Both the position numbers and the translations under genes were made by a program. The notes below the pieces were generated by a model that did no database searches, had not been told where the DNA came from, and was given only the letters and a program-made list of their open reading frames with translations. A stretch of DNA of 64,000 nucleotides, taken from assembly GCA_050949565.1 (NCBI GenBank), contig JBMNFY010000017.1, forward strand, positions 864,001 through 928,000, given 5' to 3'. Shown one piece after another: positions 1 to 64,000 of the stretch (the stretch's first letter is position 1; each line of letters starts with the position of its first letter). The stretch is from Kiritimatiellia bacterium. GTDB taxonomy: Bacteria; Verrucomicrobiota; Kiritimatiellia; RFP12; UBA1067.

Positions 1-39
1 CTTCTGCGTTCGACGTTCTGCGTTCAGCGTTCAAACGGC

Positions 40-1143
40 TCACCCACGAGGCTGGTTAAGCGCCTCAGCAAAGAGATCAATGCCGCGGATATTGAACGCG
101 GTATTCTCATCGTTGTCCGTGGAGGCCCAAGGCGCCATCATGAACCCCAGCAAACGTTCGGGGGCCACGACCTGCCGACCAAGCTTCACAAGCTTTCCGA
201 TCACATCCTCCGCACCGGCATTGACCTGCCTGCGCTTCCAGCCGACCCAATTCGTGCCGCACGGGATCTGGTCGTAACCGGCCTTCTCAAGATCCCAGAA
301 ATTGATCAGGCGTTTATGGTCGGCCGTCTTGTTCGTGGCGAGATCGAAGCCGCCGTAGCACTCGTCGTAATACCAGTTGGAGAGAACGACGCTCTTGGGA
401 CAGCGCTGCATAAATTCGGGATGGCTCCATCCGTAATCGCTCCACGCCCACGGGCGGGCGCCGAGTTTCTCCACTGTCCGCACGAGGTGCTCGAAGTCGT
501 GCATCCAGAACTCGCCGACGCGGACAGAGATATAATACGCGCGACCGCTTCCAGCCTGATGCTGGGCCGTCTCCTCGTCGCACCCAATGTGGATGAAGCG
601 CGGACGGTCAAAGATCTTGTAGGCATCGCGCAGCACGTCCTCGCACACCTTGTAGTAGGTGGGCGTGGAAAGCATGCGGCGATAGTACTTCAGCCACCCA
701 TTGTGCGTGGTGGAGAAGTTCAGCTTCGGAATCGGCTCAAGCCCCATGCCCCGCAGCCGATTGAGTTCGGCACGGAGCTTTTCCACGCTCCATGACCCGG
801 TGATGGCAAGCTCAGGGTGGCTGGGGTAAACGACACCCTCCCCGAGGTCGATCACGACCATGTTCATCCCCTTCGCGGCGGCATGATCCGTGACCTTACG
901 CCAGAGATCATCTTTACAGCGGAGCGTCGTGTCCGGCAACCCCTTTTCAAACTTGGAGAGGTCCATACCCTCCGGGAACCAATCGCACCACATGTTATGA
1001 CCAAGGTGCAACAACACCGCCTTGATGGCTTCAGGAGCCGTGGCAGATGCAGCGGCCCGGCCGACCGCTCCCTTGGCGACATTACCCGCACCGAGAGCCG
1101 CAGCAGACAGCGCCGCCGACTTCACAAATTCACGTCTCTTCAT
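40..1143 (-). CDS. Tat-exported glycoside hydrolase family 20-like TIM-barrel protein
   Basis: Start taken at MKRREFVK (twin-arginine signal) after a GGAGGAAAG RBS; HIGCDE resembles the GH20 HxGxDE catalytic motif; PIPKLNFS..H motif. Confidence 0.7.
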   Translation of the reverse strand: MKRREFVKSAALSAAALGAGNVAKGAVGRAAASATAPEAIKAVLLHLGHNMWCDWFPEGMDLSKFEKGLPDTTLRCKDDLWRKVTDHAAAKGMNMVVIDLGEGVVYPSHPELAITGSWSVEKLRAELNRLRGMGLEPIPKLNFSTTHNGWLKYYRRMLSTPTYYKVCEDVLRDAYKIFDRPRFIHIGCDEETAQHQAGSGRAYYISVRVGEFWMHDFEHLVRTVEKLGARPWAWSDYGWSHPEFMQRCPKSVVLSNWYYDECYGGFDLATNKTADHKRLINFWDLEKAGYDQIPCGTNWVGWKRRQVNAGAEDVIGKLVKLGRQVVAPERLLGFMMAPWASTDNDENTAFNIRGIDLFAEALNQPRG

Positions 1144-1210
1144 ATCGTTCTTTCCTCCCTTTGGATCTGCCAAGATCATAGCACAACGGTGGTAAATGTC
1201 GACAAAGAGG

Positions 1211-1270
1211 CCGAAAGAATCGATGGAATCGAAAGAATCGAATCATTCGACTCAATCGATTCCATCGAAA
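1211..1270. repeat. 9-nt-period repeats arranged as an inverted repeat (TCGATGGAATCGA...TCGATTCCATCGA)
   Basis: Seen directly in the intergenic region after the adhesin stop. Confidence 0.75.
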
Positions 1271-1293
1271 AAACCTGCCGTCTTTCGCCGCCG

Positions 1294-4200
1294 TTACGGC
1301 AGCTCGACGCCGATCTTGTAGAAGGCACCGCCAGCGGGCGGGTTAGGATCGACGAAGGTGTTCGTCGGATAGGTCGCCTCAACGGTGGCGATCGGCGTGA
1401 ACGGCTGCGTCAGGCTGGTGGTGCGGTACACGATGTACCGGTCGCCCCAGTAGCTGTTCCACGTGAGCTTAAGACCGCCCGCCGCAGCGTCGAACGCGAC
1501 CGCGAGCTGGATCGGGCTGATGGTGTAGGCCAGCGGAAGCTGGTTGTCACCCTCGCTCCACTCCTGCGTGACGTCGCCCATGTCGGCGTAGACGCGCACG
1601 TGGTGCGTACCGCGTGTCATGGCGGCGGTCAGGCCGCCCACTTCGATGACGCGCACCTCGCCGGGTTGCATGACGCCAATCTCGACCGTCGCGTCAGGCG
1701 TCTCGCCGATAACCACAGGGTTGACGTGCGAGATGAAGATACCCGCATAGCCGGCGTTCCCCGCGATCTGGCCGCGATTCTCGACGGTGAAGCGGATCGC
1801 GAAAACCTCGCCCGTGACCGTCGGGGCCGGGCCGATGAACTCAATGGCTGTGACGCCGAAGTCAGCACGCACATAAGGATTGCCAGCCTCGTCAACACCG
1901 CCGGGGACTGTGCCGGTGTCACCCGTGTCCGTTCCGGCACCTGTGTCGCCTGTACCCGTGTCACCGCCGACACCCGTAGCGGGTTCGGTTGTACCAGTAT
2001 CACCCGTGTCGCCGGTACCGGTATCACCTGTACCAGTTCCAGCACCACCGGTGTCGCCGGTAGCGCCAGCGTCCGCTTCACCCTCATCCACGTCGCCCAC
2101 GGTCGCGCCAACGACAGGGCCAGTGCCACGGAAGATGACGATCTCGGAGTCGGTGTCCGTGACGGTGACATCGGTTATCGAGATTCCGGAAGCCGTGGCG
2201 GTGTTGGTCACAAAGCCTGCCAGGAAGTCGGCCGGTGTCAGCGTGTAGGTCGCCGTGAAGGTCGTCGAGTTGGTCTCGCCGGGCTGGAGCACGGCGATCG
2301 GTCCGCCGATCACTTCGACGAGCGGATCGTCGATGGTGATGTCGTGGAGCGGCACCCCGCCGTCATTGATGACGGTGAAGGTGTACTCGATGGTCGCACC
2401 TTCGCCCTCGCCGAGGCAGTAGGCCCCGAAGCCGAAGTTGTGGAACTCGAAGCCGCGCCCGGTCTCGACGTCGCCGCCGAAGATGGCAGAACCATCGATG
2501 GAACCGCCGTAGAGTTGGGCGGAGGCATACGGAGCCACGACAGAGCCTTCGTGCGTGAAGCTCTCCACGACGATGTTCGTCGCATCGACGTAGTTGAAGA
2601 TCACGTGGCTTGAGTCGATGCCGCTGAGGCGCATCGCGCTATTCACGATCGAAACATCGGTGCCGTAGATATTGACCAGTACGACAGAGTCAGCGGGTGC
2701 TTCGATGATGTAGTCGGATTGCGACATACTCCAATCCTCGGCACGCACATGGAAGACGTTAAGCCAAGGATCAGCACCCGTCAGGTAACCGAAGTACTCC
2801 TGCGTGAAGTCATTCACCACCACGCCGCGCTCCTCAAGCGCAGCCATCTCAGTGCTGCCCACCTCGACACGGGCGTAGAGATCGAGCCACGTCTCGCCGG
2901 TACCGTCACGCGACACGTTGCCGGAGGCGTCGAACGTGATGTTCGTCGCCTGGTAGACCACGTTGCCGTCGGACATGTAGCGCTCAGGGCCGTAGCGGGT
3001 GCCGCCGTAGACGATGTTGCCGTTGACACCGAAATAGCCGTCGTAGAGGTCACCGCCAACGATCAACATGTCGGTGGTGCCGTCGGTGTAGACGGGCAGC
3101 GGCATGCCGACGATGGGCTGGCCGACGCTGTAGCCGTCCGTGAAGCTGGCGGTGCCGCCAACCGCGAGGCGGTACTCGGTATCGCCGCCGGCAGCGTGGA
3201 AGTCGCCGAAGATGAACGCGTTGAAGTTCGTGGCGAAGTAGAGCCATTCACAGGCGACGCCCGGCGCACCGGGGATGTAGCGACCTTCCTTGATGAGCTT
3301 GATCGAGGGATCGATGTTTTCGAAGACCTCGCCGAAGTCGTAGCGCACGCCACGGTCACCAGCGTTCAGGGTGATCTCCGCAAGGATATCATCCAGAATG
3401 TCGGTGTTGGTGCCACGTGTCTCGCCGCCGACAGTCCCGAGGAGGTCGGTCGTTGAGATGTAACCATCAGGCTGCGTCTCGGTGATCGTGTAGACCCCCG
3501 GGAAGAGACCGGTGAAGTTGTAGTAGCCGTTCTCGTCGGTCGTCGTGGTCACGTTGACCGAGTTGCCGAGCGCGTCGGTTCCCGTGAGCGTGATCGTCAC
3601 GCCGGGGATGCCCTTCTCGGTGTCGTTGAAGACCTTGTCGTAGTTTTCATCATGCCACACGTAGCCGCTGATCGAGGCAGGCGCGACAACGGGATCGGCC
3701 GCGTGGTCGTCCGTGTTGTCGGTGACCGTCACCTCGGTGGTAGACGTGGTGATAGCGGCGCGGTTGACGAGCAGTTTGCCGTACAGGGCGGCGAAGTCGT
3801 TCTCGGCGCGCGCCGTGACCGTGATCGTGCCGGTGACACCGGGCTCGAGTGTTCCGAGCGTCCAGAGCTGGACCTGACCGTGTGCGCTCGTAGGTGCTGG
3901 AGCGGCGCTGACGAAGGTCATGCCCTCAGGCAACGTATCGCTGACCATGACATCTGCGGCGGCAAGGTTACCGTTGTTGCCGTAGGTCAGGGTGTAGACC
4001 GCCTCACCGCCAAGGCGCACAGTCGTGGGGCCGCTCTTCGCAATCCAGACGTTCGCGAGCTGCTTCACGACCACGGGGACGGAATCCTCATTGTTCGTGT
4101 AGTCAGTCTCCTGGCGATCATTGCCGATGCGCACCGTGTTGACAAGCGTCTGGTCGGAGACATCGGCGTTGACACGCGCAACGACCGTGACGACACCAGC

Positions 4201-7200
4201 GGCGTTCGGCGCAACATCGCCGAGGTTCCATGTATAGACATTGCCGGAGACCGCATCATACGCCGGCTCGGACGAGACGAAGGTCAGGCCCGTCGGCAGG
4301 ATATCCTTAAGCACAGCATTGTCGGCGGGCCACGGCCCGTTGTTACGCCACGCGAGCGTGAACGTCACAAGTTCGTTCGTCAAAGCGGCAACCGTGTCGG
4401 CCGTCTTTGTCACCTCGAGGTCGAGGGAACGGATCATGATGTCCGCCTCGTCCGAGTTGTTACTGAGATCGCTCTCGGGCGTGGAGGTGCTGATAAGAAC
4501 CGTGTTGTTGATATCCGGCAGGACACCGGCCGCGACCGGATCATCGACACGCACCGTGAAAGTGAACGACGCCCACGTACCGGTGTAGTAAGTCGCAAAG
4601 ACCTTCTTGATTGTCGGTGCCGTGCTACCAGTGTAGGTCATCTTGACAACGAGGTCCTGATAGTTGGGCGCAATCCCTGAAATATCCAGACCATCCAGCG
4701 GTAGCGGTGCCGGGATATCTGTGAACGTAGGCCCAAGGTCATAGACAAAGTCGTCCCCGACCACACGTCCAATCGAGTACGCGAGGGTTGTGCCTGCAGG
4801 AATATCGGCCTCGGCCACGAACTTCTCCCACGCCACAACTTCATTCGAGGTGTAGAGTCTGCGCTCGACGACGCCTGCGCCACCGAAGCCGACCGACTGC
4901 GCGTTATTGGAGAGCGGCGTGAGACCCGGCATGACGACCCAGACCGCACCACCGGTTGCTTCCGTGGGCACACCTGAAATCAGGTCGCCTACCCCGTCGC
5001 CGTTGATGTCGGCAACTGCACTGCCGAACGTGCTGAAGTACGCAACACTTGGCATTTCCCCGGCAGGCATCCCGCCCTGGCCGTCTGCAAGCTTGGTAAT
5101 CGCCTTGACCGTGCCGTCGGGATTCATGAGCGTCAGGAAGTAAACGACACTTCTGGAACTCCCGGAGGTGGCCGGGGACCCACCCATCATGATATCCGTG
5201 ACGCCATCGCCATCGACATCGCCAAGCACGCCAAGCGCCCTCACAAAACCATTGGCACCGAACGTCCCCGCCGGAATGCCGGACATGCCGTCGGCCAGCT
5301 TGACAACACGCTTGGCTGTACCGTCGGCGTTGAGCAGCATGACAATCGCGCCACCGCCATTGACATTGTTAGTACCCGTGAGCCGAATGGAGCCAAGCAG
5401 GACATCGGGGACACCATCGCCATCAAAGTCACCCAGCGGGTAGGTGGTAATACCCGCCATTGCTTGGTATCCGCTGATGAAGCCCGCCGGCACGCCATTG
5501 TAGCCATTGGTCATGCGAACCGCGCGTTTGACGGTGAGGTCCGGATTGAGCAGCGCAATGAAGCCCGCGCCCAAATAGTTATCCGCCAATGCACCTCGAT
5601 GAAGATGTCTTGAACGCCATTGCCGTCAACATCGCCAATGGGCGTCGCTCCGGTCCAATTCTTGCCCAGAGCCGTAAATTCCGGCGTACCCGGGATACCA
5701 TTCACACCCGGCCGGTAATTGATGGCGCGTTTGACCGTGCCGTCGGCATTCAACAGCAACAGGAAGACATTCAGGCGGCTTTGGTTTCCAATGAAAACGT
5801 CGGGCACCCCGTCGCCATCCATGTCCGTGCCACCACAAATCTTGTAACCCGCCTGATCCGAGGACGTGAAGAACCCTGCCGGAACGCCATTCATGCCGTT
5901 CTGTATCTTGACGGTCGACTTTGCCGTGCCGTCACTGTTCAGCAGAATGACATAGGCTCCGCCAGGGGCTGTTTGCCGGGCAAGAATCACATCCGGCACG
6001 CCGTCGCCATCGACATCGCCGAGGCCGGAGGCGTAAATGCCGACTTGCTCGTTGGCGGCAAACGTCCCCGAAGGAATGCCGTTCCGGCCATTGGCAAGCT
6101 CCACCGCCGACTGGACGGTGCCGTCGGAATTCATCATGAGCACCCAGGCGCCGCCCGAATTAAAAGCCCCGTCGTCGTTGTACACTGCACCGATCAACAG
6201 GTCGGGCACGCCGTCGCCGTTGACATCGCCAATCGCTACAACAGAACTGCCGAAATAGTCTCCAGACATGAGGCTGCCCGCAGGCAGGCCGCCCTTGTCA
6301 TTGGCGATCTTGACCGCTCCCATCGCGCCGTAATCGCCTATGACTGCCTTGTTGATGCTGGGGCCGAGGTCACCAAGAAGAACATCGAAGCTCCGCGCGC
6401 CCGCGCCCGCTTCCGGATAGTAGACGACCGTGCTGCCATCAGGATTATTTATCGAGACAAGCGTTGTGCCTTCGGGGACGATCTCGGAGATGACCGTGTC
6501 TCTCGCCACCGCATTACCGAGGTTATTGTACTCGATGGTATATTTCAGGAAATTGCCGCTCTCGGTCCAGTCGGAGTCACCTGTCCTGGCGTCAACCACG
6601 GACTTGCGCACGGCAACGTCAGCCCGGTAAACCACGGTTTCCGTGCTGTCAGTGTTGTTGTCCAGATACTCCTCAGCAGGCTCCGAATCGTTACGGTTGC
6701 GGATGGTGACGGTCGCGGTATTGACGATAGGCGTCCCGCAGGGGACGTCAAGCGCCACCGTGGCCGCGAATGTGATGGTCTGCTTCTGACCGGGGAGGAT
6801 GCCGACATTACGGTAGTAATTGGCACTGGTTACATCCGCCGATCCGAAGAACCACGCAACGCCATTGGTCGTGACCACACGCGTCAGCGGAACGGACGTG
6901 GTGATCTCATGACCGTCGGCATCGATCGGCAGCACCGGCTCGCCTTCGGCGTTGACGAGTGCGAGGATGCCTGCGGCACCGTCATCCGTGAGTTCCAGGC
7001 TGGCGGGCAGGACGTCTTTGACTTCAATGCCGTAAGCGATCTCCGTGCCGACATTCTCGACAACGATCTCATAAACGATCTCCTCGCCGGGAACAAGTCC
7101 GGGGGTGTCGCCTTCAGTGGAACCGGTCTTCGTCAGCGCCACATCACTGGCGGGCGTACGGACGGTGTGCTCGTCGGCATTATTATCCGGGTTCTGATCC

Positions 7201-10200
7201 TTGCCGGAGACGAATATCTCGACGAAGTTGTTCAGCGCCGTACCTGGCGGAAGCGCCGCGGCACCTGTCGGCGGCGTAGCAATCACCGTCACGGCGATGC
7301 TATAAGGGCCAGCCGAGCCGGGCAACGTACCGACCAGCCAAGCGATGTGTTGCACCGGAACGACGGGCTCTTCCGTCCAGCCGCCCGAAAGCGGATCGGC
7401 AGGGTCGAACGGGGGCACAGTGGCGCTACTGCCGGAGTGGTAGTAGGCGGTCACAGCCGCAGGGCCGTCGGCCCGCTGCTCGACGAAAGTGACATCAACC
7501 AGACCGTCGCCATCGGCATCGGGCAGGCTATCGATGATGTACACGTTCTCGCCCGCCTGACGGGTGGCGTTGTAATAGGTCAGATTCCAGTCAAAGCGGT
7601 CGCCGGACTGCACGATGGCGGGACCGTCCTTGACGATGGCTGGATCTGGATACGGCGTATCGACCGAGGCCTCGTCATCGTTGGGCTCGGTGCCGTCCTC
7701 GGGCGTAACGGTGCTGACCGTGACACTGTTGGGCAGGTGCGTTCCGGGGGCGACCGTCGAAGCGACGACGCCCTTGTACTGGATCACGACGTCGCCGGAG
7801 AGCCCGGGCAACACACCAGGAAGCAGCCCGGCCTTGGTCAGGGCGTTCGAGTTGGCCACGCTCCAGGTCAGAGCACCGTCAGAGACGACAGGCTGGCCGA
7901 TGGTGTAGCCGGACGTGAGCATGACGGTAGACCCCTCGACGTAGCTGATGCCCGTCGGGAACTGGTCGGTGATAACGAGGTCGCGCGCGGCCATCTGGCC
8001 GGAGTTGGCGACGATGAGGTTGTAAGTCACCGTATCGCCCGCCACGGGGAACTCCGGCGAAGCAACCTTGCGCACGCGCAGTTCGGCGTTGCGCACCAGC
8101 ACCAGATCCTCGTCGGACGAAGTCGTGGTGTCACTGCCGGCCGTCGCCGTACCGGTAACACGGTTGAGCAACTCGGCGTTGGTCTTCAGATCGTTCTTGG
8201 CGCGGACCGTGATCTTGAGTGTGCCACCCTCCCGCGAGCGTAGCTTGGCACCTTCGCCACGGTAGCCGTTATTACCGCTGATGTTGAAAACGATGCGCGT
8301 GTTGCCTTCGGAAGTCGTCTCAACAACGGAGGGCACGACCTGACCGCTGTTGTTTGCCGGTGCGCCGTTGGCCAGCGCGGCCGCGTTCCACGCATGGGTC
8401 GCGGAGAGGAACTCGGCGCCCTGAGGCAACGTGTCCACGATCGTCACCACATCGTCATCCATGCCGGAGTTGTTGTAGTAGGTGACGATCCAAGAGAAGG
8501 TGTCGCCCCGGCTGACGACGTCCGGGCCTGTCTTCTCGACGAGGATGCCCGGCGCGTTCTTGATGGTCGTCACGACCTCATTGCCAATGGCTTGCAACAA
8601 CTCGGAGGAAAAGACGCCGGTCGTATTGAAGATCTGGACGCCCTCGGGGGAACCTTCGGTGCCCAGTCCGGGGCCATCGAGGTCGTTCTTGACACGCATG
8701 CCGACGACGCTCGTGCCGCCGACGGGGTAGAGCTTCAAATCACCGATCTCGCGGTCCATCTCCCAGGCCACCCAGCGGGTCTGCTCGCCGAAGGGGCTGG
8801 TCCAGACGTCGCCGTTCTTGGTACCGGGGGCAAAGTTGGCGGCGATCGTCGCGCCGTTGATCGGCGTCATGGGGGTCAGGAACGACGGCGGAATGTTGTC
8901 GGTGGCGGAGAACCAGACACGCTCGCCGTTGGGGCCGGTGGCGTGCACCAGCACCATCTCGTCGGGGATGCGGTCCACCACGAAGGTGCCGCGCGAAGGC
9001 GCGTCGCCCGTGTTGTAGAGCGCCAGCTCGTAGTCGAGGGTGCCGCCGGAGGGGATCAGGTCGAGCACGTCGTTCTTATGCACCTTCAGGCTGGGTGCGA
9101 AGCGCACAACGGCCGAGGCGACGTCGGAGGCCGGGCCGGGCGAGCAACGCGCCGTGGCCGTGGCCGTCGAAGAGAAGGTAAGCTGCTGGCCGAAGACCAG
9201 CCCGCCGCTGACGGAGGCCTTGAGCGTCGCGGGAGCCGTGGCTCCAGGAGCGAGGTTGCCCATCTCGAGCACAAGACGCCCATTCTCGGGGTCGAACTCG
9301 ACGATCGAGGCCGGTGAGACACTGTCAAAGGAGATGTGCTGGCGCACGCCGTTGACGTTGGCGCTGGGCCAACGGATCTCAAGCAGCACGTCCTCGGCCA
9401 TGGCGGTACCGCGGTTCATCACGGTCACGGTGTAGGCGAGCTGTCCGGGCTTCTCAAGCACGGAGGGCGCCACCTTGCCAGGAGCGGAGAAGGCCAACTT
9501 GGGCTTATCGACTGAGACGCGCGTCGTCTCGTCGTTGGTGGCGCGCAGGGTAGCGGCCATCTTGGTACCACCGGCCAACGGCGTGTAGCCGAACGCGTTG
9601 AAGATACCACGGTTAGTGATCAGCTTGTCGATGCAGGGCGTAGGTTCAAGCAGCGTCGGGCTGACCGTCACGTCGAAGTAGCCGACTGCGGAGCGCGGCG
9701 CGCCATCGATCCAGCCGGCCGCGCCGGGCTCAGAAAAACGGGAATTAACGGCGGGGATATAGAACGCCACCCATTTGACGTCGGCGGGGTTCGCGGGCAG
9801 CTCCGTGCTCCAGAAATCGCCACCATCGACGTCAATATCGGCGGGCGCGTTGGCCGGACCGTAGGCGGGCGGCGCGCTCACGTCGCCGGTGTCCACCGTG
9901 GAGTAGAAGATGACCGCGTTGGTCTGGAGCCACGGGTCGGTGAACCACGCGCTCTTGAACGTGGTGCCTGCGGGCACCATGTCGACGAAAATCAGGTCGT
10001 TGAGCGCCACCATGCCGGAGTTATGGACGGCCAGGCCGTACGGGAAGGAGGCGCCGGGCTTGACAAAGAGTTCGCGGTCGTCCTCGCCAGCGGTGATACC
10101 GAAGTAGGAATCGAGGTTGTCGCCCTTGGCGAAGATGCCGTAGGGCGTCTCGTCCACGGGCCATGAGACCTTAAGGGAACTAGAAATGGGATCGGTATAG

Positions 10201-11566
10201 ATGGAGTCAAGCCACACGGTATTGATATAGCTGCCGATACCGGGCAGCGGCGGCGTGTCGAGCAACCGCACACCGAAGGAACCGGTGAAGGTGGCGCCGG
10301 GGGTGAGCGTCGGGTAGTTCGTCCAGACCACCGCCGGGAAGGGCTCGCCGCCGGCCGGCGGCGTGTAGGCGGGTACATAAAAGCCACCTGCGGGCGAGAT
10401 GTCCACCACCGGGATGTCTGTCCCGCCAAGATTGGGATCGATCTTACCCATGAGGTCGGAGAGAGGTTGTCATAGACAACGACGCCGTACATCGTCTCGC
10501 GGCCCTCGCTGACGTAGCTATTGCGGGCCTCAAGGGTGAAGCGGTTGACCGTGCCGGGGAAGGTGTAGTTGCCGGAGGCGAGCGTGTAGATGCCCGCGCC
10601 CGTGCGCTTGGTCACGCCGGGGGCGGGAACACTCTTGATCAGCGTATTGACTGTGGCGGATTTCACCGTGTCGGCGTTGGCGGCCGACGCAGTGGCGCTA
10701 TTGGCGGTCTTGGAATCGTTGAGCGTGCCGTTCTTCGTGCGGACCGCGAACCAGAGCGTGTCGGTCGTGCCCTCGGGCTTGGTGCCGAGGTCCCAGTAGA
10801 CGCTACGGGCGGGGATCTCCACGCCGTGTACCGTTACCGGCACCGCCGTGTAGGTGCCGCCCTGCGAAGCTTCAACAAAGGAGACATCATCGTTCTGGCC
10901 GTGCTCGGCCGGGTAGGTCATCGTGCCGTCAGCCTTGAGCGGCAGTTTATCCCAGACGACGAGGTTCTTGGCCTCAACATAGCTAACCGAATAACGGATG
11001 CGGTAGACGATGCGCTGGCCCGCCAGCACCGACTCGGGAGCCGATTTGTCGAGCAGCAACACAGAAACCGGGGTTCAGGAGACCGCAAGGTCAGAGACCA
11101 TCGGCGACACAACACCTTCATTAAGGGCCACGATGACCGCCAATTCCGGGTGCGCCACGGGATCAATCTCCGCCAGCGATACCTCGCCGTCGTAGTCGAC
11201 AGGGCCGAGGACGGTCGCGCGGGTGAGCGCATTGATCACGCTAACCCGAACATCGGCAGGAGCCGACCAAGTACCGGAGAGCTTGAGCGTCCCCCAAGCG
11301 CCGAAGCTCGGCGGCTTGATGCGCACCGTCTCGTAATTGCCCGAGGTCTGGCCCGCGATCAGCTTGACGACGCCGGAGGCGGAGACGACGGTCGTTCCGG
11401 AGGTGGTGCGCACGCCCAGATTGTCATTGTACGTGTCCGTCCATGTGCCAGCATTGTTGTCGATGACCGGCGCGGCTATAGCGGCGCCGCCTAATGACAG
11501 AACCGCGGTCAGCGTAGCGAGCAAGCTGAAACCGCGGCAGATGAAACCCTTGGTCATTGCATGCAC
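1294..11566 (-). pseudogene. Giant (~3400 aa) secreted adhesin-like protein: DUF11 repeats, FG-GAP repeats, SdrD-B-like, choice-of-anchor A, TGDTG linker, CARDB, C-terminal sorting-like domain; split by one in-frame TGA and two frameshifts
   Basis: ORFs 11075-11566, 9992-11062, 5511-10451 and 1294-5589 join into one reading. Signal peptide in first ORF; many K...V..G..F.Y.L...N.G...A..V...D.LP units (DUF11); GDVNGDGVPD (FG-GAP); [10 protein letters not shown]...[11 protein letters not shown] (SdrD-B); [21 protein letters not shown] (choice-of-anchor A). Confidence 0.85.
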
Positions 11567-11800
11567 TATCGTCGTCCCTTTCTAAGCTACCGGGGTACAT
11601 CCCACCCATACCGCGACCGCACGTCCGCAACAAGCGGGATGGCATTACCACAGCACCTGAAAATTGATACACTCCGGGCGTGCCAGTAAGGTTTACATGA
11701 AAACAAAACCTTTTCCGCCCTCGAATGCGACATTTTATAGCCGATTTTACCCCCAGAAGTCAAGTGAAGTCCCGGATTTCCTAAATTTTCACACTCACTC

Positions 11801-11829
11801 TTGACCAACAACCATCCATGTGTTACGTT
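11801..11829 (+). promoter_or_regulatory. sigma70-type promoter TTGACC-N17-TACGTT of the TonB receptor operon
   Basis: TTGACC at 11801-11806, TACGTT at 11824-11829, about 55 nt upstream of ATG 11884. Confidence 0.65.
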
Positions 11830-11846
11830 TTTACAAATCGTAACAC
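11820..11846. promoter_or_regulatory. Palindromic operator GTGTTAC-N13-GTAACAC, NikR-type
   Basis: Perfect inverted repeat overlapping the -10 box; matches the deltaproteobacterial-type NikR consensus as recalled. Confidence 0.75.
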
Positions 11847-11883
11847 CAGCAACTTCACAGTAAGCCATGCGAGGGTAGATCAC

Positions 11884-13812
11884 ATGACACTTCGGAAGCT
11901 CAGAAACCCGCTGTTCGCGGTACTCGGTACGGGCCTTTTGTCAGCAACAGCCCAGACGACAACCAACAGTGCGGACGCCGCGCGCGCCCCCGCATCGGAG
12001 ATTGAGGTTGAAGTGATAGCATCACCTATCACGCAGTTTGAAGAGACCACCCTCGACGGCGCGAACCGCGTGGTCGTGGGGCGCGACCAGCTTGATCGCC
12101 TGAGCGCCACCGACCTGCCGACTGCCCTGCGCCAAGTGCCCGGTGTCTCGATCTCGCGCTACAGCCCGGTCGGCGCCTATGGTGGCGCACAGGGCGGATC
12201 GGTCTACATCCGCGGAGCGGGCACGGCCCGGCCCGGCGGCGAGGTCCGGATCTATAGCGACGGCGTACCGCGTGAATCCGGCGTCTGGTCGCATCCGTTG
12301 ATGGATATCGTACCCATTGATTTCGCCGAACGCATCACCGTCGCCAAAAACCCGCAGCCGCAGCATTACGCCGGTACCTTCGGCGCGGTGGATGTCGAGA
12401 CCCGCAGGCGGCAGACCGAGGGGCACGAAGCCGAATTGTCCGCCGCTTACGGCCGTTTCAACACGCTGATCAGTTCTGCCGCAGCCGGTGGCAAGATCGA
12501 CCTGTTCGATTATTACGCCGGGGCCGCCTACAAATACTCGGAGGGCGCGCGCAAACATGGCGAGGCCGAACTGCGTAGCGCCTTTGCGCGGGCCGGATGG
12601 GATCTCTCCCCACATGACCATCTCTCGTACATCTTCCTGGGCACCGACAACTGGGTGCGTGATCCCGGCCCGAAAGGCGGTCCGAGGCCGCAACGCGACC
12701 AGTTCAACACCGAGACCCTGACCCACGCGGTTCGCCTCGAAACCCAACGCGACCGCATCCGCGGATACTCCTTGCTTTACTACGAGGACGGCGAAATCCG
12801 CTGGCGCAAGGACCATCTGTCCGACGGCGTCCTGACCTCACCGGCCGGCTTTTCCAACACCGACTGGGACAACTACGGATTCCGTTCGTCGTATGACATT
12901 CTGTTCGACCGCCTCACGCTCACCGGATCGCTGGACTCATGGTCCGAAGGCGGCGAGACCTGGAACATCCGTTCATTCGACAACCGGCGGGTCTGGGGCT
13001 ATAACGGACGTTTCTTCACCACGGCCCCCTACCTCGGTGCACGTTATGATTTTGACGTAGGCCACGACTGGACCCTCACGCCTTCGGTCGGCGCACGCCA
13101 CTACATCAGCACTGAGTTCGACGACAAAACCGCGCCCTGCGCCGCATTGACCCTCTCCCGCGAAAAGTTGAACATCTTTGTCTCCCACGCACGAGGCGTC
13201 CACTACCCCGGCGTTTACATCCGCGGTGTCTCACCCTCCACCTGGCGCACGCTGGAACCCGAAACGCTACACACCACCGAAGCGGGCGTCCAAATGGGAA
13301 TCGGTGAGCAGGCGGCGTTGCACACCACGTTGTTCCATACCGAGGTCGAAGACCGCATGGACTCAACCTCGGCCGGTTACTTCAACACCGGGGACATGAA
13401 GGCACAGGGAGCGGAAGTTTCGCTGCATCTCTATCCGCGCAATGACCTCTCATTTTTCGTGGGCGGCACCTACACCGATCCTGACACCCATCCGGTCTCG
13501 CGCATGCCGGAAGTCACCTTCACGGCGGGTAGCTCCTACCGCATCACGCACGCGCTCCGCTGGGATTTGGATGCCCAATACGTTACCACGCAGTACGCCT
13601 ACAGCATGCGCTCGATCAACCCTGACCTGGAAAAGCTCGATGACTATCTGGCCGTCAACACGCGCCTCTCGCTGGACCTGCGTGCGCTTTGCCCGCTGGA
13701 CGGCGAATTGTATGTGGCTGTCGAGAATCTGACCAACCGGCATTATGAATATTTTCCGGGCTACCCGATGCCGGGCATCATGTGGTACACTGGCATGAAG
13801 GTGAAGTTCTGA
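11884..13812 (+). CDS. TonB-dependent receptor
   Basis: Signal peptide, TonB-box-like EVEVIAS, plug motif LRQVPGV..IRG, C-terminal VENLTN..Y....GYPMPG...GMKVKF. Confidence 0.92.
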   Translation: MTLRKLRNPLFAVLGTGLLSATAQTTTNSADAARAPASEIEVEVIASPITQFEETTLDGANRVVVGRDQLDRLSATDLPTALRQVPGVSISRYSPVGAYGGAQGGSVYIRGAGTARPGGEVRIYSDGVPRESGVWSHPLMDIVPIDFAERITVAKNPQPQHYAGTFGAVDVETRRRQTEGHEAELSAAYGRFNTLISSAAAGGKIDLFDYYAGAAYKYSEGARKHGEAELRSAFARAGWDLSPHDHLSYIFLGTDNWVRDPGPKGGPRPQRDQFNTETLTHAVRLETQRDRIRGYSLLYYEDGEIRWRKDHLSDGVLTSPAGFSNTDWDNYGFRSSYDILFDRLTLTGSLDSWSEGGETWNIRSFDNRRVWGYNGRFFTTAPYLGARYDFDVGHDWTLTPSVGARHYISTEFDDKTAPCAALTLSREKLNIFVSHARGVHYPGVYIRGVSPSTWRTLEPETLHTTEAGVQMGIGEQAALHTTLFHTEVEDRMDSTSAGYFNTGDMKAQGAEVSLHLYPRNDLSFFVGGTYTDPDTHPVSRMPEVTFTAGSSYRITHALRWDLDAQYVTTQYAYSMRSINPDLEKLDDYLAVNTRLSLDLRALCPLDGELYVAVENLTNRHYEYFPGYPMPGIMWYTGMKVKF

Positions 13813-13880
13813 TGCGGGCGGAGCCCGCAACCCAGTTTAATCTCACACAAAGGCACAAAGGACACAAAGTTTTTTCACAA

Positions 13881-13981
13881 GAGGCTCTTACAAAACCCCT
13901 TGATTGCAGGTGTGGCACGGGCATCTTGCCCGTGTTTCATGGGCGAGACGCCCATGTCACGAGGGATTTTGCAAGCGCCTC
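13881..13981. mobile_element. ~100-bp MITE (TIR GAGGCwCTTrCAAAA) containing a REP doublet; 4-bp TSD ACAA
   Basis: acaa|GAGGCTCTTACAAAA...TTTTGCAAGCGCCTC|acaa; nested in an ACACAAAGGCACAAAG...GTGCCTTCGTGTGAG repeat. Confidence 0.75.
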
Positions 13982-14074
13982 ACAAATCCTATTCCCTTAG
14001 TGGCCTTCGTGCCTTCGTGTGAGGAACAATTTGCTCAATTTCGATGGAAGCTGGAGCCTGAGACCAGAAACCAC

Positions 14075-14623
14075 ATGATTCGGCCTAGAGAATATGCCTT
14101 TTGCGGCCTGTTCGGTGCGGCGGCGCTGTTGCTACCGACGCTTTTCCATCTGCTACATCTGGGGCATGTCTTCATGCCGATGTATCTGCCGCTGGTGGCG
14201 CTGGCTTTTTTTGTGCGCCCCGCTGCATCCGCGTTGACAGCTCTGCTGGTACCGTTGCTCTCCGGCGCGGTCACCGGCATGCCGCCCTTCATGCCGCCGG
14301 TCGCCCCGGTGATGGCGCTGGAACTGGCACTGATGGCGCTGATGATCGGCGTGTTGCGCCAAGCGGTGCCGCGCATGCCGGTCTGGTGTCTGCTCGCGCT
14401 CGCGTTGGCTGTCGGACGGATTGTGAACGCATCCCTGTTCTATGTCGCCGCGCGCATCTTGGAGTTGCCAGCCGGTTTCGTGGCCGGCATCTCGCTGCTC
14501 AGCGGCTGGCCGGGTCTGCTGCTAATGTTGGCGGTCATCCCCGGCCTCGTGCATGCCACCGGTCACGCGCAGTACCATATCCATGACCCCGGAGCCTCCC
14601 ATGACGAATCCCCTGTGTCCTGA
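14075..14623 (+). CDS. ECF transporter S component
   Basis: Highly hydrophobic; FHLLHLGHVFMPMYLP and TGMPP motifs typical of an ECF S family; upstream of T and A components. Confidence 0.8.
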   Translation: MIRPREYAFCGLFGAAALLLPTLFHLLHLGHVFMPMYLPLVALAFFVRPAASALTALLVPLLSGAVTGMPPFMPPVAPVMALELALMALMIGVLRQAVPRMPVWCLLALALAVGRIVNASLFYVAARILELPAGFVAGISLLSGWPGLLLMLAVIPGLVHATGHAQYHIHDPGASHDESPVS

Positions 14624-15227
14624 TCCGCGACAACCCTTTTTCGACAGTATCGCCGACGCCTGGGACGGCTGGCACGACCTGCCCGCGCTCAACGCGCAAC
14701 TGGCCGATTTCTTTGAGCACGTCGGCGTGCAACCGGACGAGTCGGTCGTGGATGTCGGCTGCGGCACCGGCAACCTGACGCTCGCCCTGCTCGCGTGGCT
14801 CGGCCCGCAAGGTCGAGTGACCGCGCTCGACATCTCGCCGGCCATGTTGGCGCGCGCCGCGCGCAAGACGACCGACGCGCGCGTGACGTGGCACGAGGCA
14901 CCGGCCGACCGCATACCGCTGCCAAACGGAACATGCGACCGCATCCTCTGCTTTTCCGCCTGGCCTCATTTCGACCGTCTGGACCACGTAGTCGCCGAGT
15001 TCAGCCGCGTGCTGTGTCCCGGCGGTCAGGCCCACATCCTGCATCTGATCTCCAAGGAAGAGGTCAACCGCATTCACAGCGAGGCCCATCCCACCGTCCG
15101 CGCCGACCGCCTGCCGCCGGTTGACGATGTGGCCGATCTCTTCCGCGCGAACAGCTTTACGGTGATCGAGACCGAAGACAACGCATCGCGTTACCTGCTG
15201 AGCGTGCGCAAGGAGCCGAGAGCATGA
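14601..15227 (+). CDS. Class I SAM-dependent methyltransferase
   Basis: VVDVGCGTG, LDISPAML, RVLCPGG motifs; GGAG RBS before ATG 14601. Confidence 0.9.
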   Translation: MTNPLCPDPRQPFFDSIADAWDGWHDLPALNAQLADFFEHVGVQPDESVVDVGCGTGNLTLALLAWLGPQGRVTALDISPAMLARAARKTTDARVTWHEAPADRIPLPNGTCDRILCFSAWPHFDRLDHVVAEFSRVLCPGGQAHILHLISKEEVNRIHSEAHPTVRADRLPPVDDVADLFRANSFTVIETEDNASRYLLSVRKEPRA

Positions 15228-15976
15228 TCGCTTTCAGCGAGGCTTTTGGTGGCGGCAACGGCGCGGCGCGGCGGCTTGCCCCCGCCGTGCGCCTGTTGTG
15301 CGGCGCGTGGGTCTTTGTCTGCTGCGCGGTCGTCCCGCTCGATTCGCCGGCGGGTATCGCGCTCTTTGTTGTCGCGTGGTTGGCCTGGCTGTTCGGTTGC
15401 GCCATGCCGCCGCGACGGCTTGCCCTGTCGCTGGGCTTCGCCATCTGCCTCTTCACGCCACTATTGCTGCTGGCACCTGTTGCGTACTGGAACGGCTCCG
15501 CCGCAACGTGGACCGGGGCGTTGCGGGCACCGCTACGTGTCGGTGTGCGCGGCGTGGCGGGCGTCACGATAGGCGTCGGCGCGCTATCGCTGATCCCGCT
15601 CTCCGAGTTTGCCGACGCGGTGGCGGCCTTGCCCTTGCCGCGCGCCGTAACCAGCCTGCTGGTGCAGATCGTGCATCAGGCCGCGTTGCTGACCGACGAA
15701 ACGCGACGCATGGCCGATGCCCTGCGGGTGCGCGGCGTAGCCTCAGCGCGACTCGCCGTTCGGCTGCGCGTGGTGACAACGTTCCCGGCCAGTTGGTTGA
15801 CGCGGCTGGCGCTGCGTGCCGCGCGCGCAGGCGATGCGATGGAGGTGCGCGGTTTTGACGGCCTGCCGCCGAGTGTGCCGCCCCTGACTTTTTCCCGTTC
15901 CGACTGGCTGGCACTGACCGCTACCACCCTGCTCGCCGTGGGTGCGCTTGTGCTGCGCTGGAGGGGGTTCGCATGA
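15224..15976 (+). CDS. ECF transporter T component (CbiQ/NikQ/EcfT family)
   Basis: TM helices plus ALRVRG and AMEVRGF Arg motifs; ATGA overlaps on both sides. Confidence 0.85.
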   Translation: MIAFSEAFGGGNGAARRLAPAVRLLCGAWVFVCCAVVPLDSPAGIALFVVAWLAWLFGCAMPPRRLALSLGFAICLFTPLLLLAPVAYWNGSAATWTGALRAPLRVGVRGVAGVTIGVGALSLIPLSEFADAVAALPLPRAVTSLLVQIVHQAALLTDETRRMADALRVRGVASARLAVRLRVVTTFPASWLTRLALRAARAGDAMEVRGFDGLPPSVPPLTFSRSDWLALTATTLLAVGALVLRWRGFA

Positions 15977-16677
15977 GCGCGGCACTCGCCATCCATGATC
16001 TGCGTGTCGCCTATCGTGCGGGCGACCCCGAAGTTCTGCGCGGCATCTCCCTGACGCTCGAACCCGGCGAACACTGCGCCCTGCTGGGGCTCAACGGCTC
16101 GGGCAAGACCACGTTGCTGCGTGCGGTCGCGGGGTTGCAGCCCTTCAATGGAACGATCACGGTCTGCGGCATCGCGCTCCAGCGCGAGACGGTGCGCGAC
16201 GTGCGCGACCGGATCGGATTTCTCTTCAGCACGCCCGATGACCAGCTCCTGTTTCCGCAGGTGCTGACCGACGTGTCGTTTGCTCTGGAACGAGCCGGTC
16301 GCCCGCAGGCGGAAGCGCGCGAAGCGGCACTTCAGACGTTAGAGGCGCTGGGAATTGCGGCCTACGCCGAGCGCGCGCCGCACACGCTGTCGCAAGGCCA
16401 ACGCCAGCGGGTGGCGTTGGCGGGAGCACTGGTTGCGCAACCGCCGCTGCTGTTGCTGGACGAACCCACCGCCTCGCTGGATCCGGTCGGACGCGATGAA
16501 CTCGCACAGGTGCTGACGCGTCAACCGGCGGCGCTGCTGCTCGCCACGCACGACCTCGCCTTCGCGCGGCAGGTCGCCCGGCGCTTCATCATGCTTGAAG
16601 ACGGAAAGATCACCGCTGACACCGACGCCCCCGCGCACATCGAAGCGGCCTTCGCGCGGGAACGAAGAGTTTTTTGA
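15973..16677 (+). CDS. ECF transporter ATPase (CbiO/NikO/EcfA family)
   Basis: Walker A GLNGSGKT, PDDQL Q-helix, LSQGQRQR signature, LLLDEPT, THD. Confidence 0.92.
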   Translation: MSAALAIHDLRVAYRAGDPEVLRGISLTLEPGEHCALLGLNGSGKTTLLRAVAGLQPFNGTITVCGIALQRETVRDVRDRIGFLFSTPDDQLLFPQVLTDVSFALERAGRPQAEAREAALQTLEALGIAAYAERAPHTLSQGQRQRVALAGALVAQPPLLLLDEPTASLDPVGRDELAQVLTRQPAALLLATHDLAFARQVARRFIMLEDGKITADTDAPAHIEAAFARERRVF

Positions 16678-16679
16678 TT

Positions 16680-16947
16680 TTAACGTAGAGGTGCAGAGAC
16701 GCAGAATTTTTTGCGGGGGCTGCCGGGACTGCGGGTACTGTGGGCGGCGTTCACGCCGCCGGTCAAGCAGACGCTTGACCCTCCCGGCGCTTCGCGAGCC
16801 TGACGGAAGTATCTGGAGTGCGGCGGCAAGCGGTATTCCGCGCGACGCCGCTTTTTGGGCAGGAGTGCAGCGGAGGGCGGCGCGTAAAAGCGGTGCCGCG
16901 ACCCGCGCACAGCGCGGCTCTCTTACTTCCGCCCTGCCCGCTATTCA
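16680..16947. repeat. Composite intergenic repeat mosaic (REP-like palindromes and short tandem repeats)
   Basis: GGTCAAGCAGACGCTTGACCCTCCC and GGAGTGCGGCGGCAAGCG..CGCCGCTTT modules recur at 18399-18583 and 43088-43230. Confidence 0.8.
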
Positions 16948-17541
16948 CTATTCACTTCTTTTGTCATTTTGAAGTTTTAACTTGCGCATGAAATCCAAAC
17001 TCTCTTCAGTTGATTGACACTCCTTGAAAAGAATGAGCATCGCGCAGTCAACATCTGCCAAGCTATGTTCGACTTTTGCCGCCTGATTAAAGAACGGCAC
17101 GGGGTCTTTCGGCTGAGAGCTAAAGGCTCCCGCCAGCACCTTCATCCCTTTGTATTCTGTTGCTAGGTGGATTGTAGCCTTATACTCCCCTTTTGCCTGC
17201 CCACCCGTAAAAACGAATTTCTCAAAAATCGGCTCCGCCTTGAAATCGTGCAACGCATCGCCAGCCACTAAAGCATATCCATGCTGGCCGTTTCTTTGCC
17301 CCCATACAAGCTCAAATGTCGCATCCTTCAGAGGCGAGAGATGCCCATTGCTCAAGCATTCAAATTTGACGAACTGCCCTTTTTCGATGCGTGCAAGCGC
17401 ATAGACATGGATGACCTTCCGCTTGACCGCTGTTAACGTGGTTCCCGCTGACCTTAACCCCAAAAACGCTCTTACTCCCCGATCTGGACCAGCCATCGTT
17501 GACGCGGCAAAAAAGAGTGCGATAAGTACAAGTGTCTTCAT
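16948..17541 (-). CDS. Hypothetical exported protein (lower GC, cassette-like)
   Basis: Signal peptide MKTLVLIALFFAASTMA; ATGA overlap with upstream ORF. Confidence 0.7.
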   Translation of the reverse strand: MKTLVLIALFFAASTMAGPDRGVRAFLGLRSAGTTLTAVKRKVIHVYALARIEKGQFVKFECLSNGHLSPLKDATFELVWGQRNGQHGYALVAGDALHDFKAEPIFEKFVFTGGQAKGEYKATIHLATEYKGMKVLAGAFSSQPKDPVPFFNQAAKVEHSLADVDCAMLILFKECQSTEESLDFMRKLKLQNDKRSE

Positions 17542-18164
17542 TTTTTCTCCTTGAAGGCACTGGGATCGACTTTGGGGGGCGAAGCTCTTGGGTGCCCCCA
17601 ATTCGGCTCGCCTTTTCTCAAAATGGGGTTGCCGTCCGCGTCTCTTGGCTGAAGAACCGAAAAATCCTGAGGCAACCTGTACTGCCAGTTGAACAGGCCA
17701 TAAACAACCTTGAACGAGAACCCAGCATCTTGGTGTCCAGTAAGAGGAACAAAGTTACCGTTGGAGTCCTTCTTCAAATAAGCCAAATAGCCCGTCCTCC
17801 GTTTTTCTGGAAGGCAAAGCTCTTCATAGAAGGGCGCGGGCAGAATGCCGTTGAACCCTGGACGGCCACCTGGATCTTGGACAAAGGTTATCGAAATCAT
17901 ATTGGTGTTCAAGTCACCTTTGAAACATGAGCGCACGTAACAGTTGGCGGTAAAAACCGAATACTCGCCACCATTGTGTAACCTGACAAATTCAGCAGGA
18001 ATATCGGTCAGTTCAACAATGTTTGAGACGCTCAAGAGAAGGATGTAATCGGACTGCTTCTGAAAGTCGTCGTAGGTCAGTCGCATGTCAACCGGTCTCG
18101 CCTTTAGAGACAGGACTAGCAACACAAAACACATGATCGTTATCTTACACGTCTTCATACTCAT
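17538..18164 (-). CDS. Hypothetical exported protein (lower GC, cassette-like)
   Basis: Signal peptide MKTCKITIMCFVLLVLSLKA; ATG lies 2 nt after an attC-like GTTGGAG. Confidence 0.7.
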   Translation of the reverse strand: MSMKTCKITIMCFVLLVLSLKARPVDMRLTYDDFQKQSDYILLLSVSNIVELTDIPAEFVRLHNGGEYSVFTANCYVRSCFKGDLNTNMISITFVQDPGGRPGFNGILPAPFYEELCLPEKRRTGYLAYLKKDSNGNFVPLTGHQDAGFSFKVVYGLFNWQYRLPQDFSVLQPRDADGNPILRKGEPNWGHPRASPPKVDPSAFKEKK

Positions 18165-18166
18165 TG

Positions 18167-18237
18167 CTCCAACGCACAGCGTTATCGAGTCCGCCTCGCG
18201 AAGGCGGGCAGTCCCGAATGATGTGGTCATGTTAGTT
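18167..18237 (-). mobile_element. attC-like integron recombination site
   Basis: Minus strand AACTAAC...CCGCC-TTCGCGA-GGCGG...GTTGGAG, 71 bp; an upstream ORF remnant stops in the TAAC; a similar element is at 19108-19166. Confidence 0.55.
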
Positions 18238-18344
18238 GCTCGGGCCATATAGGGTCAAGCGTACATTGTGGTCGGAAAGATTTGCCGAAAGGATCTGACC
18301 TAAAACGCGCGGTTACTTGGGGGTTCGGACATTGCACTTCGATG

Positions 18345-18583
18345 TTCGATGTTGGGCGTTCTGCGTTCAGCGTTCGAAGTGGCGGCGAGACCGCCGCCGG
18401 TCAAGCAGACGCTTGACCCTCCCGGCGCTTCGCTAGCCTGACGGAAGGTTCTGGAGTGCGGCGGCAAGCGGTATTCCGCGCGACACCGCTTTTTGAGCAG
18501 GAGTGCAGCAACAGGGCGACGCGCAAAAGCGGTACCACCCTTACATCTTACCTATTACCTCTTACTTCCGCCCTGCCCTCTAT
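18345..18583. repeat. Composite intergenic repeat mosaic, related to 16680-16947
   Basis: Shared ~95-nt block GGTCAAGCAGACGC...CACCGCTTTT and TTACTTCCGCCCTGCCC.CTATTCA end; 7-mer tandem repeats. Confidence 0.8.
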
Positions 18584-19099
18584 TCATCTTGTTGTCACGA
18601 GCGTGTTAAGAATACCGGTATCGCTCAAAGAACTGGTCAGCCACAACGCCGCGAAACCCGTTGTAAATAACAGCCACGTTGTTCCAAACACGAGCAAAAT
18701 GATCGTAGACAGGTTTAGTCCGTACGACAACACCGCCCGCGACGGATTGGCGGGGTCATATCGAACGAGTACGGTTTTGGCCGCCGCAAGCCTATCCGCT
18801 ATTTCTTGATGCATCGATCTCTGGCCACTGCCAGCATAACCAAATGCGATTCGATCACCCGTATGCTGCTTGCCGGCAACCGTATAGTTGTACCGCACGT
18901 CTACCCTGTAAGTTGGTCCCCCTTCCGAGTCGCTTGATTCAGTGACCATACAGGTTTCGATGTGCCCTTTAGTCGTCGGCCATGTCTTCGCCTTGTTGGA
19001 CAGGACCAGGCTGCGTATGCCGTAGCCGAGGATGCCGAACCCAACGACGAAGAACAACGATATGAACAGCGTGAAACCGATTGTAGGCATGACCTTCAT
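18584..19099 (-). CDS. DUF3592 family membrane protein
   Basis: TM - W.TTKG.I...Y...VRYNYTVAG...VLVRYDPANPSRAVL - TM pattern. Confidence 0.85.
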   Translation of the reverse strand: MKVMPTIGFTLFISLFFVVGFGILGYGIRSLVLSNKAKTWPTTKGHIETCMVTESSDSEGGPTYRVDVRYNYTVAGKQHTGDRIAFGYAGSGQRSMHQEIADRLAAAKTVLVRYDPANPSRAVLSYGLNLSTIILLVFGTTWLLFTTGFAALWLTSSLSDTGILNTLVTTR

Positions 19100-19107
19100 C
19101 TTTCTCC

Positions 19108-19166
19108 TGCCAACGTTATAGTGTCATCGAACCCGCCCCGCGAAAGTGGGCAACCTTCAAATGAAG
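19108..19166 (-). mobile_element. Partial attC-like site
   Basis: TCATTTGAAGG.TGCCCAC-TTTCGCG-GGGCGGG-TTCGATGA..GTTGGCA, followed by RBS and ATG of DUF3592. Confidence 0.45.
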
Positions 19167-19342
19167 TCGATACAACTTGCAAGTTGACCAAAGCCAATAA
19201 ACAACCAAAAAAGGCATAAAGGGACGTAGAGCGCGATGCAGGCAACCGTGACCCATTTGTTTGTGATGCAAAAGGGAACAATGCCTGAAATCAACAAAAT
19301 CAGAGTATAAACCGCAATCAGATGTTTTGTTCTGCGTTTCAT
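19157..19342 (-). CDS. Small two-TM hypothetical protein or gene fragment
   Basis: MKRRTKHLIAVYTLILL...; low GC; ends inside the attC-like element. Confidence 0.4.
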   Translation of the reverse strand: MKRRTKHLIAVYTLILLISGIVPFCITNKWVTVACIALYVPLCLFWLFIGFGQLASCIDFI

Positions 19343-19365
19343 TTTTGTTGGCGCACTATTGCATT

Positions 19366-19596
19366 TCATGAGAGGAGGGCGAAAGCCTTAGCAAAGACTT
19401 GATCGGCATCGCAAAGGACGACATCCCCACGATCCATCTCCGCACAACGCCGACACACCTCCTGCTTCCATTTCTCAGGAAGCGAGGGAGAATCAAGCGC
19501 ATCAAGGCTTTCAATCAACTTTTCTGCAACAAATGCTCTCAAAGGCGTCGGCAACTCGAGGGCATCCATGATAACCTGCTCGGCTGTAATGCTCAT
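19366..19596 (-). CDS. Addiction module antitoxin component (TIGR02574-like), no cognate toxin
   Basis: ALELP...RA..AEKLIESLD....W..EV.RR..E...G.V pattern; AAGGAG RBS. Confidence 0.8.
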   Translation of the reverse strand: MSITAEQVIMDALELPTPLRAFVAEKLIESLDALDSPSLPEKWKQEVCRRCAEMDRGDVVLCDADQVFAKAFALLS

Positions 19597-19933
19597 GTAT
19601 TGATCTTGCTCCTTTCCCGAGTTAACTCTGGAAGCAACGTAGCATAGTTGGGAAAGGGGGCGCAATGAAACTTCCAAAAATCTGGCGAAACAGAGCTGTT
19701 TCCCTTTCGTATTTTTGGTGTTTTTCGTGGTTAAAAATCTCCTATTACCAAAAAAAGCGGCGGGCAGACTTGACATCCACCGCACCGCTCTTTTGACCGG
19801 AGTCAGGTACCGGAACAACTCCTTGCCTATAACTTGGAGCGTTAAACGTTTTTTAACTCAGAACGCTGAACGTTGAACTCTGAACTCTGAATTCAAAAAC
19901 TCCTAAATCCTAACTCCTCCCTCCTAACTCGCA

Positions 19934-20602
19934 TCAGGGCTTGCCGTACACTTCAATCTCAGTGTAGTGGTTCATCTCGTTCGAGGTGTTACCCTTGCTG
20001 TAGAAGCGGACGTAACGGCCCTTCACGCCGCTGATGGCGAAAGGACGGCCCTCGTTGGTCTCGATGTACTCTTTCTCTTTGCCCTCGCCCAACTTTGAGG
20101 AGTTGTCGTGGTCGTTGTTGAAGACCGTGACGACGCCGTCAATGAAGTCCGGATCATTGGAAATCTGGCAGATCACGTCACGATAGACGCGCGCTTCGCC
20201 GTGGTAGTGCCATACGCACGCGGCATAGATTTCCTTCTCCTTCTCCAGATCGACCTGCACCCACTGCGTGCCGGGGCCAAGCTCGACATACGTCGCGGCA
20301 TCGTGCTCTTTGTCGCCATCGGTGATGAACGACAACTCGCCGATGATCGGCTCCGGATCGCTCGACGTGACCTTGCAGTCCCGCGAGAGCACCTTGTCAG
20401 CACCTGCCGGAACACTGATCGGGGGCCGCGGCCTGCCGCCGCGAGCCGGCTCGAGGTTCGGCGAGCGGATGTCTTTGGGCGTACCCGTGAACTGCGGTTT
20501 CGGCAGTTCGATCTTCAACTGTACCCTAGCGCCGTCCTGCGCACCCGCCACCACGGCAAGGCCCATCACAACGGCTGCCACTATCATTCCAGTGTGTTTC
20601 AT
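19934..20602 (-). CDS. Exported discoidin (F5/8 type C)-like protein
   Basis: Signal peptide; QWVQVDL, GRYVRFYS, EIEVYG motifs. Confidence 0.8.
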   Translation of the reverse strand: MKHTGMIVAAVVMGLAVVAGAQDGARVQLKIELPKPQFTGTPKDIRSPNLEPARGGRPRPPISVPAGADKVLSRDCKVTSSDPEPIIGELSFITDGDKEHDAATYVELGPGTQWVQVDLEKEKEIYAACVWHYHGEARVYRDVICQISNDPDFIDGVVTVFNNDHDNSSKLGEGKEKEYIETNEGRPFAISGVKGRYVRFYSKGNTSNEMNHYTEIEVYGKP

Positions 20603-20689
20603 ATGTCTTCCTCCTTCTCTCTTCTGTTCATACCCGTCCAACCTGTCGGACCTGATCCGACCCGTCAGACCCTAAAAGCGTTCACTTCA

Positions 20690-21643
20690 TTAAACGGCGG
20701 GAAAGGCACCATATTGCCTCACCGGACTTCTCACCCGATCCATCCACGCGGGCTGCGCCCGCGCCACCAAAGCACCGCATCCTTCCAACGCCGCGCACGC
20801 GGCGCAAATCTCTCTCCATCCCAGTCCGAGGTAGGCGGTCGAAAGCGCATCCGACACCGCCGCCGTCGGGGCGTACGACCATGCGGCAGGATGCCGCGAT
20901 GCCGCGACACCGCGACGCACGTCCACAACGTGCGCGCCTTTCACATCGAAGCCCGACCCGCTGATCGCACCACTGCTGAGCCGCACATGGTGCAGACCAG
21001 CGCGCTCGCGCCAATCGCCGCCCACGCTCACCGGCCAGCCCGGCTGACCATCGCCCATCGTCCCGCGCGCGATCACGGTACTGGTGCCGCTGTGCATCAG
21101 GAAGTCGGTAAAGTCCCAATCCTCCGTCAACATGCGGCATGCCACGTCCAGCGCGTAACCCTTACCGATGGCACCGAAATCCAGTTCCAGCGGCGAGGCG
21201 CGGCCCATGCGGTCAGGCTGCACCGCGATCAACAGGTTTTCGGTATCAATGACCAATCGGTTCATGCCGCACGCGGCCAAAGCGCTTTCGCGCTCTTGCG
21301 GCGTCAACGCACGCCAGCGGTGCTTGACCTCGCGCAGAGCGTCCATCACTGGACCGACCGTCACGTCAAACGCGCCTTGTGTGGCCGCGCAAACGCGCGT
21401 AGCGGTCAGCAGCAGATCCATTAACTCTGGCGCCACGCGAAAGGTCTCGCCCGGTTTCAGGCGGCTGATCAGCGCCACCTCGCTCACGTCGAGGAAGCGA
21501 CTGATCAGCTCCTCCAGACCGTCCACCTTTTTGAACACTGCATAAGCCGCGCTTTGGGCGAGCTGCCGATCTTCTGTCGCGATCAACAGCTCGAACACCG
21601 TCGACATGGCCTGATGTTCAAACCTGTGGACCTGAGATGTCAT
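20690..21643 (-). CDS. apbE: FAD:protein FMN transferase (ApbE family), no signal peptide
   Basis: AMST, GAFDVTVGP, LDFGAIGKGYALD, HVVD, SDALSTA motifs. Confidence 0.88.
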   Translation of the reverse strand: MTSQVHRFEHQAMSTVFELLIATEDRQLAQSAAYAVFKKVDGLEELISRFLDVSEVALISRLKPGETFRVAPELMDLLLTATRVCAATQGAFDVTVGPVMDALREVKHRWRALTPQERESALAACGMNRLVIDTENLLIAVQPDRMGRASPLELDFGAIGKGYALDVACRMLTEDWDFTDFLMHSGTSTVIARGTMGDGQPGWPVSVGGDWRERAGLHHVRLSSGAISGSGFDVKGAHVVDVRRGVAASRHPAAWSYAPTAAVSDALSTAYLGLGWREICAACAALEGCGALVARAQPAWMDRVRSPVRQYGAFPAV

Positions 21644-21658
21644 AGAACAAGTGCTGCG

Positions 21659-24388
21659 CTACTCCTTGCGCCCGCCGGTGAGCAGCATCCAGACCGCAGT
21701 GGCCAAGAACGCCATCGTCACGAAGCGGTGGCACCAGAGCATCAGCCACTGCCAGCCCTCGCCGAACCAGGTCATCATCGGCGCCACCGCAGTGAAGACC
21801 ACGCCGACACCCAGCAGCATGGCGATCATCCAGAGCGTGTTACGCTTGGGATTCGCAATGCGACGCCCGCCGCGCAGCCAGATCAGCACCAACAAGCAGG
21901 CCGCGAAGAGTCCACCGCCCACCATGTGGAAGACCAAGATGTAGCCGGTCATCAGATGGAAGCCCCAGCCCAGCAATCCGGAGAGACACAGGTAAACGCT
22001 GGCGAGTGCCAGAGTAATCGCCGTGCCGCGGTCGATCATCACCATCAGCCGTTCGGACGGCTTGCCGTACGGGATGCCGCCCTTGTCGAGCACCGCCGGC
22101 ACCGCCGCTGCCGCAAAGGCCACCGTGACCAACATCAAGATCACAAAGACCGTCCAGAGGAAGGCCTTGAAGAACGGACGCATCAGGAAGGTGGTGCCGA
22201 AGACCTTGTTGTAGCTGCCGCTGAGGCCCATGAAATCGTGCTGCATCTTGACCAGCTGACGTGCGGTCAGCAGAGGACCCGTCGACGTGACCTTGGCGAA
22301 GAAAAACGTGGAGCCCACCGTATGGCAGTCGTTGCATTTAGATGGCCGCGCACCGCGAGCCATACGTGCGGGGCGCACGTCATGCCCCACCGCCCAAGAG
22401 ACCGGTTCTGCGACTTTCGCGACCTTGGCGCTCAGGCTGCCATCGGACTTCAACTCCCAGACTTGGCCGTGCGCGACGTAAACCGCGCGGGCGTGCCCAG
22501 CCTCGGCGAGCCGCTTAAGCACGGCGGCAACCATCGTCTCGGTGATTGAGCACGTGCTGTCGCCCAACTCTTTGACATTCTTGGTGGCGTAGTCAGAAAC
22601 CAGCGCGGTAAAGGCACCGTCTTTGTACCAGCCGACGACTGCGGCATCGACCTTGGCCGGCGCGTTGGTGCTGATCATAGCATCGTCATCGCCCCCGCGG
22701 AAGAACAGCTTATCGCCATAGACCACCGCGCCGAAACCATTGGTCACAGCCATCGGCGCGGCGTCGAGCGTCTGTAAGAGATTCCCCAGCAGTTTCGCAC
22801 TGTTCTGGTGTGCACTGAACTGCTCATCACTCATCTTCTCGGTATCGGCGTTTGGATCAAAGGGCGGGATGACAGCGATCAAGTTCGTAGCGGTCTGATA
22901 GTAAAACCCGTCCGCCTGCGTCGTGTCGCCGGTCGGCTCGGCATAGCCGTCCAGATGTCTCTTAAAGAGCTTGCCGTCAATCGCCAGCACCGGGATTCCC
23001 GGAATACTGGGGTCGGTCGCTAGTGCTCCCAGAACCAACCCGACCTGCTCGCGCACATCCAGCAGGTCCGTGCAAGTCTCCGTCACGGTTTCGGGACGGA
23101 GTGGCGAGATCGATGCAGCGTCGTTTTCAGCGCGGACACCCCAGAAAGCCGGCCAGACCATACGGCGCGGCTCAATCTTGCCCGCCTCGTTGCGCACGAA
23201 GACCGGCTCCAGAATGAACGGCTGCGGCGTAGCCCAGCGGGCGCGCCCGTAGACGCCCATGCGGTTGGCGCGCGAGGTGCGCACTTCCGCCAGCGCCCCA
23301 TCTTCGGTCACGCCGGAGTGACAAGTCGTGCAACTCAGGTTCCTGAAGTGACTGACCGGAATGCCGACATGCTGCGGCGCGGGAGCGCCATGGCGGCCGG
23401 CGCGCGCAACATCCGAACCCACGTGGCAGCCCACGCAGCTCGCGCTGGCGCGGGTCTTATCCATCTTGCCGGTGGTGTCGCCTTCGTAGCCGCGTGCAAT
23501 GGCGTGGTTTTCGCCATTGCTGTGACAGTCGGCGCAACTCATACCAGCGCGCAGATGCACGTCGCCGTCGATGTCTTTGTGCGGCATGCCGACCTGCGAT
23601 GTCGAGTGGCAACTCAAGCAGTTTTCATTACGCGGCGTACCGACCTGCAACACGGTGCGGTTCTTGGCATCGAAATGCCGCATGTCATAGACCACGTGCG
23701 GCGGCACGGCAAAGACCGAGTCGTCCCGGTTCAGGCCGCGCAACACCCCCCAATAGTCAGCCACACGCGAGCCCATGCCGCGGATATCGCCCAGTCCGAG
23801 AGCACCGGTGGCGGCCCAGCGGAAGTTCTGGCGCAGGATCAGGCGCACCCACTCGCTGTGATCGTATTCCGCGCTCTGGCTGTGGCAGGCGAAGCAGTTG
23901 ATCTCGACCGGTCCCGACACGTCCCAGCGGGCGCGCGGCCCACCTTCAGCGTAAAGATCCTTGGGATCGGCACGATCACCACCCGGCATGTGACGCCCGA
24001 AGGCATAGACCCACTCCCAGTCGGTCATACCGAGTTGACCGGGCGTATGCGTGCCCTGCCAATCGCGCAGGCTCATCGGAATCTGCGACCCGCTGAGCGA
24101 ATCGACCAGAAACCACGGCTCACCGCGACGGCCATGCGCCGCGTTCGTGCAGGACATGTTGAAATGCCAGCCAGACGCGATGGTGTCGTAATCATGGCAC
24201 TGACCGCAGGTTTGACGCGTACTCAGCGGCAGGGCGTTAGGTGCGTTGGGCACGATTACATCGCCGAACTCGTCATTCAGGGTGAGACGGTGTACCGGCG
24301 TGTTACGCCCGCCGTCCCAATGCGACTCGACCTTCGCGAACGCCGGAACGACCGCGCAGGCCAGTGCTATAGAGAGAAGCTTTTTCAT
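21659..24388 (-). CDS. Membrane-anchored heptaheme c-type cytochrome with C-terminal cytochrome-b-like TM domain
   Basis: Sec signal; 7 CxxCH (CGQCH, CFACH, CLSCH, CADCH, CVGCH, CTTCH, CNDCH); about 5 C-terminal TM helices with intramembrane His (FHMVGG, WCHRF). Confidence 0.88.
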   Translation of the reverse strand: MKKLLSIALACAVVPAFAKVESHWDGGRNTPVHRLTLNDEFGDVIVPNAPNALPLSTRQTCGQCHDYDTIASGWHFNMSCTNAAHGRRGEPWFLVDSLSGSQIPMSLRDWQGTHTPGQLGMTDWEWVYAFGRHMPGGDRADPKDLYAEGGPRARWDVSGPVEINCFACHSQSAEYDHSEWVRLILRQNFRWAATGALGLGDIRGMGSRVADYWGVLRGLNRDDSVFAVPPHVVYDMRHFDAKNRTVLQVGTPRNENCLSCHSTSQVGMPHKDIDGDVHLRAGMSCADCHSNGENHAIARGYEGDTTGKMDKTRASASCVGCHVGSDVARAGRHGAPAPQHVGIPVSHFRNLSCTTCHSGVTEDGALAEVRTSRANRMGVYGRARWATPQPFILEPVFVRNEAGKIEPRRMVWPAFWGVRAENDAASISPLRPETVTETCTDLLDVREQVGLVLGALATDPSIPGIPVLAIDGKLFKRHLDGYAEPTGDTTQADGFYYQTATNLIAVIPPFDPNADTEKMSDEQFSAHQNSAKLLGNLLQTLDAAPMAVTNGFGAVVYGDKLFFRGGDDDAMISTNAPAKVDAAVVGWYKDGAFTALVSDYATKNVKELGDSTCSITETMVAAVLKRLAEAGHARAVYVAHGQVWELKSDGSLSAKVAKVAEPVSWAVGHDVRPARMARGARPSKCNDCHTVGSTFFFAKVTSTGPLLTARQLVKMQHDFMGLSGSYNKVFGTTFLMRPFFKAFLWTVFVILMLVTVAFAAAAVPAVLDKGGIPYGKPSERLMVMIDRGTAITLALASVYLCLSGLLGWGFHLMTGYILVFHMVGGGLFAACLLVLIWLRGGRRIANPKRNTLWMIAMLLGVGVVFTAVAPMMTWFGEGWQWLMLWCHRFVTMAFLATAVWMLLTGGRKE

Positions 24389-24451
24389 TCGATGACTTCC
24401 TATCCGTCCGACCTGTCAAACCGGTGGAGACCTGTCGGACCTGTCCGCTGC

Positions 24452-25804
24452 TTAAACTTTGAAATCTTCCGGCTTGAAGGTAATGGTCTTACCTTCAGCA
24501 ACCGAACGGTTGGCCGCCAACACCGCCACCGCCGACTCGTAGGCCAACTCGACCGGGCAGGTCAGCAGCTCAGGCTTGTTGCGGCGCACGGCAAGGAAGA
24601 AGTTTTCCAAGTGCGGCATGTGCGCCGGCTTGAGCAGGTCGACCGGCAACGGCCAGCCATCGGCCTCGGCGGTCACGCGCACGTCGAGCGCCGCGTTGGA
24701 GGTAACGGTCGCGGCGACCGGCTTCCTGACCGGCAGCACCAGCCCCTTCTTGGCGAACTGCTCCCAGTCCGGCACGCCATCGCGCACTTCACGCTGCACC
24801 GCGTTACCGCGGGCCGCGATCTCAGAGATGGTGAGCGAGCCATTCTCGCCCATGAACTGCTCGTAAAAGCCGCCGCGGCTGGAGGTCGTCAGCACCTGAT
24901 AGTAGGCGCGGTTGATCACGCCCTCCTTGGTCTTAAACTCGTAGATCGCCATCACGTTGTCGTTCATCTGGCGGTTGTAGTAGTCATTGCCGCCGATTGC
25001 GGTGACTGTGATCGGCACGCAGTCCCAGACCCAGAAGAAGAGGTCGATCTGGTGCGAGCCGAGGTCGACCATCGGACCGCCGCCGTATTTATCGAACCAG
25101 CGCCAGTTAAGGAACTGCTCCATGTTCTCGTAGCCGTACTTCTGGAGCGTTTCCGTCGGGATGTTAAGGCGGTCGCGCACCGTCAGGAAAGGCGCGACCG
25201 AACGGTTCCACTGGCCGTAGGCGTGGGTCACACGGCCCAGCATATTGGCCTCACGGATCACACGGTTGATGGCATGGATGTAGCGCGGGTTGGAGCGGCG
25301 CTGGTGACCGATCTGGAAGATCTTGCCGGTGCGGCGCTGGCCCAAGACCATCTCCTTGGCCTTCTCCAGACGGTTGGACATCTCCTTCTCGCAATAGACG
25401 TGCTTGCCCTTTTCCATGCAGTAGACGCTGTGTTCCGCGTGCATCCAGTCCGGGGTCGCAACGATCACGCAATCAATGTTTTTGTCCTCTTTATCGAGCA
25501 TCTCGCGATAATCTTCGTAGACGTTGACCTCGTGACCCAGCGCACGCATACGGCCACGCGCCATTTTGCGGCGGTAGTCCCAAATATCACAGACCGCCTT
25601 GAAGCGCACGCCGGGGATCTTCATCGCGGCGTCCGCCAAAATCTCACCCTCAGCGCCGTAGCCGATCACGGCCGCATTGACCTGATCATCATCGGGGCCA
25701 ATGGTTTTCGCCTCTTGGCTCAGGATGTTGAAGGTCGGCAACACGGCGGCGGCAGCGGCCGTCGACTTGAGAAATGTCCTCCGGTTGAATGTCATCGTAT
25801 CCAT
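24452..25804 (-). CDS. Tat-exported Gfo/Idh/MocA oxidoreductase
   Basis: FNRRTFLK Tat motif; VIGYGAEG; ATPDWMH; YCEKEM; QIGHQRRS; DLGSHQID. Confidence 0.92.
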   Translation of the reverse strand: MDTMTFNRRTFLKSTAAAAAVLPTFNILSQEAKTIGPDDDQVNAAVIGYGAEGEILADAAMKIPGVRFKAVCDIWDYRRKMARGRMRALGHEVNVYEDYREMLDKEDKNIDCVIVATPDWMHAEHSVYCMEKGKHVYCEKEMSNRLEKAKEMVLGQRRTGKIFQIGHQRRSNPRYIHAINRVIREANMLGRVTHAYGQWNRSVAPFLTVRDRLNIPTETLQKYGYENMEQFLNWRWFDKYGGGPMVDLGSHQIDLFFWVWDCVPITVTAIGGNDYYNRQMNDNVMAIYEFKTKEGVINRAYYQVLTTSSRGGFYEQFMGENGSLTISEIAARGNAVQREVRDGVPDWEQFAKKGLVLPVRKPVAATVTSNAALDVRVTAEADGWPLPVDLLKPAHMPHLENFFLAVRRNKPELLTCPVELAYESAVAVLAANRSVAEGKTITFKPEDFKV

Positions 25805-25956
25805 CGTCTTCTCCTTGTGATCGTTGAACGACTACGCCCGGGCATCCATGCCCCCCTAAAGCATTTATCTGCCGTCCTTCTCCGATTCGTGACCTAATTT
25901 AAGCAAAAAAAGGGCGGTTCGTCATGTCCACCATTCGGTTCTTTTTGCTGCCGCGC

Positions 25957-25986
25957 TTGACCTCGCACAGCCATTCCCTATAAAAT
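25957..25986 (+). promoter_or_regulatory. sigma70-type promoter TTGACC-N18-TAAAAT
   Basis: Directly upstream of GAGGAGG RBS and the aldo/keto reductase. Confidence 0.55.
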
Positions 25987-26015
25987 GCCGCCACGAACGA
26001 GGAGGATTTGCTGTT

Positions 26016-26906
26016 ATGAGAAACAACCGTTACACACGTCGCCGTTTTCTGGCCAGTTCCGCATCCATGTTGGCCGCATCGGCCCTGACCCCGGCTTGCG
26101 CCACACTAGGGAAGCGGCGCAGTGCCACTGACCGCGTTACGTTGGGCAAGACCGGCATCAAGATGAGCCGACTCGGCATCGGGCTCGGCAGCAATGGCGG
26201 CAACGTGCAGCGCAATCTCGGCCAGGAGGGGTTCAACCGCCTCGTGCGCGACGCCTACGAACGCGGCGTCCGCTATCTGGACTGCGCACAGTCATACCGG
26301 ACTTTCGAGTGGCTCGCCGGCGCGATCAAAGACCTGCCGCGCGACCAGCTCTTCATCATGTCTAAAATCGGTGGTAACCCTGAGAAACCGGATGAAGTGA
26401 TCGACCGCCACCTGAAGACTTTCCAGACCGACTATATCGACTGCGTGCTGCTGCACTGCGCCGTCACGCCGACCTGGCCGCAGGAACGCGCCCGGCTGAT
26501 GGAGGCGATCGACAAGGCACAGGCACAAGGTAAAATCCGCGCCAAGGGCATCTCCTGCCACTCGCTTCCGGCGTTGCGCGTCGCGGCGGCGTCGGACTGG
26601 GTGGAGGTCAATCTGGTGCGTGTCAACCCCCAGGCCGTGAATACGGACAGCGAAGTGATGAAGTGGAACGCGCCTGGCACGACGATCGAGCCGGTGGTGG
26701 AACAGATCAAAATCATGCACCAGAATGGCCACGGCGTCATCGGCATGAAACTGATCGGTGAAGGCGCCTTCACCGACCCCGAAGATCGCGAGAAGGCAAT
26801 ACGGTTTGCCATGTCGATGCCGGAGATTGATGCCGCCACAATCGGCTTCAAGAACGCAGCCGAAATCGACGAAGCCATCGAACGCATGAACCGCGCTCTG
26901 GCGTAA
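26016..26906 (+). CDS. Tat-signal aldo/keto reductase
   Basis: TRRRFL; LGKTGIKMSRLGIG; DCAQSY; TDYIDCVLLH; GISCH; IGMKLIG. Confidence 0.9.
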   Translation: MRNNRYTRRRFLASSASMLAASALTPACATLGKRRSATDRVTLGKTGIKMSRLGIGLGSNGGNVQRNLGQEGFNRLVRDAYERGVRYLDCAQSYRTFEWLAGAIKDLPRDQLFIMSKIGGNPEKPDEVIDRHLKTFQTDYIDCVLLHCAVTPTWPQERARLMEAIDKAQAQGKIRAKGISCHSLPALRVAAASDWVEVNLVRVNPQAVNTDSEVMKWNAPGTTIEPVVEQIKIMHQNGHGVIGMKLIGEGAFTDPEDREKAIRFAMSMPEIDAATIGFKNAAEIDEAIERMNRALA

Positions 26907-26954
26907 GCCGGGAGAAGTTAATTAGTGCATTAGTTTGTTTGGCATGGCTCCGCT

Positions 26955-27285
26955 GTTTATTTAACGCAGAGGCGCAGAGGCGCAGAGTTTTTTTGAGAGT
27001 AAAAGCACTGCTCGGCTGTTTCACGCAAAGGCGCGAAGACGCGAAGGTTGGAGGACGAGCGTCTGCTCGTCCGCGGGCAAGCAGACGCTTGCCCCTCCCA
27101 GCGCTTCGCAAGCCTGATGACAAGGGTTGGAGGACGGCATCTGGGTGACGCGCAAAAATGGAAACCTTGGCCTTTGTGTGAGATTGAATTGGGTTGCGGA
27201 CTGCGCCCTCCGCGAGAAAACCTATTACCTCTCACTTATTACCTATTACTTCTCTCGGCTCCACTATTCGCTATTCGTTATTAGT
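26955..27285. repeat. Composite repeat mosaic including REP doublet GGACGAGCGTCTGCTCGTCC-GCG-GGCAAGCAGACGCTTGCC (27050-27098)
   Basis: Same doublet at 53784-53835 and 59598-59649; also AACGCAGAGGCGCAGAG and 7-mer tandem repeats. Confidence 0.8.
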
Positions 27286-30019
27286 TATTCGTTTCCAACC
27301 AAGTGTCGCCGACGCCGATGCTGACATCGAGCGGTACGCCGATGTCGAGCACGGTGGTCATAGCCTGCTTGACCAAATCGCGCACGGTATCGACCTCCGC
27401 TCTAGGTACATCGAAGAGCAGTTCGTCATGAATCTGCAACACCATGCGCGTGGCCAGGCGGCGTTCGCTCAACTCGCGGTGAACGCGCACCATCGCCAGC
27501 TTGATCAGATCCGCCGCCGTCCCCTGCACCGGTGTATTGATGGCGTTGCGTTCGGCTGACTGGCGCGAGGTGGCGTTGCGCGAGTTGATGTCGCGCAGGA
27601 AGCGGCGACGCCCCAGCAGAGTTTGCGTGTAACCCTTTTCGCGGGCGTCGGCAATGGCGCGCTCCATGTAGGTCTTGACGCCGGGATACTGTTCGAAGTA
27701 GGTGTCGATCAGATCCGCCGCCTGCTTGCGCGGTACGTTCAGGCGCTGGCTCAAGCCGAAGGCGGAGATGCCGTAGATGATGCCGAAGTTTACCATCTTG
27801 CAGGTCGAGCGCATCTCGGGCGTGACGAACCCCGGCAGAACGCCGTACACGCGCGTCGCGGTCTCGGTGTGGATGTCCGCTCCACGCTGGAAGGCTTCGA
27901 TCATCCCTTCATCGCGGCTGAGCGCCGCCATCACCCGTAACTCAATCTGCGAGTAGTCGGCCGAGAGCAGCACATGCCCCTCGTCACGCGCCACGAAGGC
28001 GTTGCGGATGCGCTGGCCGCGCTCGGTCCGGACCGGGATGTTCTGCAGGTTCGGATCGGATGATGAGAGCCGACCGGTTTCCGTCAGAGCCTGCGAAAAG
28101 GAGGTATGCACGCGGCCAGTGGCGGGATCAATGCAGGCCGGCAGCTTGTCCACGTAGGTGGATTTGAGTTTGCTGCACGCGCGGTATTCGAGAATCTGCG
28201 GGATGATCGGGTGCCGGTCTTGCAGTTTGACCAGCACGTCTTCGCTGGTGGCGTATTGGCCGGAGGGCGTGCGCGCCGCATTGGGGTCGAGCTTCAGGTG
28301 ATCGAAGAGTACCTCGCCCAACTGCTTGGGCGAAGCGGGATTGAAGTTGCCGCCGCCCAAGTCGCGGATGCTGATTTCGAACTGGAGCAGTTCGCGATCC
28401 AACTCGCGGCCGTAGTCTTGCAGTTCCTCGGCGTTGATGCGCACGCCCTCGTTCTCCATATCCACCAGCACGGGGATCAACGGCTCCTCGCACTCGGTCA
28501 GCGCGCGCATGCAGCCGGCTTCCTGCGCTTCGCGGCGCAACAGCCGATCAAGCTGCAACGTGACGTCCGCATCTTCGGCGGCGTAGTCGCAGATTTCCTC
28601 GGGCTGCAGTTCGCCCATGTTGCCCTGCTCGACGCCCTTCTTCTTCTCGCCGATCAGCGTCGTGATGGGGATGGTCGTGTAGTGCAGATATTGGCGCGCC
28701 AGATAGTCCATACCGTGGCGTTCGGAGGCGTCCAGCACGTAGTGGGCGAGCATGCTGTCATGCAGTTCGCCACGCGGCGCGATGCCGTACCGGCGCAAGA
28801 TCGTGAGATCGAACTTAGCGTTGTGGCCGATCTTGACGGTGGCGGGATCACTGAAGAGCGGCGCGAAGCGCGCCAGCAATTTACGGCACGCCTCGTCATC
28901 TTCGGGCACCGGCACATACCACGCCCGCCCCGGCGCGGTGGCGAAGGAGAGGCCGACCAGCCGGTCATGGCGCGGGTCGAGTCCGGTGGTTTCGGTGTCG
29001 AACGCCCAGGCCGACGCCTCACCCAGCGCGCGCAGCAACGCGTCGATCTGCGCCTCGGTCTGTGCGCAGATGTAGGTGTGCGGCACATCGGCCAGCGTCT
29101 TGAAGGCATCCTCAGCGGTTGGTGCGCCACCCTCGAAGGCATCGCCCAGCAGGCGCTTGCCGAATGCGAACAGCTCGTATTTCGTGAGCACGGCACGTAG
29201 TTGCTCCATATCCGGCTCGCGGCGGACCAGGTCGTCCAGTTCAACCGGCACTGGCACATCGGTGCGGATCTCAGCGAGCATACGGCTCTGGCGGGCGCTC
29301 TCTGCCCCATCCGCGACTCGTTCGGACAATTTGCCTTTGAGTTCTGCGGCGTTTGCGAGAATGGTCTCCATGTCACCATACTGCGCGAGCAGGGCGGTGG
29401 CGGTCTTATCGCCCACGCCCGGAATGCCCGGAATATTGTCCGAGGAGTCGCCGGCCAGACCGAGGTAATCGATCATCTGGGCAGGCGAGGAGAGATTCCA
29501 GTGGCGGCAGACCGCCTCGACATCGTAAATCTCAGCCGGCGCGGAGGCCTTGCCGGGACGGAAGAGATAGGTGGCGGGACCGACAAGCTGCGCCACGTCC
29601 TTGTCGGGCGTTGCCAAGTAAGTGGTCCAGCCGGGTTGCTCGGCGGCGCGGGCGGCCAGCGTACCCATGACGTCATCCGCCTCGAAGCCGTTCACGCGCA
29701 GGATCGGCAAGCGTAACGCCTCGGCCAGTTCGATTGCCATGGGGATCGACGCCGCGAGGTCTTCGGGCATCTTCTGGCGTTGCGCCTTGTAGAGCGGGTA
29801 GCGCTCATGACGGAAGGTCGGGGTCTCCGAATCCAGCACCAGAGCGACATGCGTAGGCTCCTGCTCGTTCAGGATCTGCAACAACGTGTTGGCAAAACCG
29901 GTCAGTGCCGAAGTGTTGATACCGGTACTGGTCATGCGCGGCGTCTTGAGGAACACAAAATGCCCGCGGTAGAGCAACGGCATGACGTCGATCAGAAAAA
30001 GTTTTTTGGGTTCGCTCAC
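27281..30019 (-). CDS. polA: DNA polymerase I
   Basis: 5'-3' exonuclease (EADD, GDSSDNIPG), 3'-5' exonuclease (FDTETTG), polymerase (DYSQIELR, KMVNFGIIYG, QIHDEL). Confidence 0.99.
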   Translation of the reverse strand: MSEPKKLFLIDVMPLLYRGHFVFLKTPRMTSTGINTSALTGFANTLLQILNEQEPTHVALVLDSETPTFRHERYPLYKAQRQKMPEDLAASIPMAIELAEALRLPILRVNGFEADDVMGTLAARAAEQPGWTTYLATPDKDVAQLVGPATYLFRPGKASAPAEIYDVEAVCRHWNLSSPAQMIDYLGLAGDSSDNIPGIPGVGDKTATALLAQYGDMETILANAAELKGKLSERVADGAESARQSRMLAEIRTDVPVPVELDDLVRREPDMEQLRAVLTKYELFAFGKRLLGDAFEGGAPTAEDAFKTLADVPHTYICAQTEAQIDALLRALGEASAWAFDTETTGLDPRHDRLVGLSFATAPGRAWYVPVPEDDEACRKLLARFAPLFSDPATVKIGHNAKFDLTILRRYGIAPRGELHDSMLAHYVLDASERHGMDYLARQYLHYTTIPITTLIGEKKKGVEQGNMGELQPEEICDYAAEDADVTLQLDRLLRREAQEAGCMRALTECEEPLIPVLVDMENEGVRINAEELQDYGRELDRELLQFEISIRDLGGGNFNPASPKQLGEVLFDHLKLDPNAARTPSGQYATSEDVLVKLQDRHPIIPQILEYRACSKLKSTYVDKLPACIDPATGRVHTSFSQALTETGRLSSSDPNLQNIPVRTERGQRIRNAFVARDEGHVLLSADYSQIELRVMAALSRDEGMIEAFQRGADIHTETATRVYGVLPGFVTPEMRSTCKMVNFGIIYGISAFGLSQRLNVPRKQAADLIDTYFEQYPGVKTYMERAIADAREKGYTQTLLGRRRFLRDINSRNATSRQSAERNAINTPVQGTAADLIKLAMVRVHRELSERRLATRMVLQIHDELLFDVPRAEVDTVRDLVKQAMTTVLDIGVPLDVSIGVGDTWLETNN

Positions 30020-30248
30020 GGCAGTGTCTCCGAACGCACGACGGCAGACGCGCCCCCGTGTGTTTGCGGTTCAGTATAGCGACGCAGGCCAACGGATGTC
30101 GAGGACATTGGGTTTCGGGTTTCGGCGCCGTTTTTCATTTGCCCATCCGTCACTCTTTCACTATCATACCGGCCATTCACTACCCGTTTTCGATTGCCGG
30201 AACCATGCGCGGATGTATGAGCCGGCCGAACACCAAAAGGAGTATACC

Positions 30249-30419
30249 ATGGCTTATCAGATTACGGACGCATGCGTGGCTTGCGGTCTGTGCAAAGACG
30301 CCTGCCCGGTTGAGGCGATCAGCGAGGGTTCGCCCACCTACACAATCGATCCCGATGCGTGCATCGATTGCGGTTCATGCGCTGGCGAGTGCCCGAATGA
30401 GGCGATCATTGCAGGCTAA
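30249..30419 (+). CDS. 2x[4Fe-4S] ferredoxin
   Basis: MAYQITDACVACGLCKDACP...CIDCGSCAGECP; AAGGAG RBS. Confidence 0.96.
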   Translation: MAYQITDACVACGLCKDACPVEAISEGSPTYTIDPDACIDCGSCAGECPNEAIIAG

Positions 30420-30445
30420 TCGGCCAACCGGCCGCTAACGCCAAT

Positions 30446-30476
30446 GCGGCAGGAGTGATCCTGCCGCCTTTTTTTT
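30446..30476 (+). terminator. Intrinsic terminator after ferredoxin
   Basis: GCGGCAGGA-GTGA-TCCTGCCGC followed by a T-run. Confidence 0.85.
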
Positions 30477-30488
30477 GTAATTCTCCTT

Positions 30489-32024
30489 ATGCGAATCGCC
30501 ATCGTTTCAGACCTGCATGCCAACCTGACGGCCTGGCGCATTGTGCTGGCCGACTTGGCAGACATGAAGGCCGAGCAGATCATTTGCTTGGGCGACGTCA
30601 TGGGGTATGGACCGCATCCGGTTGAACTGCTAGAGTCGGTCTACAGCGTGGTGAACGTCACGCTGATGGGTAATCATGATGCGGCTGTATGCGGTCGGCT
30701 GTCGACCGCCACCTTTTCTCCACGCGCCAAAACAGCCGTGGCCCGCCACCGTGAATTGCTGACACCCACCGCGCTTGAGTGGCTGGCGCAGCTTCCGTTG
30801 ACTTACGAAGGTTCCGATTTCCGCTGCACGCACGGCGAGTTCGCTAAGCCGGCGGAGTTTCGGTACGTCGTCGCGCCCGAGGACGCCCTACCCTCTTGGC
30901 GCGCCACCTCTGAGCAGTTGCTTTTTGTGGGCCATTCGCACCGGCCCGGCATCTACGTCATCGGTGAAAGCGGTGTGCCGCATTTTGTCGAGCCGTTCGA
31001 TTTCGAACTGGAGGAGGGCAAGCGTTACCTCATCAATCCGGGCAGTGTCGGTTATCCACGCGTAGGCGACCGCCGTTCTTCCTACTGTATTTACGACGAT
31101 GAGTCGCGCGCGATCTTCTTCCGCCAACTGCCCTTCGATACCGCCTCCTACCGGGCGGCCATGCACGGCATCGGGATGGACGATGACCCTTGGATGCAGC
31201 AAAAGGCCGAGCAACAGCATGTGCCGGTATTGCGCGATACACCGAAGTTTGGAAAAGACCAGCCCCAACCCGCCACCCCGCACGACACACAGACAACCGA
31301 TGTGCGCCCGGCTGTCGTGGTGCGGGCCATTCTGCCTTTCCTGAGCCGACATACACGCCTGCTTGCGGCAGGTACACTTATCGCGGGCACGGCTCTCATC
31401 GCGGGACTGATTGCCTTCAGCATCGGCCGCACCAGCAGCCAGCCACAGCTCGCCATTTCGGTGCCGGCGTACGATCCGCCTCCCCTAGCAGCCTATCCGC
31501 TTGTGCCGCGTGACAAGAACCTGCTGCCTCTCCTGCCGCCCGCCCTTGACGACAACGGCCGCCTGCAAGGCTGGCGCTACGCATTTGAGGACCGTAGCAA
31601 GCAGACCTTCCGCACGGGCTTGCGCGACGGCAAAACGACGCTGCTCATCATCAACTCCTCAGCCTGCAAGGTGCGGGTGGAGTCGCCGCTGATCAATCTG
31701 GCCGGTACCGACCTGCATGCGGTCCGGATGCGTGGGCGCATCAGGAAGCCCGAGCCATTTTCCGGCACGGTCTTTTATCAAGTGGTGCTGTACACCACCG
31801 CACCGGACGGCTCGCAACACCAAGTGAATATGGAGCCCTTCGAGATGCGCAGTACCAAGCGCAAACTGTCGCCGCCCGGCGCAGAACGCAATGTTTCCAT
31901 CAAACTTAGCAAACGAATCACACATCTACGCTTCCGCATCGAAGCCAATTTCACAGGCACGCTGGAGATCGAACAACCGTTCCTGACTGCCGATAGCAAG
32001 CAACAGAAGGGGGCACGTCCATGA
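30489..32024 (+). CDS. Metallophosphoesterase with TM helix and C-terminal extracytoplasmic domain
   Basis: SDLHAN, LGDVMGYG, GNHD, HG, GHSH, INPGSVG; TM around LLAAGTLIAG. Confidence 0.88.
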   Translation: MRIAIVSDLHANLTAWRIVLADLADMKAEQIICLGDVMGYGPHPVELLESVYSVVNVTLMGNHDAAVCGRLSTATFSPRAKTAVARHRELLTPTALEWLAQLPLTYEGSDFRCTHGEFAKPAEFRYVVAPEDALPSWRATSEQLLFVGHSHRPGIYVIGESGVPHFVEPFDFELEEGKRYLINPGSVGYPRVGDRRSSYCIYDDESRAIFFRQLPFDTASYRAAMHGIGMDDDPWMQQKAEQQHVPVLRDTPKFGKDQPQPATPHDTQTTDVRPAVVVRAILPFLSRHTRLLAAGTLIAGTALIAGLIAFSIGRTSSQPQLAISVPAYDPPPLAAYPLVPRDKNLLPLLPPALDDNGRLQGWRYAFEDRSKQTFRTGLRDGKTTLLIINSSACKVRVESPLINLAGTDLHAVRMRGRIRKPEPFSGTVFYQVVLYTTAPDGSQHQVNMEPFEMRSTKRKLSPPGAERNVSIKLSKRITHLRFRIEANFTGTLEIEQPFLTADSKQQKGARP

Positions 32025-32875
32025 TCAAGAGTGTCGCAAACGAGGTATGGGCCTATGATTGCGAGTGGGTGCCGGATCTACGCGCCGGCCGTCTGGTTTA
32101 CGGTTTGCCTGAAGAGCTGCCAGACAGCGAAGTGCTGCGCGTGATGTGGGAACAGGGCGGCGCCACACCGGAAAACCCGATGCCCTTCCTGCGTACCGTG
32201 GTCTGCCGCGTGGTTTCGATCGCAACCGTTATCCGTCGCACCCTCAAAAACGGCGAGGTGCAACTCTTCCTCTCGACGCTGCCCGAAGCGCCGGAGGACA
32301 CCGCACAGGATGAGGCTTACATCCTGCACCGCTTTCTGGCTGACGGCGTAAGCACACATCAGCCGCAGCTTGTGGGCTTCAACTCACGCAACGCCGATCA
32401 GCGCATCCTGACGCAACGCGCCATCGTAAATGGGCTCTCACTCAAACATCTGTGTGATCGCATCAACGCCAAGCCGTGGGAGAGCAACGACATCGACCTG
32501 ATGGATCTGGTTGCAGGCTTCGGCAAGTCCTACGCGGTCTCGCTGCACGAGATCGCCACCCTCTGCGGCATTCCCGGCAAACTGGATACGACCGGCGATG
32601 ACGTCTGCGGCCTTTGGTACCGCGGCGAGCGCCGCAAAATCGTCGAATACAACGCTTTCGACGCGCTCACCACCTATCTCCTGTGGCTACGGCTGGCCCA
32701 CTTCTCAGGCTGCTTCACGGCCGACGACTACGTCATCGAACAGCGCCGCGTCGTGCGCTTGCTGGACGAGCGGATCGCGCGTCCGGAAGAGGCCTACCTG
32801 CGCGTTTTCCGCGATGCCTGGCACAACCTTCAGGCGCGCACCGGCCAGCTCGATAACGGCGTCTTCGCGGACTAG
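32021..32875 (+). CDS. PolB-like 3'-5' exonuclease (DNA_pol_B_exo2/WlaX-like)
   Basis: YDCEWVPD, LVGFNS..D, DLMDL, GIPGK, YNAFDALTTY DEDD-type motifs. Confidence 0.8.
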   Translation: MIKSVANEVWAYDCEWVPDLRAGRLVYGLPEELPDSEVLRVMWEQGGATPENPMPFLRTVVCRVVSIATVIRRTLKNGEVQLFLSTLPEAPEDTAQDEAYILHRFLADGVSTHQPQLVGFNSRNADQRILTQRAIVNGLSLKHLCDRINAKPWESNDIDLMDLVAGFGKSYAVSLHEIATLCGIPGKLDTTGDDVCGLWYRGERRKIVEYNAFDALTTYLLWLRLAHFSGCFTADDYVIEQRRVVRLLDERIARPEEAYLRVFRDAWHNLQARTGQLDNGVFAD

Positions 32876-33002
32876 GCAGGCTCAGAACACACCCGCAGCG
32901 CCCGCAGCACTGCTCTCCAAATTTGAGCGCCTGACGCAGAGCATCGTTCTGTGGGCGGCGTTTACGCCGCCCGGACGAGCAGACGCGCGGCCCCGGGAGC
33001 CT

Positions 33003-33782
33003 TCAGAGCACGCCGCGCTGGCTCATCTGGTAGAACGCAATCAGGCGGCGCACTTCCGGCAGATCGGCCACCTCGTACTTCACGCGTTCCAGCGCCTGCG
33101 TGCGGTTAAGCCCCTCGCGGTAGATCAGCTTGAATGCCTCTTTCAGCGCACTACGCACATCGGCCTTAAAACCGGCGCGTTGCAGGCCGACCACATTGGG
33201 TCCTACAACTCGCGGCACGTCGCCCGATGCGTCGATCACCATGTAGGGCGGGCAATCCTGCCGGACTTTGGAAGCGCCACCGACCATCGCAAATGTGCCG
33301 ACGCGGCAAAACTGGTGTATGCCAGCAAGACCACCGATGATCGCGTGATCCTCGACCGTCACCTCGCCGGCCAGTGTCGCCACATTGGACATGATCACGT
33401 CGTTGCCGACGTCGCAACCGTGCGCGATATGGCAGTAGGCCATGATCAGGCAGCGCTGTCCCACGCGCGTGACCTCACCCGGCTTTGTGCCGAGATGCAC
33501 TGTTGAAAACTCACGCAGCACCGTTTCGTCGCCGATCTCAACATAGGTGATGTCGCCCTCTTTGTATTTGAGGTCTTGCGTTTTCGTGCCGACGCAGGCA
33601 AAGGGAAAAATCTGACAGCGCTGGCCGATCGTGGTATGGCCGCTGACAAATGCGTGCGCCTGGACCTCTGTACCGGCCCCGATTGTGACGTGCGGACCGA
33701 TGATCGCGTACGGCCCCACTGTCACCTCATTGTCCAGTTTCGCTTGGGGGTCCACAATCGCGGTCGGATGAATCGTCGCCAT
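33003..33782 (-). CDS. lpxA: UDP-N-acetylglucosamine acyltransferase
   Basis: IHPTAIV, hexapeptide repeats, QDLKY, HIAH, HQFCRVG, N.VGL.R.GF. Confidence 0.97.
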   Translation of the reverse strand: MATIHPTAIVDPQAKLDNEVTVGPYAIIGPHVTIGAGTEVQAHAFVSGHTTIGQRCQIFPFACVGTKTQDLKYKEGDITYVEIGDETVLREFSTVHLGTKPGEVTRVGQRCLIMAYCHIAHGCDVGNDVIMSNVATLAGEVTVEDHAIIGGLAGIHQFCRVGTFAMVGGASKVRQDCPPYMVIDASGDVPRVVGPNVVGLQRAGFKADVRSALKEAFKLIYREGLNRTQALERVKYEVADLPEVRRLIAFYQMSQRGVL

Positions 33783-33818
33783 ATTTCTTATACTCCTTGT
33801 TGCGCCGCATCAGGCGCG

Positions 33819-34910
33819 CTAGAGGTTTTTGGGGATGAGATAGCTCACCAGAATGCCGCAGATCACTACAGGCAACCAGATGAAAACGTAAGGGTGGGCC
33901 CAGTCATGCTTGTCCATCGACCGGAATAAAATCACGAAGAGATAATAGGCCAGCGCGACCACCAGACTGATAGCCATACCGATCGTCGACTCTTTACGGT
34001 GCGAGCGAATACCGAGCGGCACGCCAACCAGCACGAAGCAGATTGAAGCGCATGCATAGACCAAACGGACTTGGAACTCTGTGCGGTAGATACTCAGCAT
34101 TTTGCGTCGCACAGCGCGCGGCAACTCTTTGTCATTAGCACGCAGCTCCTTGATCGCCGCGCGCAGCTCATGAAAGCCGAAGTCCTTTTCTTTACGCTTG
34201 CGGGTACGTTGGCGCATAGCGTCGGGGATCACATGGCGGAAGCGGCTCGCCGACGCGACGCCCGGCCGATTGACATCGATCGGATCGACGCGCACATCAT
34301 ACATGTCCAGCACGATGTCGGCGTCATTGGTGGAGACCAACGCCTTGGCAGCGCGGATTTCTCGGGTGACCTCCTCGCGACTGTAATCGAAAATCAACAG
34401 ATCATGCAACCAATTCCCCTCCTTGCGCTCAAAGAATATCTTGAGCTTGGGGAAATCGTCGATCATGCGTCCCGGATCCAGCAGATCGAGGCCGACATCA
34501 ACGCTGACCATATTTTTCAGGTTGCGCCGTACATCGTGACCACGGGGTACCACCTCGTTGTTGATATAGAAGCCGAACAGGGTGCAGATCAGACCGATCA
34601 GCACCGGCCAGCGTATGACACTGAGCAGGTTCACGCCGCACGCCCGCATCGCTGCGATCTCACTATCGGCCGACAGACGGCTAAAGACCAGGAGTGCGCT
34701 GACCAACAAGGCAATCGGTATGGTGAGCGTCAGCGTTTCCGGCAGGCCCACCAGCAGGAAAAGCCCGATCGCACGCAACGGCAGCCCTTCAATCAGCAGG
34801 CGCGCAATCCGCACCAGCAGGCCGATTGAGAGCACGAACGACAACACCAGCCAAGCTAGAAAGAACGCGGCCAGGAAGGCTTGCAAGACATATCGCTCTA
34901 TGATCTTCAT
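33819..34910 (-). CDS. LptF/LptG family LPS export permease
   Basis: IERYVL, SRLSADSEIAAMRACG, LVGVPLG; 3+3 TM layout. Confidence 0.93.
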   Translation of the reverse strand: MKIIERYVLQAFLAAFFLAWLVLSFVLSIGLLVRIARLLIEGLPLRAIGLFLLVGLPETLTLTIPIALLVSALLVFSRLSADSEIAAMRACGVNLLSVIRWPVLIGLICTLFGFYINNEVVPRGHDVRRNLKNMVSVDVGLDLLDPGRMIDDFPKLKIFFERKEGNWLHDLLIFDYSREEVTREIRAAKALVSTNDADIVLDMYDVRVDPIDVNRPGVASASRFRHVIPDAMRQRTRKRKEKDFGFHELRAAIKELRANDKELPRAVRRKMLSIYRTEFQVRLVYACASICFVLVGVPLGIRSHRKESTIGMAISLVVALAYYLFVILFRSMDKHDWAHPYVFIWLPVVICGILVSYLIPKNL

Positions 34911-34997
34911 CGCGCCGGATAATAGCAGAAGGCCGCAAAAGAAACCACCGTTTCCTTGCGGCCCCCTGTTATTCGTTCCGTAACACCGGACGGTACG

Positions 34998-36320
34998 TTA
35001 TGGATTCACGTATTTGGCCTTGTCGGCGTTCGTGCCGGCGCCGCGGATATAGATCTCCACGCGACGGTTCTCCGGGTTGCCGTTGACCAGATCGGGCTGC
35101 ACCTTGGGACGGCTGAAGCCATAACCACGCGCTGTCAGACGCCCACCATCCACGCCCTTGCCAACCATGAAGGACTTCACAGCCTCCGCACGGCGCTCAG
35201 AGAGGTTCTGATTGTACTTCTCGCTGGAACGGGTACGACGATCCGCATGCCCCTCGATCACTGCCGTAGCCTGCGGATTGCGCTGTAGCACACGCACCAC
35301 CTGGCCGATCTCGTCAAAGTATTCCGGCTTAATGACCGTGGTATCATAGTCAAACTGAATGTAGACCTCGAAGAGCATCAGGTCATCCGAGGGGTCGAGC
35401 GGATTAGTACCGTCTTCAATCACCTCATGACCGTCAGCCACGCCACCCTTGTCGGTGTCGCGGTCGAGCGGGTTGGTCTTGTAGATCAGAACCTCCTGCC
35501 CATCGGTCAGCCCGTCGAAGTCGGTGTCGGGATTGAGCGGGTCGGTCTTGTACACCTTGACCTCATCGCCGTCCGTCAAACCGTCGCCATCGGTGTCCTT
35601 GTTGAAAGGATCGGTACCGAGCCGCGCCTCTTCCTCGTCGGTCAGGCCGTCACCGTCGGAATCCTTAGGTCCGGTGGCCACCAGCGCCGCCGCACCCGCA
35701 CCCGCCTCAGATCCGCCCGCTCCGCCGCCGAAACGGTAAGCAACACCGGCGTCAGCCGTGTAGACGAATTCGCAGGTCTCATCGATCGCCATCATGGCGC
35801 GCACGTCGGCACGCAACGACCAGTGGTCATTCAAGTGGTACATCACGCCCGCACCGGCGCGCGGCCCCACGATGGTACGTTCGTCACCCTCGCAGAACAC
35901 GTCATCATTTGCCCGGTAATACCCGAAACCAGCAGCCAGATAGGGGTCGAGGCGGTTGTAGCGGTTAAAGTGATAGAGTCCGTCCGCAAAAACGCCACGG
36001 ATGCTCTGCCCCTTAACGTAGCCATCGGACCCCCAAGCACCGCTTCCCGCGTTCGGACCATCATCGCTTGAACCGCGCCCATTGCTCGTAATGTTCGGCG
36101 CCCAAGAGATGCCGCCTTCCACCGACCAGTGCTCGGAAATGTCATACCCCAAGCGCAACAGCATATTGAACCCTTCGTCGACAGGCTGATTCCCCTCGAA
36201 GAACATCCCGCCGACACCGGGACTCACGTACCAACGGGGCGACTCGCCCAACTCATTGGCACGCACAGACACAAAGGCCGCCAGAGCCAACACACCGACC
36301 AAACTCAAAACTCTCTTCAT
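34998..36320 (-). CDS. OmpA family protein: beta-barrel, Ca-binding DxDGDGLTD repeats, peptidoglycan-binding domain
   Basis: Signal peptide; DSDGDGLTD/DTDGDGLTD repeats; IEGHAD, NQNLSERRA, NRRVEI. Confidence 0.95.
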   Translation of the reverse strand: MKRVLSLVGVLALAAFVSVRANELGESPRWYVSPGVGGMFFEGNQPVDEGFNMLLRLGYDISEHWSVEGGISWAPNITSNGRGSSDDGPNAGSGAWGSDGYVKGQSIRGVFADGLYHFNRYNRLDPYLAAGFGYYRANDDVFCEGDERTIVGPRAGAGVMYHLNDHWSLRADVRAMMAIDETCEFVYTADAGVAYRFGGGAGGSEAGAGAAALVATGPKDSDGDGLTDEEEARLGTDPFNKDTDGDGLTDGDEVKVYKTDPLNPDTDFDGLTDGQEVLIYKTNPLDRDTDKGGVADGHEVIEDGTNPLDPSDDLMLFEVYIQFDYDTTVIKPEYFDEIGQVVRVLQRNPQATAVIEGHADRRTRSSEKYNQNLSERRAEAVKSFMVGKGVDGGRLTARGYGFSRPKVQPDLVNGNPENRRVEIYIRGAGTNADKAKYVNP

Positions 36321-36389
36321 CAGAAACCTCCTCAGTAACGTAAGTGGAGGCAGTTTAACTTACCGCCCCCGCATATGCAACACGAAAAA

Positions 36390-37139
36390 TCAAAAATTAC
36401 AATTTTTTAAGGTTCGGCCGGAATTCGGCCGGAATTCGGTCAGGCCATCACCGTCAGAATCCTTCGGCAATCCGGCCACCGCCGCCGCACCGGCACCAGC
36501 ACCGACGCCAGCACCCGCCGCTTCGCCCGCTCCGCCGCCGAAACGGTAAGCAACACCGGCGTCAGCCGTGTAGACGAATTCGCAGGTCTCATCGATCGCC
36601 ATCATGGCGCGCACGTCGGCACGCAACGACCAGTGGTCATTCAAGTGGTACATCACGCCCGCACCGGCGCGCGGCCCCACGATGGTACGTTCGTCACCCT
36701 CGCAGAACACGTCATCATTTGCCCGGTAATACCCGAAACCAGCAGCCAGATAGGGGTCGAGGCGGTTGTAGCGGTTAAAGTGATAGAGTCCGTCCGCAAA
36801 AACGCCACGGATGCTCTGCCCTTTAACACCGCCGTCACCCTCCCATCCGCCCCCCGCGCCACCACAGCAGTAGTCGCCGTCATCACTCGATCCGCGTCCA
36901 TTACTCGTAATGTTCGGCGCCCAAGAGATCCCGCCCTCCACCGACCAGTGCTCGGAGATGTCGTACCCCAAGCGCAACAGCATATTAAACCCCTCGTCGA
37001 CCGGCTGGTTCCCCTCGAAGAACATCCCGCCGACGCCGGGACTCACATACCAACGGGGCGACTCGCCCAACTCATTGGCACGCACAGACACAAAGGCCGC
37101 CAGGGCCAGAACACTAACAATACCGAAAACCTTCTTCAT
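36390..37139 (-). pseudogene. 3'-truncated OmpA paralog (barrel only) from a tandem partial duplication
   Basis: Near-identical to the N-terminus of 34998-36320; breaks off after DSDGDGLT at an 11-bp tandem repeat junction. Confidence 0.85.
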
Positions 37140-37250
37140 AAGAACCTCCTGAGTAACATAAACGGGGAACAGTTTAGCCTATCGCCTCCATGCATGCAAC
37201 ACGAAAATTTGAAAATTACAATTTTTTAAGGTTCGGGGGAAGAACAGCAC

Positions 37251-37280
37251 GGTCCGCCACGTCCCCCGACGTGGCGGACC
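37251..37280. terminator. Perfect 13-bp stem hairpin
   Basis: GGTCCGCCACGTC-CCCC-GACGTGGCGGACC. Confidence 0.6.
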
Positions 37281-37438
37281 TAAGATGGATACACGCTGAC
37301 ACAGTTCGCGCAACAGACTGCGTTGTCCTGTGCACACCCCAAATGTCCAAACCTGGCGGCTTCCGGCGCAAATCTAATGATTAAGACCTGTCGCCGGGCG
37401 GCTGGGCTGAGTCAGCCCGCGCCTTCCGCATATTGATA

Positions 37439-37454
37439 CGCAGGAGGCATGCCA
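37439..37454 (-). promoter_or_regulatory. Candidate sigma54 promoter TGGCATG-N4-CTGC
   Basis: GG-N10-GC spacing on the minus strand just after the stop of 37475-39193. Confidence 0.45.
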
Positions 37455-37474
37455 AGCAATGTCAGGGCACAGCA

Positions 37475-39193
37475 CTAAAGCTGCCAGCACGTTTCGGCCG
37501 GACGCTTGCATGTAGCGAAACGACACCACTCGGCACCCACCTCGTCGGTCAGCACCGCTTCGTCGGTCACCAGCGTCAAACACAACGGCCCAGCGCCGCG
37601 GCTACGCGCCACGTTCGCGACCAACAACGCCTTTTCAAAGCCATCGCCACGTCCGAAAGTCCATACCTCATCCGGCTGGGCCAACCGCGTGTCTTCGTCG
37701 TAGATCGAGATGTCCGGCAAGGCGGCGACACGTGCGACCACCTCGTCGTCCGACGCTTCAGCCAAAGCCGCCACGCTCACCGGATTGCGCTCCATCGCCG
37801 CCTTGATAAAGGGTGCCGCCGGCGTGCGTGACAAATCGCGCCATGCGTAGAAGGCCATGTCGGCCGTCTCGTTGTGCGCGCGCAGTGATTCCAGATGGGC
37901 AATCACCTCTTCGCGCGTCATATCGAGTGTCAACGCCAACGGGGCCGCCGCCGACACAAAACGCACGTCTGCGGAGGGCAACCGCGGTTCGGTATGGCAA
38001 AAGCGCACCAGTTGGTCAACCATCTCGTCCCCGCACACGCAGGCGTCACCGATCCGATCCCGTAACGCCTTGAGATCGGCCGGATCGCTGAGGTCAATCG
38101 CCCGCTCACGCACAAACTCCTCGATGTCGTCCAGCACGATCTTGTTCGGACAGCACGACATCGCGAACGTTTCCTGCGGAATCATCGCCAGTAACTTCTC
38201 GCGCGTGTTGTCCGTCACCTTGTAGGCGCTGTCCTGCTCAAAACTGAAGGCTTGCTCCAGCGTGACATAGCGGTCCACGCCGCGAATCGGCCAGCGAACC
38301 ATGAAACATTGGTGGCAACGCGGATTCTGCCGCAAGAAATTGCCCAGGATTTCCGGCGTCAAGGGCGTGGTCAGATAGGCGCGCAGGCGTTCGGCAAAGC
38401 CGCTGTACACAACAGGATCGATCGACGCCTGCGGATAGAGCGTGTGGATCCAGCCGCTCGGATGCGAGACGATCGTGACCCGCTCGTTCTCCAAGGCGCG
38501 ACGCGCCTGGCCGGAGATCTGCGTACCGTTGAACCACATCGCCTTGGTCACCAGCCGACGGTTGTTGGTCAGCACGCCGTCATCCACATCCACAAAGTTC
38601 TGCGAATGCAGCGGCGTGGCCATCATGAACACCTGCTCGAGCGGGACACCGGCCACCACATAGAGCGCCGCCGCGTAGAGCGCCGACAGCGACACGCATT
38701 CGCCCGCGCCGGTCGTGTAGCCCTCCTTGTGCTGGAAGGCGTCCATGGCCTCCACCGTCTCGGTTTTCCAGTACGGGATCACGTCGGAGTCGTACTTGTC
38801 CAGGCCGAAGTGCGTGCGGATGTCGATGTCGAAGTAGTAGGTATCCCCCTGATAGCCGAACAGCGCGTTGGACTGCGCGATCTCCTCGGGCGACAGGAAC
38901 GGCGCGAACCGCGCCAGTTCGCGTTTCTGGTTGGTCAGGCCCCACGTCTCCAGGTCAAGATTGAAGACGTAGTGGTCCATGATGTACTGCTTCAAGCGTT
39001 GCAACCGGCGGTAGGGCTTCATCTTGCGAATCCCCTTGAACCAAGGGTCGTCGCGCCACAGCCAGATCCGCGGCGACATGATGTTGGCCAGCACCAGGCT
39101 GTACATCAGCTCGGGAAATACAAAGACCTCCATGTCCGACAGCGTCACCGCCGCCGAACACCGTTCCAGATCGCGCGCGTCCATCACGGCCAT
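37475..39193 (-). CDS. Conserved hypothetical protein, possible transglutaminase-like Cys-His-Asp fold
   Basis: 572 aa with genome-typical codon use; GECVSL...HSQNFVD; begins 1 nt after pgk stop. Confidence 0.8.
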   Translation of the reverse strand: MAVMDARDLERCSAAVTLSDMEVFVFPELMYSLVLANIMSPRIWLWRDDPWFKGIRKMKPYRRLQRLKQYIMDHYVFNLDLETWGLTNQKRELARFAPFLSPEEIAQSNALFGYQGDTYYFDIDIRTHFGLDKYDSDVIPYWKTETVEAMDAFQHKEGYTTGAGECVSLSALYAAALYVVAGVPLEQVFMMATPLHSQNFVDVDDGVLTNNRRLVTKAMWFNGTQISGQARRALENERVTIVSHPSGWIHTLYPQASIDPVVYSGFAERLRAYLTTPLTPEILGNFLRQNPRCHQCFMVRWPIRGVDRYVTLEQAFSFEQDSAYKVTDNTREKLLAMIPQETFAMSCCPNKIVLDDIEEFVRERAIDLSDPADLKALRDRIGDACVCGDEMVDQLVRFCHTEPRLPSADVRFVSAAAPLALTLDMTREEVIAHLESLRAHNETADMAFYAWRDLSRTPAAPFIKAAMERNPVSVAALAEASDDEVVARVAALPDISIYDEDTRLAQPDEVWTFGRGDGFEKALLVANVARSRGAGPLCLTLVTDEAVLTDEVGAEWCRFATCKRPAETCWQL

Positions 39194-39194
39194 C

Positions 39195-40439
39195 TTACCT
39201 GTCGCTCAACGCCGCCACGCCGGGCAGTTCCTTGCCCTCGAGGAATTCGAGCGAGGCGCCGCCGCCGGTGGAGATGTGCGTCATCTTATCGGCCAGGCCG
39301 CTCTTGTTGACCGCGCTCACGCTGTCACCGCCGCCGATGATCGATACCGCGCCGCTCTCGGCCACGGCCTTGCAGACGCCCATGGTACCGCCCGCGAACT
39401 TCTGCATTTCGAAGCACCCCATCGGCCCGTTCCACACCACCGTCTTCGCTTCCTTGATCGCGGCCGCGTACAGCTCGGTGGTCTTGGGACCAATATCCAA
39501 CGCCATCCAACCCGCCGGGATGTCGTTGCCGACGATCTGCGTGTGGGCTTCGGGATCAAACTTGTCGGCCGCGACGTTGTCGACAGGCAACAGGAACCGC
39601 TTGCCTTTGGCCTTGGCCTTCTCGATCATGTCGCGGGCATAGTCGAGTTGATCCTCCTCGCACAGCGAATTGCCAACGTCGTGCCCCTGCGCCTTGAGGA
39701 AGGTGTAGGCCATGCCGCCGCCAATGATCAGCGTATCCACCTTGTCCAGCAGGTTCTTGACGACCGCCAGCTTGTCCGACACCTTGGCGCCGCCGAGAAT
39801 CGCCACGAACGGGCGGGTCGGGTTCTCAACCGCATTGCCCAGATACTCGATCTCCTTTTCCATCAGGAAACCCGCGACGCTCTCCTTCGCGAACTTGCAG
39901 ACCACCGCCGTGGAAGCGTGGGCGCGGTGCGCGGTACCGAAAGCGTCGTTGCAATAGATGTCGCCATAAGAGGCGAGCGTCTTGGCCAGTTCTTCGCGCT
40001 TCGCCTTCAACTCAGCCTTCTTGGCCGCCAGTTCCTCATCGCTCATACCCTCGGCCGGCTTGACCTTGCCGTCCTCAGCCTTATAGAAGCGGGTATTCTC
40101 AAGCATCACGACACCGTCCGGCTGGAGCGCCGCGACTTCAGCAGCGGCCTGCGCGCAATCCGGCGCGAAAACGACCGGCTTACCCAACAGACCGGACAGA
40201 TGCTCGGCCACCGGCTTCAGCGAAAACTCCGCCTCATAACCCTTGCCCGACGGACGGCCGAGGTGGCTCATCAGCACCAGGCTGCCGCCGTTATCCAGCA
40301 CATACTTGATCGAAGGCAGCGCCCCCTTGATACGGGTGTCATCCTTGATCACGCCATCCTTGATCGGCACGTTGAAATCAACGCGCATCACAACACGCTT
40401 ACCCTTCAAGTCTACATCACGCAAAGTCTTTTTGTTCAT
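39195..40439 (-). CDS. pgk: Phosphoglycerate kinase
   Basis: [51 protein letters not shown]. Confidence 0.99.
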
Positions 40440-40561
40440 TTTAGTCTATCCTTTTTCGGGTTGAAAAATGGGCGTCATGGTAGCACATCCGCCGGAGAGA
40501 GAGAATAACGAATAGCGGTGGGCGAAAGTAATAAGTAAGAGGTAAGAGGTAATGAGTAAGA

Positions 40562-41184
40562 GAACGCAGAACTCAGAACATTGAACGCCCAACGCAGAAG
40601 TAAAACTCCTGAATCCTCAATCCTAACTGCTAACTCCGCGCACAGCGCGGCTGCGCCTTCACGTAAAACAACCGAGCAGTGCTTTTACTCTCATCATTGC
40701 GAGCCACTGCGTGATCACACCAACCGATTTTGCTCCCGATGCTCCGCAATTACCCTTCTACTGTGCCCACACCTTGAAAGGTGTGGAAGTAGAAAACGAC
40801 AGTCAAACAGATAAGGAAACATCAAAAAAACCCAATGTTTACTAGGGTTTATTCACTATTGCTCCCTTTTCCTCTCTGGGCCTTATTTCCACACCTTGAA
40901 AGGTGTGGAAGAGGAGCACATGTTTTTCTCAGGCTCCGTTTACGTCCAAATGATGTTTCAAATGAGAGACTCTTGCCCCCTCGTGGCACGGTCCCGCCCA
41001 TGAAATACGGGCAAGATGCCCGTGCCATATCTGAACGCAGAACGCAGAACGTTGAACGCCCAACGCAGAAGTAAAACTCCTGAATCCTCAATCCTAACTG
41101 CTAACTCCGCGCACAGCGCGGCTGCGCCTTCGCGTGAAACAGCCGAGCAGTGCTTTTACACTCATCATTGCGAGCCACTGCGTG
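40562..41184. repeat. 152-bp direct repeats (40562-40713, 41033-41184) flanking an AT-rich segment and a degenerate MITE
   Basis: GAACGCAGAAC...TTGCGAGCCACTGCGTG present twice with few mismatches. Confidence 0.85.
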
Positions 41185-41326
41185 GTCGCAATAAGCTCCG
41201 CGACTGGCGACTTGCGGCCAGCCCGGCCCCCAAAAAACCTCTGCGTCTCTGCGCCTCTGCATTAAATAAAACCGAGCCACAAGCACCCAACGCCAAAGTT
41301 AAAAACCGTGAAAACCGTGAAACCGC

Positions 41327-41354
41327 TTGACCGAACCCCTCTATGATATACAAT
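41327..41354 (+). promoter_or_regulatory. sigma70-type promoter TTGACC-N16-TACAAT
   Basis: About 125 nt upstream of the LamG-like gene. Confidence 0.5.
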
Positions 41355-41478
41355 TAGGGATTATGGGAAAATCTGCAGGACGAACCGTGACGAGTGAGCC
41401 ATCGGCCAACGCCCTGCTGAAACGCCAGTATCGCGAGGGGTGGAAACTGTGAGGAAAAACACGAAAGGAAACGACAGC

Positions 41479-43058
41479 ATGAAGGCAGTGCAAAGAAGAA
41501 GCATGTTTCTCGTAGCGATCTTGACCGTCGCGTGGATGGCGGGACAGGTGGGCGCGGCGGTGGTTGACTTGCGCGCCGAGGCGCGTGCCAACCCGTCGCT
41601 GATGCACCACTACACCTTCGAAGGCCCGCACCAAGGGCCGGCGGGGTGGCAACCAATCTCTCGCATGACGACTATCTGCTCGACCGCAAGGGCGGGTTGC
41701 ACTTGCGAGACGTGGATGTATCACTTCGGGTTCGGTCTCTTATGGACCGGGCTGTCGACACACTGAGCCGCGCGGCGATTGGGATCAAGAACGAAACAAG
41801 ACCATGTTTACCGGTCGCGGCGTGGCGCACGACCGGTGACGACCACCCTACCTGAAGCCTTGACGGTCGAGTGCGTGCTGCGGCCGAACCGGAAGCCGGA
41901 GGACTTACAGCGGCTACATGTCGTCGGGACACGCAATTCTATCGACAGGGATCGGCGCGGCTACTTTCTGCTCATCAACACCAGTGGCAAGCTCGCCTTG
42001 CAAGTCGGCAATCCGGCTGCCGTGTCTTTCTCTGATGAGTTGGAGACCAACCACTGGTATTACGTGGTGACGACCTTCGATGTCACGGCCAGCGGCGCCA
42101 CGACCCAGACGGTCATCAACGCTTACTTTGCGGATCTGACTGCGGGCGGTCCACTGACGCACGCTTTGGCAAACCACACGGTTTCCGGTTTTAACGCCCG
42201 CTATTCCTTCAATCCATCACAGATCGGCATCGGTTGCCTCTGGAACGCAGACAGTGTGCAATACCCTTCACCGGCCTCGATCGATGAGGTGGCGATCTAC
42301 GGCAGCGTGTTCAGCGCCGAGACGATCGACAAACACTTGGAGGCGCTGCGGCGCGAGATGCCAGAAGTCTGGTACCGCGAAATCTTCCCGAGTGATAACA
42401 AGCTGGAGCACCCTTCGACGGAAGAGGGATGGTTCTGCCACTGGGACTCCACGGCCACAACCGTTCCATCAACGATTGTGGTTCCAAAGGCAGACACTGC
42501 TTTTCTGGAAGACGTTTCTCCTGTGGGATCGTCCCCGTCAGGAAGTGGAAGCTCTTTTGGTTACTTGAACAACTATTCCGGCCGACCGCCACCAACTATA
42601 TCTACTGGACCGAAGAAATGACCAACAAGGTCGAGTTCGCGTGGCTACGGGCGATTGAGTTCGACACCCGCTTCGTTGAGGCACGGAGCGTACATGTGGC
42701 GGTACGGCTGGATGTACACGGCACGGCGGCGGACACCTCTGACGACGTGTGGTATATGACGCGGGACTTCACCAATGCGGTCGGCACCAGTTCTCTCTCA
42801 ATACCGAGGGGTAGCAGTCGGTGGTGGCGCCACATACTGGACATGCAGGTGGCTGAATGGACGGTGCTCGACTTCAAACCCGACGTGATACTGGAGCCGG
42901 GCACGACGCAGGCCGTGCCGCCGGAGCGCGCGCGGATCACGGCCTTCGGACTGTTCCATCCGATTCATGTTCACACCAAAAACGAGCGTATCGATAACTA
43001 CACGCTCTACGTGCGCAAGATCTATCCGCCGCTGGGGACGTTGATCAGCGTGCGGTAG
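41479..43058 (+). pseudogene. Secreted LamG/concanavalin-like protein, at least 3 frameshifts
   Basis: Signal peptide then HHYTFEG; LTVECVLRP, WYYVVTTFD, IDEVAIYG across ORFs 41440, 41646, 41779, 42429; ends PPLGTLISVR. Confidence 0.75.
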
Positions 43059-43291
43059 CCAGAACGCTCAACGTTCAACGCGGAAACGGGAGGGGCAAGC
43101 GTCTGCTTGACCGGCGGCGTAAACGCCGCCCACAGAACCGGGCGCGCATCTTGGAGTGCGGTGACAAGAGCCGCGCTGTGCGCGGGTCGCGGCACCGCTT
43201 TCCCTCCGCGCTGCGCGCGGAGGGCGGCTCGGAAGCCCGGAGAGGGTGACAAACGTCCAAGCTACAGACAGGGAAAATTGGGAGGAAAGGA

Positions 43292-46252
43292 ATGAGGTCA
43301 ATGAGGAGCATTCTGCTGATTGTTTGCATAGGGATGGCGGGGAGTACGCTGGCGGCAGAGTTGGCGGCAGGCTGGACACATTCTGTGGCGGTCAGGGACG
43401 GCCGGGTTTGGACGTGGGGCGATAACGCCTATGGACAACTGGGCCAGCCGGATGCGGGACGTGCGTTGCGTCCGCGCCCTGTCGCCGGGCTCGATGGCGT
43501 CACGGCGGTGTCGGCGGCGTGGCACACGCTGGCGGTCACCCGCGATGGCCACGTCTATGCCTGGGGCCGCAATGATTTAGGCCAGCTCGGCAACGGGCGG
43601 TGCGGCATCGGTGAAAAATCTTATGAGCCGGTGCGCGTGGATGGGCTGGAGCACATCGTCGCGGTCGCGGCGGGGTGGGATCACTCGCTGGCCTTGGCGC
43701 GCGACGGCCAGGTCTACGCATGGGGCTGTCGCTCTCACGGTCAGCTCGGCGACGGTGTGCGTAAGACCGGCGAGCCCGTAACCCGGCCGCAGGCCGTGCC
43801 GGGGCTGACGCAGATCAAGATGATCGCGGCGGGCGGCCAACATAGCTTGGCACTCGGCAACGACGGCACGGTTTACGCGTGGGGCAGCAATTGGAATGGT
43901 CAGCTCGGCAACGGCAAAACTGGAAGAGGTACGCACAGCGCGACGCCGCAAGCGGCGGTCGGGCCGAACGGCAAGGGGGCGCTCACTGGTGCAGTTTCCA
44001 TCGCGGCGGGTGCTCTGCACAGCGTGGCGGTGGCGGCGGACGGCACGGTTTACGCGTGGGGCTACAATGGTACCGGACAGGTGCCGGAGGGTGGACGCGG
44101 CGGGTTTTGGGAGACTCAGGGCAAGCGCAGTATAGGCGTGCCGACTGCCGCGCTGGCGACCGGCAAGCCGGCGAAGACTTTCAATAACGGGCTGGCGGTG
44201 GCGGCAGGGTATGAGGCCACTTATGTGTTGGACAAGGATGGACATGTGCATGCGGCGGGCTGGAGCATGTACGGCGAGCAGGCGTCCGGCGGAACCGGTG
44301 GCGGCAACCGCGATGTCCTGTGTCCTGTGACCACGGGACGTGCGGTCACTTGGCAGAATCCACCGCCCGGGGTCTGGCAACCGGGGCTGATCTACCTTTA
44401 TACGGATGAAGCCCACCTCGACAAAGGTGTCAAGGATCTGGAGACGATTGACGTGTTCAAGGGTGCGCCAGTCAAAGTCGGCAATAAAGGGGCGACAGGT
44501 ATGCAGAGCGGCTCGATCTCGCGCAATGCTGATCACGTCGAAGCTGCGGCCACACTGGTCTACCCGGTGCTGGCAGAAGCCGGGAAACCTTTGAAGTGCA
44601 TGCTGACGCGGCTGATGTTCGGCGTACATGCCGGGGACAATGACTTCGCTACCCAAGTGCGGTTGCGTTGGACAAATGTTGATAGCGGCGAAGTTGTTGA
44701 TGTTCCGCTGGACTCGGATGCTGGCATGGGAAAGGGCATGATGCCGCAAATTGGCGGCGTGGTCGAGATGGCTGGCGGTATGCATCACGCTGTGGCGCGT
44801 GACCGTGACGGTGTCATCTGGGCTTGGGGGCACAACGGCTTCGGGCAAGTCGGCGACGGCAGCGTTCATGACGGTGCGGTGGCGCAGAAACTGACAGACT
44901 TCGACGCCAAGGTTGCGGCATTGCCGCGCCAGCGTGAAGCGCGTCAGAAGAGTGACAATCGACCGCCACGCGGTAACTCCATCAATGTGCGCGAACGCGG
45001 GGCCAAGGGCGACGGCATCACGCTGGATCAAGCGGCGTTGCAAAAAGTGATTGATGATTGCGCTCAGAACGGCGGCGGCACGGTCTGGTTCCCGCCGGGC
45101 TATTACCTGACCGGCACCCTGTTCATGCGCGACAACGTGCGCTTGCACCTCAACGCGGGCGCGACGATTTTGGCGGCGACCAACCGCGACCACTTTACGG
45201 GCAAGGCGCTGATACAGGCTGACGATGTCAGCGGCATTGCGATCACCGGCGAGGGCGTGATCGACGCGCGCGGCGCATTTGTCGGGGCGCGCGACTGGCG
45301 GCACTACTGCTTGCACATGACCAACTGCCGCAATGTGTTGCTGGAGGGGGTCAGCACAATCAACTCCGGTTCATGGACCCAGCACTACATCCGCTGCATC
45401 GGCTTGACGATCCGCGGCGTGATGGTACGCAGCCTGCTGCCCGGTCGCAACAACGACGGTATTGATCTCTCCGGTTGCGAGAACGTCAGGATCGAGAAGT
45501 GTACGGTGATCTCCGATGACGACGCGATCGTGATCAAGAGTCAGACCGGCGACCGCGAGAACCGCAACATCGAGGTTGTCGACAACGTCTGTCACACCTA
45601 CCGCGGGGCGTTCAAGCTCGGCACGGAGACGCGCGGGGCGTATTCCAATATCGTCTGCCGTAACCTGACCTGCTACGGCGCAAAAGCGATGGAGCTTTAT
45701 TCGGTCGATGGTTCGGAAGCACAGGACATTCGGGTTGAGAACGTGCGGGCTTACGATGCGTTGGTGGCGATCAACATACGCCTCGGGGCACGTCTCCGCA
45801 AAGAGTACTGGGCCAAGGGGTTGAAGCCTAAAGTCGGATTCTTGCGGAACATCAGCATACGCAACGTGACCGGCAACACGGCCACGCGCGCGTGGCGCGA
45901 CCTGCTGCTGGAGCACAACATAACCGATGGCGAGTGGGCCACGGGGCGTCCGGAGCGTGCGTACGACAGTTGCATTTCCGGACTGCCGGAACATTTTGTG
46001 GAGAATGTGAAGATCGAGCAGGTGGATGTCCGGGTGCCCGGCGGTACCGAGGCTGTGCCGGATGCGGCCACACTGCCAGAGCGACCAGAGGCTTATCCGC
46101 ACGCCGGCAATTTCGGGGTTTTGCCCGCACACGGCATTTTTGTGCGTCATGCGCGCGATGTCACGATACGCAAGACGCGTTTCAAGACCGAGTCGCCGGA
46201 CGCCCGCCCGCCTTTTGCGGCACACAACGCGCCGGGATTCAGCGTAGAGTGA
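43292..46252 (+). CDS. RCC1-repeat + GH28-like (pectin lyase fold) secreted protein
   Basis: Repeated AAG..HSLAL..DG.VYAWG.N..GQLG; then GAKGDG, FPPGYYLTG, NNDGID, DDDAIVIKS, KLGTET. Confidence 0.88.
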   Translation: MRSMRSILLIVCIGMAGSTLAAELAAGWTHSVAVRDGRVWTWGDNAYGQLGQPDAGRALRPRPVAGLDGVTAVSAAWHTLAVTRDGHVYAWGRNDLGQLGNGRCGIGEKSYEPVRVDGLEHIVAVAAGWDHSLALARDGQVYAWGCRSHGQLGDGVRKTGEPVTRPQAVPGLTQIKMIAAGGQHSLALGNDGTVYAWGSNWNGQLGNGKTGRGTHSATPQAAVGPNGKGALTGAVSIAAGALHSVAVAADGTVYAWGYNGTGQVPEGGRGGFWETQGKRSIGVPTAALATGKPAKTFNNGLAVAAGYEATYVLDKDGHVHAAGWSMYGEQASGGTGGGNRDVLCPVTTGRAVTWQNPPPGVWQPGLIYLYTDEAHLDKGVKDLETIDVFKGAPVKVGNKGATGMQSGSISRNADHVEAAATLVYPVLAEAGKPLKCMLTRLMFGVHAGDNDFATQVRLRWTNVDSGEVVDVPLDSDAGMGKGMMPQIGGVVEMAGGMHHAVARDRDGVIWAWGHNGFGQVGDGSVHDGAVAQKLTDFDAKVAALPRQREARQKSDNRPPRGNSINVRERGAKGDGITLDQAALQKVIDDCAQNGGGTVWFPPGYYLTGTLFMRDNVRLHLNAGATILAATNRDHFTGKALIQADDVSGIAITGEGVIDARGAFVGARDWRHYCLHMTNCRNVLLEGVSTINSGSWTQHYIRCIGLTIRGVMVRSLLPGRNNDGIDLSGCENVRIEKCTVISDDDAIVIKSQTGDRENRNIEVVDNVCHTYRGAFKLGTETRGAYSNIVCRNLTCYGAKAMELYSVDGSEAQDIRVENVRAYDALVAINIRLGARLRKEYWAKGLKPKVGFLRNISIRNVTGNTATRAWRDLLLEHNITDGEWATGRPERAYDSCISGLPEHFVENVKIEQVDVRVPGGTEAVPDAATLPERPEAYPHAGNFGVLPAHGIFVRHARDVTIRKTRFKTESPDARPPFAAHNAPGFSVE

Positions 46253-46288
46253 ACTTTCAACGCTCAACGCTCAACGTTAAAGTTACAG

Positions 46289-46389
46289 GAGGCACTTGCA
46301 AAACCCCTCGTGGCATGGGCGTCCCGCCCATGAAACACGGGCAAGATGCCCGTGCCACACCTGTAAACAAGGAGTTTTGCAAGATCCTC
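46289..46389. mobile_element. MITE with REP doublet; 4-bp TSD ACAG
   Basis: acag|GAGGCACTTGCAAAA...TTTTGCAAGATCCTC|acag. Confidence 0.8.
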
Positions 46390-46422
46390 ACAGATAAGGG
46401 GAAACGGAAGAAAGGGATACGG

Positions 46423-48441
46423 ATGATAAGAGTCTTTGGCGCAATGATGCTCTGCGCGGCAACGTTCGCTTCCGCGGCAAACCTGCTGGTCAACGGCGGA
46501 TTTGAGGACGAGCTGACGTCGGCCTGGGAGCGGCGCACACCGGACAGCGCGGCGCGTAAAATCTGGCGCGCGACTGGCGAGGGACGCAGCGGCGCGGCGG
46601 CGGTGTTGGAGAATGTCGAGCCGGTGCAGACGCGCCTGCGGCAGGGACACGACCGCTCGATCAAAATCAAGCCGGGCAGCCGGATCGAACTCACAGCTTG
46701 GATTAAATCCGCCATGAACGCGGAGGGCGTGACCTCGCTGCAGATCTACTGCATGAATGAAAAAGGCGGTATCGTCTCGCAACCGATTGCAGTGGGGCCG
46801 GGCGGCACTTTTGATTGGACCCGCTTCCGTCTGCGGACTGTTGTGCCAGAGGGCACGGCATACGTGATGGCCTACTTGCAGATCAATCAGGGCGTCGGCA
46901 AAGCATGGTTCGACGACGTCGCGTTGACGGTGCGCCAACCCCCGGAGCCACTGCCGCCGGAGCCTACGGTCGTGCTGTTCAGCGACCTGCCGGACGACCA
47001 CGCAACGGTCAAAAACGCCAAGATTCTTTTCGGCGCAGGGCTGGTCAAAGCTACGGGAACACCGACCACCGCACTTGCAAACGCGGCAGGAGCACTGGCC
47101 TTGTACGATGGCGCGTTGTCATCGGAAGTCTGGCCGATGCTCAAGGGCTTCACAGAGAAGGGCGGGCGTGTATTTATGGACATGCGTTGTTTCGCGGCGG
47201 CGCACGGGAGCGCGGCGGTGGCGGTGAAGGTCGGCGATCCCGCTGTCAAAAACCTGCAAGCGCAGATGCAGGCTGGGCTGAAAGTCGTGCGGGAGGATGA
47301 TGCCACGGCGGGGTTCGCAACGGGACAGGTCATACCGCGCATGGGTTGGACGGATGGCAAGTTGTTGGTTCTGCCGCAGGATTTTAGTGCGGAAGGTTTG
47401 GAGGTTCTGGCCGAGGGCCCCAGCGGCGAGCCGGGGTTGGTTAAACAGACCATCGGCAAAGGACGTATCACAGCCTGCGACCTGCTCTCTCTGCGCGAAC
47501 CTTTTTACCGCAACGTTGACGCGTACCACGCCTTCACGCCGGTCAGCGGGGCGTTGGGCAATCCTGCATCGTTTGGGCAGTACTATCCGAAAAAGATGCC
47601 CTATGACGGCGTGGTGGCAGAGATGCGGCGACTGGCAGAGAAATATCCGGCGATCAGCATCGAAGACGAAGGCGAGGCATCGGGCGGTTATCGGTTGTGG
47701 AGCCTGAACCTCGGTACGCCGGGTAAATCGTTCTACTTCCTTTACTCATCGGCGCACGGCAGTGAGTGGGAACCGGGGTATGGGTTGATGACATTCGCGC
47801 GGCACATTGCCGAGGGACGGATGCGCGATGCGGTTGATTTAAGCGCGGTTCGGATCAAAATCATCCCGCTGATCAATCCCTCCGGCTATGACAAACGACA
47901 GCGGCAGAATGCCAACGGGGTGGATTTAAACCGGCAAGGCGACTACCGCTGGGAACGTTACAAGGGGCGCGACAGTAACAATGACGGCGCGTACGGTCCG
48001 TTCGATTACGACTGGAAGGGAGCGGCGCCGTTCACGGAACCGGAAGCCGTAGCTTACAAGCGGATCATCAGCGACCCGACCCTGCACTGCATTCTGGATT
48101 TTCACGGCAACACCAGCGTCAAGGCCAACAAATTCGGCATCCTGCCTGTAACGGCACATCCGGATAACGAGGACCGGGCACTTGCGATGCAGCGGATCGC
48201 CAACCTGCGGTTGCGTGGCAGACACCTGTTGCGACAGAACGACGAAAAGGAGCCGTCGCAATATCTGCTCGATTTTCTCATCCCCAACAGCGGCATTCCG
48301 GGGTTGATGAACAACGGAGCCGCGGGACGTTTCGGGTTCCTGATCGAGATGACCTGCGGCTACGGTGAGTCTTACGGGACAGTCTTGCAGACCGATTTCG
48401 TCTGTGAAATGTGCCGCGCACTTTTTATCGCTTATCGGTGA
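46423..48441 (+). CDS. Secreted CBM4/9-like domain + M14 zinc carboxypeptidase-like domain
   Basis: NLLVNGGFE...WFDDV; HGSEWE, RQNANGVDLNR, PFTEPE, LDFHG. Confidence 0.82.
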   Translation: MIRVFGAMMLCAATFASAANLLVNGGFEDELTSAWERRTPDSAARKIWRATGEGRSGAAAVLENVEPVQTRLRQGHDRSIKIKPGSRIELTAWIKSAMNAEGVTSLQIYCMNEKGGIVSQPIAVGPGGTFDWTRFRLRTVVPEGTAYVMAYLQINQGVGKAWFDDVALTVRQPPEPLPPEPTVVLFSDLPDDHATVKNAKILFGAGLVKATGTPTTALANAAGALALYDGALSSEVWPMLKGFTEKGGRVFMDMRCFAAAHGSAAVAVKVGDPAVKNLQAQMQAGLKVVREDDATAGFATGQVIPRMGWTDGKLLVLPQDFSAEGLEVLAEGPSGEPGLVKQTIGKGRITACDLLSLREPFYRNVDAYHAFTPVSGALGNPASFGQYYPKKMPYDGVVAEMRRLAEKYPAISIEDEGEASGGYRLWSLNLGTPGKSFYFLYSSAHGSEWEPGYGLMTFARHIAEGRMRDAVDLSAVRIKIIPLINPSGYDKRQRQNANGVDLNRQGDYRWERYKGRDSNNDGAYGPFDYDWKGAAPFTEPEAVAYKRIISDPTLHCILDFHGNTSVKANKFGILPVTAHPDNEDRALAMQRIANLRLRGRHLLRQNDEKEPSQYLLDFLIPNSGIPGLMNNGAAGRFGFLIEMTCGYGESYGTVLQTDFVCEMCRALFIAYR

Positions 48442-48697
48442 CGGCCGTTTTCAGGGTTGCGGCACCACGCGAATCCACAGGGTTTTCCCCGCTGACGGGC
48501 CGTAGCCCTTCATCACGCACAGCGTGGACCCTACGGTTATGACGTCTTGTGTGTAGGGCAGGGTATAGAGGTGCGTTTCTCCTGTCAAACAGATCTCATC
48601 CAAATCCGCGCCGGGGTCGGGGACGAAGGCGGAGCGCCCTTGGTGGACGTTATTGACGTTGTTGACATCGTGGACACTTGGACGCTGGAAGCGATGC

Positions 48698-48824
48698 GGG
48701 CAATTTTGTCTCACCCCGCAAAACAGTGTCATTATGGCCCGTTTTGTTTTGAGAGTTTGTTTAATTATCCTGTTGATTATCAACAGGTTAGGCTCTTTTA
48801 TTGATTGTGGCACGGTGGGTGCTT
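48698..48824 (+). promoter_or_regulatory. sigma54 promoter of clpB with IHF site and two upstream dyads
   Basis: TGGCACG-GTGG-GTGCT at 48808-48823; TATCAACAGGTTA (WATCAANNNNTTR) at 48778-48790; GGGCAATTTTGTCTC at 48698 and GTGTCATTATGGCCC at 48726. Confidence 0.7.
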
Positions 48825-48852
48825 ATATCAGGTACCACAAGGAGACCACACC

Positions 48853-51453
<2,601 letters not shown>

Positions 51454-51494
51454 TTGGAATTTAGGATTTAGGAGTTAGGAGTTTTGCGAAGGGC

Positions 51495-51516
51495 GGGGCG
51501 GCTCGCCGCCCCTTTT
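51495..51516 (+). terminator. Intrinsic terminator after clpB
   Basis: GGGGCGG-CTCG-CCGCCCC-TTTT. Confidence 0.7.
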
Positions 51517-51682
51517 GCACTCATCATTGCGAGCCACTGCGTGGTCGCAATAAGAAAGGTTGACCCGCGACCCGCGACTTGTGGCCAGCCCTGCCCCCCT
51601 AAAAAAACCTTCGTGGCCTTTGTGCCTTTGTGTGAGAAAAAATCCTAAATCCTCACTCCTAACTCCTCACTGCTCACTCCGC

Positions 51683-53701
51683 TCACTCCGCGCGGAGCGC
51701 GGAAGCCGGCGTGCAGAGATCGGTCCAATCATAGAAGCGGAGCGCGTTCTGCACGCACAGCGCGAAGTTGAAGCGATCGGCGCGGCGGATCACCTCTGCC
51801 CACGCGAGCGGGGCGTCCGCCAGTTCGAGTTTCGCGAACAGCGTCGGTTCGGCGGCGAAGGCATGTGCGGCGGCAACAGCCAACCCGCCCCGCGCATGCA
51901 GGATCACCGGAGCGCCCCCGTGCGCAGCGGCGTGCGCCCGTGCGCAGACGATAATCTCCTCCGCGCGTCGTCCGACCAACGATTCACCAAGCAGATAGAG
52001 CATGACGCCGATGCCCTCGTCAGTGTGCTTCGAACCATAGAAGCGATGCTTACACGCGCTGATCTCGCCGACCGCAGTCAGGTCGGTCGCCATCACGGGG
52101 TGGCCGGACGCCAGATAGGACGTGACCGTCTCCACCGCCTGCGTGCGGCCGCCTTCCGCAAGCACCAGCACAGGCGCGCCGGACACTTTTTCCGGAAGCA
52201 ATGTGACCGCCGGCCAAGTGAGACGGCCCGGCAATGCGAAGTGTTGGCGAACGGTGGTAAATCCTTCGCCCGCCTGACGGCCGGTCTCTGTGCGTGTGGC
52301 GTTCAACTCGGCCAGCGGACGGATACCCGCCAACTCGCGGACTTTGCGGACACGCGCATCACCGACCAGCGGCGCACGCTGCTTCTCGATGGCGGCCAGT
52401 TCGTCGCGCATGATGTCGTAGACCGAGCGCGCCCCCGGCAGGTCGCGCACTTGGCCGGTCGACGTGACCCACGCATCCGGCTCCTGCAGCCCGCAGTCTG
52501 CGCTCTTGGCATCGTAAGATGCACACGACGCACGCAGTGCCGGCAGATCCAGCGGCAGCGCCGCAGTCTCGTCACGTAGCCAGCGGCGCATCCACTGGAC
52601 CGATCCCACACGATTGCCCTCTTTCCAGCCGTGCGGACCGGGCACGTCCAACATCGCCACGCGTTCGCCCCAACCGAAGCGCTCGAACACAGCACGCGCT
52701 ACGGCGTAACTTTTCTCACTGCCGGCGAACGGGAAGAAGTCGCCGTGCGCACAGTTCATGCAGACCGGCATCGGCGCGCGCGCCAACAGATAGCCGGCGT
52801 GGTTCATCCCGAAAGCAAGCTGCCCGAAGAAATTCTGCTCGGCATCCTGCGGGCCGCAGCGGTCGCAGACATCGCGTAGCGTGGAAATGTAGCAAGAGGG
52901 CGCGCCAGCACCGATCCGATCGTCCAACGCCATGATGTAGGACGAGAGCGTGCCACCGCCACTGTTACCCATCACCCCCAACCGCTGCTTGTCAATCTCC
53001 GGCCGCTCCTGCAGATAGTCCAGCACGCGCATGCCGTCCCAGATCCTGAAGCGCGCCGTGTTCCAGCCCAACAGCATGGCACTGACGCCGGTGATGTTGT
53101 GGCCATGGACATTGTGGGGCGGTTTTTTACCGGGCAGTTGCAACCGCTCGCCTTGATCGATCGGGTCATAGATCAGTGCCGCAAGGCCCGCCTGCGCGGC
53201 CAGCACCGCACCGCGCTGGTAATCTTTGGAGGCTTTGCCGTTACCGCTATGACCGCAACAGATTAGGACCGCTGGAAAAGGCGGTTTGAAAGCCGGAGCT
53301 TGGGGCAAGAAAAGGTGCCCAGTGACAAAGTGGCCGGGTTGGCTTTCGAGCAGAATTTTTTCGATCTTATAGCCTTCGCGATCCACGCTGCCGGTGACGC
53401 GTGCATTGAGCGGCGTGCGTGCTGGGAAGCCGCCGAACGAGGCCATCCAGCGTTCACGCAACTGTTTTTGGTGTGCGGCAAGTGCTTCTTTGGTCGTCAA
53501 TGTGCCCCACGCCCTGTCAGCCGCCTCGTCTGCGGCGAGCACCTGGCTGAACACCGCCTCGTGCGAGGCCAGGCCGGCCGTGACCAACACCGGCACGGCT
53601 AGCGCGTCGGCCACCGCACCCGGCCGAGGCGCCGCCGCGACCGTACCAGCCGCTGTCGCGGCGATCAACGTGCACATTACAATCCGTCGTGTCATTGTCA
53701 C
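51683..53701 (-). CDS. Secreted alpha/beta hydrolase (acetylxylan esterase-like)
   Basis: GNSGGG nucleophile elbow, CGHS..GK, DPIDQGER, DAEQN; degenerate second domain. Confidence 0.85.
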   Translation of the reverse strand: MTMTRRIVMCTLIAATAAGTVAAAPRPGAVADALAVPVLVTAGLASHEAVFSQVLAADEAADRAWGTLTTKEALAAHQKQLRERWMASFGGFPARTPLNARVTGSVDREGYKIEKILLESQPGHFVTGHLFLPQAPAFKPPFPAVLICCGHSGNGKASKDYQRGAVLAAQAGLAALIYDPIDQGERLQLPGKKPPHNVHGHNITGVSAMLLGWNTARFRIWDGMRVLDYLQERPEIDKQRLGVMGNSGGGTLSSYIMALDDRIGAGAPSCYISTLRDVCDRCGPQDAEQNFFGQLAFGMNHAGYLLARAPMPVCMNCAHGDFFPFAGSEKSYAVARAVFERFGWGERVAMLDVPGPHGWKEGNRVGSVQWMRRWLRDETAALPLDLPALRASCASYDAKSADCGLQEPDAWVTSTGQVRDLPGARSVYDIMRDELAAIEKQRAPLVGDARVRKVRELAGIRPLAELNATRTETGRQAGEGFTTVRQHFALPGRLTWPAVTLLPEKVSGAPVLVLAEGGRTQAVETVTSYLASGHPVMATDLTAVGEISACKHRFYGSKHTDEGIGVMLYLLGESLVGRRAEEIIVCARAHAAAHGGAPVILHARGGLAVAAAHAFAAEPTLFAKLELADAPLAWAEVIRRADRFNFALCVQNALRFYDWTDLCTPASALRAE

Positions 53702-53721
53702 TCTCCCGGTTACGTAATCGG

Positions 53722-53925
53722 TTAGCGGCAGGGGTGACGCGAGTCGAATGCGTGCCTGGTTTCAGATTTCATTGCGAAGCGCTGGGAGGGGCAAGCGTCT
53801 GCTTGCCCGCGGACGAGCAGGCGCTCGTCCCTCCCAGCGGCGGCCATGCCGCCGCCCAGCAAAATCTCTGCGTCTCTGTCTCTGCGTCTCTGCGTTAAAA
53901 AACGCTCAACTCTCAACGCTCAAGG
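53722..53925. repeat. Composite repeat mosaic with REP doublet (53784-53835)
   Basis: Shares modules and order with 59598-59745. Confidence 0.8.
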
Positions 53926-54023
53926 AAAGCGGGCGATGACGCCCGTGCCCCCGACTCACCCATCCCACCTTTCATCAGAAACACGCGAGCTTCGCGCGCC
54001 TCTGCCACCAACCGATTACTCGG

Positions 54024-55163
<1,140 letters not shown>

Positions 55164-55191
55164 TTTGGGTCTCCTTTTTTTTGAAAATGTC

Positions 55192-55325
55192 GAGGCACTT
55201 GCAAAACCCTCGTTGCTCTTTCATGGGCGGGACGCCCATGCCACGAAGGATGTGGCACGGGCATCTTGCCCGTGTTTGCTTCATGGGCGGGACGCCCATG
55301 CCACAGGGGGTTTTGCAAGAGCCTC
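55192..55325. mobile_element. MITE variant containing three REP units
   Basis: GAGGCACTTGCAAAA...TTTTGCAAGAGCCTC. Confidence 0.8.
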
Positions 55326-55335
55326 ATGTGTGATA

Positions 55336-56370
55336 TCACTCTGCCCAGCCGTGGGCTTCGCGCACCTTCAGCATTGCCCCGAGGATGCTGTTCCAAGTGC
55401 CGGGGCGCATCATCACCTCGTTGGTGAACATGCAGCCGTCCCAGCAGATGTGGCGGATCGTCTGTGTCAGTTCGCCGTTTTCATCGCGCAGCCACTGACC
55501 CGCGCACCAGACGATGTCCAGCTTGCCGTTGGGGTCGTCCGGCAGACAGTGGCGGCCGGTCTTGTCGTGCGAGCCTTGGCCCTTGACCGTGGCGTCGTTC
55601 TGCGCCACATGGAAGTCGATCGTCCACGGGCGCAGGGCGGTGGCGAGCTTCGTGTAGGCGGCACGGAAGGTCGCGGTGTCGGACCAGTCGAAATTCTCCG
55701 GCAGGATACGCGCTTCGGGCGCGTTGTAGCCCATCAGATAGAGCATCGTGTGCGCCAAGTCGGCCTGGAAGCCCAGAGCCTTGGGACGGTCTACGCCTTC
55801 GAGCACGTCGAGCATGGCACGCCATGAATGCATGCCGCCCCAGCAGATCTCGCCCTCGGCGGCCAGCCACTCGCCAGCATCCTCCGCGATGTCACACGCC
55901 TGCTTAAAGGAGTCGATGATCATCCGCGTATTGCCGGCGGGGTCTTTGGCCCAGTCGGCGACACCGCCCGATGAATCGATGCGAACGACGCCCGACGGGC
56001 GCACACCCAGTTCGCGCAGCCGCTGACCGATGCGGCACGCCTTGCGCACCTGATCCAGCCAGTGGGCACGTTTCTCTTCGCCACCAAAAGCGCAACCGCT
56101 CCACACAGGCGCCACCAGCGAACCGACGGCCAACCCTTTGGCCGTCACGGTATCCGCGAGGCGCTTGAGGTCGTCATCCGTCGAATCGATATCGACATGC
56201 GGCGCACTGAGGAAGAGATCGATGCCATCAAACCGGGCACCGTCCACGCAGGCCGCCGTGGTGAGATCGATCATGGTCGAGAGTTCAATGATCGGCTCGG
56301 GCGTATCGGGACCTTTGCCTACGACACCCGGCCAAGCGGCATTATGCAGTTTCGGAAAAGTGTTAGACAT
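55336..56370 (-). CDS. Xylose-isomerase-like TIM barrel protein, possibly D-apiose isomerase family
   Basis: FPKLHNAAWPG..GKG, AAEGEICWGGMHSW, QADLAH, DFHVAQND, CWDGC; family assignment from recall. Confidence 0.75.
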   Translation of the reverse strand: MSNTFPKLHNAAWPGVVGKGPDTPEPIIELSTMIDLTTAACVDGARFDGIDLFLSAPHVDIDSTDDDLKRLADTVTAKGLAVGSLVAPVWSGCAFGGEEKRAHWLDQVRKACRIGQRLRELGVRPSGVVRIDSSGGVADWAKDPAGNTRMIIDSFKQACDIAEDAGEWLAAEGEICWGGMHSWRAMLDVLEGVDRPKALGFQADLAHTMLYLMGYNAPEARILPENFDWSDTATFRAAYTKLATALRPWTIDFHVAQNDATVKGQGSHDKTGRHCLPDDPNGKLDIVWCAGQWLRDENGELTQTIRHICWDGCMFTNEVMMRPGTWNSILGAMLKVREAHGWAE

Positions 56371-56406
56371 AATATTCTCCTTTCTTAAGCAGATTGTTTC
56401 TCACAC

Positions 56407-56507
56407 AAGGCTCTTGTAAAACACTTCGTGGCATGGGCGTCCCGCCCATGAAGCACGGGCAGGATGCCCGTGCTACACCTGCAAACAAAGGGTTTTGGAT
56501 GAGCCTC
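56407..56507. mobile_element. MITE with REP doublet (diverged TIRs)
   Basis: AAGGCTCTTGTAAAA...TTTTGGATGAGCCTC nested in a TCTCACAC...CTTTGTGTGAG repeat. Confidence 0.7.
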
Positions 56508-56545
56508 ATGTCAAAAAACCTTTGTGCCTTTGTGTGAGGTTAAGT

Positions 56546-57805
56546 TCAGCTTTGCTGGCCGATCTCCGGCGCGTCCGGATTCACTTCGGGGCCGAAGTAG
56601 CGCAGGATCTCCAGCGGCTCGCTCTCCGAGGCGTTCACATAGGTGACACCCGCGCGCGCGGCATCGTGCACCACGAAGAACTCGTCGTCCGTGATGTCGT
56701 AGAAGCGGATCATGTTGGGGCTGGAGATGCGCTGGCCGTTGATGGTACCCTCGCCCTGCACAGTGATCAGGCAGTAGGCGCCGTTGTCCTTGATGGTGCA
56801 GGAGCAGCCGGGCAGCACGGTCAGGCGCTTTGCGGTGACGCACTGCCAGCCCTTGACGCGGCCGTAGTTGATCCAGTAGTCCAGATATCCGTCCTGCTCA
56901 GAACCTCCCGCCAGCACCGGCTCGAGGAAGTGGTTCTTGTAGAAGTGTGGATCGGTGTTCTCCTTGAGATCGACCATGCCGGCGATGAAGTCCAAGTCCT
57001 TCTGCTTGTTTTTGGGCACGTCCTTGACCAGCAGCGACCACGGCACGTAGTTCTCATCGACCAAATTCTGGAACATCGCGAACACATCCGAGCCCCACTG
57101 CGGCTCGTAGGTGCAGAGCGAACCCGGCGCGTGCAGCACGTTCGGCGGCACAAACCAGCCGGTACCGACCTTCAGGCGGTAGGCCTGCGAGATGTCGGTG
57201 ATACCGTTATCGCCTTGGTTCCAGCGCTCGAGACAGCGGACGATGTCCGCCTTGGTCGTGCCGGGCACCAGACCGAAGAAGGTGTAGGGGAAACGCGCGC
57301 CCAAGTTGTTGTGCTGCGGCGGGAAGTAGTAAGACTCCGGCTTGCCCTCCTGCCCCACCAGCTTAGCGAGCTTGTCGTCCTGATGCAGGTGGTGCGGCAG
57401 CGGTCCGAGGTTGTCGAAGAACTTGCTGTAGACCGGCCAGCGCTGGTACTTCTTCCAGATCTTCGCGCCGACGATCGTGGCACCCAACCCGGCCACCACA
57501 TCGCGCAACAGCACGCGCTTGTTCTCGAAGACCACATAGCTCAGGCCCTCATCCGGAAGACGCCCCTCGTTCGCCGCCTCGGTGGTCGAGCCGAACCAGC
57601 GCTCGTCGATACCGCCGCGGTTAAGTCCGAAGGCATAGAGATCATCCGGGTGAAGCTTCAACCTGCGTCCGGGATAACAGAACGAACGCGGCACCCAGTT
57701 CGGTGTCAACCGCAACACGCCGTTGCCCGCATTCAGCGCGGCATCCGCAACGCTATTCACATTCTTTTTGACAGTCTTCAACTCTTTTACTGATCGAGCG
57801 CCCAT
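56546..57805 (-). CDS. Class I mannose-6-phosphate isomerase-like cupin protein
   Basis: SKFFD, PHHLHQ, KPESYYF, LHAPG...YEPQ..SD motifs. Confidence 0.8.
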   Translation of the reverse strand: MGARSVKELKTVKKNVNSVADAALNAGNGVLRLTPNWVPRSFCYPGRRLKLHPDDLYAFGLNRGGIDERWFGSTTEAANEGRLPDEGLSYVVFENKRVLLRDVVAGLGATIVGAKIWKKYQRWPVYSKFFDNLGPLPHHLHQDDKLAKLVGQEGKPESYYFPPQHNNLGARFPYTFFGLVPGTTKADIVRCLERWNQGDNGITDISQAYRLKVGTGWFVPPNVLHAPGSLCTYEPQWGSDVFAMFQNLVDENYVPWSLLVKDVPKNKQKDLDFIAGMVDLKENTDPHFYKNHFLEPVLAGGSEQDGYLDYWINYGRVKGWQCVTAKRLTVLPGCSCTIKDNGAYCLITVQGEGTINGQRISSPNMIRFYDITDDEFFVVHDAARAGVTYVNASESEPLEILRYFGPEVNPDAPEIGQQS

Positions 57806-58162
57806 GATGGCTAACCTCCCTTTCTTACAAATCGTGAGACCAAACAGAATACACTTAAATCATACACGTCCACCCTTGACATGTCTTGTAAAGGCTCGTT
57901 TGATATGTGTATTTAATCGGCGCGTTCTCTCGACTCGACAAACGGGTTTCCGCCCGTTACCATTCTTTTCTGTGTTCTGGCACCCCATCGGGCTGGGAAA
58001 ACCAACAAAGAACGAGTTGTTTCTCACACGAAGGCGCTAAAGGAAACAGGGTGTTATGAAAAAACCTTTGTGTTCTTTGTGCCTTTGTGTGAGATTGAAT
58101 TGGGGTACGGGCTAAGCTCGCGTTAGGCACTATCGGTGATGCACACAACCTAAGGAAGCTTG

Positions 58163-59458
58163 ATGAACATGCGTACATTGGGAATCGGATGTTTAGTACT
58201 GGTCGGAGTGCTGGCTTTCGGCCAGCCTGAAAAAGACTTTTTCTTCAAGAACAACGACTCGGTTGTTTTTCTGGGCGACAGCATCACCCAGCAAAAGCTC
58301 TACACCACCTACATCGAAGCCTACACGCTGACGCGCTTCCCGGACCACCGTTTCTGTTTCCGCAACGTGGGCTGGGGCGGTGATACCGCGTGGCTACGCC
58401 AGCGTTTCAAGACGGATGAGAAAGCGCTCTTCTCCGCGACAGGTGCCGTGCTGGACGAGATGGTGGAAAAAGCGGTACGGGCCGGCCTGAAGCGCGACGT
58501 ACTGCCGCACAAGCCCACGGCCGTCACGGTCAAGTTCGGCATGAACGACCATGCCTATCAGGCGTTCCGCGAAGACATCTGCCGCGCATATGTACGCAGC
58601 CAAGGCGAAATCGTGGACACCCTCATGAAGGAAGGCGCCCGCGTCGCCCTGATCACTCCGCAGCCGATCGAGGACAAGTCCCCGGTCGAACACGACAAGA
58701 ACGTGAAGAACCAATCGCTGCACAAATTTTCCGCCGCCCTGTACGACGTGGCGGCTGCGCGCAATGCGTGGTTCGTGAACCTGTTCGAGCCTTATATGAA
58801 ACTCATGCTGACCGCGCGCGCTGCCAAGCCGGACGCCATGATCGGCGGCGGTGACGCCGTACACCCGGGGCCGGTCGGTCATACGCTGATGGCATGGATC
58901 ATCCTGAAGCAACTCCAAGCGCCGATGCTGGTCTCCTGCTGCGAAGTGGATGTGTCGCGCTGGTTCTTCCTCAGCAAGATCAAACGCCAAAGGAACTGCA
59001 CGCTCTCCGATGTGCAGGTCAGGGACGGCGTTGTCAGCTTTGACCGGCTCGACCACGCGCTGCCGATGCCGATCGACACCAGAGCCACGGCCGCCCTCTC
59101 GCTGGCACCGATCACCGATGATCTGAACCGCTACAAGCTAAAGGTCGAGGGCCTCAAGGCCGCGAACTACGCCCTGACCATCGACGGTCTGCACGTCGCC
59201 GATTTCAGTCGCGAAGATCTTGCCCGCGGGGTAGACCTAGTGAATTACTCCACGCCGAACTCCGCACAGGCGCTCCAAGTCCTGGACTTGGTGTTCAAAA
59301 AGAACGACGCCTATTTCGAGCGCTGGCGCAAGGTGCAACTCGCAAACGGTCCGGCTGAAAAAATGGCCGAACTGGACCTGCGCATCGCCGACCTTGAGGC
59401 GCAGATTGATGTCGCGCGCAAACCCAAGCCGCACCGCTTTGAACTGACACCTCTTTGA
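58163..59458 (+). CDS. SGNH/GDSL hydrolase (secreted esterase)
   Basis: FLGDSIT, GWGGDT, FGMND, DAVHP. Confidence 0.92.
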   Translation: MNMRTLGIGCLVLVGVLAFGQPEKDFFFKNNDSVVFLGDSITQQKLYTTYIEAYTLTRFPDHRFCFRNVGWGGDTAWLRQRFKTDEKALFSATGAVLDEMVEKAVRAGLKRDVLPHKPTAVTVKFGMNDHAYQAFREDICRAYVRSQGEIVDTLMKEGARVALITPQPIEDKSPVEHDKNVKNQSLHKFSAALYDVAAARNAWFVNLFEPYMKLMLTARAAKPDAMIGGGDAVHPGPVGHTLMAWIILKQLQAPMLVSCCEVDVSRWFFLSKIKRQRNCTLSDVQVRDGVVSFDRLDHALPMPIDTRATAALSLAPITDDLNRYKLKVEGLKAANYALTIDGLHVADFSREDLARGVDLVNYSTPNSAQALQVLDLVFKKNDAYFERWRKVQLANGPAEKMAELDLRIADLEAQIDVARKPKPHRFELTPL

Positions 59459-59760
59459 CATGATTTCCCGCTACGCGGGCGCATAAACGACATGATTGAC
59501 ATGACTGACATGACTGACATGATTTGGAGGGCGAGTGTCCCCACGAGCCGCCTTCCGCTGTGCGGAAGGATGGTTTCAGGATCCATTGCGGAGCACCGGG
59601 AGGGACGAGCGTCTGCTCGTCCGCGGGCAAGCAGACGCTTGCCCCTCCCAGCGGCGGTCACGCCGCCACCCCGTAAGAGATCCCTGCGCCTCTGCGTCTC
59701 TGCGTTAAAAAAACGCCCGACGTTCAACGCTCAACGCTCAACGCTCTGCGGGCGGGGACG
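59457..59760. repeat. (GACATGAyT)n repeats, REP doublet (59598-59649) and 7-mer repeats
   Basis: Seen directly; modules shared with other intergenic regions. Confidence 0.8.
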
Positions 59761-59773
59761 CCCGCGCTCCCGA

Positions 59774-60736
59774 CTGCGCATCTTTCGGCCGCACTCCCCT
59801 TTCCTGTGTCTTCTGTTAGCTGTCTGCGGGATGCTTGCCTTCTCGCACGGGAACGCACAACCGGCCGCCAACCGCTTCGTGGGATACCGTTCCGGCTTTA
59901 ACCGCGACACGCTCGCGTTGCAGATCCTGCTCGACCGCCAACACCTCTCCTGCAACTGCGTTGACGGCGTGTGGGGACTGCGAACAGAAATCGCGCTGGT
60001 GACCTGGCAGACGCTCAATGGCCTGCCCCCCACCGGCATCCCCGACGCCGCCGTGCTGGAAGCACTCGGCGGCGATGACGACGTGCTGACGCGCTACACC
60101 ATCACCGCCGCCGATGTGGCTGCCCTAGGCCGGGTGCCGCAGGATTGGGAAGAGCGTGCGCGACTCAAGGCACTGCCCTACGAGACCCTGCAAGAGTTCC
60201 TGGCCGAAAAAGGCCACGCCTCGCAGCGGGTTATCGAACGCCTGAATCCCGGCCTGTCCTGGCCGAATCCGCCGGTGGGCAGTGAAGTCGTGTTGCCGAA
60301 CTGCGCGTATGACAAGCCCGCCAAGGCCGGCTCGATCCGCATCTCGCTCTCACGCACCGAGGTGACGGTTTTCAATCCTGAAGGACAGCTTGTCGCGCTT
60401 TTCCCATGCTCGATCGCGCGTGAAAAATCCAAGCGGCCTGACGGCGAGGTCTCGGTCAAGGCTGTCGCACAGAACCCCAACTACACCTACGACCCTCAGC
60501 TCTTTGTACCGGGCGGCTCTAAAAAAACCAAACTCCTCATTCCGCCGGGGCCGAACAATCCGGTGGGGCTCGCCTGGATCGGCCTTTCGCTACAGGGCTA
60601 CGGCATCCACGGCACCCCCACTCCGGAACATATCGGACGTGCCGAATCCAAGGGATGCTTCCGGCTCGCCAACTGGAACGCGGTCAAGCTACTCGCGATG
60701 GTAGAGCACGGCACGCCAGTCGTGATCGAGGAGTAG
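59774..60736 (+). CDS. L,D-transpeptidase (YkuD) with peptidoglycan-binding domain; start uncertain
   Basis: PPGPNNPVG, YGIHGT, SKGCFRL; LQILLDR..DGVWG..T PG-binding motif; no clear ATG before the signal-like segment. Confidence 0.88.
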   Translation: MRIFRPHSPFLCLLLAVCGMLAFSHGNAQPAANRFVGYRSGFNRDTLALQILLDRQHLSCNCVDGVWGLRTEIALVTWQTLNGLPPTGIPDAAVLEALGGDDDVLTRYTITAADVAALGRVPQDWEERARLKALPYETLQEFLAEKGHASQRVIERLNPGLSWPNPPVGSEVVLPNCAYDKPAKAGSIRISLSRTEVTVFNPEGQLVALFPCSIAREKSKRPDGEVSVKAVAQNPNYTYDPQLFVPGGSKKTKLLIPPGPNNPVGLAWIGLSLQGYGIHGTPTPEHIGRAESKGCFRLANWNAVKLLAMVEHGTPVVIEE

Positions 60737-60743
60737 GCGTAGG

Positions 60744-61193
60744 CTACGGCAGTCTGCCGCGTGCTGCGTCGACTGCGGTTTTGCGGAAGGCCTGGGCGGC
60801 TTCGTGCGAGCAGGCCGGCACCACTTCCGCCGCAAAGGCGGCGCTCTTGGCCATGCAGGCGCGCCCTTCCGGCGTGGTATAAAAGGTGGCTAGCGCACGC
60901 AGCTCCGCCTCATTGAAGTGGCGCAACAGCGCTGTGCGGATGATGCGGCGTAGTTCGATGACATCAACGTTGCGCATGAAAGCGTCGTGCGCCCGCGTCT
61001 GCTTTTCGGGTCGCGTGTAGGTTGCGGCGTAGGGCCGCGCCAATTGCGCCATCATGATCTCCGGCGGAACGATATCCATCAGCGCATCGGCATACTGTTC
61101 TGCAGTGGTCGGCGTCGGGGCGACCGGCGTGGCGGTACGGCATGCGCCGACCAAGACAAGCGGCGCGAGCCAGAAAAGAGGACGTACGTTCAT
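60744..61193 (-). CDS. Lipoprotein, DUF2059-like
   Basis: Lipobox LVGAC; HFNEAELRALATFYTTPEGR. Confidence 0.75.
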   Translation of the reverse strand: MNVRPLFWLAPLVLVGACRTATPVAPTPTTAEQYADALMDIVPPEIMMAQLARPYAATYTRPEKQTRAHDAFMRNVDVIELRRIIRTALLRHFNEAELRALATFYTTPEGRACMAKSAAFAAEVVPACSHEAAQAFRKTAVDAARGRLP

Positions 61194-62347
61194 GTTGGAA
61201 TCTCCTGTCGGGCCGACGCGGAAGCGTCCAATACGCTCCGGTAGACGGCCTCTGTGGCGTGAGCCGATTTTTCCCAAGTGAATTCGGCAGCCTTGCGGTA
61301 GCCGGCCTCGATCTTCTCCTCGCGAAAAGCCGGCTGATCGAGCAACAGGCTCACCGCGCTGGCAATGGAAGTGCGGTCACTCGGATCACAGGTGACAGCC
61401 GCCGCGCCGCAATTTTCGAGGACCGCGCCGCCCGAGCAGACCACCGGACAGCCACAGGCCATGGCTTCAATCGGCGGCAGGCCGAATCCTTCATCATGGG
61501 AGGGAAAGACGAAAGCCTGCGCCAGCGAATAGAGCACGGGCAGGTCTTCAGCGCTGACATAACCCGTGAGAATCACGCGATGGCGCACACCGTTCCGGTG
61601 GATGGCCGCATCGATCACCGCAGCGGCAGCAGAGTCGGCCGCACCGGCTAGCACGAGATGCAGATCCGGCCGCTCGCTTTGTACGATAGCGAATGCGTCG
61701 ATGAGACTGAGGATGTTTTTGCGTGATGTCAGGTCGCCGACAAAAAGCAGGAACGAGGTGGGCAGGTCGTAACGCTGGCGCACAGCCTGCAAGCGCGCGT
61801 GATCGGCGCAATGCGTCATCGCCTGTGAAAGCCCGGGCGATATGACGTGGATACGTTCTTCGCGCACCGCGGGGAAGCGTGTCAGGACGGTGTTTTTGAT
61901 ATAGGACGAGAAGGTGATGATCGCGGCAGCTTTTTTGACCGAAGGGGGAATCAGCAATTTGTAATGCAGGATATTGCGCGTGCGACAGAATTGGGGGTGA
62001 GTCATCACATGCAGGTCATGGATCGTGAGCACCAAGGGGCAGGGCGTCAACAGCGGAGCGACATAGGCGGGCGCGTGCAACAGAGGCGCGCGGGCGCGCA
62101 ACAAAAGCAACGGAAGCACGGTTTGTTCCCACGCGATACGCAACAGACGCGAGCGCGAAGCCGCCGCGCAGATCGTCCGCAGACGCACATGCGGCGCAAC
62201 GGGGATGGCGCGGTGTCCGGATGGAACACAGACGCAGGTTCGGAGCGAACCATACCGCGCCAATGCGCATGCCAACTGATGTACCGTCACTTCCACACCG
62301 GAATACGGTTCACGCAAGACCATGGCATTATAGAAAATCTCTGGCAT
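61190..62347 (-). CDS. Glycosyltransferase family 4
   Basis: TIHDL, RKN, FVFPS..EGFGLPPIEAMACG. Confidence 0.95.
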   Translation of the reverse strand: MPEIFYNAMVLREPYSGVEVTVHQLACALARYGSLRTCVCVPSGHRAIPVAPHVRLRTICAAASRSRLLRIAWEQTVLPLLLLRARAPLLHAPAYVAPLLTPCPLVLTIHDLHVMTHPQFCRTRNILHYKLLIPPSVKKAAAIITFSSYIKNTVLTRFPAVREERIHVISPGLSQAMTHCADHARLQAVRQRYDLPTSFLLFVGDLTSRKNILSLIDAFAIVQSERPDLHLVLAGAADSAAAAVIDAAIHRNGVRHRVILTGYVSAEDLPVLYSLAQAFVFPSHDEGFGLPPIEAMACGCPVVCSGGAVLENCGAAAVTCDPSDRTSIASAVSLLLDQPAFREEKIEAGYRKAAEFTWEKSAHATEAVYRSVLDASASARQEIPT

Positions 62348-62461
62348 GTGGGTTTTAGTATATAGGATATGTCAGATAAAAAACAGCGCCATGCTTTTAC
62401 CCCACCGTTGCGAGCCACTGCGTGGTCGCAACGATCGATCCCGATCCCGATTGGGGTGGAA

Positions 62462-62647
62462 CCCTGAAACCCTGAAACCCTGAAACCCTGAAACCCTGAA
62501 ACCCTGAAACCCTGAACCCTGAAGCCCTGAAACCCTGAAACCCTGAAACCCTGAAACCCTGAAACCCTGAAGCCCTGAAACCCTGAAACCCTGAAACCCT
62601 GAAACCCTGAAACCCTGAAGCCCTGAAACCCTGAAACCCTGAAACCC
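62462..62647. repeat. Tandem octamer array (CCCTGAAA)23 with 48-bp higher-order period
   Basis: 23 units, one 7-nt unit, CCCTGAAG variants ending at 62524, 62572, 62620. Confidence 0.95.
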
Positions 62648-62714
62648 AAATTGACGGGGGAACAACGGACTTGTTATTCTGAAAGCATCCTAACTAACGG
62701 AAGAAAGGAACACA

Positions 62715-63152
62715 ATGATGAAAACGATGCGTGTACTGTTGTCTATCTGTGCTTGTGCCCTGCTGGTGATGGCCGGCTGTAAGAAAGAATCGGCGGCGGA
62801 AGCCGGTGCGGCACCTGCGGCCGATGGAGCCGCCGCGAGCAGTGTGCTTGATCTTGACGACACGACCTTCGCCGCAGCGACCGCGCAAGGCGTGGTGCTT
62901 GTCGATTTCTGGGCCCCTTGGTGCCCGCCCTGCCGCGCGCAAGGACCGATCATAGATGCCGTAGCCAAGCAGCTTGGCGACACCGCCAAGGTCGCCAAAG
63001 TAAATGTCGATAAGGCGAAGACCACCGCCCAGACGTTCGGCGTCCGCAGCATTCCCACGCTTGTGGTCCTGAAAGACGGCAAGACCGTCAAGTCTTTCAC
63101 CGGACTGACGCAGGCGGATGCCTTGGTGGCCGCCGTCAAAGAGGCGCTGTAA
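62715..63152 (+). CDS. Thioredoxin-family lipoprotein
   Basis: Lipobox MAGC; DFWAPWCPPC; SIPT. Confidence 0.92.
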   Translation: MMKTMRVLLSICACALLVMAGCKKESAAEAGAAPAADGAAASSVLDLDDTTFAAATAQGVVLVDFWAPWCPPCRAQGPIIDAVAKQLGDTAKVAKVNVDKAKTTAQTFGVRSIPTLVVLKDGKTVKSFTGLTQADALVAAVKEAL

Positions 63153-63199
63153 AAAGCGCCACCTGACCATATTGCCAACACCCTGAACAAAGGATTTTT

Positions 63200-63934
63200 A
63201 TGCGCACGACCCTTTTCTTGTTCGCCGCCCTCGCGGCTGTCCTTCACACCGTAGCGGCCGAGCCCCAGACGGCACCGGCCGAGACGCCCGGCATGACCCG
63301 CATCTTCAACGGCAAAGACCTGACCGGCTGGGAGGGCGATCCCTCGCTCTGGTCGGTCAAAGATGGTGCCATCCGCGGCGAGACAACCGCCGAGAATCCA
63401 GCCCAAGGCAACACGTTCCTGATCTGGAAAGACGGCACCACGAAGGACTTCGAACTCCGCCTCTCTTTCCGCTGCACTGCCGCGAACAACTCGGGTATCC
63501 AGTACCGCTCCACGCGTCTGCAGAGCAAACCCGGTGCCAAGAACCAGTGGCGCCTCAAGGGTTACCAGCACGAAATCCGCAACGAGCAGAAACTGCCGAA
63601 TGTCGCCGGGTTCATCTACGACGAAGGCGGCAAGCGCGGCCGCATCTGCTTGGTCGGCGAGCAGGCGATATGGACCGACGGCAAAAAGCAGGTGCAGGCG
63701 TCACTGATCGACGGCGAGGCGTTCAAGGCGCTTTTCAAACTCAACGACTGGAACGATGTCGTGATCGTAGCCAAGGGCAACCACATGCGCCACTATCTGA
63801 ACGGCCGACTGATCCTTGACTTTACCGACGACCCTGCGCTGGCTCTGCTGGACGGCGTGCTGGGCCTGCAACTGCATGCCGGGCGGCCGATGTGGGCGGA
63901 GTTTAAGGATATCCGCATCAAGACGTTGGAGTAG
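63200..63934 (+). CDS. DUF1080 (3-keto-disaccharide hydrolase-like) secreted protein
   Basis: IFNGKDLTGW, NSGIQYRS, WND..I...G, LQLH, FKDIRIK. Confidence 0.92.
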   Translation: MRTTLFLFAALAAVLHTVAAEPQTAPAETPGMTRIFNGKDLTGWEGDPSLWSVKDGAIRGETTAENPAQGNTFLIWKDGTTKDFELRLSFRCTAANNSGIQYRSTRLQSKPGAKNQWRLKGYQHEIRNEQKLPNVAGFIYDEGGKRGRICLVGEQAIWTDGKKQVQASLIDGEAFKALFKLNDWNDVVIVAKGNHMRHYLNGRLILDFTDDPALALLDGVLGLQLHAGRPMWAEFKDIRIKTLE

Positions 63935-64000
63935 TGACGATTTTATTTGCACCTTTCTTGAGAAAGATGCACGCCGCCTGCGCTTGCGTGCGGCTTCTTG

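Follow-up and report, generated by a model that had tools for sequence, protein, structure and literature searches.

A candidate NikR-controlled nickel acquisition operon combining a TonB-dependent receptor, an ECF importer with a new S component and a SAM-dependent methyltransferase

Nickel importers of the ECF type (group I), namely NikMNQO, Nik(MN)QO and NikKMLQO, have been predicted to stand under the control of NikR in delta-proteobacteria, according to a comparative genomics study (PMC545781); there, GTGTTAC-N13/14-GTAACAC was put forward as the NikR signal of these bacteria, as a prediction and not as measured binding. At the outer membrane, NikR-regulated TonB-dependent nickel receptors are represented by FrpB4 and FecA3 of Helicobacter pylori and, as predictions, by Bll6948 and Daro_3944, as listed in PMC11247825.

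We analyzed a stretch of 64,000 nucleotides from a Kiritimatiellia bacterium (hereafter, the window), in which five genes on the plus strand encode, in this order, a TonB-dependent receptor, an ECF S component, a SAM methyltransferase, a CbiQ-type T component, and one ABC ATPase. By profile matches, the first gene (11884..13812) codes for an outer-membrane receptor of 642 aa with a signal peptide and a Plug domain (52.6 bits), the barrel region also matching TonB receptor models; its orthologues at two related loci (L073 and L064) carry both PF07715 (Plug) and PF00593 (beta-barrel). The best named partial matches of the receptor, all far below the cut-offs, include B12 and siderophore receptors. 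The S gene (14075..14623) is followed by the methyltransferase gene, whose likely start is 14601 (14601..15227) and whose longest open reading frame begins at 14553, then by the gene for a T component of the CbiQ family (15224..15976; PF02361, 45.9 bits) and that for the A component, a single CbiO-like ABC ATPase (15973..16677) identified by profile matches and scoring 162.9 bits against TIGR01166 (cbiO), under the cut-off of 211.8. As stated in the preliminary description, the methyltransferase is embedded with overlapping reading frames: its gene overlaps the 3' end of the S gene by 23 nt (start 14601) or 71 nt (14553) and the T gene by 4 nt, and the T and ATPase genes likewise overlap by 4 nt. 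A terminator-like hairpin with a T run, called by consensus match only, lies at the 3' end of the ATPase gene (16650..16677, plus strand). None of the five proteins matched the PDGLE profile, and Rfam returned no family between 10500 and 17500 at E up to 1, in agreement with the earlier remark that no cobalamin riboswitch was to be recognized. Contigs from four digester RNA libraries cover the S, methyltransferase, and T genes (14285-15914) and the T and A genes (15368-16585) without mismatches or nearly so; such contigs may include DNA and are no proof that the genes are transcribed together. None of the RNA-library pieces listed spans the receptor-S gap (13813-14074), which folds at -113.7 kcal/mol (z -6.3) and holds a copy of a dispersed repeat of about 100 nt (13881..13982, no strand assigned; 301 BLAST matches in the genome). 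In the relatives, this gap is merely 13-50 nt or the two genes overlap, and the repeat is an insertion, lying outside the system as found there.

Upstream of the receptor gene, a pattern scan of the window located the perfect dyad GTGTTAC-N13-GTAACAC, GTGTTACGTTTTTACAAATCGTAACAC, at 11820..11846 (no strand assigned). It agrees, as initially proposed, with the signal predicted for delta-proteobacterial NikR in PMC545781, and we annotate it as a predicted NikR-type operator from the pattern match, arm extension, conservation, and this consensus. No second match occurs in the window even when up to 2 mismatches are allowed; the chance expectation is 0.08 per window, with at least one match in 8 of 100 shuffles, and the extended dyad has 12-nt arms that are 92% complementary and spaced by 3 nt. 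A whole-genome scan over 4,659,517 bases found the perfect dyad, with a spacer of N12-15, as a sole copy. Two hexamers read from the sequence, the -35-like TTGACC (11801..11806, plus strand) and the -10-like TACGTT (11824..11829, plus strand), are separated by 17 nt and constitute a predicted promoter; by these coordinates, the -10 is therefore covered by the left dyad arm, the very arrangement claimed in the preliminary description. TACGTT agrees with TATAAT at 3 of 6 positions, and a consensus promoter scan did not include TTGACC-N17-TACGTT among its calls because of this weak -10. A TTGAC-like hexamer stands 13-14 nt 5' of the dyad in four orthologous upstream regions, and two close orthologues have degenerate sites (GTATTAC-N13-GTATTAC in L013 and a poor right arm in L015).

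The regulator was sought in the same genome and is present: the nikR product matches NikR_C with 100.3 bits (G000, C10:153605-153829). All 21 NikRs in an alignment share its residues H77, H88, H90, and C96, which we take to be nickel ligands equivalent to those of the E. coli protein. A search covering CbiM, NicO, and HupE/UreJ found none of them in this genome (92% complete), which encodes two LarA homologues and LarC, proteins that use or insert nickel. In a sample of 101 genomes from this order, five contain perfect dyads, all five being nikR-positive, and two contain a control pattern. Three of the five dyads lie 5' of the operon described here, and the other two, in the sister genomes G004 and G013, directly 5' of nikR-CbiM-PDGLE-CbiQ-ABC (nikR-nikMNQO) operons; in the genome itself, for which a search for further dyads had initially been proposed, no other perfect one is present. 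CbiM is encoded in 12 of the 16 nikR-positive genomes, and the remaining four (G000, G061, G077, and G048) all possess the present operon, which seems to stand in for NikMNQO where nikR occurs without NikM. From these comparisons, it is very probable that the operon is under the control of NikR through the predicted operator.

Conservation was examined at 80 related loci from many phyla; by record titles, these include Kiritimatiellia, Lentisphaerae, Verrucomicrobia, Planctomycetota, Myxococcota, Acidobacteriota, Fibrobacterota, Bacteroidota, and others. The methyltransferase lies directly 3' of S in 74 loci (fused to it in five of the 74), a same-strand receptor lies 5' of S in 66, and T and A are present in 69 and 66, respectively. 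The nikR gene itself is found within 21 loci. Conservation of the dyad upstream of the orthologous operons was borne out by pairs of NikR-type half-sites with at most 1 mismatch in 25 loci, placed without exception between -371 and -3202 relative to S, as compared with 2 loci for reversed control half-sites. Where 3.3 kb of sequence flank S on both sides (45 loci), the dyad with up to 2 mismatches was detected upstream in 12 and downstream in none, and a control palindrome in none. Combining both signs, nikR or a NikR-type site is present in 36 of the 80 loci, and neither in 44, many of them cut by contig ends. Thus, a link of the operon to nickel is well supported by comparative evidence, and the earlier designation as a nickel-repressed importer is supported on its regulatory side (the NikR site, the presence of nikR, conservation, and nikR within 21 loci), whereas nickel as the cargo is what we infer.

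The predicted S component (182 aa, about six hydrophobic helices) belongs, by profile and family alignment, to a new family. It matches PF12822 (ECF_trnsprt) weakly (16.8 bits; cut-off 30.7), a match precomputed on 8 of the 120 homologues listed; some homologues and S-methyltransferase fusions pass this cut-off, and the Atlas neighbours of S are, every one, named ECF S components. No solved relative was retrieved by sequence or profile search. Peculiar to the family are the invariant motifs FH..HLG..FMPMYLPL and SG..TGMPP, and the residues H25, M34, M36, Y37, M69, and E83 do not vary within it; a His-rich cytoplasmic tail is found in this lineage (window, L020, and L021: 5-6 His). An assignment as NikM/CbiM was rejected, as had been anticipated from the N-terminus, which reads MIRPRE and not Met-His: no match to PF01891 (CbiM) was obtained at E up to 0.01, and hhalign gave a probability of 0.1% against 12 NikM sequences of the same order, in all of which H2 and H67 are invariant.

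The methyltransferase is of class I, matching Methyltransf_25 with 80.7 bits and containing the SAM-binding motif I (DVGCGTG) and the acidic residue after strand 2. In an alignment of 33 methyltransferases, D67, G69, G71, T72, G73, and D93 are invariant, and this full conservation of the SAM-binding motifs points to catalysis. Additional residues, H161, H164, H175, and C133, are invariant or nearly so and specific to the family. Of the named families compared (UbiE/MenG, BioC, ArsM, DVU_1556, and CpaM), none exceeded its curated NCBIfam cut-off; the best match was DVU_1556, yet with 68 bits against a cut-off of 155, and UbiE (65 against 216), BioC (59 against 185), and the ArsM type (57 against 510) were likewise rejected. 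Six fused S-methyltransferase proteins were found by a homologue search, apart from the per-locus count, and such fusion occurs in several phyla. Conversely, three loci (L081, L092, and L095, one of them with nikR) contain S, T, and A without the methyltransferase, which suggests that the latter is dispensable for transport as such.

Given a receptor and an ECF importer with a new S component and a methyltransferase, all behind a NikR site, the operon most likely represents an undescribed route of nickel acquisition in uncultured anaerobes; the system is undescribed in the literature searched. A role in nickel uptake is likely from its sequence context, and we favor, with moderate confidence, a NikR-repressed nickel acquisition operon spanning both membranes. 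In the predicted mechanism, Ni-NikR would occupy the 27-bp dyad, across both the -10 and the presumptive start site, when nickel is plentiful and block transcription, and the operon would be expressed when nickel is scarce. The TonB-dependent receptor would then carry nickel, probably complexed, over the outer membrane, the new-type S subunit would capture it, and the CbiQ-type T component, together with the single ATPase as a homodimer, would power passage through the inner membrane. The methyltransferase, whose translation is coupled to that of S and which some relatives encode as a fusion with it, may work at the cytoplasmic exit, and its target would most plausibly be the ligand arriving with nickel, a modification of the co-imported ligand that we put forward tentatively. 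To our knowledge, methylation of a free metal ion is impossible. The cargo suggested in the preliminary description, a Ni-chelate or Ni-tetrapyrrole-like ligand modified after uptake, may be inferred from the gene order and the S-methyltransferase fusions. A more elaborate version, which we regard as unlikely, is group translocation, in which an organic nickel complex would enter by way of the receptor and the ECF module and be methylated on its ligand by the S-tethered methyltransferase while emerging; in methanogenic, sulfidic habitats, this complex might be one with a thiolate or a metallophore, or else a Ni-tetrapyrrole released by methanogens. If this were true, ligand methylation would free the nickel and stop the ligand from re-binding it, and the system would become the first case of substrate chemistry built into an ECF importer and, for many uncultured anaerobes, a defined route for scavenging nickel.

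The alternative that survives best, although we consider it somewhat unlikely, is a NikR-repressed importer of free Ni2+, in which S binds the ion directly through its invariant His, Met, and Glu residues and the methyltransferase leaves the cargo untouched, serving to accept or gate nickel in the cytoplasm, or methylating something unrelated. The family-specific His and Cys residues of the methyltransferase, the His-rich tail of S, the three methyltransferase-less loci, and the apparent replacement of NikMNQO, an ion importer, are all consistent with this reading. However, the conserved SAM-binding motifs suggest catalysis, the methyltransferase directly follows S in most loci, with fusions of the two in several phyla, and chelates are a more usual cargo of TonB-dependent receptors than free ions. 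It is very unlikely that the operon is controlled by NikR without being a nickel importer, taking up another compound wanted under nickel shortage or a cobalt- or corrinoid-type cofactor. NikR has been predicted over a non-nickel isoenzyme in Desulfovibrio desulfuricans (PMC545781), B12 and siderophore receptors are among the distant matches of the receptor, and locus L043 adjoins two cobalamin riboswitches, though on the strand opposite to the operon. Against this, neither positions 10500-17500 of the window nor the operon strand of 9 further loci yielded a riboswitch, complementarity with NikM is strict among the nikR-positive genomes of the order, nikR adjoins the operon in 21 loci, and the operator is the sole NikR site of a genome that needs nickel for LarA/LarC. 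Finally, binding of the dyad by another ribbon-helix-helix or dimeric regulator, or a chance palindrome, is highly improbable: a similar palindrome 5' of a ribbon-helix-helix/PIN toxin-antitoxin pair in the same genome (C8:337896) implies that such words may be usable by other ribbon-helix-helix proteins, whereas the low expectation in the window, the single perfect copy per 4.66 Mb, the restriction of all five perfect copies to nikR-positive genomes (two of them directly before nikR-nikMNQO), and the exclusively upstream sites in 25 loci argue for NikR.

Nickel supply is limiting in anaerobic digesters and many anoxic habitats, and the uptake route is unknown for most uncultured lineages. The favored reading, nickel acquisition across both membranes, would provide an orphan ECF S family with a testable substrate class, nickel, for an operon spread over many phyla, and raises the question of why a transporter subunit should be tied to, and in some cases fused with, a SAM methyltransferase.

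The present operon is worth comparing with the systems it resembles. With the NikMNQO-type importers, it shares the operator consensus (as given in PMC545781), a CbiQ-type T component and a single CbiO-type ATPase encoded alongside the S gene, and, within the order, the same dyad that precedes nikR-nikMNQO in sister genomes. However, its S component is unrelated to NikM by sequence and profile and has no N-terminal Met-His; NikN/PDGLE, NikK, and NikL are absent from the operon, the genes for S and T are separated by that for a SAM methyltransferase, and a TonB-dependent receptor leads the operon. The likeness to FrpB4 and FecA3, by their description in PMC11247825, lies in an outer-membrane TonB-dependent receptor, a NikR site, and nickel supply, whereas the operon of the receptor here also encodes a methyltransferase and an inner-membrane ECF importer of its own. 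Vitamin-type ECF S components (PF12822 and relatives) are similar in size and hydrophobic profile, as reflected in the weak PF12822 match and the Atlas neighbours; the match is nevertheless below the cut-off, the present family has its own invariant motifs, and it is served by a dedicated module and a nickel regulator, with no vitamin riboswitch. In metallophore uptake, the ligand may be modified after import, as in the acetylation of imported desferri-ferrichrome in E. coli. The idea is comparable, in that the ligand is altered in the cytoplasm once its chelate has entered via a TonB-dependent receptor and an ABC-type importer, but a methyltransferase, joined to the transporter by coupling or fusion, is the enzyme here.

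The putative NikR operator GTGTTACGTTTTTACAAATCGTAACAC, read at 11820–11846, precedes a five-gene operon (11884–16677) encoding a TonB-dependent receptor (11884–13812; Plug domain, 52.6 bits), a hydrophobic S component of 182 residues (14075–14623; weak match to Pfam ECF_trnsprt, 16.8 bits against a cut-off of 30.7), a class I SAM methyltransferase (METHYLTRANSFERASE; likely start at 14601, longest open reading frame from 14553, end at 15227), a CbiQ-type T component (15224–15976), and a single ABC ATPase of the ECF/CbiO type (A component, 15973–16677). The preliminary description had reported a perfect GTGTTAC-N13-GTAACAC dyad lying over the −10 box of a TTGACC-N17-TACGTT promoter; the coordinates bear this out (TTGACC, 11801–11806; 17-nt spacer; TACGTT, 11824–11829), with the reservation that the predicted −10 box agrees with TATAAT at only three of six positions, and the promoter is absent from the output of a consensus promoter scan. 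Beyond that description, the dyad forms a larger palindrome with 12-nt arms that are 92% complementary and separated by 3 nt. The methyltransferase frame is embedded between its neighbours as had been noticed, overlapping S by 23 or 71 nt according to the start chosen, and 4-nt overlaps join the methyltransferase to T and T to the ATPase. No Rfam family was found in 10500–17500 at E values up to 1, in keeping with the earlier failure to recognise a cobalamin riboswitch, which was accordingly rejected as a regulator of the operon. The dyad, promoter, gene, and RNA-family checks thus confirm the original observation in all its parts.

The receptor and S genes are separated by 262 nt (13813–14074) that carry a dispersed repeat of about 100 nt (core about 13881–13982; 301 BLAST hits across the genome) and fold, at −113.7 kcal/mol (z −6.3), as a long hairpin; because the corresponding gap in relatives is 13–50 nt, or the genes overlap, the repeat is a recent insertion inside the operon. 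Another copy of this repeat adjoins a perfect 26-nt palindrome, GTGTCACATATTC/GAATATGTGACAC, elsewhere in the genome (contig C17, 478308–478333). The sequencing runs containing the stretch are labelled as anaerobic digester, biogas fermenter, bioreactor, or sludge, and six RNA-library runs contain 40–83% of its sampled words. Contigs from four RNA libraries, belonging to four studies, align to the operon almost or entirely without differences, with spans such as 14285–15914 (S, methyltransferase, and T) and 15368–16585 (T and A); they are to be read as presence in RNA libraries, which implies neither a single transcript nor a level and is compatible with DNA carry-over. Depth over the receptor–S gap runs to thousands because of the many copies of the repeat, and none of the contig pieces listed bridges it. 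Just past the dyad, by 7–9 nt, two contigs from different studies start (11853 and 11854) and one from a third study stops (11855); a fourth is continuous from 11774. These ends may mark a transcript 5′ end or an assembly break and are at most a weak hint.

The sequence GTGTTAC-[N13/14]-GTAACAC appears as the NikR consensus of delta-proteobacteria in Rodionov et al. 2004 (PMC545781), matching the assignment made in the preliminary description; as presented there, the consensus is itself a prediction, a product of comparative genomics on nikMQO upstream regions and not of measurement. The dyad is the sole match within the 64-kb window with up to two mismatches allowed (shuffled windows gave a mean of 0.08 matches, with at least one match in 8 of 100 shuffles), and a genome-wide search for further sites, which had been suggested as a check, gave the perfect dyad (spacer 12–15 nt) as a single copy in 4,659,517 bases. 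The nikR gene whose presence had been suggested as a check exists in one copy (locus L001 of this genome, 1342–1755), and an alignment of its product with 20 NikRs from related loci shows invariant H77, H88, H90, and C96, presumably the counterparts of the high-affinity nickel site in E. coli NikR.

In a scan limited to one genome per species, S homologues defined 80 loci (L020–L099), by record title from Kiritimatiellia, Lentisphaerae, Verrucomicrobia, Planctomycetota, Myxococcota, Acidobacteriota, Aminicenantes, Fibrobacterota, Bacteroidota, and others, in which a T component (69/80), an A component (66/80), and a same-family receptor upstream on the same strand (66/80) are common. A nikR gene lies within 21 of the 80 loci, and a NikR-type half-site pair (N13/14, at most one mismatch, any of four orientations) occurs in 25, against two for reversed control half-sites; by our own tally, 36 loci have one or the other, and 44, many of them truncated upstream, have neither. 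All 25 sites lie at −371 to −3202 from the S start, which places them ahead of the first gene of the operon. Among the 45 loci in which 3.3 kb flank S on either side, the dyad (up to two mismatches) occurs upstream in 12 and downstream in none, and a control palindrome in none. The receptor gene may be preceded by two small Cys-rich lipoprotein genes, one found there in 26 and the other in 27 of the 80 loci (L073 5012–6020, L042 4802–6016, and 24–25 further loci, by record title from Myxococcota, Raymondbacteria, and others), with the NikR-type site ahead of the first lipoprotein gene; neither protein matches Pfam or NCBIfam, and a homologue was not found in the genome of the window. Two cobalamin riboswitches adjoin S–methyltransferase–T–A in L043 (5772–5943 and 6466–6651, minus strand), but both lie on the strand opposite to the operon and belong to divergent genes.

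The S subunit belongs to a compact family (775 hits among 8000 candidates scored, 624 representatives in an exhaustive search), whose members are named in the sources 'hypothetical' or 'ECF transporter S component'. In sixteen members the motifs FH..HLG..FMPMYLPL and SG..TGMPP are invariant, as are H25, M34, M36, Y37, T67, M69, E83, R115, and W145. That S is not NikM/CbiM-like, as had been stated, is corroborated by its MIRPRE N-terminus, by the absence of a CbiM Pfam match, and by an hhalign probability of 0.1% against 12 NikM proteins of the same order, which retain H2 and H67; by these comparisons, no relation between S and NikM is detectable. Searches of solved structures by sequence and by profile found no relative of S and no useful match for the receptor, and an Atlas neighbour search returned generic names only. 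The cytoplasmic C-terminal tail of S contains five His in 22 residues (HATGHAQYHIHDPGASHDE; 14555–14620), its coding stretch overlapping the methyltransferase frame; such a tail recurs in the two nearest relatives, L020 (five His) and L021 (six), and is absent from the other 78 loci. Four more distant relatives (P0182, P0240, P0247, and P0239; E 1e-11 to 1e-15) carry fused domains, TM1506/DUF1893 in three proteins and FmdE in one.

What the sequences show is the operator and its position, the nikR gene, nikR near related operons, conservation, and a complementary distribution with NikMNQO; from these features we infer the cargo of the operon and all of the methyltransferase chemistry. Nickel-bound NikR would occupy the dyad, over the −10 box and the start site, and repress transcription; under nickel shortage, the TonB-energised receptor would carry nickel, probably complexed, into the periplasm, from where the S subunit together with T and an ATPase homodimer would import it across the inner membrane. 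The methyltransferase would then act at the cytoplasmic face, the ligand accompanying nickel being its most plausible substrate. This small class I enzyme keeps all SAM-binding motifs invariant across 33 orthologues, with family-specific conservation of W37-D38, R110, C133, W137-P138-H139, H161, H164, R168, N172, and H175. No curated family cut-off was reached, the best matches (DVU_1556, UbiE, BioC, and ArsM-type) all lying far below theirs, and its PDB relatives are generic class I enzymes only. The gene directly follows S in 74 of the 80 loci, and in five of these 74 (L030, L036, L037, L090, and L093, by record title from at least three phyla) S and the methyltransferase are fused in one open reading frame; six of the 13 longer S homologues examined are likewise such fusions. 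The fusions argue for a function of the methyltransferase at the transporter and do not identify the methylated substrate. In a less likely reading, the operon would be an importer of the free ion, with the methyltransferase serving some other role. Methyltransferase-less loci number six: two at contig ends, one with an insertion, and three (L081, L092, and L095) with a plain S–T–A order. In one Lentisphaerae locus (L028, 10577–11278), a second class I methyltransferase gene lies 3′ of the ATPase gene.

A second, unlikely reading retains control by NikR and supposes a cargo other than nickel; the gene content of related genomes counts against it. Perfect dyads occur in five of 101 genomes sampled from the same order (control pattern, two), all five among the 16 nikR-positive genomes. 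In three (that of the window, G061, and G077) the dyad precedes the operon, and in the other two (G004 and G013) it lies directly 5′ of nikR, followed by CbiM, PDGLE, CbiQ, and an ABC ATPase, by gene content a canonical nikR–nikMNQO operon. Sister genomes thus carry this word in front of the textbook nickel importer. A CbiM-family gene is present in 12 of the 16 nikR-positive genomes, and the four lacking one (that of the window, G061, G077, and G048) all have the operon, with both occurring in G020. We give this complementarity without a statistic because the genomes are kin and not independent; it is as expected from non-orthologous replacement of NikMNQO. In the genome of the window, 92.36% complete, CbiM, NicO, and HupE/UreJ were not found, nor were the NiFe hydrogenase large subunit and urease alpha. 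Two LarA-type proteins are encoded, together with LarC, the nickel-inserting enzyme of the nickel-pincer cofactor; nikR and these genes therefore place both a nickel sensor and nickel users in the cell. CODH was rejected as a nickel user, the sole Prismane-family hit being a hydroxylamine reductase/hybrid-cluster protein. Among the importer families searched, the operon is the sole remaining candidate under NikR.

Conservation of the dyad upstream of orthologues, proposed earlier as a check, is borne out, with two groups among the close orthologues. S genes are present in nine of the 101 genomes, including that of the window; six are close (60–100% identity), and receptor–S–methyltransferase order is retained in four of these six on the DNA available. 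The dyad is perfect in G077 (N13) and G061 (N14), each with a TTGAC-like hexamer 13–14 nt upstream, and degenerate in G020 (GTATTAC-N13-GTATTAC) and G048 (left arm perfect, right arm poor). In G026 (93% complete), where the S gene sits on a contig of 3.1 kb, nikR was not matched. The other three of the nine genomes (G044, in L019 4113–7565; G080; G015) have a paralogous form, with S 44–51% identical by one figure and 41–51% by another. There S and the ABC ATPase share an open frame, an apparent fusion, after a receptor-sized ORF; the methyltransferase is missing, and a search for nikR in the three genomes gave no match. Two near-matches to the dyad in the genome of the window were rejected as NikR sites, one inside an ORF of 1154 aa and one, with a 15-nt spacer, placed like an operator before a ribbon-helix-helix/PIN gene pair. 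The latter, the palindrome GTGTTACC-N-GGTAATAC (contig C8, 337896–337924), resembles the NikR half-site and lies immediately 5′ of a small ribbon-helix-helix gene, the next gene being PIN-domain-like; judged by eye from their translations, the two look like a toxin–antitoxin pair. This is a reminder that similar words can be used by other ribbon-helix-helix proteins, and the dyad might by that token not be a NikR target, the weakest reading given its confinement, as a perfect word, to nikR-positive genomes of the order.

The literature searched, which did not extend to RegPrecise and Rodionov et al. 2006, contains no published description of this system. In its way of working, the operon would resemble NikMNQO combined with a NikR-regulated TonB receptor, a kind of receptor for which PMC11247825 lists known examples from Helicobacter and predicted ones from proteobacteria. 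It differs from NikM/CbiM systems in an S subunit that lacks their defining features, and from NikMNQO in an added enzyme, the methyltransferase.
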